Shown: one piece after another, positions 1-64,000 of the stretch
How the letters are laid out: every line of letters begins with the position of its first letter
How positions within the stretch are numbered: the first letter of the stretch is position 1
Origin: Phyllosticta citribraziliensis
Taxonomy: Eukaryota
DNA length: 64,000 nucleotides
Assembly: GCF_038025025.1 (NCBI RefSeq)
Contig: NW_027117343.1
Coordinates: 744,001-808,000 of the forward strand
Reading direction: 5' to 3'
Program-made: the position numbers and the translations under genes
The notes under the pieces: generated by a model
Databases searched by the model: none
What the model was told of the DNA's origin: nothing
What the model saw: only the letters and a program-made list of their open reading frames with translations

Positions 1-1166
1 GGAGGAGATGCAGTTGTTTGCGGGTGCCGGGGATCATGGACCAGATGTCGTGAGCAGAGCGCCGTCAGGACGTAGGGTACGGTACGGGGACGGGTTGCAG
101 GGTCTGTGCGGGCTGGTCGAGGGTCGCAGCACAGGGCAGGGCGGCCCAAGTCGCGTGGCGGGGAGCAGCAGAGGGCGATTGGGTCGGGTGGTGAGGCTGG
201 AGGGGAGAGTTGAGATGGGCGTGGAACGACAGAAGGGGAGGAATGCGAGGACTGGACGATTGAAGGGGGTGAGTAGAGAGTTGGACTGGCCTGGCACTGG
301 AACTGGAACTGGTGGTTCTCGTCCAACCGAAGCGGACGCGGGAAGAGGAAGGGGCCACCGGGCTGCGACAAAACCGCTGCCACTCAGTCTGCCACAACCA
401 AATGGCCCGGCTCCGACTTAGCGCACCCTGGACCTGTTGTCTGTGCTAGCAGTGCTTCCCCAGACTCCAGCCCAGCTCTTGCGGCTGCAGTTGCGTTTCT
501 TTTTTCTTTTTTTCTTTTTCCATTTCCTCTTCGTTTCCTTCATTCCCTCTTGACCTCACGCGACAACAAGTGCTGTTTCGAGCGTGTCCTGTCTGGGCTG
601 TCCTACCCACCCACTCTCCACCGGTCCCCCTCCCCCTCGCCCTCGCAATGTAGAAACGCCCATCGACGCCATGCGCCGTGGAAAGCTGCGAGTCTGGTCT
701 CTTTCGACACCGACCGGTACGGCACAGCCAAGGTACAGGTAGCGCTGTCTTGGCCGGTCGCAGGGTTGCCTTCCTTTGCAAACACTTGCGCGTGACAGCC
801 GTCCACGGTGAAGCTGCATGTACCTAGATAGTCGAGAAATAAAAAAAATCCAGCAGCCCTGCAGTCATCTGGCGCATCCCTGCTCGGGTCCCCAGATGCA
901 GCGCGATCGAGTGGTCCAGAGTGGCCGTCCAGCCTGTCGGCCCTTGCCCGCATCACGCTGACATAAGGGCCGGTCAACGCTGCTGGAAGCTCCCGCCGCC
1001 GGCTGCAAGCACTGGGACTGTCTGCCTCCAACACCTTCACCGGTGGCCTCTGAGAGCCTGCGTCCACCACCTACCTTACGCTACCTTCCTTATATTGTGC
1101 GCCCTGCCCTCGACGCTGCCTTCACCCCCGTGTGCAAATGGACCCACGCCCGCTGCCGCTGCCGTC

Positions 1167-4100
1167 ATGAGGGTTCTCAACTCGACCTCTGCCATCCACC
1201 ACCATCAGCACCAGCCTTCCAGGGCCAACCTCCCTCACGGCCAACTCCCGCCTGCCATGACCTCAACAGCCACCACCGCCGCCGCCGCCACCACCCACAC
1301 CCAACATCCCGACCCTTCTCGTTCCAACAGCCACGCCGCCGTGCATGACGACCGCGACCTCTCGACCCCAAGCCCGCGCCCCTCATCCGCCTCCGCAATG
1401 CGCGGCCGACGAAGCTCCACCCAAGACAGAAGCCGCCTCGACAGCGCAGACGGCCCCGACACTGCCCGCCCTGGACTTTTGCGCGCAAAAAGCGACTTTG
1501 GCCCGCGCTGGGAAGAGCAGCACAACGACCCAGAAGAACGAACCAGCGAAGCCGAGTGGACCATCCGCCATGGCTGGGAGACGCAGCTCACATCCGAGGA
1601 ATACCAAAACTTTCTCAGCTCAACCTTTTACATGTACTTCACCGACAAGAAGCACGAGACCAATGGCAACCCCAAGCACGACAGCGAAAAATACCCTCTG
1701 CAGGAATGGCGCATGAAGGACAGGCTCAAGACCGTCTCGGCCGTGCTTGCCCTGTGCCTAAACATCGGTGTCGATCCCCCAGATGTCATCAAGACAAATC
1801 CGTGCGCCAAACTCGAGTGTTGGATAGATCCCACCATATCAACCGGCACCTCGGGCCATACGCCCATGAACAATATTGGCAAGGCCCTGCAGACCCAGTA
1901 CGAACAGCTTAGCATGCGCACGAGGTACAAGCTTTGCTTGGATCCCACCGTCGACGAGACTAGGAGATATTGCTCGACCCTGCGCAAAAATGCCCGCAAC
2001 GAGCGCGTGCTTTTCCACTACAACGGCCACGGCGTTCCAAGACCGACCTCGTCGGGAGAGATTTGGGTCTTCAACCGGAACTATACCCAGTACATTCCCA
2101 TTTCGCTGTACGAGCTGCAGTCATGGATTGGTGCTCCGAGTCTCTTCGTATATGACTGCTCCGACGCCGGTCTCATCATTCAAAATTTCAACAAGTTCGC
2201 CGAGAAGCACGAGCAGGAGAATGCCGAAGTCCTGAGACGAGAGCCAAATGCCGAGATTATGGATTTTAGCGACTGCATCCATCTCGCGGCTTGTAGGGAA
2301 AAGGAGACCCTGCCCACGAATCCAGACCTTCCTGCGGATGTTTTCACCTCGTGTCTCACCACGCCCATAGAGATGGCGGTCCGCTTCTTCATCCTGCAAA
2401 ACCCTTTGCCCTCGGGCATTACCCTCCACGATGCCGCAAACATCCCAGGCCGCGTATCGGAGCGTAGAACACCCATAGGCGAGCTCAACTGGATCTTCAC
2501 GGCAATCACCGACACAATAGCCTGGAACTCGCTGTCCAAGCCGCTGTTCAAGAAGCTCTTTCGCCAGGACCTCATGGTGGCCGCACTTTTTCGCAACTTC
2601 CTTCTGGCCCAGCGGATAATGCGCGTCTATCACTGTCATCCCCAGTGCTACCCTGAGATCCCAGAAACCCATGATCACCCGCTGTGGAAGAGCTGGGACC
2701 TCGCTGTTGAGATGATCTTGGCCCAGCTCCCCAACCTGATCAGGGCAGAACGTGGCGAAGTCCAATACGAGTACCAACACTCCAACTTCTTTGCAGAACA
2801 ATTGACTGCTTTCGAAGTCTACTTGGACCAAGGTGGTGCGATGGAACAAAGAGTGCCGGAGCAGCTGCCAATCGTCCTGCAGGTCCTCCTGAGTCAGGTG
2901 CATCGCTTGCGCGCCCTCATTCTGCTCAGCAAGTTCCTTGATCTCGGCCCATGGGCGGTCAATCTGGCTCTGAGCATAGGAATATTCCCCTATGTTTTGA
3001 AGCTGCTGCAGTCCCAAGCCATGGAGCTGAAGCCTGTAATGGTCTTCATTTGGGCGAGGATACTAGCAGTCGACCAATCGTGCCAGACTGATCTTCTCAA
3101 GGACAACGGATACACTTACTTCATCAGCATCCTCAATCCCAACTCGGGCATGCCCATCATCAGCAACCAGAGCGAGCACCGCGCCATGTGTGCATTCATC
3201 GTGGCCATGTTCTGCAAGGACTTTCATCAGGGCCAGGTCGTCTCTCTTAGTCCCGACGTCTTCGAGAGTTGCCTTGGTCACCTTGGAGACATTCACAACC
3301 CCCTTCTGCGCCAGTGGTCATGTCTCTGCCTCAGCATGCTTTGGGTTGATTATCCCGAGGCCAAGTGGACCGGTATTCAATGCTCGGCGCATCAGAGGCT
3401 GCTCTTTCTCCGGACCGATCCAGTCGCAGAAGTCAGGGCTGCCATGCTCCATGCTCTGACCACCTTTTTGGGCATACCAGACGTCACAGCCCAGGTCGCT
3501 CAGATCGAGGAGTCGATTGCTGGCAATTTGCTCTACATGGCCCATGACGGCAACAGCATGGTCCGGAAAGAGCTCCTTGTCTTCTTCTCGACCTTTGTAG
3601 CTCGCTATGAAAACAAGTTCATCGTGTCTGCTTTCAAGCAACTCACCGAGGAGCGAGACACTCTTCGGCAAGGTCAAGAGCGCTCGGAACAGTCAAGCAG
3701 CGAGTTGAACTCGAGCTTGCGCGCAAGCGCAAGTGCTCATGATGGAGATGAGCCCCCCGCGAACGTTGCCCAAAATACCGTCTTCTCAGCCATGTGGAAA
3801 GAGGTCTTGATTCTCTCGGTCGATCCCCATCCAGAAGTCGCCAAGAATGCATGCATCATCGTCGACAGCGTAATAAGCGCGCTTCTCGAGTCACCTCTGG
3901 CGCTCCACGCACAACCTGTACTCGATGAAATCGCTCAGATTAGTGGCGAGGCAAGGAACAAGGCCGCTCGCAGCTCTTATGCCGATCAATTGCATTCTGT
4001 TCCCCAGACCACTCAATCGTCGACACCAACGACACCTACCAAGCACGACGGCGGATTTTTGTCTGCTGGTATGCGCAGAACTGCCAGTGTTGCTGCGTCG

Positions 4101-5618
4101 CTCAAGAACCTTGCCTTTGGCTCTGGCAACAGCCAAGACTCGCCGCCTGTTTCGCTCAAGAGTCCGGTCAAGTCGAGCGCGAGCAGCGCTCGTGGGCGGA
4201 TTCCGGCAGAGTGGAACCGACCACCCGAGGAGAAGGACCCTGTCCGGACTTCGACGCAGTCGGGGTCTGCGGATAAGGTGCCCGTCTCCCGCGGTTTCAG
4301 GCCGCGAAAGCTAAACCAGAAGCCGACTATTCCTCTGAAGAGCAAGTTTTTCGAGTGGTCGACCGAGTATTTCCGTGAGCCGCAGATGAAGACGCTCGAG
4401 GCCGACGAACCTGGAAGCCGAGAATATAACATGCGGTTGTGGCGACGCAACCGCAACGACAAAATCATTGCTGATACTCAGCCGCTTAAGGATATAGCTG
4501 GCAGCAATCGATGGGATAAGGCCAAGGGGTTCTTCAACAACGGCTCTCAACCCATGAAGATGTCTTTTCACCAGTTTGAAGAACACCTCGTCGTGACCGA
4601 TGACAGCGACACAGTGTGTATTTGGGACTGGGAGCGCCACAACCGTCTCAACCGCTTCTCCAACGGTAATCCAGTGGGATCGAAAATCACCGAAGTCAAG
4701 TTCATCAACGAGGACGATCAAGCTTTGCTCATGACGGGCTCTTCTGATGGAGTGATCAAAATCTTCCGCGATTATGAGAACTCTAGGAAGGTGGAGCTCG
4801 TTACGGCATTTAGAGCTTTGACTGATCTGGTCCCTAGCAACAGATATGCTGGCCTAGTCTTCGACTGGCAGCAAGGCCGGGGTCATATTCTGGTAGCTGG
4901 CGACGTGCGCGTCATTCGCGTGTGGAATGCCGGCAGCGAGACGTGTACTCGGGTAAGGTCCACCAGCTGATGATGACATACACAAGCTGACTCGCAACTA
5001 GGACATCAATGCGCGGTCTGGCTCGTGCATCACATCCCTCACGTCTGACCAGGTTGAAGGCCAAGTCTTCGCTGCTGGCTTTGGAGACGGAGCTGTCCGC
5101 ATCTACGACCAACGTATGGAAAAGAAGCGAGAAATGGTCAAGGTTTGGAAGGAGCACAGGCAGTGGATCACCAACATTCACCTCCAGCGAGGCGGTCAGC
5201 GAGAACTAGTCAGCGCCTGCCGAGACGGCGAGGTCAAGCTGTGGGACATGCGCATGGATCGGAGCTTCAAAACGATCAAGTCGACCAAGGACACCCTCAG
5301 AAGCTTGAGCGTCCACGAGCATGCGCCCGTTTTTGCTGCGTAAGTCGTCCTGTCTCCCCAAACAGTTCCCGCCCAGTACTGACAGTGTGCAGTGGATCTG
5401 AGCGCCACGTCGTCAAGCTCTACAATCTGAACACGGGCAAGCACCTCTCAAGCTTTGAACCATACTCTGGTTTCTTGCACCAAAAGAGATTTACGCCGAT
5501 TTCAACAACGGCTTTCCATCCTCACAGAATGATGATTGCTGGATCTGCCTTGTCAGATTCGCACATCAACATCTATGAGTGCAATGATCAGTTCAAACAA
5601 GTCGACATCGACGTCTAG
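1167..5618 (+). CDS. KOG1: TORC1 subunit Raptor (Kog1/Mip1); 3 exons, introns ~4953-5001 and ~5340-5392; start at ATG 1167 or 1257
   Basis: Raptor N-terminal conserved block (MKDRLKTVSAVLALCLNIGVDPPDVIKTNPCAKLECWIDP; RVLFHYNGHGVPRPT), HEAT region and C-terminal WD40 repeats. GTAAG..CTGAC..AG introns join ORFs 921-4970, 5116-5343 and 5145-5618 in frame. Confidence 0.95.
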
Positions 5619-6294
5619 ACGATCGTTCAAGACCCGGGCTTTTTCTCTTCTTTGAATAGAGCCAAACTCATGGGGCCCTATTTCTATTCAACTTCTCCCA
5701 TTGCTATTACTAGTACAGACAGACATAACCTTGGGACTTTTTGCCATGAGGGGCGGCGGTATTTTTTGAGCTCCGAGAGGGAGTCGCTTCAGGACTTGCA
5801 TTCTGCATCGGCGATTATATCATAGCGATGGCGTCTCTAGGTTGGGTACCTCTTAATGGAATCATGGGGGGGCATGGTGGAGTGGTCACTTTGCATGGCT
5901 TTCGCTTGAGGACACGGCTGGAAAACATTTCTAGGACAGAGTCTATGACTATGGATTGCCCAATCCAATAATTCCACTAATTAGTGATTCCGCCCTGGGC
6001 TAGTTTGAGCGGCGGTGATTGACTCCTTGCGGTGTCTTGAGGAATAACATGCTGAGTCGAAAAGTCGAGTCCTGCAATATGCATGGGAGGCCCAGAGACG
6101 GCGGCCACAACATTTGGTGGCTGGGGAAGACACCCCACTACGCGATACGTCGACCCCGCCGACCTGAATTTTCGACTCATAACAACAACAGTCACTCCAC
6201 CCAAGTCCGAGCAGCATTCAGGCAGAAGCTTCCAACTCTCAATTACCGACACTGCAACACCGGAGCTCGACCTCTTCACCCACAACCCCACACA

Positions 6295-8050
6295 ATGGCT
6301 GATCAAGCTCCTCCTGCCGAGGGCGCCGGGCCCTCGAAGAACGCCTTGAAGAAGGCCCAGAAGGAGGCGGAGAAGGTTGGCAGGAACCACAAGAAGACAC
6401 GATGGGCGCAAATCAGCTGCTAATTCACCCTCATCTAGGCCGCAAAGAAGGCTGCCGCAAAGGAGCGCGAACTGGCCGAGCGCACCAAGAACCAAGCCAA
6501 CGAACCCGATGTATCCAAGGACAACTACGGCGAGCTGCCCATGATTGGCTCGACACCCTACACTCCCTCGGGCGACAAGCGCGTCAAGTTCTCTGAGCTC
6601 AAGGCCCAAGAGGAGCCTGCCGTCTTCCGCTGCACCGTCATCAATGCGCGCTCCCAATCCGCCAAGCTCGCCTTCCTCAACCTTCGCCAGGGCGAGGAGA
6701 CGATCCAGGCCGTTGTCGCAGCCAGCGAAAAGCTGAGCAAGCAAATGGTCAAGTTTGCGGGTAGCGTGAGCGCACAGAGCATCGTCCTGGTGCATGGTCT
6801 GGTCAAGGATGTCAAGGAACCCATCAAGAGCGCAACGATCAAGAACCTCGAGATCCACATTCAGAAGCTTTTCATCATCTCCAAGGCGGTTCCCCAGCTG
6901 CCGCTGCAGGTTGAGGATGCCGAGAGGCCCCTCCCCGAGGAGGGCGCGGCCGAGGAGCCCCAAAAGGACGACGAGAGGCCGCGTGTCGCGCTGGCCACGA
7001 GACTGGACAACCGCGTGCTGGACCTGCGCGCGACGCACAACAGGGCCATTTTCACAATCAAGAGCGGCATCTGCCAGCTGTACTCGGAATTCATGCAGAG
7101 CAAGGGCTTCACCATGATCCAGACGCCGAAGCTGCTGGGCGCTGCCTCGGAGGGTGGATCCAACGTGTTTGAGTGCACCTACTTCGACCGCAAGGCGTAC
7201 TTGGCGCAATCGCCGCAATTGTACAAGCAGATGCTCGTCTCTGCTGGCTTCGAGCGTGTCTTTGAGATTGGCCCCGTTTTCCGCGCCGAGAACAGCAACA
7301 CGGCGCGCCACTTGACCGAGTTCACTGGTCTCGATATGGAGATGGCGTTTGAGGAGGACTACCACGAGGTTGTCGACCTGATTGTCGAGATGCTGCTGTT
7401 CATCTTCAAGGGTCTGCGTGAGCGCTACAGCAAGGAGACGGACATTATCCGCGAATGGGCCAGCGGCGGCAAGAACACGATTGAGGACTTCAAGCTGCCG
7501 GCGGACGGCAAGGTGCCCATCATCCCGTTCAAGGAGGGTGTCAAGATGCTGAGGGAGGCCGGCGAGGAGCTGGGCGACTACGAGGACTTGAGGTACGCAT
7601 CCACCCTTCCAATAATCAACTCCACTAACTGTTTGCAGCACTCCCCAAGAAAAGCACCTTGGTAAGCTCGTCCTCGAAAAGTACGGCTCCGACTTTTACG
7701 TGCTCGACCAATTCCCGCTCGCGGTGCGGCCCTTTTACACGATGCCATCGCCCCACGACGCCAACCTGTCCAACAGCTACGACATGTTCATGCGCGGCCA
7801 GGAAATCATGTCGGGCGCGCAGCGTGTGCACGACCCGGAGCTCCTCGTCAAGCGCTGCCTGGCCATGGACCCGCCCGTCAACCCGGACGGTGCCGGTCTC
7901 AAGGACTACGTCGACGCTTTCCGCTACGGATGCCCGCCCCACGCCGGCGGCGGCTTCGGCCTTGAGCGTATCGTCAGCTTCTGGGCTGGCGTCGGCAACG
8001 TCAGATTGGCTAGCTTGTTCCCCAGGGACCCGTCGAGGGTCCTGCCCTAA
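6295..8050 (+). CDS. DPS1: Cytosolic aspartyl-tRNA synthetase; introns ~6376-6439 and ~7593-7639
   Basis: OB-fold followed by class IIb motifs: [63 protein letters not shown]. Confidence 0.95.
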
Positions 8051-9488
8051 GGGTTGGAACAGGTGGAGAGTCGGTTGGTAGGATTTCGGACCTTGTCCAA
8101 GCAGGAGGATGAATGCGATCTGCGGCATAGCGTTTGAGTCTATATTTGTGACCGCTGCTTTTGCATACCAAAAAAAGACATTTCTCACCATGAATACAAT
8201 GAAATCAAGAAGATCGATGACGCTTGGCGATGATCCTTCCGTTTTCTGCTCCATTTCTTTTCTGCTTTCTTAGCATACTTGCTATGCTATGCTAGTATTT
8301 TCTCTCGTCTCGTCCATGATTTGGCGAATCCGTCGTGCTTCTTTTGCTATCAATGACAGAGGAGAGAAGTAGGCCGGTTGCCTAACCGGGACTAGCGTGG
8401 GCATGCGGCGATATCATCACGTCGTGCCGCACCACCTTCCGTTGCTACTTCTACCCGGTACCCTTCTTATATTCACCCAGGACGTTGATCTTCCTGCCAC
8501 AAATCATGATTCTCTGTGAACTTTACGCGGTTCATCCGCCCAGTATCCCAGACTTGCACAATGCGCAGAGTACCTACTCGTCTGTGTCATACCTCCGCTA
8601 AGAACTCTACAAAACACTCTGTACCTGTTTGCTCTCTATTCCACCCCTACACTACATACATGACGATTCGCCTCCTTCTTGAATATTTGACTTTCAATAA
8701 ACACATCATGCTCAGCGATTCATGATGGTTTGCAAAGATCCTCGAGCAAGGCGTCCGTCTTTGTGCAGTTTAACACGGCTAAGACGAGAAAGATGGATGT
8801 GATGCTACTCCCTACCATTTCTTCATGCCTGTTCTGCTTCATTGATCCGTTCAATTTTTGCAAACACCCAGCGTGTGTGCTTACTATCATTGGCATTTAC
8901 TGACCTGGCATCTATAGGCTACACAAGAACTGTCGGTTTGGATGAGGACCTTTAAACTTCTGCGCCACAACAAATCTTCCATATTGCTACACCATCATGC
9001 GGCCTAAGCTTTCATGCCACTAGCAAATACCTACTGATGTTATACTTCATGTCAGACGACAATAATCCACAGCGGGCACAGCGGGCACAGCTGCCAAGAA
9101 TGCCCAGTCGAGAAGCGCCATCGGCTGTACACCTTGATGGCCCGGACAAAATTCCCACTGCAGCTCTCCGCCGACGACCCACGCCAATCTGGCCTATGAA
9201 TCTGCGGCCATTTGAATTCCTAGCGCCATTGCATTGGAGACGACTGGCACGAGCTCACGGCGGAACGAGTCGCAAGTCACCATGGCCCCACGCTTGATGG
9301 CAAAAAGGAAGGGCGCGGGGGGCCAACGCCCAGATCTCGTAACCTCTGCAGCTACCTCGAGACTTGGCTAAGCTGGCCTAGCACGACAGTCCGAGTTGTC
9401 TGGGTATATAAGAAGGCGGTTGCGGAGGGGCCTTTGGCGACTCGGTCGCTTCTGTCTTGGATATCACGAGTATCCGCGGCGTCGATTT

Positions 9489-11144
9489 ATGGAGGCAACC
9501 AAGGAGATTTCCAGTTTGGGCGCCAGCTCTACCAAGGGCTCTGGCGGAGGCCGCTTCAGAAACTTTTTCCTTGGCGATGAGTCGAAATCAAAAGAGGAGA
9601 CAAAACTTGTCCAGAAACTCGGTTCGTGCATCTGACGTAAAAAGCTTTAGCCGAGACTACGGAGCAGTCTGCTAACAACGCATGCAGACATTGTTATTTT
9701 GACATACTGCTGCGTCTCCTCATTTTTCAACTACCTCGACCGTTCGTCATTCGCCAATGCCTACGTCGCCGGCCTGAAAGAGGATCTAGGCCTCCACGGC
9801 TCCCAGTACAATGTCGTCCTCTCCATGTTCACGGCCGGATCAGTCGTCGGGCAGATCCCCCACGCCATCATCCTCCAGAAGGTGGCGCCACGGATTTGGC
9901 TGCCTCTCATGGTAATTGTTTGGTCGGCCCTGACCATGTCGTGTGCCGCCACGCACACGTACGCCCAGCTATGCGTCGTTCGATTCTTCCAGGGATTCGC
10001 AGAGGCTTCCACCTACTGCGGCACCATCTACATCATCGGATGCTGGTACAAGCCGCGGGAAATCGCGAAGCGTACTGCCATCTTCACGGCCTCGGGGCAA
10101 GCAGGCACCATGTTTGCCGGGCTGATGATGACGGCTACGTACCAAGGCATGAACGGCTACGCGGGGCTGGCGGGCTGGAAGTGGCTCTTCATCGTCAACG
10201 GTATCATCACGCTCCCCATCGCTGCCGTCGGCTTCATGTTCTTCCCTGACCTCCCCGAGAACACCAAGGCCTCGTGGCTGAACAAGGCCGAGCGCGAGCT
10301 TGCCCTCGCCCGCCTCCCGCCCAAGGATCCCGAGGGCCACAACATCAACCCGTGGTCCCTGGCCAAGCGCGTCTTCTGCCACCCGGCTCTCTACCTCCTC
10401 TGCACCTTCTCTGTCGTGTCCGGCGCCCTCGAGGCTTACGTCGTGCAGAGCCTGTTCCTGCTGTGGATGAAGGCGTACAAGAGCGTCTTCAGCCAGACGC
10501 AAATCAACACGTACCCGCTCGGCGTGCAGGCCACGGGCATCGTGTCGACGTTCCTAGCCGCCGTGCACATCGACGCGACAGGCCAGCGCGTGCCCATGGG
10601 CCTCCTAGCCGCCCTGCTCCAGCTCATCTCCACCATCATCCTGCTGGTGCCCAGCATCCCATTCGGCGCGACCTTCTTCGCCTTCTACCTCGCCGGCACG
10701 TCGTACATCGTCAACCCGGTGTCGTACGGGTGGGCCAGCATCATCCTGAAGCGCGGCGGCGACGACGCCGCGCGCAGCGTCATCCTGTACAGCATGAACG
10801 CCGTGCAGACGTGCCTGTACACGTTCTGGGGCATCGTGCTGTACCCGGCCGACGACGCGCCGTACTGGAAGAAGGGCTACGTCGCCATGGTCGTCGTCGT
10901 CGTCGTCATGTGCGCCACGCTCTACGGCATGTGGTGGCTCGACCGCTCGACCATGGCCCGCCTACCTGACAGCGAGACGGCGCTGAGGGATCTCGTGGGC
11001 GTGCCGCCGGCCGAGGCGTGCGGCGTTACGGGAACGCAGTGCGGGTGCGCTCCGGAACAGAATAGGGAGAAGGGGAAGACGGAGGAGGAAGGTGAGGTTG
11101 TTGAGATTGTTCCCGACACCAGAGGTAGGGAGAAATCAGAGTGA
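9489..11144 (+). CDS. MFS transporter, allantoate/pantothenate (Fen2/Liz1/Seo1-like) family; one intron ~9622-9687
   Basis: YLDRSSFANAYVAGLKEDL, WYKPREIAKR, GLAGWKWLFIVNGIITLP and multiple TM segments. Exon 1 ending ...LVQKL joins exon 2 in frame. Confidence 0.85.
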
Positions 11145-12569
11145 TGAGGTCGTGGACGCTTGGTTGTGTTCAAGAATAGATCAAGTCCAACACTGTGCAC
11201 TCACTGTACGGATGCTCCTGATGCGTCATCAACAATGACCCTAGTGATCTGCCCATATGCTCTCTTTTCAGGGGAGTGCTCACTTGATTGTGCCTCTTCT
11301 CTTTTTCATTTTAAGCGGTGCTGAGGGACAGAGGATGATTACCTATGCCATTGAAAAATTACCCAAGAGAAATTTCGCAGTGTTTAATCATCAGCAGACA
11401 ACGTGAGAAGGCTTCGCCACTCACTCAAACTGGATGCAAGCTCCAATGACCAACAAAACCAACCATCAGTCCTGGAAACCAATCGCTTACCAGGTGAATA
11501 GAGAAACAAGAGGAGTACACTCATCTTAGTATTCTCTACAGAAAGTAGCTCAAGGCGCGTTGAATTTCTTTACGACACTCTTCGCTCCGTACCCCACCCC
11601 AACACAATCGCCAAATGTTCTAGGGAAGGGAGCTTTTATACCTCTGACCACCTACGCACATGCCTAGGCAGGGGCACGCGTGCTAAGTAGGAGCAGCCAC
11701 ATGCACACGCTATCAGGCACCAGAGCACATGAGTTACCGTGACTGGTGGTAGTCAGTGCAGGAGCAGAGGCAGCGGCGTATAAATATGCCCGAAGACCCA
11801 CACACTCATAGGATGCTACTTAACTGGTACATTCTTGCCACATCCGCCGTAGTTTCCTGCCATACTGATTTTTGTGTGGTGGTGGGCAGTGCTGCAACCT
11901 CCCCATTCCTCCTCTCTACCTCTTCCATCGACGTAAGCAGAGCAGGAGAGATAGGCTCAGGGGGTAAAGAAGGCTGGCTGTCAGCGTCACGCCTCAACAT
12001 TGTTAAATAGCAGCAGCGTTGAAAGCTGATCGTCATTCGTGATTCGAGATAGTGTGTGCACGTGCGTAAACTCTATGAAATGCGTACAGCGAAAGAGAAA
12101 AAGGGAGAAGTGAAAAAGAAGCACTCGTAGCTATTGTGCAGCAGTGAGCAAATTGCGGATTTTGTTGCTGTGCCTGTCATGGAGGATGGAGGCTTTGAAG
12201 TCGGCGGCTTCGATGCTCTGGATACGGCGCCTTTTATGGCCGTTGGCGGTTGGAGTTGGAGCGTGGCACGCTGTTCCTTGTGCCGTTGGCTATGGTCAGG
12301 TGTCTGGAGCATGCGCGCGGATTGCGCTGCTGCGCTGAACAAGCTCGTGTCGACTGTGCAAAGGCAGATGATGACGGTGGAGAGATGCCGCGGCGGTTGT
12401 TGAAGGAAATGCCGTGGCTTGGCTGTGTGGCTCTCTGAGGGAGCATTCGTCCGCCACCCACTGTGACCACGCCCAGGGAGCTCCCACTTCTTCTGACTCC
12501 CACTGTAACGTGAGAGAAAACGATTCGACGCTTTCCCCCGCGGTCCTAAACCACTGAACCTGCAACCCC

Positions 12570-13445
12570 CTATTTCTTCTTCGGCGCATCCCTCAGGTCC
12601 AGCTTCGTCTTCAAATTGCCGCGACTGTTGACCTGCATCTTCCTCTCCGCCGCCTCCTCCTCCGCCTTACGCAGCTCCTCCGGTAGCATCCTGCGCTCCA
12701 AACTACACGGCAACACGCGCCTGCCGCCCACCAACTTCCCGTCAGCCAGCTTGTCATCCCAGCGATCGTAATACAGCTGCCACCGCAAACCATCGGCAGC
12801 GGCGCTCTCCTCATCACTGACCTCGACGGCGACGAAGCCCTCCCAGCCCTCGAGCGTGACGCCCTTTTCGTCGTCGGTCCAGTCCCACGGCCCGACGACG
12901 TGCGCGATCGACTGCGAGCGGTTGCCGAATCGCAGTGCATGCGTCGCCTTGTCCACGTACACCCAGTTCAGCATTGGTGGGTCCGTGTTCAGCGTCGTCA
13001 CGAGCCCGCGCTCGCGTGGGTTGCGCTCTTCGTCCGGGTACATGATGTAGAAGCCGGTGAAGGGGTGAGGCGGCGGCTTGGACGGGTCCGGGGAGACGGG
13101 GAAGCCTTCTTCGTTTTTGCGGCAGACCCATATCTGTTGGCCAAGTCAGTTGACCGATCCATGACCTTCCTCCAGCCAATAGTCTCTGGGATGCCTGCAA
13201 CGGTTTGAGAGAAGACGCAAACTCACCGCATCCTTGTGCACAACAATGATGCCACCATCCACTTCGCCCGCCCTGCTGCTCTTGGCTTGGCAATACACGT
13301 CCATGTAAAACTTGACCATGCGCGTCTCGTTCGCCGCTTCCTTGTTCTGCTCTTTCTGGTGGTGCACGCCCTCGGCCACGCCCGTCACGACGGGAATGCC
13401 GGTGATGACGCCGCCAAAGAAGAGGCCGAGCCCAAGCGTCGCCAT
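12570..13445 (-). CDS. Conserved fungal hypothetical protein, 2 exons (intron ~13227-13134)
   Basis: ORF 13146-13445 (GIPVVTGVAEGVHHQK) joins ORF 12570-13043 (PPMLNWVYVDK..GPWDWT..LEGWEGFVAVE) through a GTGAGT..CTGAC..CAG intron; coding-like codon usage. Confidence 0.75.
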
Positions 13446-15789
13446 GGTGGATGGCCGACTGGCTGGCGGCGGGGGAGGCGTAGGAGGGTAAGTTGAGGAG
13501 CGGAATGGGCGATGTCAAGGTGTAGATAGAAATGGGACGTCTTTTCTTTCGTGGTTCTGCGCCCGCTTAAAGAGTCGGAATCGCGGTGGCTCCTCTACGC
13601 GCAGTAGGCTTTCGCGTCGACTCAGAGCCACGTAGTCCAGAGGGCAGACACCTAGTCTGTGGTTCGTCGTTGGTATAGAGTTTGCGCTTGTAAAAGTGCG
13701 TCAAGTAACGCGATGCAGCAGCAGCAGTAGGTGATCCGTCGTCTGTCAGTTGATCTGCTGCGCGAAACCCCAATCCTAAGCTCTTGCCCACGCTACAGCT
13801 CTTTCTTCAGGAGGTGGGGGGCTGGCTGGCCGCGTGGCTAAACGTAATTCTTCGACTCCAATCCAGCTCTGCTTTTTACTTTTTCGTTTCTTCAGCTGCG
13901 CGGGTGGACCAGCGGCAAGTAAATTTGCAGACAGTACCAGGTATTCGGTAAACAGATGGGATGCGGTGCGATGCGATGCGACGCAACGTTATGAAGATGA
14001 CGGCGGGGAAAGAGGGAAAGCTGGGAGAAAGATGGAGGGGCGGTTGTCGCGTTTGACGTCATGCGGCTAGGATTAGGTGCGGACTGCAGGGATCATGATG
14101 CGTGGGTGGGTGGTGCTCTGCTGGGTGAGCTGGAAGGCTGGAAGGTTCCCTGCACCTTCGCCTGCACGGACGGCAGATGGACGACAGGTCGCTGCTGCGG
14201 GAATCTGCATCATCTACAAGTCAACCGTCAAGATGGCAGCGTGTGTATGCGTATGTAATTCAGTCATCTATGTAGCTCGTCCCCTAGCCGCCTGCCTGCC
14301 AAGTAAGTACAGTACAACCCGCAGCGGGCAACGCGGGCGGCAAGCAAGGCAAGACTTTCAACAGGTAGGTACGCGGGCAACGACCGCCATGCCCGCCCCG
14401 TCGAAGCCAGCAAGAGCCCATGTCCTCGCTGTTTCGACTCCAAGCAGATTGTCGACACGCTGCTCTGCCAATTACAACCAACAGCTCGAATAAAGTGCGA
14501 GGACTTTTAGGAAGCAAAAGAGAAAGCAAAGCGGGGCAGAAGAGACGGAGAAGAGGTATCATACGGCACACCAAGCACACCGATCTAATAGTCCAACCGA
14601 GAAGAGAAGAAGAGAAGCAATCAAAAAAGACAAAAGTAATGATAAACCCGAAAGAGGAAGAGTGGATGAAGTGAGCAAATGCAGAACTTTTGAGAGAAGC
14701 ACTCGGCAGAGACGAGAAGATGTGAGGGAGATGGTGGACAATGACCAACGTCGGCACAGCGGATAGGTGTCGAAAAAGATGGCAGCTCCGTTTCCATCTG
14801 AGGAGCAAACGACAGCTCCTGTCTGCTGTCTCTTTCGACACCCGCTGTACCAGCGTGGTCAGGGAGAGGAAACAAAAGCCGAGCCATTACAATTCCTTGA
14901 TGGGTCGTGATAGGAAATTGACGTCCCATCATACCACACAAGTAAGAAAAGAGAAAATGAGCGTCGACAAAGGCAAATTCCCATCTCCTTCGAGCAGTTC
15001 CACTCACCATTAGTCTCAGCGCACCAAACAAAAACAGCTCCCCATCGAAGAAAAGGACAAGGGGAGAAGAAAGACGTCGCAAAGAGAAAATGAGGAATCT
15101 ATATTACATGAACTCATGCAGCAACCCAACCTACCAACCAATCAACCAACCAGCCTCATCTTCCTCGCCCTAACCCGAAACTTTCATAACCGAAAATACC
15201 CAAACAAAATTCGTTCACAAAACTTCGTCGACCCCCTAAAAAGAGCCCCCGAGTCCGTGGACCCAAGGGCGACTGAAACAAAGACGACAAGACCTGAACC
15301 CGCACCACAACCTCCCCGACGCAAAAATGTCGCAGAGTTCGGTATGCGTTTCCCAATTAGCCAGTATGCATGCAGCAAAGTAGTACAGTGGTGATGAATG
15401 GCGGCGGCGGCGCGGCAGTGGGATCAGCAGCCAAAGCTAGAGGGTATCGAGCGAGGAGACTGAAACACCAAGCAAGCTCAAACAAAAAAGCGCGCATACT
15501 TGGAGGAGGACAGGGGACAGGAAGACGAAGAATAAAAAGGGTACAAAAACGACTCGGAGAAGCGGAAGAGGTATAAAACGGTCGGTCCCCAGAGAAACAA
15601 GTGATTAAACGAAAGAGAAAAAAACATGCTTCTCGGACGTGACTGCCAAAAAACAACGTCAATCGTGCACCAGCGGCTGCGACAAGCCTCAAGTGCAAAC
15701 ACATACTAGCTCACTTTTGGTGAAAATGCGATGCCAGGGGCGCCCAGCGTGACCGTAGCTCCCGAGCCCCAAAACAATCGGCCCCTTGC

Positions 15790-18723
15790 CTAGTAGCTCA
15801 AACCCCTGCTCGCCTGACTGGCGCGGCTCGGGCTGGTCCTGCTTCTCTCATCCTCTTCCAAGACATCGCTCAGTCGCGTTGGATGGTGGTGCCGGACACT
15901 GGCCCAATCGCTGAAGCCGCTGGGCATGCCAGTGCCACCGTAACCGCTGCCAGTGTAATCCGGCTGGCCTTCTCCGCTCGCGTATCCCGCAGTCGTCGCA
16001 TAGCTCGGCTCAGGTCCGGCCGCCGTCGTGTAGCCCGGATGGAAGGTAGGACCAGACGTTGTGTCAGAAATACCATAGCGAGCCGCCAGTTCGCGCTCCC
16101 GTGCAATGTCAGCCTCGTAGTCGTCGCCTTCTTCCAACTCCTCCTCTTCGATGCGTTCGCTAATGCCGGCGGCGGGTTCGGAGGCGCTGTCGGCAGTAGG
16201 ACTTCTCATGCGGCCAGGACCACTACTTGCACGGCGGAATGGGATTCGGCGGCCCTGAAGGTCGAGAATGTAATTGCCATTGTCATCCATCAAGTACTCC
16301 TCCTCGGCAATTATGCTCTCCGTGTCGCCAACGCTGGATGGAACGTAGGAGCGATCATCTCCGGGGCCGGTGGAACCCTCCATGGGCTCCCGCCCACCTG
16401 GGAGAAAAGTGCCTCCATGCTGATAAAATTGACCAGGCGACGGCATGGCGGGCTGCGTCCGCGGAGAAGAAGCAGATGGCTGGCTCGCTCCAGAGGCAGT
16501 GCGTGAGTGCGGTTGGAGGGGAGCGGGTTGAGCGGCAGTGCGCGTCATGGACGGAGCCGTGCCGCCGCTGGTGAGCGCTCCGGTTGGCTGATAGGTGCCC
16601 TGCGCCAGACTTTGAATGTCTGGTTCGTGACGAAGTGCAGAGGGAGTTTGGCGGCCAGTGAAGGGATCCGTGTCGGTTGGGCTTTGCGGTTCCTCGTAGG
16701 TGTAACCGCCTTCAATGTTGGCGGAAAGGGGCTGGCTGTGGCTGCTGATGGCTTGCGATCTTTGACTGCCGTGCCTGCTCACCATGCCAGCACCCATAGG
16801 TACGACCTGAACTCCCCCGACGAGGGTGGGCTGACCTTCGCGGAGCGAGACGACCCGCTCGCGCTCCTCCTGTTCGCGCCGACCGAGTTCCTCCCAGGCC
16901 CGGCGAGCCTCGTCCTTGGAAATGGCAAGTTCGCGCTGCATCTCAGCGACCATCTTGTCAGCCTTTGTGCTCTTGGCCTTTTCGATCCGGACTTGGCCTT
17001 CCATCTCGACGCGGGCCGCGCGTTCTGCCTCGATGGCTTTTTGCAACTGGCCAATGGTCTCTTGCTGGCGCTCTTGCTCGCTCCTCGTCTCGTAGAACCA
17101 GCGCTGAAATTTGCGCTCGGAGGATGCGCGCAATCGCTGGAGTTCAACGACGGCGTGGAAGAGGTTGGCCCCGGCCGCGGAGAGGTCGGTGATTTGGCGT
17201 GACATTTGTTGAGTTAGAGACTGGTTGGCCATTTCGTCCTGGTTTTGTTCGAGGCGGCGGATCCAGTACGAGGTGAGGCCTTCCCAATGCGACGAAAGCT
17301 GCTCCCAGCGCTCGAAGGCGTGCGGAAAGGTCGAGACGGTGGGGTCGCGCTGTTGACCATCGCCAGAAACTCTGCTTTGAGGACCAGCTGTGGCGCCAGG
17401 GCGGGCTTGTGGTGCTGTCGCGGATTGTCTTGGTTGAGATTGCGGCTGCTGAGTGAGGCGAGCAGATGCAGCAGCAGCAGTGGGCTGCGGCGGAATCCGT
17501 GGCTGGCCCTGTGAAAGTGATGGTCCCCTTGGTCGCACACCCGCTGCGGGGTCCATGGCACGCCCCGACGATGGCGAGATGACGGGCCCCCCGTTACCAG
17601 CCGTCTTGTCTGCTGGCCGAGGCCCTGCCGTCGTGTATCCGGCAAACCCGCCATCTCCCGACGACCGTCCATATTGTTGAGTTTGACCGGCAACGCCAGC
17701 AGCAGCAGCTCTTCGCTCAGCACTCTTCCTGCGCTCTTCCAGTTGCGCCCTTCGGTCCTGTTCCGCGCGCTCCTCGGAGGCGGCCATTTCTGCCTCGCGC
17801 TGCCTTCTTGCCTCCCGGTCATGACGCGCGCGCATAATCTGCTGCGGCGTGCGAATGGGCGCCACGGGCGGTTGCTGCACGGGGACAGGGCCCGGCGCAG
17901 AGCGCGCACCAGTTCCGCCGAGCAGGTCCGACATTTGCGCGTTTTCCTCTGCAAGATCGGGGGTGAATTGATAGGGAGCTCGGAGGGCTTCTTCGAGGGT
18001 GAAGAGAATGGCAGCCTGGGTACGACGCGAGATGCGCAAGGCGGGATGGGTCGAATCGGTGGGCGGATCGACAGGCTCGCGCGCGGATTCCTGCGGACGT
18101 TGGGCTGGCGAGGCACTCCTCCCGCGGCGGACGTCTTCAAAGTTGGGCGTGCGACGGAGCGAGTGAGTTATGCTGCCCGACGAGCTGGACCTGCGCGAGA
18201 GGGACTCGTGAGCGCGGTAGTACTGCTGGGCCTGCTGCTGGCGTTGCTCAAGTGAGGTGGTGTACGTGTCGTGGCGTTCGTGGGTCTCGTAAGGTGCGGG
18301 ATAGCGGCCTGCGGCCGACACGGTGGCCGAGTGCGGAGGAGCCTGGCTCGTCCCTAGGGTCGTCAACTCGAAGTGAAGGGAGCGTGAAGGCTGGGTGCCA
18401 AGGTGTCAACGACGGCGGTCGTGTAGCGTGATGGATGGAGGGATGCAGCAGGAAGGCGGACGGGAGGGGAGGGAAGAGGTCGCAAGGAATCCTGGAGACA
18501 ATGGCGCAGTTAGTGGAATGGAAAGGAATTCAGGAGCCATGGCGCGCGAAGCAGGAGAGGAGCGCAGGCAAGAGGCTGGCATGTAAAATGGGGAGGTCGG
18601 ACCAATGCGTGGAGGTTGGGGAGCGCGCACAGAGGACGAAGCGACGGGGCCCAGCGCAGAGGCGGGTCTGAACATAACACATACCACGAATGACGACAGG
18701 ACTGCTGCAGGCTGCGTGCGCAT
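15790..18723 (-). CDS. Fungal coiled-coil hypothetical protein; 13-codon first exon (MRTQPAAVLSSFV), phase-0 intron 18684-18391
   Basis: 858-codon open frame with an ordered core (FPHAFERWEQLSSHWEGLTSYWIRRLE..RLRASSERKFQRWFYETR) and coiled coil. GTATGT donor at 18684 and TTGAC..CCCAG acceptor at 18391 keep frame with ATG 18723. Confidence 0.75.
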
Positions 18724-20171
18724 TACGGTCTGGAGTTGTTTTGGAGAGCAGAGGGGCAGTGGTGAGGAGCTGCTACCTGGCCGTGTTGGTGTTGGTGCGA
18801 GGCAAGGTGGGAATGTCGCGGTCGTGTGCAAGGTACAGACAGGTACATGTGGCGGTACGTGGGTATAGTATCGTGAAAAGCTCAAGGCGCAGGAGCGACT
18901 CGTTGGCGATTGTGAGGGGTTATAAGGGAGCGGCCATGAGCAGCATCATGGTCGTTTGTCGTCTGGTCTGGCAGTTTGAAAAATGGGTCGACGCTGGCTC
19001 CGCTGGCGGTGCGGCGCCTGTGCCTGGGCTTGAGCGTGTGCCTGTGCCTATGTGGGCTGGTCCGGCGGCGAGAGAGAGTCAGTCAGCGCAGTTCAGGAGG
19101 CGGACCTGATGGAGGAGCAAACATCGGTGAATCAAACGTCGACTGGACTGGACTGGACTGGACTGGAGCGAGCGGATGGAGTCGTCTGGTGCCAACACAT
19201 CACGCTCCCTCCCTGTCGACGTCTGTGTCTCTGCCGCGCTGCATGCCATTGCATCCCGGCCGGCGCATCCCGAGCTCGAAGCAAGCGTTTCGCATATGGT
19301 AATGTATGAGACCGAGTGCGGGAGCGATGGCACCGGACTGTTCTTTAATGGCCTTGGATCTCATCATCTCCATGTCCCCTCAGCGCCCTCGTCGCCGTTG
19401 GTCCCCATGGCCAATCAGCGCCGCCGAGCCGTCGACGCCAACGTCCCGGCCGATCGGTCTGCCCCATCGATCGTCTACACCATCACGTCGCCAAAACTCT
19501 TCCAGAAGACGAAGTCAGTCACATCAACAACAACAATCGCATCAACCTTCTGACCTCCCGTTGCAAACAGCCTTTGTCATCTCCCGTCCCGTCCCTCCCT
19601 CCCTCCCTCCGTCCGTCCTTCCGTCGCTGCGTCCCGCTCTGCCCGCCGCCGTGTCAAACGCCTCGTTGATTGCTTTTGCCAGACCCCACCCACCGTCCCC
19701 TCTTCCTCGCCAGCCCATGCAAACCCTCTCTCAGTTACTTACATACACCACTTGAAGACATCATCACAATCCGCAACCCCGGCAACTCTTGCTGCATGAC
19801 ACGTCTTCCCTGCCTTCGTTTCGCTCCAAACATCCGCGCCTCTGGAAAAAGCATCGTGGCGGTGACGCGATCCACGATCCACTTCATCTTCCTTCATTTT
19901 ATTTTTGGACCTCACCGCCATCCTCGAGCTTCCATATATCCATTGCTCATGCAGCTATCGGTGCTACTCTCCACTTCCCCAAGCTCAAGTCCCCGCTGTC
20001 GTGATTCTCGCCAATTAGCCCTTTTCAGAATAAAGCAAACATGACCGTTGCTCCCCGCACCTCAGCCGTAATCTGAGAAATGAAAAGTGGGAGCAGTGAA
20101 AAAAAAATTGATGAGAGGGAAAAAAAGGAGAATCCTTCAAGCCTTCTCCGAGGCACATGCGGTCAACCAGT

Positions 20172-23100
20172 TTACCGCTTTCGCTTTTGCTGCTTCTTGC
20201 CCCCGTCGTCGCTGTCGTGTCCGTCCCGGTCCTTCTGCTTCGCCTTCTTCTCCAGCTCGTCCCAGTCTTCACCCTCGCTAACCTCGCTTGCATCCTCCTC
20301 GGACCCGCTGGGCTCGTCTGATGCGTACTCGTCAAAGTCGCTCTCCTCCTCACTCTCCGACTCCGACTCGGCCAGCTCCGAATCGCTAATCTCAAAGTTC
20401 GACTCTTGCTCCTCGCTGTTTTCCTCATCTCCAGAGTCAGAGTCGGCAGCAATGAAGTTCCAACCACCATCGACAAAGAACTGGTGAGGGTCCGCCTGCA
20501 CCGTCTTCATGATGGTCGCCCAGTTGAGGTTGACGGTACCCTCCGAGAATGGAATCTCGACGCTGTCGAGCCAGTCCTTCACTGCGTCGAGCGACTCGAC
20601 GGGAATCGTATTAATGTGCACGGGAACCCTGGTGAAGTCTTTGAAGACGACCACCATATCAAAGTTCTTGAGACCGTACGACACACGTTCGAGATGCACA
20701 ATTTCAATCTCGCTGAGCGTGAGGACGAGGAACGGCGGCTCCGTGAGTTGCACGAGACAATCCGTCGTAGGCTGGATCCAAACGCTTGACCGAGACGGCA
20801 CGCCGTTGAATCCAAGATCGCGGAAAGGAATGTCGACGCCGACATTTTCATTGCGTCCAGCGTCGGCAATCTTGTCGGCGAATGCCTTGAACTCCTTGTC
20901 GAGCTGCGCACGGCGCCGCCGCTCTTCTTGCTCGGCCTCGAATTCTTCCTCGTCGCCAAACCGGTGCTTGCGCTTGCGGTTGCCCGTCTCGTCAAACTGC
21001 ATTTCCGTAGCCTCTCTGTAGAACTGGACGTCCTTGGCCTTTCGCTTGCCAATCATGATGGGGTTCTTGAGATGCACGTGGATGATGACTATCAGCTCGT
21101 GCTGGCAAGGCTGGAAGAACAAGTGCTTGATGTTGCTGAAGAGGATGTCAATCTTTTGGCCGGTGCCGTGGTTGTAGCGGAGACCATTCTGGTGGATTTC
21201 GACGGTGCCAGGCACACGTTTTCCATCCATGGCGGGACGGACGAAAATCATGTCCAACAGTGCCGGCTTGCGATCTGCATTTCATTAGCTTGACCATCCG
21301 AAATGTTCAGCATCCACTCACTCTTGACCGTAATGAGCTTGTCCTGCTCAATCACGTCCTCCATTTGCTTCTTCTCTTGCTCGCGGCGCACAGACTCCTT
21401 CTTCAACTCGGTAATCTGCTTGGCAATGTGCTCCATGCGATCAATATCACGCGACCTGAATGTCAAGCTCCTGACAAAATGGGCCGTCGGATCCTCAAAC
21501 GGCTGGTCGTCCTTGCGGCCGACACCCTGACCTGGGGACAGAAAGTTGATACGCAGCGAGGTGTATTCGCCTTCGGGGCTGTTGCTCGCGTTTTTGATCG
21601 TGTTGATGTGGAAGGGCACAGGACGGCCCATAATGGGCAGGACCACCGTCAAGTTCTTGTCATCCACGACGACCATGAGGTCCTTGACCTTGGTGGGAAA
21701 CTGGTTGTCGCGCTTGTACGACTCGAACCGCTTGAACTTCTTCTCGGTCGCGCCATTCAGATTTCCAATTTCAGCGCCATATCTTTCCAGACCCTCACGA
21801 CGCTTCTTTTCGTGCAGCTCCTTCTGGTGCTCACGTCGTGCTTCTTCCTTCTCGGCATGTTGGTTGGTCTGGCGCTCATGACGAAGCCGGGTCTTGGTAA
21901 TGTTTGCCGGGGCGACTGCACCAACGCGGGCATCCTTCTTGGCCTTGGGCTTGGATGCCTTTTCCTCTTCTTCGTCTTTAAAGAAGAATGAACAAGACTC
22001 CAGGTCAGAGGTGGAATCCCGCGTGAAGATGATGGATTCCTGCCCAGTCACACGCACAGTGTCGGTGATGATCAAGGAGTAAGTGCTGCTCTTCTTATCT
22101 TGTGGGTTGGGGTTGACCAAGTCACTGAAGCTGGTCGTGACTTGCAATGTCATGCCATCCTTGAGCTTACGGCTGTTTTTGCCGCTGAGAATTAGTTGGG
22201 TGTCCTTGAGCTCGATGCCGATGCCGTAGCCGAGATTCTTTGGGAAATGCTTCTCCAAATCTGGCTTTTTTGACTTGAGCAAACCCAGCGCCTTGTTGTA
22301 GACGTCCTTGGCGACAGCGCCGTCCTTGATATTTGCAACAACTTCCTGGTGAATCTGGCGGAGGAGCTTGTAGTTTGCTTCCTGGGACTTGTTGGGGTCG
22401 ACCATGTAGGTCCGCGCAATCATGGACGAGTAGCTTTGATACCGAAGCCCAAGTGCTGCGACAATGATTCCCGCGTGCAAGTTGTTCTTGTCCGAATCTC
22501 TTGTGAACTTGAGGTCGTAGTTTCCGCCACTCTGCACCACGGGTGGAAAGCTCCAATCCAAGTTCATGGGGTCAAAGTTGTTGGAGACCTTGAGCTTATT
22601 GAAAAACTTGTTGTCGTCCAGCTTTGTCGCAACCTTGTCCGCCAGAGCTTGATGTGTGATCTTCTTCTCGGCGTCGAGGATTTCGGACATTTCGTCAACA
22701 AAGTAGTTGGCAATGCCGCTCGATGCTTTGGAAGCGTCTCGAATGGCCCTCTGTTGTAAGCGTCAGCGGCCGCCGTCTCATCCCAACGGGTCACCTACCA
22801 GTTCCTTCTCGTCCTTAACCGACAGCGCCGAAGTAGACAGCGCCGAGGCGCAGTCGACCTCTTCAAGGTCTTTGGCAACTTCCTCGTATGACTTTTTCCA
22901 CTCTTCCACAAATGGACCGGCGGACTGATCCTTAAGCAGCACGCCGACTTTCTTGCCACCATTCTTTATGACATCGAGACACTGCTGGAACTGTTTGGCA
23001 TTCTCGTCGGCATCCTTGCCTCGAATGTGAAGCTCCACGGGCACCTTGCCACCCTTGAGCGGCTCCAGGTAGGCAGCTACATGCCATCAGCCTAAATGTA

Positions 23101-23445
23101 TAGTACCAGCGATTGTGGTCCTTACCCTTCTTCTTGGTCGTGACAATGTGGATTCCGTCGGGATTGATGACGAACAGCGTCGTAGGGAACTCGTAGCCGA
23201 GCAACCAGAGCTACAGAGTTTGCGGTCAGCGCCTTATCCGGCCATTCGCTAGATGGCAGAGCTCTCACCTGGAAAGCCACGTTTTTGGGATACGCGTTGG
23301 CGTCATTGGCTTTGCCGACGACGATGACGATGGACGAGACGCCGCCGAATATGGCGTCGCCAGAGCGCTTGTCGTTCTTCCACTGGGAAAGGAATGAGGA
23401 CAGGCGGTCGTGGAACGAGTTCTTGTCGATTGCAATGTCAGCCAT
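20172..23445 (-). CDS. SPT16: FACT complex subunit Spt16/Cdc68, ~5 exons
   Basis: [65 protein letters not shown] and an acidic C-terminal tail. Confidence 0.95.
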
Positions 23446-23890
23446 GGCGACGAATACTCCCGACACCGCCGGACGGGCGACGACGACTGTTCTCGAGGTA
23501 CGGCAAAGACTGGCGACGGCGCAGGTCGAGAGACGGTGGTGCGGGTGAAGCGGTGGTGACGGTGGAGCTGCGCGCGCAGAGGGTTGGTTTAATGGAAACG
23601 CGCCTTCCAGATCCACGCAAGTTCTTGGCGCGCGCCCGGCGGCAGGGTCACGTCGGCGTCGGCAAAAGGTCGGTCCGAGCCAATGACGTCGCGTCGCCGC
23701 GGGACATGCCCGGGGGAGCTGTCAGGTTGGCCTCAGGCTCGCGCCAGCTCGGCGCGGCGTCCGCGTGCGTGGGCCCTTTGACCCGACTCCAGATGACCGC
23801 CTGGCCTTCTCTCTTACTTCCCATCTCTCCTTCGCCTTCTGCTGCGCAGATGTCGGCGTGCTTCTCCAACAATCGCCTCTCTCGTGGACG

Positions 23891-25257
23891 ATGACCTCGG
23901 TTTCCGATGGCCAAATCCCGGACTCTAGCCCGCAGGATCTCGACATCCAAGATGGGAAGAAGAAGAAGCAGCCAAAGAACAACGCCGCAACGGGCGCCTC
24001 TGCTGCCGGTATGCGCGCCGTAGCTGTGCAGTTCATGACCTTTTATTTTCGAGCCCCCATCAAGGCCTTCTTCCGCTCGCGGGTAGAGTACGTCGACAGC
24101 GCTGTCAAATCATAAAAGACCATTCACTAACTTTTGATAGCTACATGGTAAGGCCTTGAGAACGACCCCCAGCACCCCTTCTTACCGCTGCAGGCCTACG
24201 CGCGAGCCATAAACCCCGCCATACAATCAAACTTACCGTGGTCGTGGCGCTCAACCTCACCGGCAATCCTCGCATATGCTGTAAAGGAGCACGGATGGGG
24301 TTTCATACCAAACCAGGTGCTGCCGCCGATGCTGGCCAATGTCAGGTAATCCTATACTCGCGCTGAACAGAGCAGAAACTAAGCCACAGCAGCGTCGGCG
24401 CCGTACTCTATACAGCCTATCTTCAGTGTCTCGGCCATCTCCACGAACCCTCTTCCCACGCCGCCAAACGTGTATATCCCCCGGCACCACCCGCACACAC
24501 CTTTGCTGCAGGCCTTTGCGCAGGCACCATCCAGTCACTTGTTGCTGCTCCTCTTGACGCGTTGCAAGTACGCTTCCAGACATCAGACATGCTCGAAGGC
24601 CGCTACAAGACCATGTGGCAGTATGCGGGACACAAACTGCGGGAAATTGGGCTCCGTGGTGTTTTTGCCGGCTGGTCTCTTTCCCTCGTAAAGGACAGTC
24701 TAGGCAATGGCGTCTTCTTCGCCACATTCGAGTACATCAAGTCGCAGTCCTACTACAACTTTGTCAGACGCTACTACGGAGACTACGACTCGGTCTTTGA
24801 CTTTGGTCCATGGGCCAAGACGGTTCACTGGATGGACGGCGAGCGCCCAGTCATCAAACCTCACTACATGATGGAGCCAGCGTTCATTCTGACCGCAGGC
24901 ATCGCGGCGTCCATCGCTCAACAAGCCATCCAACACCCCCTGACAGAGATCCAAAATGTGCACTACAGGCGTCTCGAGAGCCTCGACTATGCCGCCCAGC
25001 AAGAGCATCGCAAGCGCTCGATCTGGCGCATGTATTACCATGCCTACGAAAAGACGTTTGAGCAATGTCGGATGCAGGCCAAGCGCACGGGCGGCTGGCG
25101 TCGCTACCTGTACCGCGACTTTCTCTCGAGCACCATTCGCCAGGTGCCGAGCACTTCCGCGGGTCTGATTGTTTTTGAAGTAGTCAGACGAAAGTACGGG
25201 TTGGTCAGCGACCCGGCGCGGATTGAAAAGGATGGTTACGATATTTTGCTCGACTGA
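23891..25257 (+). CDS. Mitochondrial carrier-like protein; 4 exons including a 7-nt micro-exon (24141-24147)
   Basis: Carrier signature-like PLDALQVRF, GVFAGWSLSLVKDSLGNGVFFATFEYIK, IRQVPSTSAGLIVFE. Introns 24088-24140, 24148-24193 and ~24346-24392 restore the frame. Confidence 0.8.
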
Positions 25258-25920
25258 TGCATTTGGTAGAGTTGAGATTTGGCGCCTGCATGTAAGAGCA
25301 TGAGGGTGAGCGTTTGCATCGCTTGTTTGTCACCATTGATTTGTCTGCATTGGGCGGCGTTTGGACGCGTGGTTTAGAGATATTTCGACGTCATAGAGGG
25401 ATTGTTTGGAGGCCGCACTCGCGGCTCGTAGACATAAACGTCTGATGCAGTTTACATGGTTAGATGTCTCTTCTCCATTCTTTCACTCCATTTTATCGGC
25501 AGAGAATCGAAGCTTGGATGGCACAGTGATTGTCAGGGAACATTTTTCCTGTTTCTTCATCTATATTCTGAGCAGTGAGGATGCGGCTTCCAAGTCGTTC
25601 TCGAGTCAGCTTGATCTGCCGTCTCCGCTCCCATATATCACGCTATTCCCGATTCGCATTACCTCTCCCAACTCCAAAGCTCTCTCGTCGTTCTGCCGTA
25701 TATGGGCCCTCGGATTTCTCTTCCCGGTCCTCTTGATTTCTGGTCACACGACGGCGACGGGCAAAGAGCAAGCTCCGGCGAAGGCGGAGCCAAAAGTCGT
25801 GGCACATGCAGTCGAAGTGGGCGAACCGGGCTCACACGTCTGTGTATCTGTTGACGGCGCGCGTCTTTCGCCTTCTCTCAAATCCCCTCGTCCCATCGAC
25901 CGCTTCCACATCAGGGACGT

Positions 25921-26280
25921 TCAAGCTCGCACAGACAACCGCCGCCACTTCTCAGCCAGCCTAGTCAATACCCACACCAGCGCCACCTCTCCCGCAACCG
26001 TTGGCGCAATCGCAACAATCATTGGGAAAAGGCCAACCACGGCGACCGGCATGAGGCAGACGCAAAAGAAGGCGGCGGTTTGGCGCGCCGAGAGAGCGTT
26101 GGTTGGGCTGCTGATTGCGGCGAGTATAATGAAGATGGGGATGAGCGCTGTGCTGAGGACGATGTACGAAGAGTAGGGGACGGGCCGGAGCATTGCGCTG
26201 GGCGGTGGTGTGTGCGAAGGTTGGATTGGCCACGGACACATGTGGGCGGAGGAGAGCGTGTCGGACATGAGCGCGGTCAT
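25921..26280 (-). CDS. Possible small membrane protein (119 aa, 2-3 hydrophobic segments)
   Basis: ATG-initiated ORF with hydrophobic stretches (YIVLSTALIPIFIILAAIS; FFCVCLMPVAVVGLFPMIVAIA; VALVWVL) and a basic tail; no homology recognised. Confidence 0.25.
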   Translation of the reverse strand: MTALMSDTLSSAHMCPWPIQPSHTPPPSAMLRPVPYSSYIVLSTALIPIFIILAAISSPTNALSARQTAAFFCVCLMPVAVVGLFPMIVAIAPTVAGEVALVWVLTRLAEKWRRLSVRA

Positions 26281-26718
26281 AGAGGGCTACGCGTTGTTGG
26301 TGGAGTATCGGCGCGCTTAAGATGACTGCAATGGTTGCTGAGCTATGAAGCCATTGAAATGCCGTGGTGGTTGAAATGGTGCGTGGTAAGAGATGTGACG
26401 TTGTTGGGCGTGTTTTCTGGACTTTGTAAGTGTTGTGGAGATCATTGGGAAGTTGGCGGCGGTGGTACTGTTTAAGAGCTGTGAGGTGATGGGTGGTTGC
26501 CGAAGAGGCAAGGTCCGGTGTTCGCGAAAGGAGTGGTGGAAAGCAGGACGGCGAGGTGGAGCTTTCGATGGACCATTCAGGAAAGACGATGATGCAGAAA
26601 AGCAAAAGGGTACAAAGAGCAGACCGTCCGCCGCAAGTCAAGAAGCAAAAAGAAACAAACCTCAAAAGACATCATCACCGCGACGCCACCACCACCAGAG
26701 AGTGCGCAGCAAAAGAGC

Positions 26719-27036
26719 AAAACTCCACCCCGGCGCGTAGGCCAGGGCTTACAAACCTTTCTCTTTCGAGGAGGTTATATAGTACAGCGTTTTTACATGA
26801 ACAGTATTACATTCCAAGCAGGAGGGCGGCGCGTACCAGACTCGAACCGGCGGCACCCTCGCAACGACGCGCCATCCATCTCCATCTCAGAAGTTATAGT
26901 ACAACAGATCCGAAATGATGGGCGGCACGTACCAGACTCGAACTGGCGGCACCCTCGCAACGACGCCCGCCCATTCATTTCGGATCCTATGTCCCCTCCA
27001 ACTGCACCACCGAAGCGGTGCAGCTGAGGGGACGAT
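26719..27036 (-). ncRNA. Candidate structured ncRNA of unrecognised family with two tandem tRNA-like (T-arm) domains
   Basis: Five consecutive hairpins or domains fold by eye, with G-U wobbles only on the minus strand. It contains UUCG and GAAA tetraloops and two 39-nt cores differing by one base. TATATAA lies 30 nt upstream and the first T4 run follows the last hairpin. Confidence 0.65.
26832..26966. repeat. Direct repeat, 2 x 39 nt (26832-26870 and 26928-26966), one mismatch, offset 96 nt
   Basis: cgtaccagactcgaac[c/t]ggcggcaccctcgcaacgacgc is present twice. Confidence 0.95.
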
Positions 27037-27059
27037 GCTAATGTTGTCACTTTCAAGGC

Positions 27060-27066
27060 TTATATA
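27060..27066 (-). promoter_or_regulatory. TATA box (TATATAA) upstream of the candidate ncRNA
   Basis: Minus strand reads CAATATATAAGCC; the first T is 30 nt upstream of the A at 27036 that precedes the 5' hairpin. Confidence 0.55.
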
Positions 27067-28096
27067 TTGAATAGGCGTAGTCACCTCCGCCTCCTGCAGT
27101 CACATCCTCAATTCTTCTCTCAACCTTCATGTCGTCCACCTGAAGCTTTGTTTGCTGCTTCATGACCTCGAAACATCCTCCATTGACAAGCCCGCAAAGC
27201 CTCTGCCTTAAAACCCCTTCGTGTTGAGACAGGATCGCTCCTCAGGTCAAAATATCAGAATGAGTAAGAAGTGGCACAGCCAAAATACCGCGTCGACCGA
27301 GACAGTGACCCGCCTTCCAAAGCCACAGACACCAGAGACAGTCTCATATGAGTCAGAGTTAGCACGTTTGACGACCGTGTCGAACAGATCGACAGTGCCT
27401 CCACAAACAGATGTCAGGGCCCTCGGCCTGTACTGCAGCAGGTGTCAAGAACATGACAGCTCCCAGGAAACAGGCGCGACGCCGAACGACAGCTCCCTGA
27501 CTGAACAAACACTTCCAAGACTTGTCGCTCGGCTGCGGCGGTAAGAGACTTCTTCATGGGCATGGCTGTAGTGATGAGGGACAGCTCTCCCAAGCCAGGA
27601 TGTGGCGCGTCTCATTGCACCTCCCACAATGCTTCTGCGCTTGACGGCATGACGAATAGATACTGGGAAATCGTGTTTGTATTGTTGCTATTTCGTCGAC
27701 ACCATACTGTAAGTTGCTCTCTCTACTTTGCATCGCTCGCAGCGAGTAAACAAATGGATAGCCAAGTGACCGCCGACCTGCGTCAGCCCTTGGCACTTTG
27801 GGTCGTTCGGGCTGCGTTGTCTTCCTGAAGGTCTTGTCGCCTGCTCTTTGCAGCAGTGACCTGCGACAGACTGCTTCCAGAAAGGGAGATATTGCAGTCA
27901 ACTGTGCTCACGAGCGCTCTGGCAGATTTTCAATCCATTGCCTAGTTGTCTTTGGCGCACAAAAGGTCGGCGATTCGTCTCCAAGGCCCTCCTCCCTCTG
28001 GCGCATAATCGACATCTTGTCTGAGTCCTTCCTCGACCGAAAATGGTTGCTCTCTCGAAGGTCGCAAATAATCTTGAAATCTTGAAGGACGCCTCT

Positions 28097-29637
28097 TCAT
28101 CTGCTCGGGGGGATCCAACCAATCTGCTCAATCGGAGACTGCACCCACACCCTGAACTCCCTCTCCAAAGACTCGTAGATGCCCGACATGAGGTGGAAGA
28201 CCCAGCCCTTGACCCACCATCTCGCCTCGAGCTCGTTCAGCAAAACGCAGAAATTTGCAAAGATGACGAGGGCGACAGGTTTTCTCTGCTGCACGCGGTC
28301 CATGAACGCTTCCGACAGACGGAAGAGCCAGACAAAGACGCCGTGCATTGGAGTCTGGCCCTCCGGGCGCTCGATGTCGAATACCAAGCTATAGCTGACC
28401 CACAGCGATGCAGCAGTCCGCTGATAAAGCTCGCAGTCGGGATCCTTTTTGACCTCGATTTCGCGCATGAGTAGTGATAGTTCCTTGAGGTGCTTGGTGT
28501 CGTCCGGTATGCTGTCCCGCTCTTCAACTTCCGAGACTCTGCGGTTGCCGGGGCATACGACAGGTGCGAGGACGCCGTGCATGAGGTCCAGATTGGCCGT
28601 GTCGACTATCAGTCTAATGGTGTGGAACAGCACCCGGTACTCGCACATGCCTTTTTCGCCGAAGATCAGATAATCACCGCGTCTGGGGCCGCGGGCCAGC
28701 GCTATGAAGCTGGCAATGACCGCGAACACGTAGAGCGCATGTCCGTTCTCGCTGTCGACATGGGCAAGGGCCGACGTGGCAGCCCGGATCGCAATGTCCC
28801 AGTGATAATCCATTTGGCGTTGAAAGTACTCCCGGCGCTCATGGTCGAATTTGGAGAGATGGATGGCTGACATTGCCATGAGACCGTGGAGCACAAATGG
28901 ATAGGAGAATCCCATTGCGGGTGCGTTGACGCGCCAAAAGTTTTGCAGTCCCGGAAGCGTGTAGAGGGTGTAGGAGGTCGAGGTGCAGTAGTTGTGAAAA
29001 AGCTCTAGCTGGGCCACATTCAATCCTGAAGATCCTTGGGCCGAGCTCAGAGTTGTTGAAGAGTCCAATTGTGGGCTTGGAGTGCTTCCAGGCGCTGTTG
29101 GAGTGTTGCCATCGGCCAAGGAAGGTTCGGTAGGCGTCAAATGATCACTTGGACTGGTGGAATTCGACGGCCCCATCGAGGCTCGAGAAGCCTGCGAGGC
29201 CGAGTGGACGAAGTCGCAGTGAATTGCATGTCGTACACAATTTGTACAACTTGGTCTTCTTTCATCGCACTGGGCCGATGATTTAGAAAAATGAAAGACA
29301 ACGCAGAGCAGATGTGCTCTTTGAAAATCAAGACTATTTCGGGACAAAGAATCAGGGAGGAGTATCAAACTTGGGCACGTTCTCAGGGATCCAGGCAGCA
29401 GCATAAAATGCGAAGGGCTTCAATGTTTACGCCCTGGAGGAGGCAACGACAAAGCAGATTTCCAAACAAGGCTGACGAAACGACGCTCGTGGACGAGCAA
29501 AAGCAAACACTCACCTTGATTCTTCTTCGCTTGCAGTTGGCACAGCCAAGGCGCGATTTGCGATGAGATCGACGCGACGAGACTTTCTTCTCAGCGTCGC
29601 TGGATGGCACCATGCTCCCGGGGTGAGATGTTGTCAT
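28097..29637 (-). CDS. Zn(II)2Cys6 transcription factor, Upc2/Ecm22-like; intron within the zinc cluster
   Basis: RRSHRKSRLGCANCKRRRIK|CDERRPSCTNCVRHAIHCDF; C-terminal LELFHNYCTST..PFVLHGLMAMSAIHL..PVALVIFANFCVLL. Confidence 0.9.
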
Positions 29638-30117
29638 GCATAGAGAGAAGGTGCGAGGAGGTGGAAGAGGGGCTGCGATAAAAAAAGAAGACGAAGAAAC
29701 GGGTGGTTGGTGGAGGAGAGAAAAGAAAGGTGAATGAGAGGACCTGTTGGAGACGTCCGTCCATCGGTAAGGTTGTCGTACTTCGTACTCGGCTGCTGCG
29801 ACCCGCCCAAGGTGTTCCCGCGACGGCCCGCTTGCCAATCACGGAACCAGCCCTATCCGAAACACCATTCCACTGGTCACTTCCTCTCGAACGGCGCCAG
29901 TATCATCAATTCCTCATCCATTACATTTGCAAAACTGACGAACAAAAGCTAATCCGAACTCCAAACCTTCTAAATCAGGGCGCCACGCTGCCCTCATCAA
30001 TATTGACAACACGAACAAAACCACCGCTCGATGTCCTGCCGCTTGCGCTACCAGCAAGCTCCCCCAAAATTGAAACGAAACGGAAGAGTTGAGAGACTGA
30101 CCTCTTCATCATCTCGC

Positions 30118-31134
30118 TCACTTGATCTCGTGGCTTCGGATATCCGACACTTGCCCCATCTCATTGTCGTTGTCGAGTGTCTTTTCCCTGCTTCGGAGCA
30201 GCGCGAATCCATTGGTAGCGGCCTTGTCACCACGAAGCAAGACGCCAATCTCGCTGGGATGCCACCAGTTGAACCAAGCGCAAACAAGGAACATGAGAAC
30301 CGCATCGAAGACGTACAAAAACACCTCCTTGGAAAGAAGATAACCATCTTGTCCCTGAATGTATTCAATTAGGCGGAAGAGGCACCTGACCAGGATGAAA
30401 AGACTAGTGCCGTAGAGTGCGGTGAGATAGTATCTCCAGCGAGTTTCTGGACGAAGCGATGCTTCGGTTGGGCTCTTATTCAGGCGCCAGTGGAAGACGG
30501 CCGCAACGATGATGAAAAAGCCAAAGAATAGGAGCTGGACAATCAGGCCGATTATGATGACCATTTCGCCTCTGTCCTGCGAAGATCTCGAATCTGCGCC
30601 AGACAAGATGCCGGCACCTGCCCAAGTCAGTTTTGAATGCCCAGGGCTCTGAACGTCGAGCATTGCTCACCCATGCATTGAACCAAGAAAGCGAATACGT
30701 CGCCAACAACGAAGAATTTCGTCAACCAACGCTTCCTCATCATTGAAAGAGGCTCTGCGTCCGTCAAGAGGATGATGCGCCCCAGTATCATGTATATGGA
30801 TGCAGCCAACAGAGATGGCGCAACCAAAGAAAGCACGGCTTGAAGAATGAACGGCACGAGCGTCCAGTGACCATAGTCTTCAAAGGTGTTGACGGCTCGG
30901 AAGACGTAGGCGACGGTCTCGACTTTGAGGACGGCTGTCAGCGTTTTTACTCGCGACCAACGGCTTGTCGTACTTACACAAGGCACCGAAAATGAAAGCA
31001 GTCATGTACCATGTCCTCATCTTGAGCATTTGCGCAATATGGAGAGCTGAGGACAAGCCGAAGAGGACAGCAAAGACGATGGCAGCTACTGAGCTGGGAT
31101 CATATTTGTAGTGGTCGTTTTTCCCCTCTGCCAT
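30118..31134 (-). CDS. RTA1: RTA1-family 7-TM protein (lipid-translocating exporter-like), 3 exons
   Basis: YKYDPSSVAAIVF, APSLLAASIYMILGRII, LTKFFVVGDV, LILVRCLFRLIEY-type and EVFLYVFDAVLM motifs. Confidence 0.85.
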
Positions 31135-32387
31135 GTTGCTCAGCTGCTGGTATTCAGGAGTTCTTTCGAGAGAGAGATGGTGTCGTTCAAATGTGAGCAG
31201 TCGATTACAGAAGCAAATACAGCTGCCATTGCCTTTTTATCACGGCACATCTGCTGACTCCAAGGAAACAGCTTCCTATCGGCAGTTCTCGACCCCAGTA
31301 CCCAGCCTTGCCGGTGCCTGTCTTCCCCAGAGGCTGGTGGACCGCAGCCAAAAACACAGCAACAATCACCAACACAGCCCGCCAGGAAATTGTCCTGAAT
31401 AGTGCCGTGTTTCTAGGCAGCCACGCCAGCAGCCGGTTTCCCTTGGGACAAGATTTCATAACTTCGGCACGGATGGAGTACGGCCCGGAGCTGGCTGTTG
31501 AGTTGAAGAGGAACCGGTCTCGGCATCACCACGATCAACTGCGCACTAGCACCAATCACATCCCATGCACTGCCGCACTATGGCTGGATCCGCTACCGCC
31601 AAACATGTCCTTGGCTGCGCTTGGCCGCCTCGACGTATACGCGGCCAATCAGTGCTTGCGTTGAACGACGACAGCGGAATTCCACACGAGACTGCAACTG
31701 CTGCGCCATTCCTTTGCCAGTGTCATCCTCTTGAGTCTTGCATCTTCACAACCCAGCAAACAAGTGCTTGGATGCAAGAAGTGTGTTGGTCAGCCACAGC
31801 AGCACGCAACAGCGGAGTCTTGGCCTCTAATCCACTATGGCGGAGCGGAGTGGAGCTCCGCACTAAAAGTTATGCACACGGCGGAGCGCATGCATCCGCT
31901 CCTGCTCTCCCACCAGCCTCTTTCAAATTTGTCGACTTAAGCTTTTCACCTATGGTGGATCTAGGCCGTTTCAGTGTGTTGACAGGCGAACGACGGCTCT
32001 GACAGCACAGCCTCCTCTACCAATACGAGAATTTCGATGTGCGTCATACTGTATAGAGAGTGGATTTGGCATTAGTCTCTCAGGCAGCCATCGGGCAAAG
32101 GGAAGCCGTGATAGTATCGTTTGACGTGGTCAAGTCTTCCATTCTGCTTCTACAACTCTTGAATGCGAGAGCGAACAACATCAGCTGGAGGCACCGACAG
32201 CTTGGCAGCACTGATTCAACACAAGGGATATACCATTCGCTATTTGGAATTTTTTATGCTCATCAACACTTTAGCTCATCTATCATCTGCTGTGCTCTGC
32301 AGAGAACACCCAACTCCAAGTCTCGTGCTCTGCTGAGCGAAGGATGCCACACAGCCACTGGATGTTGGCCTTGTCGGCAATACTGTC

Positions 32388-33799
32388 TTAACAAGTGCAC
32401 CCAATGATGTGCCTCTTGTTGCGAGTCTTCTCTGCAGCTTCGCTTCGGGCCATTCCCGGCTTGGGGAAGAGGTAGTCCTCCAGGCCCCTAGCCGAAAGAT
32501 CCCTCTTAATCTGTGAAGTGCCCAAGCTTGTCTCGCCAGTTGCGATAAGGTCCAACCATGCTGCGAGGCGGTAACCGGCTATGCAAGCCACAAGTCAGTA
32601 AAAGATTCTCACTATGCACGTACCACGGTGGACGGGATTCTTGGGCCGTGATGGTTGCTCCGGTGTGACCGGTATGGCGGCCAAGGCCGGGGGGCTGAGA
32701 GGTGACCGACTCCCATCAACCTTCAGGGGCAAACACCAAACAGCGAAAACTCGGAAGTGTCTACTCACCGCGAGCGATTCTCTCCTTAATCACGTCGATG
32801 CTGCTGTCATAGTAGGCACCACTCAAGTCGCCCGTCTCAACCGCCTCCCTACCATCCGGCATGACGGTGCTGCAAACAAACTTGTTGGTCTCGGTGGCCC
32901 ACACCATGGCACTACTCTCAGCATCATCGACGTCCATGCCGTCGAGCCAGCTGGCAGCATCGCTCGAGTAGCTGCCAGACTTGATCTCGGTCGTTAGGGT
33001 CTCGGCCCAGGTCTGCGCGTCGGACAGCGAGTAGCCGCCCACAAGCTGCTCCGGCATGTTGCTGTCCCAGATGTGGTGCAGGTTGGTCGACTCGCCATCG
33101 TACGTCACTTCGATGCCATTGCCGCCGGCTTCGATTGCTTCGTCGTGCAGCGGCTGGTGGATATCACCGAGAAACTGCGCGAGTGAGAAAAGTGGGTGAC
33201 ATGAGCCGGGGACGACGCACATGGATGACCCATTTCAGAGCCTTTTGGACTTCGGTTGTAGAGAGGGTTGAAGATTGGACGCGCGAGGTCTGGCGAGCAG
33301 TGAGTTTCGGGATCTTCTTTCTCTCCTCACGGTCTCCTCTTCCCGCTTTTTGCTCCTCTCCATGCTCTTGACACCTCTCATTTCAGGCCCTCTGATTCTC
33401 TCGCAACCTTCGTTCGACGTTCGCCCCAGCCATCGACGAGAATACACGTACGTAATTGGCAATGGCAGAAACGATGCAGCCCTGCTCCGGGCAATCCCTC
33501 TCCAAATCCACATTGCACGTCTCGGGCGGATCATCGTTGGCGTCTATCCAATGGTAGTCGGCGCTAAAGTCACCCTCATCCGTGTATCGGTAGCTGTCCG
33601 CCCACGTGGCCACGGACGCCAGATAGCTGGTGCCATCGTCGGCAAGAATGTCCTGAGCCCAGGTGGCAGTCTCGGAAGAGACAAAGTTTTGGGCGATGAA
33701 AGCAACAGTCTCGTGGCCCAGGTAGCCCCAAGCGTAGGTCTGGGACGTGAGGAGCGAGAGAGGAAGAAGGGACACGACAGAGAGGCGTGGGGTTGGCAT
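32388..33799 (-). CDS. Secreted S1/P1 nuclease, 4 exons
   Basis: Signal peptide then WGYLGHETVA, ATWADSYR, GDIHQPLH, NLHHIWD, GYRLAAWLD. Confidence 0.93.
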
Positions 33800-34711
33800 G
33801 GCGGCGGCGTTGGTGGTACAACAGAGAGGAGGTCAGGCCAGGAACAGAGGGATGCGCGAAGGGAGAAAAGGGTACAGCGTCGCAGAGATATATACCTGCC
33901 TGTACACGACGGGACCCTTCGACCCGTCACCTGGACCAACCGAAGAGCGATAGATATCCACGCGGTACTGGCTGTCTCGCCTCGCTTCGCTGGTAGCCGG
34001 CCTGTCACTCCCGTCGCCACCACATTACCGGCCGGTAAACAGCTGCCCTCTCCCTCGCAGCGCCGTCGTGGCCCAATGCAGTTGTTCCTCCACCACAACA
34101 GCCGCTCTCTCCGGGTACCTGACAGCAGTCGTCTGCGCACAGCTATCTCCCAGCCTGCGAATCACGCCTCGCACCGCCGCCCGTGCAGGCTTGCCAAGAG
34201 CGGCGCCACGGGCCTCCAGCGCCGGAAGAGGCAAGTCGAATTGCTGTTGGTGGTCTGATTGGTCGGGGTCTATCGAGTTGTGTACGAGATGTGTGGAGCT
34301 CTCCAAAGCTGTATCAGTTTCTTCATATCCAGTCTGCATGAGATGGAGAATGCTTTGGCGGTAGGCGAGTTGGGTCGGCGATTGCCGGGGCGGAACAGTA
34401 GGAACCTGAGGGTTTGGGTGCCGGGCGGTCCTGGCCGCCGGCGGGAGTTTCATGTGTCTAAGCACTGCCAGTGTCGACCATGGACGCGTGCATCGAGAGG
34501 TGGATTTATTCTTGATATCCATCGATTCAATCACTAGGTGGGTGTTGAGGAGCCACATTAGCTAGGCCTTAGACTCGACAACCCCATTGGCCAGGATGCG
34601 TAGGGCGGCCGCTCCAGGTAGCTCGGCGCGCCGCACCGCAGGCCAAAGGCACGTCACAGCGTCGTCGCTGCTAGCTTCCAATAGCCAGTCCCAGCCCAAC
34701 GCAAACCATCC

Positions 34712-36650
34712 ATGCCTCCCCCCGACGATGCTGCGACAACGACCACGACGCAGACCACCGACGCCAATGGCGCCCCCGCGACAAGCACCCTCCGCCCAAA
34801 CCCCAGCCCAAACCTCCCGCCGCAGGGTACCGCCATGAAACATCCCAACGGCGTCGGCACGACAGGCGGCGGTCGACCCAGTCCCGACCCTTCGCGCCTT
34901 GCGCCAGAAGACGCCTTTCTTTACCAGCATCACCATTATCCTCCTCATCACGACCTTTCGCATGCCGATTCTAGCTCACACTCGCCTCCGCCTTCGATCG
35001 CGCGCCGCCCTCGTCTACATAGCACCTCGTCGACGTCGGTGCCTCTGATAAGCGACATGAGCGCGAACGGCGGTGTGGTGGGCGGAGCAGCCGGACGCAT
35101 TCTAGAGGCGCGGCGGAAGAAGGAGAGAGACCGAGAAAGAGGCAGGGGAAGAAGTGGTAGCAGGCGGCGGAAAGGCCAATGGAAGAAGCTGTTGTGGGTT
35201 AAACAGTCGTGTATGTGCACCCGTTTAACCAAGCCCACGCGATATTGCACTTGTATGGGAAAGTAACTAACGCACATCTCGATGCGCTCGTAGATCCCGA
35301 CAACTACACAGACGAAGAGACATTCCTCGACCATCTCCAGCGCAACCCGCGCCTGCAGCCCTACGAATTCTGGCCCCTCGTCGCCGACAGCACCGTCATT
35401 GTCCAGCACGTCATGTCCGTCGTCATCTTCATCTGCTGCTTCACGGGAATCGTCCAGGAGCGCGTGACGCCCTTCGCCGTCGTCAGCTCTGGCAGCCTAG
35501 GCACAGTGCTCGGCTGGGCGCTTTGGGACCTCTGGGTCGGGCAAGAGGAGGATGCTGAGGCAAAGGCAGACCCGGGGGATGAAAAGCCAACAGACGCTGA
35601 CCTCGACGTTGTTGCGAGAAGTAATTTGGGCGATGCGACTGCTGCGAAGCTGGACGGTACGGCACAGGAAGAAGTCTCGAGTACCAGTTCTACCAGCTCG
35701 GGTGGACACGCGGCGGCTACAGCTGTTGCTGCGGCTGCGGCTACGGGGCTGGGTTTGTTGCTGCCGACGTCAGTCGCAAACTCGAATGCCAATTCAAACG
35801 CCAACTCCAAACCCAACTCCAACAGCGGTGGGCAGGACAGCAACGGACATTCGCGCGGAGCCAGCGTGGCGTCTGTCGTATCAAGCGGCTCCGCAGTGTC
35901 TGGCAATTCTGCCGGCCACTCGACGGGCGGCGAGATTTCATCTCCCGCCTCGCACGCGCACCACCATCCGCCGCTCGAGTCATGGTCGACGCGAAACCAA
36001 CGGCGCGTCACGACCATCAAGTCCGCCGTCCTCATCTACTGCGCATTGCTGGGCCTGAGCCCGATTCTCAAGTCTTTGACCAAGTCGACGACGAGCGATT
36101 CCATTTGGGCCATGACGAGCGTGCTCATGTGCATCAACGTTTGCTTCTTTGACTATGGCGGTGGAGTTGGTGCCAAGTAAGTCTATTCGTCTATGTCTAT
36201 GGTCTAATCTACAAGTCTAGTGTTACGTAGGCCTGAGTTCTAATGGCGGACAGGTTCCCCGCGTCGCTCTCTACCAACGCCGCCATCATGGCTGCCTCGG
36301 TGCTGGCCTCGCGCCTAGAGTCGACGACTGACGTCTTTTCCTTTCTACTCTTCTCGATCGAAGTGTTTGGTCTCTTCCCCGTCTTCCGGCGCCATTTGCG
36401 CTTCGTTTCCTGGCGCGGCCACCTGACGCTGACCATCTTCCTCGTGATGGGCGCGGGCGCGGGGTTCTCGCTCGCCGTCTCTGGCGGCACGTGGAAGGCG
36501 GCCATCACGGGCGTGGTGCTAGGGAACATCCTGACCGGCCTGGTCATGGGCATTTGCAGCTGGTGGTTGATCGGGCTGCAAAAGTACAAGAACGAAATTC
36601 ACGGGCCTTGGGATCCGGCGCAGCCGATTATCCGTAGGCGGTGGGATTGA
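34712..36650 (+). CDS. GPI2: GPI-GlcNAc transferase subunit Gpi2/PIG-C; introns 35211-35293 and ~36178-36253; start codon uncertain (34712, 34835 or 35057)
   Basis: WKKLLWVKQSYPDNYTD, LSPILKSLTKSTTSDSIWA, SLSTNAAIMAASVLASRL, LQKYKNEIHGPWDPA. Confidence 0.92.
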
Positions 36651-36663
36651 TCTTGATGCTTGT

Positions 36664-37629
36664 TCACGTTGTCGAAGGCATTTCCTTTCTCTGGAGGTAA
36701 TCCTCGAATGTGCAAGCGCCGCTTGCGGGCCACGTGTCGGACGGCGTGAGCTTCAGGGCCGATTCGACATGGCGGAGATGGCCTTGCTTTGCAAGATGGC
36801 GTAGGGCAACCACTTCCAAAGCGATCTTTCCCTCTTGCTGGTTTCTCTCCCATCGAATCAGTTTGCCCTCGCCCAGGGGTCCTTCTCGGTGGTTTTCATG
36901 CCCCGCGACCATGCCCCACATGCGGTCGACAATATCATCTGTGGGCACGTCGTCGGTGCCGGTGTAAAAGGCGGCATCCCACGGCTTGCGGCGCTCCATG
37001 GCCGTCCCGGCAGCGTAACTCCCCGTCAGAACGACGCGGTCGAGGCCATCAATGTTGCACAACAAGCGGCGCAAGATATCCCAGAGGTGTCTGCGTGTCA
37101 CTCTGACGCGGGGCCAGGCCTCGAAGTTCAAGACGACGGTGTTGAGAGCGGGAGCGTCCTCGGCGAGGCAGCCCATGGTCTTGGCCCAGGCGGTGCCGGC
37201 GGGATAGGCGCAGTAGCTGGGCCATTCGAGGCGGGGCACGGTGCGGCCGAGCGAGTCGACGTGCGTGGTGCTCCAGGGGCTGACGTCGCGGATGTCGAGC
37301 TCGAGGGTGCGCACGGCGGCGCGCAAAAAGGGCGGCAGCGAGGTCAGGAAGGCGTGGCAGTGCTGGGCTGAGGTGAAGCGGAAGACGTTGTTCTGGTACA
37401 GGATGTGGACGGGGCACTCGTCGTGGATGTGTCGGCAGGTTCGCAACAGGCCAGCGCCCAGCGGTGGGATCGAGTGGTGGGCGCTCTTGGGGAAGGATAC
37501 CGTGTTGTTGGGAAAGAGGGCGTCGGCAACGGGCGTCGCGGTGGTCAGGGCTAGGTGGTAGATGCGGTTGCGTATCTCGCCAGGCAGCGAGAGGAAGTGG
37601 GATTGGTGAGTGGACGTGGTGGTGGGCAT
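36664..37629 (-). CDS. Hypothetical protein with N-terminal F-box-like motif
   Basis: FLSLPGEIRNRIYHLAL and LLRTCRHIHDE..ILYQNNVFRF, a pattern typical of a large fungal F-box-like family; 321-aa intronless ORF. Confidence 0.75.
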   Translation of the reverse strand: MPTTTSTHQSHFLSLPGEIRNRIYHLALTTATPVADALFPNNTVSFPKSAHHSIPPLGAGLLRTCRHIHDECPVHILYQNNVFRFTSAQHCHAFLTSLPPFLRAAVRTLELDIRDVSPWSTTHVDSLGRTVPRLEWPSYCAYPAGTAWAKTMGCLAEDAPALNTVVLNFEAWPRVRVTRRHLWDILRRLLCNIDGLDRVVLTGSYAAGTAMERRKPWDAAFYTGTDDVPTDDIVDRMWGMVAGHENHREGPLGEGKLIRWERNQQEGKIALEVVALRHLAKQGHLRHVESALKLTPSDTWPASGACTFEDYLQRKEMPSTT

Positions 37630-38866
37630 GTTGGGATGAGTCGAGGGCGCAAGGCTACGGGTGTTGAACGAGTGGGTGGTGTGCGATGGTCAAAAGAATG
37701 AATGGACGGACACACAAGATCAAGACGAAGGAGAAGAAGAGAAGTCGAGGTTGAGAGAGGCTGAGAGGGCCGAGTGAAACGAGGACCCTTTTGTCGCAGA
37801 TGGTCGAACCCCAGTCGGTCTAGGAGACACAAAAGGGCCGTAAGGGTGTTGTGGGGCGAGCCCTGGCCTGAAGTTGGACTGGCCATATTTTTTTTTATCT
37901 CCAGGGAGTCAGGGTCTTTGCAGATGTCTGGTCGTGGCCCTGGTTGCACCGTTGTACCACGTTCCGAAGCATAACACAATGCGAGTCCTTTCAGGCTGCT
38001 GGCGACGTGTCTAGCTCTGCCACATCGATGATTGTAGGAGCACAATGCATGCGTTTGCCACAGATGGAGGATACATAGCTGTAGGTCGGTACATGGCCAG
38101 AGGTCACGACAAAACATCACATGGATGGCGACAGAATCCTTGTCATCCGTTCGCTTCGGTTGTCCCTGCATGCAGGCGATAAGCCCAAAGAGGCAGCGGG
38201 CGGTGAGGCTGATAAGCTGCCGCGGTCCTTCTTCGGGAACCGGCATCCCCGGCCGGATTGCTGTTCTCCGTCAAGGTCAAGGTCAGGTCCCCGTTCGCCC
38301 GTCTGCCCCAGCCGGGCCCCTCTGCTTGCTCTCACATTGTCGTTGCAGTAATGCTCCTTCTCTACTCTCTGCTGCTGGATGACTGCTTATGTGCATCCTT
38401 CCTCTCGCCGCTTGGCTCCATTCCCGTCCTCCTTGCCCTGCTGATGCCGGCCCGCTAGCCCATGTCCATGTTTCAGCCCTTTGGCATTCCCGGCGTCACG
38501 TCACGTCCTCGCCCCTTCTCCAACACCTGCAATCGACACCTGCTCGACTGCTCTCTTTGGCTTCTTCCTCTGCTCTTTTCCGCCTCGTCTCCAGTCTGCT
38601 GTCTCTCCTCTCGTCCAATCCTCCGCTCGCCTTGCGTGTCACGGCATGTCCGTCAATGGGGTCCAAAATGGCTTGTCCGCATCCTGACTGCCAGCCATCG
38701 CATTTTTCTATTCCTGCTAGCAAAATGAACGCTCTCGTGTCACCCTTTCTCGTCTTATAGTCTACGTGCCCGCGCTGCTGACGTGAAGCGCACCAACTAC
38801 ATTTCTTGTCCCGCCCGCCAATCCCAGCTTTTCCTGGGTCGCGGCCTATCACAACACCTCTCACAA

Positions 38867-41252
38867 ATGTCACTGCAACCCGACGACCGCCGCGCAGCCC
38901 GCTCGCGCTCCAAGTCACCCGCACGCCGAACAGCACGCGACAGGTCGACCCGCCGAGACGAAGGTCCAGCTATCCTTTCGCCTGACTTTGCGCCTGCCCA
39001 ATCGCAGCCCTCGACCTCAACCCCGCAATACGACCTCAGGCAGCCGGGGCACTCGTCGTACATAACTCCCGGGCAGGTCCTTGGTGGTGCTGCAAACGCC
39101 CACCAAAACCTCAGACCGAACCCGCCATCCAGGATGGACGACTACACCATGGGTGCCTACGCCGATCTGCCGCCTCACGAGCGCCCCGGCTACGTGTCGC
39201 CCTCATCAGCTGGAGCTCAGCAGCCTGCCCTCCAGTACGCCCAACCTTCGCAGTGGGGTTACTCGCCCACGCCCATCAACAGCACCCAGCAGCCCCCGCA
39301 GCCCGTCCGCAATGTTTCGGCAGGATACCAGCCAGGCACTTACCAGTATGCCCAGCCTGACGCCATCAAGTACACGACGAGGCCGGTCACGGCTCAGGCA
39401 CAGGCACAACCGCCCCCGCCAGTGTACCACAAGGTGACGACGGCCGCGTCCCCGCCTAGCCCAATGATGACAGCCATGCCCCAGCCGCACGAATTCTACC
39501 CTCCTCCGCCTTCACCGGGGCCGCCACAGTCGAGGAAGGCAGAAAAGTACGATCCCGACCTGGCGTATGGCGTAGACAATGCGCGGGTCGTCGAAGTGAA
39601 GCCCGGAAAGAAACATGGCGCTCCGCCTTCGCCGGGTCTGCGTCCGCATGGCCTATCGGTTCACGGATCGCGGCCTGAATTGGCGCCACCATCTCCGGGA
39701 CTGACGCCACGGCTGGATAGGCTTTCCGTGACCGGCAACAGACTGCATCTCGATACCAACATAACGAGCGGATACCCAAGCGGCGCTGGAGGTGCGCTCC
39801 CTCCGGCGAGTCCTCTGCTGGAGGCGTACCACGGGACGTACCAGTCCATCAGCCCCATTCCCAGCCCCATCATGCACCCGCGCGAGGACGACATTGACAA
39901 CTTGCCTCCTCTGGAGCTGCGGTCGAGTGACGAGCGCAAGGTCGTCATCCGCAAGCCCGAGCGGCATCGCAGCAGCTCCAACGTCTCGCGCGGGCTGGGC
40001 AGTCTGTTCGCGCCCAAGGACAAAAACCGCGAGCGGTCACGGTCGCGACACCGCGAGGAGAAGCGCGAAAAGAAGCAGCACAAGCCCAAGCGCGTCAAGA
40101 TTTACGACGCCGAAGAGGACGCGTCGGACATTCTCAATGCGTTGACGGCACGCAAGGAGGTCGAGACGGACGTGCTAATCGACGTGCTGCCGCCGCTGAC
40201 GCACGACCAGCTGCTCGAGCTGCGCACAGAGTACAAGCGCATCTGCAAAATCCAGGGCAAAGGCGTCAACTTGGCCAAGCATATCAAGCTCAAGCTGCCC
40301 AGCGGATCCTACTTTTCCAAAATCTGCTACGTGACGGCGCTGGGGCGGTGGGAGAGCGAAGCCTTTTGGGCCAACTACTGGTACCAGGGCGGTAACTCGA
40401 AGCGCGAGCTCCTCATCGAAGCCCTCATGGGCCGCTCCAACTTTGAGATTCGCGAGATTCGCAGCGCCTTCAAGGACAAGCGCTACGCCGACGACCTCAT
40501 CCGCTGCATGGAGACGGAGCTCAAGAAGGACAAGTTCCGCATGGCCATCTTGACGGCGCTCGAGGCGCGGCGCCAGGAGGAGAGCGACTTCTGGCCCCCC
40601 GAGTACCGCGACCGCGACGTCGAGGTGCTGGCGAAAGGCGTCAGGGCGCGCGATGGCGGCGAGACGGACATTTTGCGAATCGTCACGACGCGCTCGGATG
40701 AGCATTTGCGCGAGTGTCTGCGGCTGTACGAGAGGCGCTATGGCGGCAACTTTGCGCGCGAGGTCCTGCGCAAGAGCGGCAATCTTGTGGTAAGCTTTTC
40801 CCTTCGCAATCTTCAACCCACTCACTCACCGATGAACGTGCTAGGGTGAAATCTGCGCCCACATCCTCAACGGCGTCATCAACCGGCCCGCGCGCGACGC
40901 CATGCTCCTGCGCCACGCCCTCCTCGACCTCATCGACACGGACCCAGCCACGGCCGCGCCCTCCAACCCGCACCACCACGGCAGCCATCACCACTCGTCC
41001 AACCCCTCGGACAAGAAGGACAGCCACAGCGGCCTCCTCGCCAAACAGCAGCGCCAGCACCGCTACGAGCTGCTCATCTCGCGCCTCGTCCGCCTGCACT
41101 GGGACCGCCGCCACCTGCAACGCGTCAAGCTTGAGTACGTCGAGAAGTACGGCGTGCTGCTCGAAGAGGATCTTGAGGAGGCGACCAAGGGCGATTTCAG
41201 AGAGTTTTGTCTGGCGCTTTGTGATGTGGGCGTGGGTGAGAGGGACAGGTGA
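38867..41252 (+). CDS. ANXC4: Fungal annexin C4-like protein with long Pro-rich N-terminus; intron 40790-40844
   Basis: Annexin-repeat-like C-terminus (LIDVLPPLTHDQLLELRTEYK, RELLIEALMGRSNFEIREI, KSGNLV|GEICAHILNGVINRPARDAMLL, TKGDFREFCLALC). Confidence 0.8.
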
Positions 41253-44200
41253 GGAGGGAGTTTGACAGTGATAGGGGAAAAGGGGGATGTGTCGCAGCGG
41301 GCAGCAGGAAAAGTGATTGCTCCTGGAATGGCGGTGTACCCGGGGAGCTTCCGGTCATTGCTGCGGCTTCATTCAGGAAGCGTTCGGTCACTGCTGGGCA
41401 CGAAGCCAGGGAGCTGCCTATCCCAAGGGCGTACGTGGGAGCAGGGTATAAAGGGGATGAAGCGTGATAGCGGGGCAAGGGCAGCGGTGCAGGAGATACC
41501 CCATGATCTTTCTTTGCTTGCTCTTTTTCCTTACTCTTTCTTTCCTTTTTTTCCTTTGCTCTAGGTCAGGTCAGGTCAAGCCTGCTTGAGTCGGTTCCTC
41601 AAAGTGCACTGCGGTGATGCTGGTAGCTAGCTAGGTAGGAAGGTAGGAAGGCATCCAGGTATTCATCCCCTAAAACCACCATTCAAACAGACTCAGACTT
41701 GGCTATTCCCTCCATCTCACTCACCATCCACTCTCCTCAAGTCAATTATAAAGTCATCACCACCATCTTTCCATCACAATGGCCCTCACCATCATCTTCC
41801 CATCATAATGACCTTCAGCAACATCGCCACCGCGCAAGGAGCATTCACAGTTTGCACCACGCCAAACAAACCAAACCAAGTGCGAGAGCCGCGAGATTCA
41901 GCAGCCAGCATTAGACTCTGCGTGTTTTCTTCCGCGATGCGGGAAAGCGCGCCGTTGGATGGCTGTAGAGGGAGAGGGGGTAGGGTATTTGTACTGCTCT
42001 AGCAGTAGCTTGTGCTTCTAGAGGAGGAAGGCAGGGCGAGATTGCCACGCGCGTGTGAGGGATGGAGCTGTCGCGTGCGCGCGCGCGTGATTAGATGGAG
42101 CTGTCAAATGCGCGCGCGAGGGAGGGAGGCAGGAGCGTCGTGCTGTGGTGTGGTGTCGTGTCGTGTGGTATAAAACCCTCTTCTTTTCTCGGGGAGGTTG
42201 CCACATTTCTGAGCAACCATCACCCCACGGACGGTCTTCCGCTCACCAGCGGCGAGAAGAAACTGGGAAATGACCCACTTTTGGGGAGGTGAGAGACGGG
42301 CATGCTACTGTGGTGCAAAAGCCAGTGTTGTTTGTTTTTTAAGATCTTTGGGTGGTATAGAGGTGTGACATTGTGCTGTTGTGATGCCCATCTTTGCTGT
42401 TTTGCAGTGATGGTGGGATGTATGATACAGCACAGATGGTGAATGCATTTCGAGTATCGGGCACTGGGAGAAGGAACTGGAACAAGGAAAGGAACAAAAG
42501 AAACAAGTACCATGGATCTGTTCAGTCCATATAGCCTCAGCGGCTCATCCAACTCGTTGATGAAAAAGATGCGGTTGAAGAGTAAGGGCAGGGCCTTTAT
42601 ACCCTCACTGCTTACGCGACCAGAGCTCCTCACTCCTCAGGCACCGCCCGACTGCGGAGTCCCGCACGTGCGCCCTTTCTGCCCGCGCTTGAGTCTATAA
42701 GCGCCCCTCTTCTCGAATTGAAAAGACGAAAGACAAGTGCCTGAGCAGTCGACGCAAACGCCGCAAGGCCAAACGTCACTGCCTCCGCAACACCATCGTC
42801 ATGGAGAATACCTTTGGGAGGGAACGGGAGCAAAAACTACGGCTTTGTCAAACTTTCTGGCAAACCACGCAAATGTCTATTGCGGTTTGGTGAGTGATTT
42901 TGGGAGGGGAACGAGCTCATCACTGTTCCGGCACGATGCTGCTGAAAATTGTCTCGCCGAATTGCGCGGCTCCAGCATTGGCAGGTTGTGTACGCCGTAC
43001 GATGCAAAATCCGCAACGGAAATATGGGACAAACGAGAGCGAGGAAAGCAAGTCGAAGATCTGACTCAATTCAATGCCAGACAGGATTCCGTGGTACCGC
43101 AGGTACAGAGCGAGCCAAGAGTCGGCCGTTTTTGATGGCATCTTCTGGCGTACTGCTCTGTCCATCTGTGTCCAAGAAACTTTTCAGCGGAGGGAGCGAG
43201 AGCTTTTATACTGCTCACACCCCGGCGGAAGATTTTACAGTCACAAGGCGCCAACTTCCACGCGCACAGGCTTATCCTGAGAGCACATGCCTCGTCTCCT
43301 CGCTCGCATGTGCTGCCGCAACCGGCGTGAGGTATAAAACTGCCATCTTTTGACCGGAAGAAGTGCTGCTCAACGACAGGAACTTCCTGATTGCTCTGTA
43401 TCTAATTTCTGGCCGTTGACACAGAAAATACTTTGGCTCCCTCGCGCTGGTTTGGTACAATAAAATTGACTGGTCTTTGGTTTGTCGTGGCTGCGGCTTC
43501 TGCGTCTACACACGCGGCAACAATAGGTTGGCCAGCAATGGCGGCCTCGGTCATCAAAACCAAACAATGGCGGTGACATTCAACAAACCCTAGAAGCTGC
43601 ACAGTGATAAGCAGAGTAAACCAAGAGCAACGAGCCAGAACGAAGCGGAGGACAAAAAACAGCCAGAAACCGCACAGTAGTCCGTTCGTTGGTGGTTTGT
43701 TCGTGCTCATACCCAAGGCTGCTTTATCAAAGCTCCTCTTTTCTCGCGAAGAGAAGCACGTTTATGCAGTCATCGACGTAAGATAAATGTCTCTCTGCCT
43801 CTAAATAATAAGCGCGCCCATGAATGCTCCTTATGTATTGACTAGACCATGTACCCTAGCGCTCGTACACTGTCTTGAACCTTTCACCTATAAAAGCCCG
43901 CCTTTCGACAAACTGGAAGACCTAACATCTGAGGATGGTGGCGAATGCATTGGCCTGACGCCGGACTCCGACCTCTACTGGGAGCTCGTTTGGGCAAGAC
44001 GGTACTTGCCTTTTCCGTGCCTCCTTGGCTTCTTGCTTTTGGGTTCATCGACACAATGGCAGCGTCGCCGTCGTCATTTTCAGATCACAATGGCTATTGT
44101 TGTTGAAGTGTGATGATGATGCGGCACTACTCTCTTACAGTGTTGACTGACCCCTTGGGAATTGAATTGAAAGACAGGAACACCGAGGCCACAGTGCCGT

Positions 44201-45579
44201 AATTAGTTAGGTGGATTGACGCATCCCCAGTCGGCATTGTGATGGTGGTGGTGTTGTACTCTGTCCCGAGACTCGTGTGCCTGTCGAAAAGCGAATCTGG
44301 CTGCGAGAGACACAGCGCCTTTATACCCCCGACGCCGAACGCGGCCCCAATGCGCCCTGCCCACCTGCCTTTCAGACATGCCTGTTAAGCACATGAGAGC
44401 CCCTGGGTGCGTGGCATGTGCTAGCACTTGACCGAGTCCGTAGCAGCCTAGGCGCAGGTCAACCGACGCAGTGGGTAATATAAAAGCACGCCTCCTCTCC
44501 ACTCCCATCGTCTCCTCTCCAGTCTACGAACTGAGCGTCGTCGTCAGTCAGAGGTCGGACATCGAGTTTTGGGTACTGCCCTGGCTCCGCCACACAGAGT
44601 TGTTTACTGCTCTGGCGGCCGCTGTTGCGCTCGCGCCTCTTTCTTTCCCATTCACGTGGCGAGTGCGTCGACGCGGCGGCGTCGTGGCCTGCCGAGATAC
44701 ATCATGGAGGCGTCACATTGGACGTCGGTATCGTAGGATAGAGTGAGCGCAATATGAGGCCAATGTCGAGAACCGAGCACCGCTCATTTGCAGGGCCGAA
44801 GCACCACCAGCACCATGTCCGACCGGCACAGTACTCAACGCCCAAAGTCCACAGAATAAGCAATAGCATTCGAAAAAGCGATAGCCAGTCCACGCAACTC
44901 AACGCTAGCTAAATGCAATCGGATAGGGATAGATCGTACAATATGCGCACCTGCGAGAGCGGAGGAGGAATCAAGAGAAAGAAAAAGGAGAAGAAGAAAG
45001 GCAGCTTTTCTCAAGTGTCGTTAGAGGTCGTCAGCGTCGTCAAAGTCGTTCGTCGTCATCAAGCCAAGAAGAGGGAAAGATAACAGCGGTAGTCCCAACC
45101 CAGCCAAACCCAATCCAAAGCGCGTCCTGTCCTGTCCCTTCCCGATCCCATCCATTCCAGTCCATGCGATCCGTTTCTCCTGTCCGTCCGCCCGCCCACC
45201 TGGTGCTCCCGAGGAAATAAATGTTGGCTCCATCAAAAGACATTAAGAAAAATAGTCGATACACCAGAGCAGACCACCAATTTTTGCCATCACAAACTTT
45301 TGGCCCCCGTGCGAGTTGACTGATTACTGGACCCGCGACATGGAGGGAACAGAGGTTGGTGTAAAGTGACGCTTTTGGGCAAAACCAGCGCCTCCCGGCA
45401 GAGCGAGAAAGAAGAGAGAAAAGAAGAAACACGTATCGTAAAGTAACTCAAAGGACAGCTCGCTCATATCAAGTATACAAGGTATCAGATGGCCAAGGAA
45501 ATCACGCTGCGGAAAAGAAAAATGGGAATCCGAGAAAGCAACAAGTTTCAAAGATCCAGGTGCAGCAACTCAAGGAGTC

Positions 45580-47508
45580 TTACCAGCTTCTCCACTGGTC
45601 TGGTTGTCTCCACTGATCTTGCTGGACCCATTGCTCGGCCTGTCTAGGCCGGCGGTCGCGCTCAGTGCGCGTGCTGACCTTGGTGCGACGAGTGTCGCTC
45701 TCGCCTCGGGAGCGACTGCTGCTCGTGTTTTCGGTGGTGTGGCTGCTGTCCTTGATGTAGTACTTTTCCTTGTCACGGGCGTCGGCAATGATGACTTCGC
45801 CATTGCTGAACCGAATCGCTTTGCCAGAAACATCGCCCTGAATTTCGACAGTGTCATCATTGTCATGGACCTTGATGATGAGGTTGTTGGTCTTGCGACT
45901 CAGGGCTGTTCCTGCAGAGTCACTGACTCGGCTTTTGCCATCGTCCAGCCCGTTGCGAGAAGATACGTGTGTTTTGGTCCTGGGAGATGCAGTGCTTTGC
46001 GTGCGTCGGTGACTGTCCGTACGAAGCCTGTCGATGGGATTCTCTGAAGAGTTGATCCCGTTCATCCCGCGTACATACTCTTCGACTCTGCGCTCCTTGT
46101 CATCTATTTGACTCTTTCTCCTTTCGTCAGCTCGATCGCGACGTCCGTTACCGGGCTCTGCTTGAGATGGCACAATTGTGTTGTAGACAGTGTTGCGCCT
46201 GGTCAGATCGCGACGCTTGTCTCTGGATTGCGCAGGCTCCAACGCGACATGAGCTCTACCGCCCGAATTCCTAGAGTCGGGACTGGTCGCAGATCTCCCT
46301 CGACCAGTGTTGCCGAGAGTGAGGGCAGCAAACTGACGAGGGAGGCGGGGATCTTCATCTTCATCATAGAAGTCGGTGTCATCATATCGGCCTTCATCTT
46401 CCCATCCTCGGTACATGCTGGGCATCATGTGGGGAGTGGTCCTCACTTGCTTTGGTGCACTTGGCCGTCTCTGGCGAGGAATTGGAGGTGGAGGCATCTC
46501 CTGACGATCCAGGTCATACTGATCAACAGGATCGTAGCCCTCTTCATCATCATCGTATTCCTCTTGACGTGGAGATGGAATGGCAGATTGAGGTTGTCCG
46601 TAGCGGGGGTTGTAACGTGGTTGGGACCTGGCAGCTTGCTGGGTACCCTGATGAAGAACTGGGCCCCTGTTGTTGAAACGTGGGTCACCATGCGGTGTAA
46701 GCGGAGACGGCAGACCCATTGCTCCGTGATAATGAGGAAATTGAGGTCCGACTGGGGATCCCATCCAGTATGAGGGAGAGTTGAGCATTGCCGGCGGTGG
46801 TCCATGGTAGTACCTAGGTGGTTGGTTGACGTTCATGTAGTCGGATGAAGAGGATCCTCCGTGGTAGCTGACTGGTCTGCTCCCGCTTGGATAGAGGCGA
46901 GGCCGAGACCCTCCTGATTCGGCACCCTGGTCGGCAGGCGTCCGGTCACGGGCGGACGAGGGATGATACTGGGATCCACGGCCCGAAGTGCGTGCAAAGT
47001 CCACTTTGGTATCCACGGACAGTCTGTGCCTGCGACGCCTGTCCGATTCGGGATCGGCGTGGGGAGCCACAGGCAAGCTGTCTCGACGAGACTTTCTCGT
47101 CCTGGACTCGGCTCTCGCGGGCTTCTCTTCCCGCTTGGAGTCTTGCCTTATGACGGGCTTTGTGGGCTTCTTGGGATCCTTGGAGGTCCTTTTCTTGTCC
47201 TTGGGCTCCTCGGCAGGGGTGTCTGCAGGGGGCAGGGCACTAGGGGCCTCGGGTTTGGCAGTGGGATCCTGGGCATTGTCCTTGGAGCTTTTTGCGGAAT
47301 CAGCACTGCGCTTGGACGTGGCAGTACGGCTCGAATACCCTGAATCGCTGGTGTGATCGGCCAGCTTGTGCTTGCTCAGGTCGGTGGAGCGTTTGACGGC
47401 GACGTTGCATGTGGATTTGGCGTACCCGTTCTTTTTTTCGTCGGAGGAGTCTTCAATGGCGTCCTCGACGGTCGGGTTGAGGTTGCGACGGCTGGGCGAG
47501 GGCGACAT
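45580..47508 (-). CDS. Low-complexity, probably disordered hypothetical protein (~640 aa)
   Basis: Long ORF from ATG 47508 with NPTVEDAIED and SDSGYSSRT motifs common in fungal disordered proteins; the stop overlaps a possible GTAAGA donor. Confidence 0.7.
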   Translation of the reverse strand: MSPSPSRRNLNPTVEDAIEDSSDEKKNGYAKSTCNVAVKRSTDLSKHKLADHTSDSGYSSRTATSKRSADSAKSSKDNAQDPTAKPEAPSALPPADTPAEEPKDKKRTSKDPKKPTKPVIRQDSKREEKPARAESRTRKSRRDSLPVAPHADPESDRRRRHRLSVDTKVDFARTSGRGSQYHPSSARDRTPADQGAESGGSRPRLYPSGSRPVSYHGGSSSSDYMNVNQPPRYYHGPPPAMLNSPSYWMGSPVGPQFPHYHGAMGLPSPLTPHGDPRFNNRGPVLHQGTQQAARSQPRYNPRYGQPQSAIPSPRQEEYDDDEEGYDPVDQYDLDRQEMPPPPIPRQRRPSAPKQVRTTPHMMPSMYRGWEDEGRYDDTDFYDEDEDPRLPRQFAALTLGNTGRGRSATSPDSRNSGGRAHVALEPAQSRDKRRDLTRRNTVYNTIVPSQAEPGNGRRDRADERRKSQIDDKERRVEEYVRGMNGINSSENPIDRLRTDSHRRTQSTASPRTKTHVSSRNGLDDGKSRVSDSAGTALSRKTNNLIIKVHDNDDTVEIQGDVSGKAIRFSNGEVIIADARDKEKYYIKDSSHTTENTSSSRSRGESDTRRTKVSTRTERDRRPRQAEQWVQQDQWRQPDQWRSW

Positions 47509-50439
47509 GGTGGGGATGCGGAGGTGGAGGCGGAGAGGTGGGTCGGGTGTCGTCAATCACAGGCGCATAGACTAGTTTGCGGTACAAGCTCGAAGATGGA
47601 GGAGGGCCAGCAGCAGTGGGCAAGGATGGATGGAATTAGGAGGCCAAAGAGGAGGGCGCCGGCATGTTGGAGGACGAGGTGAGGTGGACGACGAGGAAGA
47701 GGAGGACGGGGGCGGACCGCATAAAATGACGGGCTGAGGCCGGTATTGGGCTGGTTGGGCAGGAGGGTAGCAGCCCAGTGCTCAAGATGGCGCTGGCGAG
47801 CCTGCCAATGGCGTGGATGGATGCACGAGGCGTGGGATTGTGCTCGCCGCTGCCTGGAGGTGAATGGAAATTGGGCGATGCGGTGATGATGGACTGGACG
47901 GCGAGGAGATGGGATGGGATGGAGAAATAGAACGGGCGCCAGGGAAACACTAAGCCCTGCCCTGCCCTGCCCTGTGCCGTTGCCGTTGCCGGGGCCCCCA
48001 TCCCCCATCCCGACCAACACCACTCCACGAACTCCACGATGCCTTGGACCAACGCTGTACCCCCAACGCCTACCTACACTACACGTCCGTCAGAGTCATC
48101 AGTCCCCTCGGGGTCCTCTCCACCACGCTCCCCCCTCGGCTGCCGCTTTTCACCGCCCGGCCCTGTTTCGAGCTGCCTGCATCTCCTTCGGAAATCGACC
48201 GCCGCCCTCCTCAGCTGATTGCCACACGCTTCACCCCCAAGATCTACGTTCTCGCATCCTACTCTACGTCAACCTCCAACTGTCCATTCTTACTAATCAT
48301 TCGCATTCTCTCTGTCGTCAGTGCCGTTGAGACTCTTGGCTTGAGGCATGCACCCCACCTCGGCCAGCGGCCAATGGCAACCGCCGCCACCAGAGCCGCA
48401 ACTCTTGGTGTCGCCCTCTGTCCATGCCATGCGCAGACCCTGCGTGTAAACAACCACTGCGTGTGCAAAAGAAAAATAAAAGTCTCGGTCAAGGCAAATG
48501 ATTCCTGGTCCCGATCTTGTCTCAACCCCAGGCCATTCCACGCTCCGGAAACGTATACGCATCTACAAGGTCTCTGCATGAGCTCTAGGCTACGTGGATT
48601 GCCGTACGACCATCGGGAGTGTCCACGGTAACCACCTTGCAGGATCCACAACAGACAACTTGAAGAATCTGTATGGTCCGTATTTCTCACGCTGGTCGGC
48701 CTCCTCGGTTTCGAGAGTGTGCCCTTTGGACATATACACACGACCCAAGACGGGCCTGACTGCTTGTTTACCATCATCACGTGATCTTTAAACCACTGCT
48801 ACCTCATGCAGCCAGGAAGAAATTCCACCTTTTTCCCTCTGTCCCGTTAGGCTTTCATTCCATCATATTTCGTTTCATTCTGCTCGCTTCCAAATCTTGC
48901 AGGCGGCTCAATTCCATAGGATATCAACGCCCGTCTGCACCAAGCGAGCAGCGGCACGTCGACATGGCAGTTTGCTCCGACTGGAAGGAGCTTATCACAT
49001 TGCCTGTGCAACGGGAACGAATGGGAGAATGTATTCAGATACTGTCTGCAGCTGCCTGGGCTCATGCGGGACACGATACCCCGCGCAGAGCGGCCGTCCG
49101 TCCGTTCGATGGCCCGACACGAACAAGACCAACCAGGCAAGAGACTGGCGACAGCTGAACGACGGGCGAGCAGGCTTTGCCCCAAGTTCACAAGGGTCTC
49201 GACCATTGATGCCTCTCCAGGATGACTGCCAAGGCGGAACCCGCCCAACAAAGATCTTTGTGGACCATGGACAATCCCGTTCAAACGACGAGTTGCAGAT
49301 GCATGGGCTCGAGTGGATCCATCGACCTGCCTGTGGACGGCCGGATGAATTGGAGCCGGCCAAACTTGATTCAATGGTGGCAATCGCCTGCACGGCATCA
49401 CCAACCAGCTGACTCTAAACAACATTGGCCAGGCAATCAGCCGCGACTGCGACAGACGAGCACCGGCGGGACACACTTTTAGATTCTCCGTCGTCAGTCG
49501 TGCCCAACTCGTAAGAGTCAACACTCATCAAGGACATGCGATTTGACGCGGTCCGCTCCGACTTCCCCTATTTCCTGACCGGTGGGAGGGCGAAAACACT
49601 GACTGCGTGGACCTATATGACAGGCCCATTTCCTTTGCCAACAGGTTCAGCCCAGGCAATCGCACCATCCAGCCCTTCCGGCCACCCCCCCCCACATCAT
49701 GCCTCACACAGCCTCGGGCACTCTCGCCGCATCCACCTCTGGGCACATCCACAACGTATGATCTGCACGAACCGCACCTGCCGACAGGCGACGCATGGGA
49801 CGACGCATCACGCCCGCATAGACGGGCTACACCAATATCTGACTTGCTGGCTGACGATAGCCGAACCCGGATTGATTCGTACGCTTGTCTAGCTGGCTGC
49901 TTGTGCCCGTCTCGAAGTGGTGAATCAAGCAGACACTCCAAATGTAGCCACCGTTTTCCGCCACAAGGGTACAGCACAGGCGTAATTGGAATGCCATCAG
50001 ATCACGATACAGTAACTCGACGCCTCCACAGCTTGTCGCCTCTATCCCATAAAATCATCCTCATCAATGATCAAACCTGTCCCGGTCCCTACTGTCGCCT
50101 CTCAACTAGCCAACCCTCGAGGCCAGAGCCCTAGGTGAGTTCTCCAGACGCCAGATCAACGCATCACATTAGCTTCGCCTCGTCTCGCCTCCTTGGCCGC
50201 CAGCACGCCATACCGGGCCACATACCCAGACATCGAGCAAGTGACAGCTCAGCAAGCACGAGCACCAGCTGCACATCATCACATCCTGTGTCCCGACCAA
50301 CCCACCTTCCCCCTAGCACACTTTAAACGTTCACCTCTCGCTTGAGCAGCCAGCCAGCCGGATGGCCGGCCGCCCACTGCTTCTGTCGCTGCCGCTGCCG
50401 CTGCCGTTGCCTGGCTGACCTCGTGCCGCCATGGTTTTG

Positions 50440-50481
50440 CTTGCTCGCTCGTCGCTTGCTCGCTCGTCGCTTGCTCGCTTG
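50440..50481. repeat. Short tandem repeat, ~3 x 15 nt (cttgctcgctcgtcg)
   Basis: Read directly: gcttgctcgctcgtcgcttgctcgctcgtcgcttgctcgcttg. Confidence 0.8.
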
Positions 50482-53400
50482 CCTGCGTGCAAGCATGCCT
50501 TCCTTCTTGGTTGGATTGGTCTGCATCCGGATTGCTGCTTCTGGTGGTGATCTGGCTGCCGCCGCTGCTTCTACCACCGTCATACTGCGCTTCGCTTGCT
50601 GGCCGCCTCGCCTCGTCACTTTGCCGTCGTCTTGTTCCGTATGCGGTGCCACTGATGGCCGGCGGATGGCGCGAAGCGAAGCGCTTCTCCAGGCGTGTGT
50701 TGGGCGGCTGTGTTGACCGTCGGTGATGGGATGATGCAGCAAAGCGGATGTGATGGGTTCGATGATATTGGGAAGTGGGTCGCAAGGCTAGGCAACTCTT
50801 TGAGCAGTTCAGACAGGAGCGTTTTTTATTGAGTTAGTTTCTACGCCTTGGAAGCATTCATCTCCGTGTGTCGTGAGTGGATTTTACGCGCTTGGAGCAT
50901 TCACCAAGAAGCTTTTGCCATCATTCTTTGCACGCAGAGAGCATTCATCATTATTATACCTTGATGCCGGAAGCCTTCATCTTCATCATCAACACACTGG
51001 AAGCATCCACCGCAACCAACGAACCTCGACCATGGACCCCCAACCTCCCTCCCACCCACCTACCACGCCTCCACCTTCCTTCTCACACGCCTTCACGTGC
51101 CGCACCCCCACCGCACTACCATCAGCCGTGCGTACCCTTCCCTTCCATGCTACCTCCCTGCCTATATAAACCCCCCTCCTCCCTCTTCCCCGCCACTCCG
51201 CCGCTCCATCAGCACAACAGTGCCTCGCCAGGCAGACTGTAATTCTTTCTACTTTCACGTCTGCGCAACAGTACTGACTTTGCGGGGTTTGGTCTGTTCT
51301 GTGGGTTGCTGTGAGGAAATGAGTGTTTAGCACATAGTGGCATCGACGTTATGCAATTGTGGCGAGAAGCATCGCGGTTGTATTATGGTAGCTTTCACTC
51401 TGCAGCAGCGGTGGCTCTTTTGGTTTAAGATAGACTGTGTCTAGACGTGAGTAGCTATAGGTAGGAGAGTCAACATGTGCCCCCTAAATATCACTCTTTC
51501 ACCACTACGCGTGCGTGGTCGTTCGCACGTGTGCTGCTGCGTCAGGGGGTATAAGACCCCCCCACCCGCCTGCTTCCTTGCAACACCTCCTACCTCCTTA
51601 CTCCCACACGACAGACCGTCAGTCAGTCCGAAGGCCGAATAGTCCTGGACTTGGCTGGAGAAAACCAACAAGCACTACGACACTGTTCCTGTCTTCCGCT
51701 AGCGCCCTACCCCTGATTTCAATCCACATTTCTAGAAGATGACGGTGGCCAGCAAGGCGACGCATATACGTGTAGAAGAATGCCATGGAGCGAGTGATGC
51801 TGTCACACACACCGTGGTAGCACTCAAACACTTGCTGCTGCCTTTCCGTACTCTCGCTCCGCCAAAGCAGGTGCGTGGATGGTGTGCATGCTCTTGCGTC
51901 TCTCGCCCTACACGCAGCCACAGCTACCCCTGCATTGCAACCTGAGGTCAGGAATAGTTCTGTTTCAGCTGCTTCGACTCGGGATCGACGCGAAGTGGTC
52001 TATCTACCATACCATTGCCCTCCTGTTCATCCCTCTCCTACCTTAGGAGGGGAAGCAGTCACTTTGAGAGTCAATCAGGCAGTCCAGCTCCATGCAAGCC
52101 CTGGCTGAAGAGCTGTGCCGTCACGCGTTATATGTAGTATTCCGGAGTTAAGATGACGATGGCAAGGAGACAGAGCGGCATCATTGAGAGCAATGGCATG
52201 GCCCCATGACTACAACGTCAGTAACAAAACCACCGCTTGACACGGTACACGGAGCTTTCGAAGGGCCGGAGCAGTAGCAGATGAAAGGCACTATCCAAGA
52301 CAATTGATTGGTACCTAGCTACCTAACGGCAAGACAACAAGCAGCAGCAGCAGTAGCAGCAGCAGCGGTGATGGTAATGGTGGTATAGGTGATGGTGCAG
52401 GGCGGACCAAAGGTTTCCGAAAGGCCGCAATGGGTTTCTTGCGTGGAAGAGACGAAGGAAGAGGCGCAGCGTGGAGCGGAACGGAGCGGGACGGCAGCCA
52501 AAGTACGAGATGTGTATACGAAGAAGCAGGCAGACAGACAGGTAGGCAGATGGACCGACATAGAGACTACGACCTGTTCGTACGTATACATCGGCGACGG
52601 GCGACGGCAACGCAGGCACCAGCAGTCGGATGCCCCAATCCCAAGTCGCAGCGTAGCAGGTGTGGTGATGGAAGCACCAGCACCAGCACGTGCGAAACCG
52701 CTCCAACGTTTCCATCCTTCCCGAAGGATCCCAGCGGCGATCTGGATCCAGGTCTGGAACAAACCCTTGCCAACCACATGCGAACCGACACCGCTGCTAC
52801 AAGACCAATCCAGTCTCAGCGAGCCGTTGTAGATCAAAAAGAAGCTGAGACGCATTCAGTCACGTAAGAGAGAAAAGGAAAACGCCGTCAAGATGCGCTT
52901 GAAGGAAGGGGGGAGGAGAAGCATTGAGCAGAGCAGGTGGAACGAAAAAACGGCATTTTGTGGCCAACACACAGAATTTCAAATATTCAAAACTTGGACA
53001 ACATCCCGCGGCAGCGCAAAAGCCACAACTGACCAATTCCATAACGCACACTTTGGGTACCCACTAAGAAAATTAAGGAAAGCGCATGGAGACAAGACGG
53101 TGAGAAAAAACGGCGGGGAAGAAAAAAAAAAAAGTACAGCAGAAAACGCCAGTTCCTTGGTCAGGAACTTGGCATCGACTGCCTCAGAATCGCTCGAATT
53201 GCGACGGTGGTTTCGCGCTTGCAGACTGCCGAGGCAGTGGACTCGACGCGTCGAAAACGTGAGCATCTGTACGGTCGTCGAAAGTTAATCCATGTCGATT
53301 GTCGTTCGTAGCTGGAATCCTGTCGTGAAGAGAACCGAAGGCAAGCAATTAAATCAAGTTTTTGCCAAAGCCCAAGCCGGTGGGGAGGGGAAATTTTGAA

Positions 53401-53646
53401 CGGGTATCAAGTGGCGAAGAGAACCTGGGTCATCAGCACTGGGGGAGGAGCTGAAAGCAACATGCGCCTCGCTTGGTCAAACAAGCCGACTGTCGCTAGA
53501 TGGCGGTGCCGGGTGCAGCAGCTTTCCAGAGTGCGATGCCATGGTAACCAGAAGTGCGAAGCCAGGATGTTCGTGGTAGCAGCCAAACCAACCCAGCGTC
53601 CGTGCAGAAGTGAAGAAAACGGTCGTCAACATCAATGTCGGTGCCT

Positions 53647-54746
53647 CTATAGCAGGATGAGGTAGTTGCTCGGTGCGATGCCAGTCTCGCCATTGGCCTT
53701 TCTGGCTTGCCACCAACGTCCGCTGACGTCGGAAATTTCGAGAATTTCGTGCTTGGAGAAGCTGATTTCGTTGGCGTCGTCAGGGTTTGCCTCGTAACTG
53801 TAAATGGCCTTGGCTCTGTAAGGATATTCGGTGGGCGCATTGACATCGGATTCTGGCTGGCCCCCGCCGGCGCCGTTGCCAAAACGCGGCTGCGTGGAGT
53901 TGCGCTGATCGACGCCCGCAGGCCCACCAGGATAGCCGGACACGGGGGAGGAAGTCTCGAATCCGTTCAGCTGTGCCGAGGTGTACATTTGCGGTTGTTG
54001 ATTCGTGACGGACGTCTGGGGACGCGCGCTGTAGTTGTTGGACATTGGTCGCGAGCTGCGCGTCATCGAGTGCCTGTCCTTGTGGAGCGCAAAAGAATCA
54101 ACAAATGTACGGTGCGACGCGGACGGCTGGGATCCGTAATAAAAGATCCAGATAATCTAGACATATGTTAGCTCATCTTCCCCGAATGCGCGCGACTGCA
54201 CATACAGCAATCATTGACAAAAGAATGTAGCCTGCGGCAGCGGCCTCCTTGGCAGGATCGCCCTCGTAGATTGTGTTGTTGACGGCGGAGCTGGTGAAGA
54301 CGAGGCCGGCGGCCAGGTAGCTTGCAATCTGCGACTTGTTAGGGGACAAGAAGGAGTCGCATTCCACAGAGAACGTACGGCGACATGGTAGGTATCTTCT
54401 ACTTGGGCGCCGACAGTGACGGTAATGCCGACGATGCAGCAGAACATGTAAACAAGGGCCCACCAGGTGTAGTTTGGAAAGTTGCCGTGAAGGCTGCCAA
54501 CAATGGACGAGATGAAGGCGATGATCCAGGCGAGCTGGCAGAGCAGTCAGTAACGACAACAACAGAGTCGCGAGTTGGACGCGCGTCAATGTCTCGAACA
54601 CGTACCACGCTGATGGAAATGGTGGACAGAGCAAAGGGATCGCCGAGGATGTTGCCAAAGCTGAAGCGGGCTCGGCCGCCGTAGGGGGCGCCGTTGTTCA
54701 TCTTGTTCAGACTGGGAGAGGCGGGGGAGCCGTAGGGAGAGGGCAT
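53647..54746 (-). CDS. SHO1: HOG-pathway osmosensor Sho1 (4 TM + SH3), multi-exon
   Basis: [14 protein letters not shown] segments and C-terminal SH3 ([56 protein letters not shown]). Confidence 0.95.
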
Positions 54747-55751
54747 GGAGGACGGCGTGGATGGTGTTGGGCGTGGCTTTGTTGTTGGACGGTCGAGGGC
54801 TAGTCGGGTGGACGGGGTGAGGTGGGCGGTACCGTGGGCGCGGACAATGCGCTGGCTGGCAAAGGGAGCGAGTGGTTCAAGGGCGTTGTCGAGCGAATGA
54901 GGGTGATTAGGCGCCGGGCCTGTTGGAGAAGCGAAGGGCAAAGAACGGGCGAGGCTTCTGGCTAGTGTGTAGCGGAAGCTGGTAGCGTGCGAGGGTGGTA
55001 GAGAGCGACGGCAAGGAGACGGACGGCGACGGTGGGATGTCGAAGGGTCGCGAAGGCTGGGGGGGCGGAGAATTTGATGGTTGACAGACGTCGGGAATGG
55101 AGGGCCTGGCAGGATCCGGATCGTCGAGAGATGAAGTTCGGCTGCTGTCTCTGGAGCTGGGGGGAGGTCAAAGTACGGGGCTTGGGCCAGGGCAGGCAGT
55201 GCAAATTAACCACCAGCTCCAGCGTCGCCTTTGACTTTGGCCAAAGAAAAGGTTAGGTACTTTGAGACTTAGTTATACGCCCCGTCCACATTTAGCTTCT
55301 CGCTCGCTATCGCAATCGAGTCCCCTCAGTCGCCTAGCCCAAAACCCTCGCCTGTCCCGCCGCCGCCACGATCAAGGCACGCGGCGTCCACTCCCAGTCC
55401 ACTCCCAGTCCACTGCGGCGCCGGCCCTCGACCCGTCTACCCGCTCTCGACTCGACGTCAGACTCAGGGCAGCGGCCTCTGCTCGCTGTCCAGTCTCGAG
55501 AGCCGCGCCGTCGACCTCTACCATTGCTCGCTCCGTCGCATTCCACCCTCCCACCTCACCCAGCCCTCTAGTCGGCCGAACACGAGCCATGCTGCGCTAG
55601 CGCGCGTTTGCTTACAGGCACTGTACCTACCGACTCGGTGGAACCTCCATTTGACTTGCAGCCTGCATCGACGCCATTCATGGATGGTAATAAATCTGCT
55701 GTCGTGACCTCGCGCATTCGTGAAACAACACAGTCAGCTTCGTCCCTCCCC

Positions 55752-56432
55752 TCAGCCCGATTCTTGCTCCATCTTGACCTCCTTCCGCCGCACGTCTCTC
55801 TCGGCCTGCCGAACTCTCTGATCCCACTCAGCCCAGCATCTTCCTTGGCCCAGCACCATGACCTCATGCCACCGCAGCACCGCCCTCCCGCTCCTCTGCC
55901 GGAGCTCTGAAATCTCCCGCGCCTGACTCAGCTGCCTCTGTTCCAATTCTGTTATTCGCGGCGACAGGCCCACCAGCGATGTGAAGGACCCCGTTGGCGG
56001 CAGCGGCAGGTCTTGGAGCGATGTCAGCTGCGACGCCGTCGCCGGGAAGGCCGGTGCTTCAGTGAGCACTGTCGCAAGCTTGATTTCGGGCGTCGGTTCG
56101 ACGTTTCTATCGCGCGACGAGATGAGCTCGCTGGGTCGCGCCGTCGGGGCAAATATGTCGCCATGTTTGGACTCTGTTCCGCCCTGTCAGAAACATGAAC
56201 CCACGCGGGCTCCATCCAACATGGCCATACGTAGCTGGAGGACGTCCTTGACCGCCCGCGACTTGGACGCGAGGTTCGCGAGGGAGCTCTCGAGCTTCTG
56301 CAGACGCGTCGTGACGGGCGCGTCGGCGTCTTGGAGGGACAGACTGCCGCCAAGGACAAATTCAATGCGGCGCAGACGCCATTCCAGGTCGTCGAGCGTT
56401 TCCAGCAGCAGTTCTTCCAGGTCGTCGGCCAT
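55752..56432 (-). CDS. Nuclear distribution protein Ro10-like (dynactin p22/p24 subunit), 2 exons
   Basis: LETLDDLEWRLRRIEFVL, FPATASQLTSLQDLPLP, LRWHEV..CWAEWDQRVRQAER; GTATGG..CTGAC..CAG intron. Confidence 0.7.
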
Positions 56433-56780
56433 GGCTGTCGGCATGTAGTAGGTGTTTGGTGGTGGCCAGCGGCCGTGATGCAAACGGAGCCCTGGCTGCT
56501 CCACGTGAAGGGGCCGGCGACGGGGGTGGCCTGCCGCCATCTCCGCACCTGCGCACGCACGCGAGAGCGTCAAGAGTGCACATCATACCCACAGATAAGT
56601 TGATGCGTGCCGACAAGAGGCCCTCTTCTTGATTGCAGGCACACAGCCCACTCTCACTCTTCTCTCTCCTTGATGAGTCGATAGTGAGGCCCGCGACGCT
56701 TGCTGCCGCCCGCTCCACCCAGCCCGTTGACTTCCAGCCTCAGCTCAGCGACCCCAGAGCAACCACCGCACCTCTCCACC

Positions 56781-58641
56781 ATGGCCGTCACCGCGCATTA
56801 CTCCGCCATAGGCGCGGATCCATCCGACCACGAGGCAAGACCTGCCAGCGCCGCGTCCGTCAGAGCCCGACGGTATGTCGACTCTTTGCCCGTTGAGCGC
56901 GACAAGGAACAAGACTGACACTGCCCGACAGCGGCCGACGCGGAGGAAAAGATGTCGGCTTCATCGGCCAAGCGACATGGGCCAGCAGCGTCATCAACTT
57001 GGTCAACACCAGTGAGCTTGTCGCTATCCAAGTGAAGACTATATTCTAACGTGCCCAGTCCTCGGCGCTGGCCTACTGGCCATGCCCCATGCCCTCTCGC
57101 AGATGGGCATCCTGCTCGGTGTCATTGTCATAATATGGGCAGGCTTGACTGCCGGCTTTGGACTCTATCTTCAAACTCGATGCGCCAAATACCTCGAGCG
57201 CGGAAATTCCTCGTTCGCCGCCCTATCCAAAATCACCTACCCCAATGCCGCCGTCGTGTTCGATGCCGCGATTGCCATAAAATGTTTTGGCGTGGGAGTC
57301 AGCTACCTCATCATCATCGGGGACCTGATGCCGGGAGTCGTCAAGGGATTTAGTCAGGGCAATGTGCCCGGATTTCTGATTGACCGTCAATTTTGGATAA
57401 CTGCCTTCATGTGGGTTGACAGACTGGTCATATTGAGGGCCTGGCTAACGTTTGACAAGGCTGATTGTTATCCCACTCTCGTACCTCCGTCGGATCGACT
57501 CGCTCAAGTACACCAGCATCATCGCCCTCGTTTCCATCAGCTATCTGGTAATATTGGTCCTGGCGCACTTTATCAAGGGTGACACCATGGACGAACGTGG
57601 TGATATCCGCGTCTTGGCCTGGAATGGTCCCGTTGCGGCACTCTCAGTATTTCCCGTCATAGTTTTTGCATATACATGCCACCAAAACGTGAGTACTGAA
57701 GCCGACCTATCTATCAAATCTAACTCTCCTAGATGTTCTCCATCCTCAACGAAATCTTCGACAACTCCCACTTCCGCACGACCGCTGTCGTCGGCGCCAG
57801 CATCGGCATGGCGTGCGTCCTCTATATTCTGGTTGGAATCACTGGCTACCTCTCCTACGGCGACCACGTCACGGGCAACATTGTGTCCATGTACGAGCCC
57901 TCGGCCTCGTCGACGATCGGCCGCCTTGCCATTGTCATTCTCGTCATGTTCTCCTACCCTCTACAAGTCCACCCTTGCCGGGCATCAGTTGAGGCCGTCA
58001 TTTCCTGGAGACCGATCCGCAACTCGAACCGGCGCACCGCATCGCCCTCGCCCTCGCGCAGCAACCAGCATCTCTCAGCACCACTTCTAGGACCGCCCAA
58101 ACCCAGCAACGGTGGCGTGGGGGGCTCGCCGCTTCAGCCGCCGAAGGCGGAACCCATGAGCGAGCTACGCTTCGCCGTCATCACGACCGTCATCATCATT
58201 CTCAGCTACGTCGTCGCCATGACGGTCTCTTCGCTCGAAAAGGTGCTCGCATACGTCGGCTCGACGGGCTCCACGGCCATCAGCTTCATCCTGCCCGGCA
58301 TCTTCTACTACAAGATCTCCTCCCCGGACTCGCCGCACCACCAGCGCCTGCTCAAGGACGAGGACGACGAGGAGGCCTACGACGACTACGACGATGTCGA
58401 TGCGCATCGCAACGCCAGCGGCAGCAGCGGCAGCAGTAGCGGCGCGGGTGCCGGCGATCACGCCGACGGCGCCTTGGCTGGCAGCGGGTTCCTGGAGCGC
58501 AGCGTGGGCAGTCTGACAAGGCGGACGCGGCAGTGGCGGCGCGGTCTGCTGCGGCGTCTGGCCGGCGCCTTGGCCATCTACGGCATCGTCGTCATGGTGG
58601 TGTGCTTGGCGACCAATACATTTTTGATCGCGGCGCATTGA
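56781..58641 (+). CDS. Vacuolar amino-acid transporter, Avt5/6/7 (AAAP) family, multi-exon
   Basis: SSVINLVNT|ILGAG-type motif followed by LAMP, DAAIAIKCFGVGVSYLIIIGDLMP, VFAYTCHQN, AYVGSTGSTAISFILPG. Confidence 0.9.
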
Positions 58642-59855
58642 TAGACTACCACCTACCTATTTACCTCGAGTACCTCGCCTCGTGCTGTTTTAGAAAAAGA
58701 CTGCTGCTTTTTTTGGTTGCCTTTGTTGTTGCTCTCCTGGTTCCTTTTACTCGCTGGAAATATTGCATCTTTCCCGCTTTCCTTTGCGCTTCTTGTCGCT
58801 TTTCCCCTCGTCGGGCGCTTGCACGCGCGTTTCGCTGGCTGTCAGACATGCGTCTAGAACGTAAACCAAAAAGCAAGGTACACAGGTGCATGTACCTACG
58901 TATTCAGCTTGCCATTTCTGCAGTCCAGCGCAACTCAACGCATCCACGCCGCACCCCACTCTTACCCTCATCCAACTACCCACCCGCCTCGCATCATCGC
59001 TCCCCGACTCCTTCAAGACTTCTAGAGCTCGTCGACCATCGACCGTCATCCCTGTCTCTTTCTACGGTCAGTCCGTCTGCCCTCCAGGCGAACGAATCGA
59101 CTTGAATGAAATCGCAGCAGCAGAAAGGCAGAGCGGCAGCATCCAATCGCGCACCGCTGGAAGAAAGAACACAAGGAGGACGGGCCGGTGCGTCACTTAC
59201 TACTCCATCTCACGCCGCCTTCTTGTCCTCTCTCCTATCCTTTAATTCCTCATCTTGCTCTTCCCACCCATCCAAGTGGTAGCAATGGAGCGGAGGTACG
59301 CCGCGTCATCTTTCCGCCGCACTGTTTCTCGTCGTTAAGGATATGTCCTTTTCTTTCTCGATAATGTAGCATGGGTCGTTTTGGGCGTTTCTGCTTGGGC
59401 GGTGGGGCTGTAGTGGCGTTTTGTGTTTGCGGAGGCTTCCTTTGCGTTTGGTGGGTTTGGATGTAGTGGGAAGGGGGTGAGGGGTGAGAATGCGTGTAGT
59501 GTAGAAGAGAGAGACGAATTGATAAATACTCTTGCATGGGTTGGTTCAGAGCTGAGAGACGAACGGAGATGCTTTGGGGATGGGCTGGGTGTTGTGAAGG
59601 TTTGGTAAGATGCTATTCCATCGATTGTAATAATCGAATTGAATGAGCTGTGATATTGCGCTGCAGGCGTGCATGTCTTCCCAACTGTACCTGAATCGAA
59701 TCAATATCTGTCGTTGTGTTTTCCTCCCATCCATCCCAAACGCCAATCCAATGCCCACATCTTTTCCCCGTTTTTCTCCCTCTCCCTCTCCCTCCCTTCT
59801 CTCTACCTCACAAGAAGAAGCAGCACACCCCTCATATTCACAAAATCTCTCGCAT

Positions 59856-60671
59856 TTAATCGGCAATCGGCCCAAACGCGTCGTACTTGACGACGGGCAC
59901 CACGGTCTCCTCCTCCTGCTTCTTCCGCTCCTTCTCCTTGCGCTCCGCCTCCTTGGCGTCTTTCTTCTCCTGTGCCTCCTTCTCGCGCATATGCGCCGCG
60001 ATTTCCTGGATGCGGTAGCGTGGCTCGAGGATACCGACCTATGGGGGGCATGGCTGTTAGCGTATGGCTTGCAGCGTAGACGGCGACGCTGTGCAGCATG
60101 GAGTTCGCCACGGCGAGGAGAGAGAGGGATGTGGGTGGGGTTGTGTAAGTATGTGTATGGTTTGGAACGGACGGACGGACCATCGAGAGTAACCGCCACA
60201 TGGTGTCCGTTGGTTGCGCGCCTACACCCAGCCAGTACTGCGCGCGCAGCCGGTCCAGCTTGATGTCCTTGAAGGCGCGCGTCTCGGCGTCGCCGGCCAT
60301 GGGCTTCTTGGGGATCGGGTCGTATGTGCCTATAGCAGTGGCTTGATCAGTATGTGGTAGGATATTCGGTTGGGCGTGTAGTAGGTGGTGTGGTGAGTGT
60401 GCCGGTGTCTCATCGACACATGCGTGCCGCGACGTTCTCCGGCTCAATGCTTCGTAGGTGCTGCGAGAATAAATTGCGTACCGAGGACCTCGAGGGGCTT
60501 GCTGTTGCGCGCAGTCCTATCAATGTCCCGTCAGCATGCATTAACAACGACCGCGGACAACTTTTTTGTAGTCGCAGAGAGACAGAGGACGCACCGCGCG
60601 TGGGCCACGACGATATTGTAGATTGGCTGGTGGCGCTTGCCGAAGCGCGCGAGCCGGATCTTGAGGACCAT
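59856..60671 (-). CDS. MRPS16: Mitochondrial ribosomal protein S16 (bS16m), 4 exons
   Basis: MVLKIRLARFGKRHQPIYNIVVAHAR, RNSKPLEVLGTYDPIP, KDIKLDRLRAQYWLGVGAQPTDT. Confidence 0.92.
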
Positions 60672-61211
60672 GGCGGCGGTGTTGTCGGGAGAGAAGATGG
60701 CTCGCGGCGAGTTGGTCCGGTGAGGTCGCTCCCGTCAGGTCGTTGATGGGGTGGGCCGCGGAGGTCGTTGCGGTGGTTTCGTTTGATGGACGTGCGGTGC
60801 GCCGGGGACGACGGGACCGAGGGAGACTTCCTGGTAGCAAAAGTCGTTGCACCAACAAGACCGAATTGGAGCAAGCAGGGAGCATCAATCTGCTTTTTTA
60901 GGGCCATTTGAGTCATGTTTGAGTAGAAAATCTCAGAAGAATTCACAGGCATCTGTAAATCTATAGGGAGAGCAGCAAAGAGCTTTCCTTGACCCAATAT
61001 TGCTGGAGCCATATGCAGCGACTTTTACGACTGACCGACGGGAGACGGAGCTGCGTGTCCCGCGCTGCTCGGCGCCGTCGGGTGGGAGTGAGCTGCGTGC
61101 CCCGGTGGTCGGTGAGGTGCTGCGGTGGTGATGTAATGGGTCCCGCAACTGAACTGGCCGACAGCTTGAAGCTCTCCCGACGACAACGCGCACTCTCTCG
61201 CTCGACATCTC

Positions 61212-62165
61212 ATGTTCAGGACTACGACGAAGCTCATGATGGCATTGAAGGTAAGATCAGTTTGCGCACATCTCCAGTACTCATGCTGACATTATAGACT
61301 CTTTCTGCTAAAAACGCCGCCGAGCTCGACAAGGAGCTCATGAGCTCTGGGGCATTTTCCATTGATCAGCTGATGGAGCTCGCTGGTCTCTCTGTATCCC
61401 AAGCCGGTAGGTCTGATGGACAAAGTTTTTTCAAAAGCATTCAAACTGACAAAAGGAATCCAGTCTACAAACTGCACCCGCTCAGCAAAGGCAAACGCAT
61501 CCTCGTCGCCTGCGGCCCGGGCAACAACGGTACGCATGCCCAAAACGAGCCCTTATGGCACACAACTCACGCGCAGCTTTCTCGCAGGCGGTGATGGTCT
61601 CGTCGCAGCACGGCACCTCCACCACTACGGCTACGAGCCAACCATCTACTTCCCCAAGCAGTCCAAAAACGAACTCTACGCGCGGCTGCGCAAGCAGCTC
61701 GAAGATCTGTCGGTGCCCTTCACCAACGACTTCGACGCCGCGCTGGGCGCGTCTGACTTGATCGTCGACGCCATTTTCGGCTTCAGCTTCTCGGGCGAGG
61801 TGCGCGAGCCCTTCCCCCGCGTCATCGAGGCCCTCCGCGACACCAAGGTCCCCGTCTTGGCTGTCGATGCCCCGTCCAGTTGGGATATCGAGAGCGGTCC
61901 GCCGAAGGATGGGCCTGGGAAGGGGTTCATGCCTGGTGCGCTGATTAGCTTGACGGCGCCGAAGCCGCTGGTTAAGCACTTTAGGGGGAGGCACTTTTTG
62001 GGTGGCCGGTATGTCGTGCCCCCGGCTTTATGTGGAGTTGCGTGGTACTAATTCTGATCCAGGTTCTTGAGCGCGAGCGTCGCGGAAAAGTATGGCCTAG
62101 ATATCCCGCCGTACCAAGGCATTGATCAGGTGGTCGAGGTGCCTGTGGACGGGCAGAAATTGTAG
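61212..62165 (+). CDS. NNR1: NAD(P)HX epimerase (YjeF_N), 5 exons
   Basis: DQLMELAGLSVSQA, ACGPGNNGGDGLVAARHL, IVDAIFGFSF, VDAPSSWD, LISLTAPK, HFLGGRF. Confidence 0.92.
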
Positions 62166-62375
62166 AGGTCACGAGCACGATCGCATGAAGCATATGAATC
62201 CACTTTGTTTGTCTGAAAAGCAATTCTTGTTGCTCATATTGTATCTAACGCTCATGGAAGACACAATAACAATTCCTCGTCTTGAGACGTCGCGCCCAAA
62301 TCTTGTCTATTCCCAGCTAAATCGCATATATATCACACAACCTCAACGCCAACGCTTCCAATGCTAATTGTGCGC

Positions 62376-63241
62376 CTATTTGCCGTGGACAAAGACGCGC
62401 TCCTCGAGGGGCTGCTGGTTCTTGGGGCCAGGCTCGCCGGCGCGGCCGCCAAAGACCAGCTGGGCACGCAGGGCCCAGTCGGCGGGGATGTTCCACTCGT
62501 TCGACGCCTTTTGGTCGATGACGGGGTTGTAGTGCTGGAGGTTGGCGCCGAAGCCCTCGGCCTCGAGGCCGGCCCAGAGCGTGAACTGGTGCATCGCCGA
62601 GGTGTGCTCGCTCCAGGTGGGGAAGTGCTGGGCGTAGAGGGCAAACTTTTGCTGCAGCTCCTGGACGGGCTTGGGGTCTTCGTAGAAAAGGATCTGCGGG
62701 GAGAAACGATGTTAGTCTTGGTCATTTGAAGGCTCGGGGAGGGAGAGGTTCTTACGGTGCCGTAGCCGGCCTTGAAGCCGTCGAGCTTCTTCTCGGTGGC
62801 AGCAAAGGCCTCAGCGGGGACCTGGGGCTTCAGGACCTCCTTGACCGACTCCCAGAACTTGTCGTGCTCGGCCTTGAGCAGGACGACGACGCGGGTGCTC
62901 TGGCTGTTGAACGACGAGGGCACCGACAGCACCGTCTGGTTGACCAGGTCGACGATGCGGTCGTCGGAGATGGGGGCTTCCTTGTTGAGAGCATAGTAGG
63001 TGCGGCGCTCCTTGACGGCGTCGATGAAGCTCTTGGTGGCAGACATGGCGGCGGAGGTGCTAAAGGACGAGGCGCGGGGTATCACGGAGGAGGAAGCTGG
63101 AGGGGTAGCTCGGTGTGAAGAAGTAACTTTGGAGGCGCCGAAGCAGCAGCTTTTGTATGTCCGCGGCGCGAGTCCTGTTCCCCGGACGTGCGAGAGAATT
63201 GGTAAGGCTTTCCTAAGCACCGCTTGCGGTGGGGCAGCCAT
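62376..63241 (-). CDS. Nitroreductase-like protein, Frm2/Hbn1 family; intron 62755-62694; alternative ATG at 63046
   Basis: RRTYYAL, PSSFNSQSTR, GYGTILFYED, LEAEGFGANLQHYNP, WALRAQLVFG. Confidence 0.9.
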
Positions 63242-64000
63242 GTATCCTGAAACTTTCCCTCTTGACAAGGCCAAATGTATGCTGAAAGAAAGCCGTCGGC
63301 TTGCGTGATGGAAGTTCCGTGAAGAAGCTCGTCGAATCGGTATCCAATCAACCGAGACGGAATCGTGGCTGCGGCATTGGAAACGACGGCGCCTCGTCCG
63401 CGCCTCTGTTTTTATCAATCATAGTCGCGCTCGACGACAGGCGCGAGTTCCGACGTCTTTGTAATCGCTCTTTAGGGCCGCGATGGTGTATTGAGGGCGA
63501 GACGGACGGGTTTGTTACTTGAAGACATGTATTGTCTGATAAATCCGACGCGGAGCGGCCGCGATCCGACATCCGATCGTCTGACGTCGCTTTGTTTGGA
63601 GCGGAATCGTCCCGCCCCGCCCTCTCCAGGTCGCTGTCAGCGGGGTCCTGGTGCCTTCGTCCACGGTTTCCGTACCGTCTTGCTTCGTTGTGAGGCGCTT
63701 CGAATCGTCCAGGGATACACACGGCAGAACGTTGCGATGGTTCCTGTCGTTCCGTGTCTGCTGGGGACCGCTCCTGCTGGTCCAAAATTGACTTCTTTCT
63801 GTTTGTCGCTTTTGAGACCGGCTACTGGCGAAGTTGAATCTCTTTTGCCAAAGTCGCTGTCCGATTCTCAACAACAGCCTCCTCTCACGACCTCCAGACT
63901 TCAGCTCCTTCTCTGGAAGCCACTCGTTTGACCATGTCGCCATTTCGGTCCATCGTTGAAAGCAAGGAGGTAGGTCAAGCAAGGCACACAATTGCTACGT

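What the first reader, a model, noticed from the sequence alone, without database searches (positions are those of the whole stretch)
26719..27066. Candidate novel ~320-nt, five-domain structured RNA gene on the minus strand
Seen, minus strand 5'->3': TATATAA (27066-27060); putative +1 A at 27036. Hairpin A is GUCCCCUC-AGCUGCACCGC-UUCG-GUGGUGCAGUU-G-GAGGGGAC (27033-26991, ~19 bp, cUUCGg loop). Domain B (26986-26907) is closed by GAUCCGAAAUGA..UGGGCGG / CCGCCCA.UCAUUUCGGAUC. Domain C (26892-26812) is closed by UUCUGAG..GGAG..GG..UGGCGCGU / ACGCGCCG.CC.CUCC..CUUGGAA. Hairpin D carries a GAAA tetraloop (~26781-26750). Hairpin E is GCCCUGGC-CUACGC-GCCGGGGU (26748-26727). The first T4 follows at 26722-26719, with more T-runs at 26714-26711 and 26651-26647. 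Many pairs are G-U on the minus strand but A-C mismatches on the plus strand, favouring an RNA over DNA palindromes. Established: UUCG and GNRA are the most common stable tetraloops, and TATA at -30 plus an internal GTTCGA B-box and oligo-T end resembles a Pol III unit. I cannot see the hallmark motifs of tRNA, 5S, U1/U2/U4/U5/U6, U3, SRP, RNase P or RNase MRP. Inference: an independently transcribed ncRNA of undescribed family.
Basis: partly seen in the sequence, partly recalled or inferred. Interest (0 to 1): 0.92.

Follow-up and report, generated by a model that had tools for sequence, protein, structure and literature searches.

The report
Conserved tRNA-derived structured RNA locus
A roughly 320-base stretch between two fungal genes folds into unusually stable hairpins, two of them built around a duplicated fragment of a transfer-RNA gene. 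It is far better conserved than its surroundings and appears to be transcribed, so it is probably a new non-coding RNA whose function is still unknown.

Summary
The 318-nt segment folds better than all 100 shuffles (z -5.08). It also has the lowest composition-adjusted energy of 402 window segments, though by a small margin. Hairpins A and B carry the signal. C alone is no better than chance, and D and E are modest.

Each core is a tRNA acceptor stem plus T-arm with no D or anticodon arm, capping a long stem. A tRNA-type A box lies in hairpin A and a B box in each core. TATA lies upstream and T-runs downstream.

No Rfam family, tRNA, repeat copy, target-site duplication or terminal inverted repeat was found.

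In a related organism the element differs at 4 of 317 bases, against 51 of 482 in the flanks (p 4e-8). Two RNA-like runs from two organisms show a sharp rise in depth starting at 27009-27015.

Best reading: a tRNA-gene-derived structured ncRNA transcribed on its own, probably by Pol III. Its layout resembles the Neurospora milR-4 precursor. The polymerase, the RNA ends, the copy number, covariation and the function all remain untested.

The parts
27060..27066 (-). TATATAA box, 30 nt upstream of the proposed start at 27036
   Evidence: Read directly from the sequence. In the RNA-like runs depth is low upstream and high downstream of 27009-27059.
26991..27033 (-). Hairpin A: 19 pairs, cUUCGg loop, one bulged G
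   Evidence: -35.8 kcal/mol, z -8.19, 0 of 200 shuffles as good. Contigs of all four laid runs end inside it, at 27009-27023.
26998..27009 (-). tRNA-type A-box match (TGGTGCAGTTGG) in the 3' arm of hairpin A
   Evidence: the pattern TRGYNNART(N)GG occurs 6 times in both strands of the 64-kb window. This match lies 53 nt upstream of the first B box on the same strand. The consensus is recalled, not taken from a tool.
26907..26986 (-). Domain B: a long stem (12 perfect pairs, then 11 more with two bulges) capped by tRNA-like core 1
   Evidence: 12-nt arms, 100% complementary.: -41.0 kcal/mol, z -4.27; the fold with a T-arm costs -40.9 against the MFE of -41.0.
26920..26966 (-). Copy 1 of the 47-nt repeat: acceptor-stem strands plus T-arm (GCCAG / UUCGAGU / CUGGU); B box at 26944-26934
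   Evidence: 2 copies against 0 expected; its 22-mer occurs in the metagenome collection only once, as the T-arm of a tRNA-Asp. B-box match.
26893..26906 (-). Linker motif UGUUGUACUAUAAC, repeated after unit C
   Evidence: Alignment A1. Contains one of the 5 UGUA sites.
26812..26892 (-). Domain C: a diverged duplicate of B with an irregular outer stem, capped by tRNA-like core 2
   Evidence: unit 1 against unit 2 alignment z 15.9.: -32.0 kcal/mol but z only -0.63. T-arm fold -31.1 against -32.0.
26824..26870 (-). Copy 2 of the 47-nt repeat: acceptor 5' strand GGCGCGU at 26873-26867, 12-nt connector, T-arm GCCGG / UUCGAGU / CUGGU, acceptor 3' strand ACGCGCC at 26834-26828; B box at 26848-26838
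   Evidence: Both differences between the two copies fall on paired positions and keep a pair on the minus strand (G-C to G-U, G-U to A-U), read.
26774..26787 (-). Second copy of the linker motif (CUGUACUAUAUAAC)
26750..26781 (-). Hairpin D with a GAAA loop
   Evidence: -7.0 kcal/mol, z -2.30 (4 of 200 shuffles as good). Weak.
26727..26748 (-). Hairpin E. Its 3' arm repeats the 9-mer UACGCGCCG of core 2's acceptor 3' strand, 94 nt downstream of it.
   Evidence: -14.5 kcal/mol, z -2.58. The 9-mer repeat was read. Homology of a third unit is not significant.
26711..26722 (-). Two T4 runs (UUUUGCUCUUUU), a candidate Pol III terminator
   Evidence: One contig of run X3 joins a tRNA-like 3' half directly to this same tail at another locus (my inference from the joint and loose ends).
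26647..26651 (-). T5 run, a possible back-up terminator
   Evidence: RNA-like contigs still lie beyond it, at 26302-26660.

Best explanation
The segment is a discrete non-coding RNA locus on the minus strand, about 310-330 nt long, that evolved from a tRNA gene.

Shown:
- A very stable 5' hairpin (A) is followed by two tandem, roughly 96-nt units (B, C).
- In each unit a long stem is capped by a tRNA minihelix: a 7-bp acceptor stem stacked on a T-arm with a UUCGAGU T-loop. A 12-nt G-rich connector stands in place of the D and anticodon arms.
- Two small hairpins and T-runs close the element.
- It is under strong purifying selection relative to its flanks.
- RNA-like runs cover it, with a sharp boundary at its 5' side.

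Inferred:
- Transcription starts about 30 nt downstream of the TATA box.
- It is most likely carried out by RNA polymerase III, using the tRNA-type A box in hairpin A and the B boxes in the T-arms (TFIIIC sites). It would terminate, leakily, at the T-runs inherited from the ancestral tRNA gene.

Most speculative: the product acts as a structured RNA whose tRNA-like caps are read by tRNA-handling factors such as RNase P, RNase Z, La and T-loop modifiers. The roughly 20-bp stems beneath the caps could then be released as small-RNA duplexes. This happens in the Neurospora milR-4 precursor, where a tRNA sits between the milRNA and milRNA* arms.
For: Structure: z -5.08 for the element and unstructured flanks; lowest of 402 window segments; A z -8.19 and B z -4.27.

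tRNA origin:
- The 47-nt repeat has 2 copies at 96% identity.
- The T-arm fold is isoenergetic with the MFE.
- The 22-mer across the T-arm has one exact match in the metagenome collection, the T-arm of a tRNA-Asp.
- A separate X3 contig joins the same tRNA-like 3' half (26863-26826) directly to the same T-run tail (26730-26710) in unrelated flanks (my inference).

Promoter-like layout on one strand, in the right order: TATA 27066-27060; A box 27009-26998 (6 such matches in 128 kb); B boxes at 26944 and 26848 (3 in the window); T4, T4, T5.

Conservation: the X5 contig 26707-27023 has 4 of 317 differences, against 51 of 482 in its three flank contigs; Fisher p 3.7e-8. Its depth of 3.6 is like that of the flanks (2-4.5), so it is single-copy there.

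Expression: runs X2 and X8 have very uneven depth and so look like RNA.
- X2 has a 158-nt contig, 26858-27015, at depth 71.7, against 13.6 upstream and 3.6-12.6 downstream. It has none over 25705-26209, so the unit is separate from the carrier mRNA, which ends at 25639.
- X8 has depth 308 up to 27009, where a sequencing adapter follows directly. Upstream the depth is 3-11.

Strand: orientation of the T-loop and of the A and B boxes; 8 G-U and 0 A-C in the named helices (my reading); both differences between the repeat copies keep pairs on the minus strand only.

Not coding: a 1-nt deletion and 2- and 3-nt insertions in X8. Translations of two open frames, one on each strand, have no real homologues.

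Precedent: passages of PMC3547838.
Against: - No read-level, stranded or small-RNA data. That X2 and X8 are RNA is a guess by the tool, and contigs cannot show strand or ends.
- X2 has no contig over 26661-26857 (3' half of C, D, E), so the abundant species there may be only about 160-180 nt, or the assembly broke.
- RNA-like cover continues past all the T-runs: X2 at 26302-26660, and X8 continuously to below 25200. That fits a long Pol II transcript at least as well. T4 is a weak Pol III terminator in fungi (recalled).
- An adapter-tagged end at 27059 in X2 shows another RNA abutting the TATA box.
- Domain C is not more stable than shuffles, D and E are marginal, and the plus strand folds with similar z.
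- Covariation could not be tested, because no relative's sequence could be retrieved.
- Genome-wide copy number in this organism is unknown.
- High identity of the tRNA-like parts could be helped by gene conversion with a real tRNA gene.
- The long pairing of leader with trailer below the minihelix should hinder RNase P and RNase Z (recalled).
Confidence: 0.55

Rival explanations
1. The element is the structured 5' domain of a longer Pol II non-coding transcript, or the leader of a small ORF. The TATA box is an ordinary Pol II promoter. The tRNA-derived hairpins are a conserved 5' module (stability, localisation or protein binding) of an RNA of at least 0.7-1.4 kb. The A and B boxes are relics of the tRNA ancestry.
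For: In X8 one contig runs from 27009 through all the T-runs to below 25200. In X2 contigs lie at 26507-26660 and 26302-26530. TATA at -30 suits Pol II as well. X8 carries an in-frame 12-nt insertion at 26256, inside the 119-aa minus-strand ORF 25921-26280.
Against: In X2 depth falls from 71.7 on the element to 12.6 and 3.6 downstream, with no contig at 26661-26857 or 25705-26209, so a single long RNA is not seen in the window's own species. A contig across convergent genes does not show one transcript. The 119-aa ORF has no Pfam family and no homologue among proteins of 65-209 residues. The downstream 419 nt are unstructured (z -1.14). An A box, two B boxes and T-runs in the correct order on one strand would be an odd coincidence.
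Confidence: 0.25
2. The element works at the DNA level. The two B boxes and the A box form a conserved TFIIIC-binding site, like the extra-TFIIIC sites of yeasts. It would act as a boundary between the carrier gene and the Zn2Cys6 gene. The RNA and its folds would be by-products.
For: Two B-box matches 96 nt apart and an A box lie in an intergenic position between two genes. Conservation is strong. The concept of extra-TFIIIC sites is recalled. My search for it in filamentous fungi found nothing.
Against: Conservation covers all 317 nt, not only the 11-nt boxes. The G-U bias in the helices and the pair-keeping differences between the copies point to selection on an RNA. Depth over the element is high in the RNA-like runs.
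Confidence: 0.08
3. The element is a non-functional relic: a partly deleted, tandemly duplicated tRNA pseudogene, or a low-copy SINE- or MITE-like insertion. Its stems come from the duplication history and it is transcribed only incidentally.
For: The cores are truncated tRNA fragments. Unit C has a degraded stem (z -0.63). A related fragment exists at another locus in X3, and a 95-nt length variant is suggested. Low-copy tRNA-related SINEs with degenerate boxes are described in Aspergillus fumigatus (PMC5063351, abstract and passages).
Against: 4 of 317 differences against 51 of 482 in the flanks is incompatible with neutral decay. There is no TSD, no TIR and no A-rich or LINE-like tail. There is a single copy in the window, and depth in X5 is like the flanks.
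Confidence: 0.1

Closest known systems
Neurospora crassa pri-milR-4, a Pol III-transcribed, tRNA-linked microRNA-like RNA precursor (PMC3547838; abstract and passages read)
   Same: It lies in an intergenic position in a filamentous fungus and is reported as Pol III-transcribed. The paper's figure of milR-1 to milR-4 marks TATA-like elements, putative A and B boxes and poly-T. Two tRNA units stand in tandem. The small-RNA arm lies before a tRNA and its partner arm after it, so the tRNA sits at the apex of a stem, as in domains B and C here.
   Different: milR-4 is flanked by genuine tRNA-Ala genes. Here the caps are truncated minihelices that neither ARAGORN nor the Rfam tRNA model recognises. 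No small RNAs, Dicer dependence or RNase Z dependence could be examined. No sequence comparison was possible.
Canonical tRNA genes and tRNA pseudogenes
   Same: A 7-bp acceptor stem and a 5-bp T-stem with a UUCGAGU loop. The B box is inside the T-arm. An A-box-like motif lies upstream and a T-run lies downstream. The T-arm 22-mer is identical to that of a metagenomic tRNA-Asp.
   Different: There is no D arm, anticodon arm or anticodon, only a 12-nt connector. The acceptor helix continues for some 15 more pairs into leader and trailer. The A box sits 53 nt away, in a separate hairpin.
tRNA-derived Pol III non-coding RNAs and tRNA-like processing modules: BC1, MALAT1 mascRNA, murine gammaherpesvirus 68 tRNA-miRNA units, and the RPR1 and SNR52 leader promoters of yeast (all recalled, not checked here)
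   Same: tRNA-type promoter boxes or tRNA-shaped modules are reused in RNAs that are not adaptors, either to recruit Pol III or to recruit RNase P and RNase Z.
   Different: None has two truncated minihelices capping long stems behind a 5' cUUCGg hairpin. No homology was tested.
tRNA-related SINEs of Aspergillus fumigatus, AfuSINE2 (PMC5063351; abstract and passages)
   Same: 140-493 bp, low copy number, degenerate A and B boxes, one member with a second B box, and some members transcribed.
   Different: AfuSINEs are defined by 4-14-bp target-site duplications and dispersed copies. Here no TSD was found and the element is far more conserved than its flanks.

Membership tests
Any Rfam 15 family | A covariance-model match at the family's gathering score | tested here: not met
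   0 matches in the 64-kb window. At E<=10 over 25200-27400 the only match is SNORD53_SNORD92, 18.3 bits against a gathering score of 46, E 1.3-1.8, at 26631-26683, outside the element.
Canonical tRNA gene | A cloverleaf with D arm, anticodon arm and anticodon | tested here: not met
   ARAGORN finds 0 genes in the window. No tRNA-model hit at E<=10. Only a 12-nt connector lies between the acceptor 5' strand and the T-arm.
Canonical tRNA gene | An acceptor stem stacked on a T-arm with a T-loop of the UUCRANY type | tested here: met
   GGCGCGU/ACGCGCC and GCCGG-UUCGAGU-CUGGU were read. The constrained fold lies within 0.1-0.9 kcal/mol of the MFE. The T-arm 22-mer is identical to a tRNA-Asp T-arm.
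Pol III type-2 (tRNA-type) transcription unit | Internal A box and B box in order on the transcribed strand, 30-90 nt apart | tested here: met
   A box at 27009-26998, B boxes at 26944 and 26848. The window holds 6 A-box and 3 B-box matches in both strands together. The consensus patterns are recalled.
Pol III type-2 (tRNA-type) transcription unit | Termination at an oligo-T run | tested here: inconclusive
   T4, T4 and T5 are present. RNA-like contigs also lie beyond them, and contigs cannot show RNA ends.
Pol III type-2 (tRNA-type) transcription unit | Occupancy by Pol III, TFIIIB and TFIIIC; sensitivity to a Pol III inhibitor | not testable with these tools
   No ChIP or inhibitor data were available.
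SINE | Many dispersed copies | tested here: inconclusive
   One copy in the 64-kb window. No whole genome is held. In X5 the depth of the element contig (3.6) equals that of the flank contigs (2-4.5). One partial relative sits at another locus in X3.
SINE | Target-site duplications and an A-rich or LINE-derived 3' tail | tested here: not met
   Only three chance 6-mers are shared between the flanks. The 3' end consists of T-runs.
MITE | Terminal inverted repeats with a TSD | tested here: not met
   No inverted match of 7 nt or more between the two ends.
Fungal milRNA precursor (milR-4 type) | A stem whose arms flank a tRNA, in a Pol III unit | tested here: inconclusive
   The architecture is matched by B and, less well, by C, compared with passages of PMC3547838. 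The caps are only tRNA fragments, and Pol III is inferred.
Fungal milRNA precursor (milR-4 type) | Argonaute-bound small RNAs of about 19-25 nt from the arms; dependence on Dicer or RNase Z | not testable with these tools
   No small-RNA run could be examined. The single read-laying run returned contigs only.
Fungal telomerase RNA | A template complementary to TTAGGG repeats; an Sm site | tested here: not met
   No CCCTAA or TTAGGG and no Sm-like site on either strand in 25000-27700. The motifs are recalled.

The most novel reading that the evidence does not exclude
This is a previously undescribed, clade-conserved family of fungal Pol III RNAs. In it, truncated tRNA minihelices (acceptor stem, T-arm and a G-rich pseudo-D-loop) cap stems of about 20 bp. 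The caps recruit the tRNA-processing machinery (RNase P, RNase Z, La). That either releases the stems as small regulatory RNA duplexes without a canonical pri-miRNA pathway, or makes the RNA a decoy that titrates tRNA-handling factors.
Probability: 0.25. Interest if true: 0.8.

Novelty: new variant of a known kind. Interest (0 to 1): 0.6.

Why it matters
Non-coding RNAs of filamentous fungi are poorly catalogued. Few Pol III products beyond tRNA, 5S, U6, SRP and RNase P RNA are known there. A single-copy, strongly conserved, highly structured RNA built from duplicated tRNA fragments would be a clear case of a tRNA gene being reused. It would offer a testable link between tRNA genes and the Pol III-driven microRNA-like RNAs of Neurospora. 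It could also serve as a compact natural scaffold (TATA, A box, B box, stable hairpins) for expressing small RNAs in fungi. If it works instead as a TFIIIC-bound boundary, it would extend extra-TFIIIC sites to filamentous fungi.

Tried and rejected
- **Whole-genome copy search.** No genome is held for this window, so copy number rests on the window and on contig depth.
- **Relatives' sequences for covariation.**
  - The one metagenome scan, with the T-arm 22-mer, returned only a prokaryote-type tRNA cluster.
  - Translations of open frames across the element were used as bait. The plus-frame 144 aa gave no hit among proteins of 78-251 residues. The minus-frame 88 aa gave 2 hits in 1.84 billion representatives, both long repeat proteins and spurious.
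  - Earlier-findings look-ups by place, sequence and words gave nothing for this genome. They returned one unrelated note on a tRNA-Tyr repeat array in another genome, which I did not use.
- **Sequencing runs.** No RNA holder is listed on record. Only 4 of the 13 listed runs were laid (X2, X8, X3, X5). All are contigs, and 513 substitution rows, 70 indel rows and 17 contig pieces were not shown. I therefore could not place X8's or X3's differences within the element. X2's lack of cover at 26661-26857 and 25705-26209 is noted but proves nothing.
- **Telomerase RNA.** No template or Sm site.
- **C/D snoRNA at 26631-26683.** 18.3 bits against 46; rejected.
- **H/ACA, U3, U6, SRP, RNase P and MRP.** Compared by eye from recalled motifs only. 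Nothing convincing, and no Rfam hit.
- **A third tandem unit (D/E).** Suggested by the linker motif and by the 9-mer UACGCGCCG 94 nt downstream. The alignment is not significant (z 0.96 and -1.12), and TRF finds no such period.
- **Bacterial promoter and terminator scan.** Irrelevant for a eukaryote.
- **Literature.** Six full-text searches found no description of such an element: tRNA-like with SINE in filamentous fungi; tRNA-like with Aspergillus, ncRNA and RNase P; tRNA-like structure with fungi, lncRNA and T-arm; extra TFIIIC with B-box and filamentous fungi or Aspergillus; Pol III with Pezizomycotina and ncRNA; milRNA with Pol III and RNase Z. These searches cannot show that it is unpublished.
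Full report
**Observation.** These are TATATAA at 27066-27060, hairpin A at 27033-26991 with a cUUCGg loop, domains B (26986-26907) and C (26892-26812), hairpins D and E, and T-runs at 26722-26719, 26714-26711 and 26651-26647.

The 318-nt segment folds to -140.2 kcal/mol, against -113.8 +/- 5.2 for 100 dinucleotide shuffles (z -5.08, none as good). The structured part is discrete. The next 419 nt downstream have z -1.14 and the 364 nt upstream have z +0.76.

As an empirical control I folded 201 non-overlapping 318-nt segments of the window on both strands and regressed energy on G+C and G+U content. None of the 402 has as low a residual as the element, but the margin is small (-29 against -24 kcal/mol).

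The signal sits in A (z -8.19) and B (z -4.27). C alone is no better than chance (z -0.63; 53 of 200 shuffles as good). D and E are marginal (z -2.30 and -2.58).

The plus strand has z -4.50, and the 24 kcal/mol gap between strands equals the gap between their shuffles. It reflects G+U richness.

B and C are tandem duplicates. A 47-nt core recurs at 26920-26966 and 26824-26870 with 96% identity, 96 nt apart. There are 2 matches in the window against 0 expected. The whole units align with z 15.9 (alignment A1), including a linker motif after each unit.

Read as RNA, each core is a tRNA fragment:
- an acceptor 5' strand (GGCGCGU in C);
- a 12-nt G-rich connector;
- a T-arm (GCCGG-UUCGAGU-CUGGU);
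- the acceptor 3' strand (ACGCGCC), then G.

There is no D arm or anticodon arm, so ARAGORN finds nothing and no Rfam model matches. The fold with the T-arm costs no more than the MFE: -40.9 against -41.0 for B, and -31.1 against -32.0 for C. The 22-mer across the T-arm has a single exact match in the metagenome collection, the T-arm of a tRNA-Asp in a tRNA cluster.

The two differences between the copies both lie on paired positions. Both keep a pair on the minus strand only (G-C to G-U, G-U to A-U). In B the acceptor helix continues outward for some 15 more pairs, 12 of them perfect, so the tRNA fragment caps a long stem.

**Promoter-like layout.** A tRNA-type A-box match (TGGTGCAGTTGG, 27009-26998) lies in the 3' arm of hairpin A. 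That pattern occurs 6 times in both strands of the window. The B-box pattern occurs 3 times, two of them in the cores, at 26944 and 26848. The third B-box match and one other A-box match lie in an acidic coding repeat near 20.3 kb, on opposite strands, and are chance.

TATA, A box, B box, B box and T-runs stand in this order on one strand, with 53 nt between the A box and the first B box. This is the layout of a tRNA-type Pol III unit. The consensus patterns and spacing rules are recalled knowledge.

**Not a mobile element, as far as can be seen.**
- There is no other copy in the window.
- The flanks share no direct repeat longer than 6 nt, and the ends share no inverted repeat of 7 nt or more.
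- There is no A-rich tail.
- The whole genome is not held.

**Public runs.** Thirteen runs were listed and I laid four. All are contigs.

- *Conservation.* In X5 (organism C; even depth of 2-4.5, so probably DNA) a 317-nt contig covers 26707-27023 with 4 differences. Its three flank contigs (27447-27578, 27643-27742, 27877-28126) carry 21 of 132, 9 of 100 and 21 of 250 differences. That is 4 of 317 against 51 of 482, Fisher p 3.7e-8. The equal depth argues for a single copy there. One caveat: the run was found through this stretch, and all its flank contigs lie on one side.
- *Expression.* X2 (same species label as the best holder) and X8 (organism E) have depths varying 50-fold along 3 kb, so they look like RNA. 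The tool marks this as a guess.
  - In X2 the carrier mRNA contig ends at 25639 (depth 185). Nothing covers 25705-26209. Contigs then lie at 26302-26530 (3.6), 26507-26660 (12.6) and 26858-27015 (71.7). Upstream, a contig at 27059-27549 (13.6) begins with adapter sequence.
  - In X8 one contig at depth 308 runs from below 25200 to 27009, where adapter follows directly. Upstream the depth is 3-11.
  - Two organisms therefore show a sharp boundary between 27009 and 27059, just downstream of the TATA box. That is as expected for a minus-strand start near 27030 with the usual loss of the first bases.
- *Not coding.* X8 carries a 1-nt deletion at 26920 and 3- and 2-nt insertions in the C-D linker. 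The translations have no real homologues.
- *What does not fit neatly.*
  - X2 lacks any contig over 26661-26857.
  - Cover continues beyond the T-runs in both runs.
  - The adapter-tagged end at 27059 shows another RNA end abutting the TATA box.
  - Contigs cannot give strand or true ends.
- *A related locus.* In X3 a joint (26730 to 26826, shorter side 21 letters) and two loose ends (before 26710 and behind 26863, each at least 255 unlike letters) fit one contig. That contig would hold only 26863-26826 plus 26730-26710 in foreign flanks. This is the tRNA-like 3' half joined directly to the T-run tail, at depth 83, like single-copy contigs of that run. I infer a separate locus, possibly the parental tRNA gene or a pseudogene. 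It would explain why hairpin E's 3' arm repeats the acceptor 9-mer and why the element ends in a tRNA-style trailer. This is inference, because the contig itself was not shown.

**Interpretation.** The most economical reading is a tRNA-gene-derived, independently transcribed, structured ncRNA on the minus strand. Pol III is the more likely polymerase, given the boxes and a terminator inherited from a tRNA gene. A Pol II lncRNA with this element as its 5' domain is a serious rival because of the downstream cover. A purely DNA-level TFIIIC site or a decaying pseudogene or SINE fits the conservation and the RNA-specific pairing less well.

The nearest described architecture is Neurospora pri-milR-4 (PMC3547838, abstract and passages). 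It is Pol III-transcribed and holds two tRNAs, with the milRNA before the second tRNA and the milRNA* after it, so the tRNA sits at the apex of the stem. RNase Z is needed for its maturation. In B here, the roughly 20-bp stem under the minihelix has the size of a small-RNA duplex. Whether small RNAs arise could not be tested. The continuous leader-trailer pairing may in fact hinder RNase P and RNase Z (recalled).

**Novelty and score.** No Rfam family matches, and six full-text searches found no description. Those searches cannot prove absence. The kind is known: tRNA-derived Pol III RNAs and tRNA-linked hairpin precursors. This arrangement, two truncated minihelices capping long stems behind a cUUCGg hairpin, is not, so I rate it a new variant of a known kind. 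Interest is 0.6. The element is real, conserved and probably expressed, but its ends, polymerase, covariation and function are all open.

Noticed in passing
window 26753-26903 (minus strand): Five UGUA tetramers lie in the inter-domain linkers of the element, at 26903, 26811, 26797, 26786 and 26753. About 1.2 are expected, and 23 of 5000 mononucleotide shuffles have 5 or more. UGUA is the core of PUF-protein sites (recalled). The meaning here is unknown.
   Followed up: partly
window 26631-26683 (minus strand): A weak C/D-box snoRNA-like match (SNORD53_SNORD92, 18.3 bits against a gathering score of 46, E 1.3) has a GUGAUGA C box but no clear D box. It lies just downstream of the element, and a T5 run sits inside it. 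Probably chance.
   Followed up: partly
window 27059-27549: The RNA-like run X2 has a contig at depth 13.6 whose end at 27059, right beside the TATA box, carries sequencing-adapter sequence. This means a discrete RNA end. It could be the 3' end of an upstream minus-strand RNA or the 5' end of a divergent plus-strand RNA. A similar adapter-tagged end at 27696 may be the 3' end of the Zn2Cys6 mRNA.
   Followed up: no
window 25921-26280 (minus strand): A 119-aa hydrophobic ORF downstream of the element has no Pfam family and no homologue among proteins of 65-209 residues. Yet the relative in X8 carries an in-frame 12-nt insertion at 26256. Whether it is a gene is unclear.
   Followed up: partly
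window 25601-25772: Relatives differ here by a 154-nt deletion (X8) or by a replacement of 143 letters with 138 others (X3). This is just beyond the point where the carrier mRNA contig of X2 ends, at 25639. It is a hypervariable stretch between convergent units, not a canonical intron.
   Followed up: no
window 20200-20520 (minus strand): An acidic Ser/Glu/Asp-rich coding repeat contains a chance A-box-like match and a chance B-box-like match on opposite strands. It shows that these consensus patterns can arise in coding sequence.
   Followed up: yes
Run X3, contig covering window 26863-26826 plus 26730-26710: A separate locus in a related genome seems to hold only the tRNA-like 3' half joined to the same T-run trailer, with at least 255 unrelated letters on each side. 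It may be the parental tRNA gene, possibly intron-containing, or a pseudogene. This is inferred from the joint and loose ends.
   Followed up: partly

Follow-up and report, generated by a model that had tools for sequence, protein, structure and literature searches.

Background

Among the closest described systems to the locus considered here are longer non-coding RNAs that contain tRNA-like modules with reduced or missing arms, namely mascRNA and menRNA (MALAT1 and NEAT1) and the bacterial YrlA Y RNAs. A further set consists of the stem-loops in which Pus4/TRUB1 reads the motif GUUCNANNC (PMC5340967). Literature searches with printed sequence gave no match, and keyword searches on tRNA-like, TFIIIC or Pol III elements of fungi gave nothing specific in the titles and openings of abstracts that they covered. 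Nor did the papers searched yield, for any nuclear transcript of a fungus, a tRNA-like module without the anticodon arm.

A duplicated module resembling the 3' half of a tRNA is present in the stretch of DNA analysed here (64,000 nt, hereafter the window) and in close relatives; its function is a prediction from sequence.

The locus and its repeat array

Both copies of the module are on the minus strand, in an intergenic, non-coding stretch of the fungal genome that is flanked on one side by an SPT16-like gene (21248-23445, minus strand) and the last exon of a mitochondrial-carrier gene (24589-25257, plus strand; Pfam Mito_carr), and on the other by a gene for a Zn2Cys6 factor (28097-29637, minus strand). 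Read 5' to 3' along the minus strand, the order of features is a TATATAAG box, hairpin A, hairpin B, a 12-nt spacer (26904-26893), hairpin C, a degenerate third unit and a T-rich tract. Hairpin A (26991-27033, minus strand), just upstream of both copies of the module, is a near-perfect helix of 19 bp with one bulge, two G-U pairs and a UUCG loop.

The initial annotation had described two long helices ending in one shared module, and this anatomy was found as stated: GCGU, a 15-nt connector, the arm GCC[A/G]G, the loop UUCGAGU, CUGGU and ACG[U/C]. On the minus strand there are two occurrences of the 32-nt core, CGTTGCGAGGGTGCCGCC[R]GTTCGAGTCTGGT, at 26835-26866 and 26931-26962, whereas 100 shuffles gave none. 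The repeat reaches 47 nt, of which 45 are identical between the copies, and the spacing is exactly 96 nt. Copy B (26920-26966, minus strand) comprises the connector, the T-arm GCCAG/UUCGAGU/CUGGU and ACGU, while copy C (26824-26870, minus strand) has the 7-bp helix GGCGCGU/ACGCGCC stacked on the T-arm GCCGG/UUCGAGU/CUGGU. A covariance model built from the two copies (R1) finds both in the window (82.5 bits for copy B and 87 bits for copy C) and nothing else, the next match scoring 15.1 bits (E = 0.24).

By contrast, when the 49-nt flanks of one core are aligned globally with those of the other, 31 and 28 positions agree, where shuffled sequence averages 27.3 and 28.3. This edge between a near-identical core and flanks at the random level is the strongest feature within the window. 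Such a sharp boundary means that the core is constrained, that gene conversion is limited to it, or that it alone was copied; set against flanks that cannot be aligned, the near identity of the cores suggests that they are constrained or homogenised.

Downstream of copy C, a degenerate unit (26728-26823, minus strand) has lost the T-arm and keeps the 9-mer CGGCGCGTA (26731-26739), whose counterpart in copy C is exactly 96 nt away. This brings the array to three units, the last of them without a T-arm. It was not reported by Tandem Repeats Finder because the units are unlike one another outside the core. A plus-strand block, GTTATA(TA)GTACA, is also found once per repeat unit (26893-26905 and 26774-26788), at a varying offset to the core.

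Resemblance to the acceptor and T-arm of tRNA

The T-arm formed by GCC[A/G]G and CUGGU around the loop UUCGAGU has the canonical geometry of 5 bp and 7 nt, with a closing G-C pair. In copy C it stacks without a spacer on the 7-bp closing helix, after which a G comes next, and here the geometry is as originally described. The stretch likened to the variable loop, T-arm, acceptor strand and trailer of a tRNA is UGCGAGGGUGCC...ACGCGCCG. A descriptor was defined as a T-arm with at least six of seven closing pairs and a connector of 6-30 nt; its only match in the window is copy C, with a 5-bp T-arm, a 7-nt UUCRANY loop, G-C closure and a 7-bp acceptor-type stack, and no match was found in 129 kb of other fungal loci. 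Copy B has only four contiguous closing pairs, followed by a bulge and about 19 further pairs, such that the acceptor-like helix runs into a stem of roughly 23 bp. A long extension of this kind should hinder processing by RNase P or RNase Z, which argues against a simple processing signal for these enzymes.

The rarity of this geometry was gauged from 200 simulated 64-kb sequences. A T-arm-like hairpin alone is common, with five observed in the window against 2.04 expected, and the combination with at least four contiguous closing pairs is observed twice against 0.705 expected per 64 kb. With seven stacked closing pairs, the single observation compares with an expectation of 0.04 per 64 kb (8 of the 200 simulations). 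This is unusual for one window, but a genome of tens of megabases would contain many chance instances of the same arrangement.

No tRNA gene was predicted by ARAGORN in the window. Searches with Rfam detected no family at all at the gathering score, and no tRNA, tmRNA, mascRNA or Y RNA at E ≤ 10 over 181 nt of both strands. The element, which the initial annotation compared with the tRNA-like domains of tmRNA, YrlA and mascRNA, is recognised neither by ARAGORN nor by the models of these families, even at the relaxed threshold. The sequence GUUCGAGUC within the module fits the Pus4/TRUB1 motif GUUCNANNC (PMC5340967).

Folding, strand preference and substitutions

Folding energies are lower for the minus than for the plus strand in both comparisons made (-43.1 against -38.4 and -32.0 against -22.3 kcal/mol), and the three hairpins are jointly more stable than expected (z = -5.4), as is a 411-nt stretch (z = -4.0). 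The acceptor/T-arm geometry and the preference for the minus strand are real features of the sequence. The T-arm itself is absent from the minimum-energy fold, although the penalty for imposing it is small, at 0.1 kcal/mol for copy B and 0.9 kcal/mol for copy C; its pair probability (0.2-0.39 overall) is 0.35-0.39 in copy B and 0.21-0.24 in copy C. In these models the T-arm is predicted to be one among several folds of nearly equal energy.

The long hairpin around copy B (26905-26988, minus strand) is built on a perfect 12-nt inverted repeat (26907-26918 and 26975-26986), extended with two bulges, and its distal helix is strongly non-random, since none of 1000 flank shuffles folds as well. The hairpin around copy C (26812-26892, minus strand) is weaker and its distal helix marginal, being equalled by 39 of 1000 flank shuffles. 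The helix of copy B, more than 20 bp long, is made of sequence unlike that of the copy C helix. Hence the earlier observation of distal helices that differ in sequence and yet still pair stands for copy B and is marginal for copy C.

The two copies differ by two one-sided transitions, exchanging A-U for G-U and G-U for G-C. These substitutions, described as structure-preserving, keep the pairing but do not amount to covariation: no double-sided compensatory change separates copies B and C. That both transitions pair on the minus strand is weak evidence, because one of the two strands is always left with a G-U wobble when a Watson-Crick pair undergoes a transition, and the chance that both suit the minus strand is about one in four.

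Coding potential and known RNA classes

The region looks non-coding. A 61-codon ORF runs over both cores, and a coding repeat was rejected, both differences being non-synonymous and GC3 being 0.61. The nearest ORF, of 119 codons on the minus strand (26280-25921), is preceded by 12 ATGs; it has hydrophobic segments and a gene-like GC3 (0.73), reaches the threshold of no Pfam family, found no homologue when two databases were searched, and may encode an orphan small membrane protein. Nearby ORFs likewise gave neither a Pfam match nor a homologue.

Several classes of structured RNA were also considered and discarded. Telomerase RNA would be expected to carry a template-like sequence, and neither CCCTAA nor TAACCCTAA is present; U3, MRP, RNase P, SRP, the snRNAs and ribozymes gave no Rfam match; and inspection of the sequence found no ANANNA or ACA box at the places required for an H/ACA snoRNA. 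Separately, a weak match to the box C/D snoRNAs SNORD53/92 lies at 26631-26683 on the minus strand (18.3 bits, E = 1.6), in which GUGAUGA is present and UUGA replaces CUGA. It contains internal T4 and T5 runs, making it a poor fit to a Pol III product.

Variation and probable transcription in close relatives

Ten of 16 public sequencing runs contain part of the stretch, none of them recorded as RNA, and the contigs of four were compared. These are Logan contigs, which give neither the strand and level of any RNA nor its true ends. The element is covered by contigs of runs labelled as organisms B, C and E. Organism C provides a 317-nt contig over 26707-27023 with four differences. One contig of run X4 (organism B) has a single difference over the element, while that of a diverged strain in the same run has 29 substitutions and 20 gap letters within 26714-26958, and conservation of the block therefore does not extend to all relatives; this strain is about 12% different across the region, the same as in its flanks. 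The depths of X4 over the element, 71.6 and 160, together equal the flanking depth of about 225-229, hence the element is not a multicopy repeat there. A further X4 contig joins 21 nt (26710-26730) to 38 nt of core C (26826-26863) with unlike flanks, and may represent a second locus or another organism in the sample.

Organism E (run X8) is represented by a 2995-nt contig at a depth of 308 that spans 26312-27009 and continues past the T runs downstream of the array. Among the substitutions listed for it, 22 fall in 26343-26630 and two in 26631-26987 (26898 and 26927), the divergence being 7.6% to the left of the latter interval and about 12% to its right; indels are listed at 26670, 26686, 26793-26802, 26914 and 26920. 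The order of the entries suggests that the list is complete for this contig except near its ends, with the caveat that 138 rows of the underlying table lie outside the listing. The change at 26927 converts a G-U pair of copy B to G-C. The left edge of this stretch with few listed substitutions coincides with the 3' end of the C/D-like match.

The organism E contig stops sharply at 27008/9, inside hairpin A and directly against Illumina adapter, without an A-tail, and the next contig (27095-27271) has a depth of 11 as opposed to 308. If X8 is an RNA run, which is a guess, the abrupt end is what would be expected where an RNA read from the minus strand has its 5' terminus. Transcription and its strand are inferred from such features, and the locus is probably transcribed and non-coding.

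Promoter and terminator-like signals

The sequences GGTTCGAGTCT and AGTTCGAGTCT agree with the B-box consensus, GGTTCGANNCC, and keep its important positions. The 3' arm of hairpin A carries an A-box-like sequence, TGGTGCAGTTGG (27009-26998), which precedes the copy B B-box by 65 nt. Of 27 B-box-like sites this is the only one partnered in such a way, there being 102 A-box-like matches in 386,480 strand-bases, but this match was sought after the fact and has a chance of about 2-4%.

Further upstream, the TATA element TATATAAG (27062-27069, or 27061-27069 at its widest; minus strand) reads TATA on both strands. Its distance to hairpin A, which lies downstream, is 29-36 nt, and that to the contig end at 27008/9 is 53-60 nt. 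The organism E contigs end at 27009 and restart at 27095, either side of this element, and its position between the two ends suggests a divergent promoter.

At the other end of the array, two T4 runs, GGAGTTTTGCTCTTTTG (26711-26722, minus strand), lie 8 nt past the acceptor-like ACGCGCCG of the third unit and are a possible Pol III terminator. There is a T5 run at 26651 and no T4 run inside 27033-26723. The minus strand downstream of the array is T-rich, however, and T4 runs are therefore to be expected there anyway.

Search in more distant material

The core pattern has no matches in collections of metagenome, prokaryote or viral contigs. In the metagenomes, 19 loci with an orthologous carrier gene (48-72% amino-acid identity) keep the SPT16-carrier synteny, with SPT16 upstream. 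A blastn comparison of these loci with 25258-28096 of the window found nothing similar (best E 0.41), and tblastx of their downstream parts against the window identified only an SPT16-like piece. The 19 loci contain no descriptor match and no tRNA gene, leaving neither them nor the window with a candidate for a parent tRNA gene. The covariance model, proposed in the initial annotation for a search of fungal genomes, recovered both window copies but nothing in these syntenic fungal loci (best E 5.2). As neither the 19 loci nor the three collections hold a match, the element appears restricted to a narrow lineage, with none beyond close relatives in the material searched. In one metagenome locus, a short second SPT16-like fragment was seen downstream of the carrier gene (L001, 8132-8206).

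Proposed origin and role of the array

The explanation we tentatively prefer, while regarding it as far from secure, is that a module derived from a tRNA gene has been kept as a T-arm or minihelix element of a non-coding RNA, with or without a B-box function. The two copies would belong to the tandem array of three units with a 96-nt period, and the 47-nt core would probably descend from the 3' half of a tRNA gene, its parts being a variable-loop-like GUGCC, a T-arm that doubles as B-box, a 7-nt 3' acceptor strand and a G discriminator. With a complementary 5' strand closing the core, the minus-strand RNA could fold into an acceptor/T-arm minihelix that has neither a D arm nor an anticodon arm. 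The array would sit in the 5' part of a lineage-restricted non-coding transcription unit running leftwards on the minus strand from about 27033-27008. The core may have been kept by factors that read T-arms, on the RNA side enzymes of the Pus4/Trm2 type or elbow- or minihelix-binding factors, and on the DNA side TFIIIC via the B-box; it would then be a structural or recognition module rather than a decoding tRNA. A more specific version would have a lineage-specific fungal RNA of about 310-390 nt (minus strand, from 27033/27008 to about 26720-26631) present two tandem minihelices as a bivalent mimic of the tRNA top half, which might serve enzymes that bind the elbow or T-arm as a decoy or scaffold, with the cores also forming an internal B-box promoter. 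This we consider quite improbable as it stands; if true, it would be a eukaryotic counterpart of the bacterial tRNA-like Y RNAs.

The same elements might instead act at the level of DNA, the cores being TFIIIC B-boxes, either as chromatin-organising sites of the ETC type or as the internal promoter of a Pol III gene for a non-coding RNA of about 310-385 nt, with the RNA hairpins secondary. The retention of the key positions of the B-box consensus in both copies, the A-box-like sequence 65 nt upstream at one of 27 B-box-like sites, a TATA element at about -30 relative to hairpin A, and T4 runs 8 nt past the last acceptor-like strand with none inside 27033-26723 are all consistent with this. Yet the identity between the copies spans 47 nt, far beyond an 11-nt B-box, and is flanked by inverted repeats; with a start at 27008/9 the A-box-like motif would span -1 to +11, which is too near; and the X8 contig continues beyond the T runs. 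Together with the after-the-fact choice of the A-box match, at a chance of about 2-4%, and the T-richness that makes the T4 runs expected, these points leave a purely DNA-level role rather unlikely. A similarly low probability is given to a functionless relic, a tandem-duplicated fragment of a tRNA gene or pseudogene whose cores would owe their likeness to a recent duplication or to conversion in short tracts, with the hairpins as by-products. Gene conversion over short tracts could indeed hold the cores alike without function, in the material searched the element is found in close relatives only, the degenerate third unit demonstrates that units do decay, and the diverged X4 strain differs across the element by about 12%, as in its flanks. 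The copies also differ at two positions only, both transitions without covariation, and a geometry expected at 0.04 per 64 kb would recur by chance genome-wide. Uniform neutral decay of a 96-nt duplication, however, does not account for a 96%-identical core with random-level flanks and exact 96-nt spacing, nor does a relic sit easily with a helix of more than 20 bp in copy B made from sequence unlike copy C, or with the scarcity of organism E substitutions, among those listed, in 26631-26987, an interval bordered by divergence of 7.6% on its left and about 12% on its right.

An origin as a mobile element (SINE, MITE or Helitron 3' end) is the least convincing of the alternatives and seems very improbable. 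A B-box-bearing, tRNA-like sequence is typical of SINE heads, terminal inverted repeats surround copy B, and the X4 contig joining 38 nt of core to 21 nt of 26710-26730 with unlike flanks possibly marks a second locus. GATG, CTAA and T come in turn after hairpin A on the plus strand (27033-27042), in the manner of a Helitron 3' end, a likeness that is probably due to chance because the depth of the locus in the relative equals that of its flanks. The same X4 depth argues against a SINE or MITE, as do the presence of only two copies in 64 kb, where the next model match scores 15 bits, and the lack of a target-site duplication flanking hairpin B. Moreover, MITEs conserve their ends and not their middle, and the core has no match in any collection scanned.

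Comparison with known systems

Were the preferred reading, a tRNA-derived minihelix element kept in a non-coding RNA, correct, the locus would provide a fungal example of a tRNA-like module without an anticodon arm, and of a tRNA-gene fragment recruited into a new non-coding RNA. If it is wrong, the locus shows tRNA 3'-half geometry and a short conserved tandem core mimicking a structured RNA.

Like mascRNA, menRNA and the YrlA RNAs, the module is tRNA-like, has missing arms and lies inside what is apparently a longer non-coding RNA. Unlike them, it belongs to a fungus and is present as two tandem copies near the apparent 5' end rather than as one at the 3' end, there is no Rfam match, and neither a triple-helix element nor a Ro-binding stem was seen at the locus. 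ETC sites and the A/B-box leaders of yeast RPR1 and snR52 share with it a B-box that is not part of a tRNA gene, with a possible A-box before it and T runs after it, whereas the fungal module is conserved over 47 nt and has pairing biased to the RNA strand.

In comparison with the acceptor/T-arm minihelix of tRNA itself, the absence of D and anticodon arms, with a 15-nt connector in their place, sets the module apart, as do its invisibility to ARAGORN and to the Rfam tRNA model and, in copy B, a closing helix of four pairs, a bulge and about 19 further pairs. The likeness lies in the 5-bp T stem, the UUCGAGU loop and a G-C closure corresponding to tRNA positions 53/61, together with the 7-bp helix of copy C stacked without a spacer and followed by G. 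Finally, the module resembles the mRNA substrate hairpins of Pus4/TRUB1 in placing the motif GUUCNANNC within a stem-loop, which here is a motif prediction (PMC5340967).
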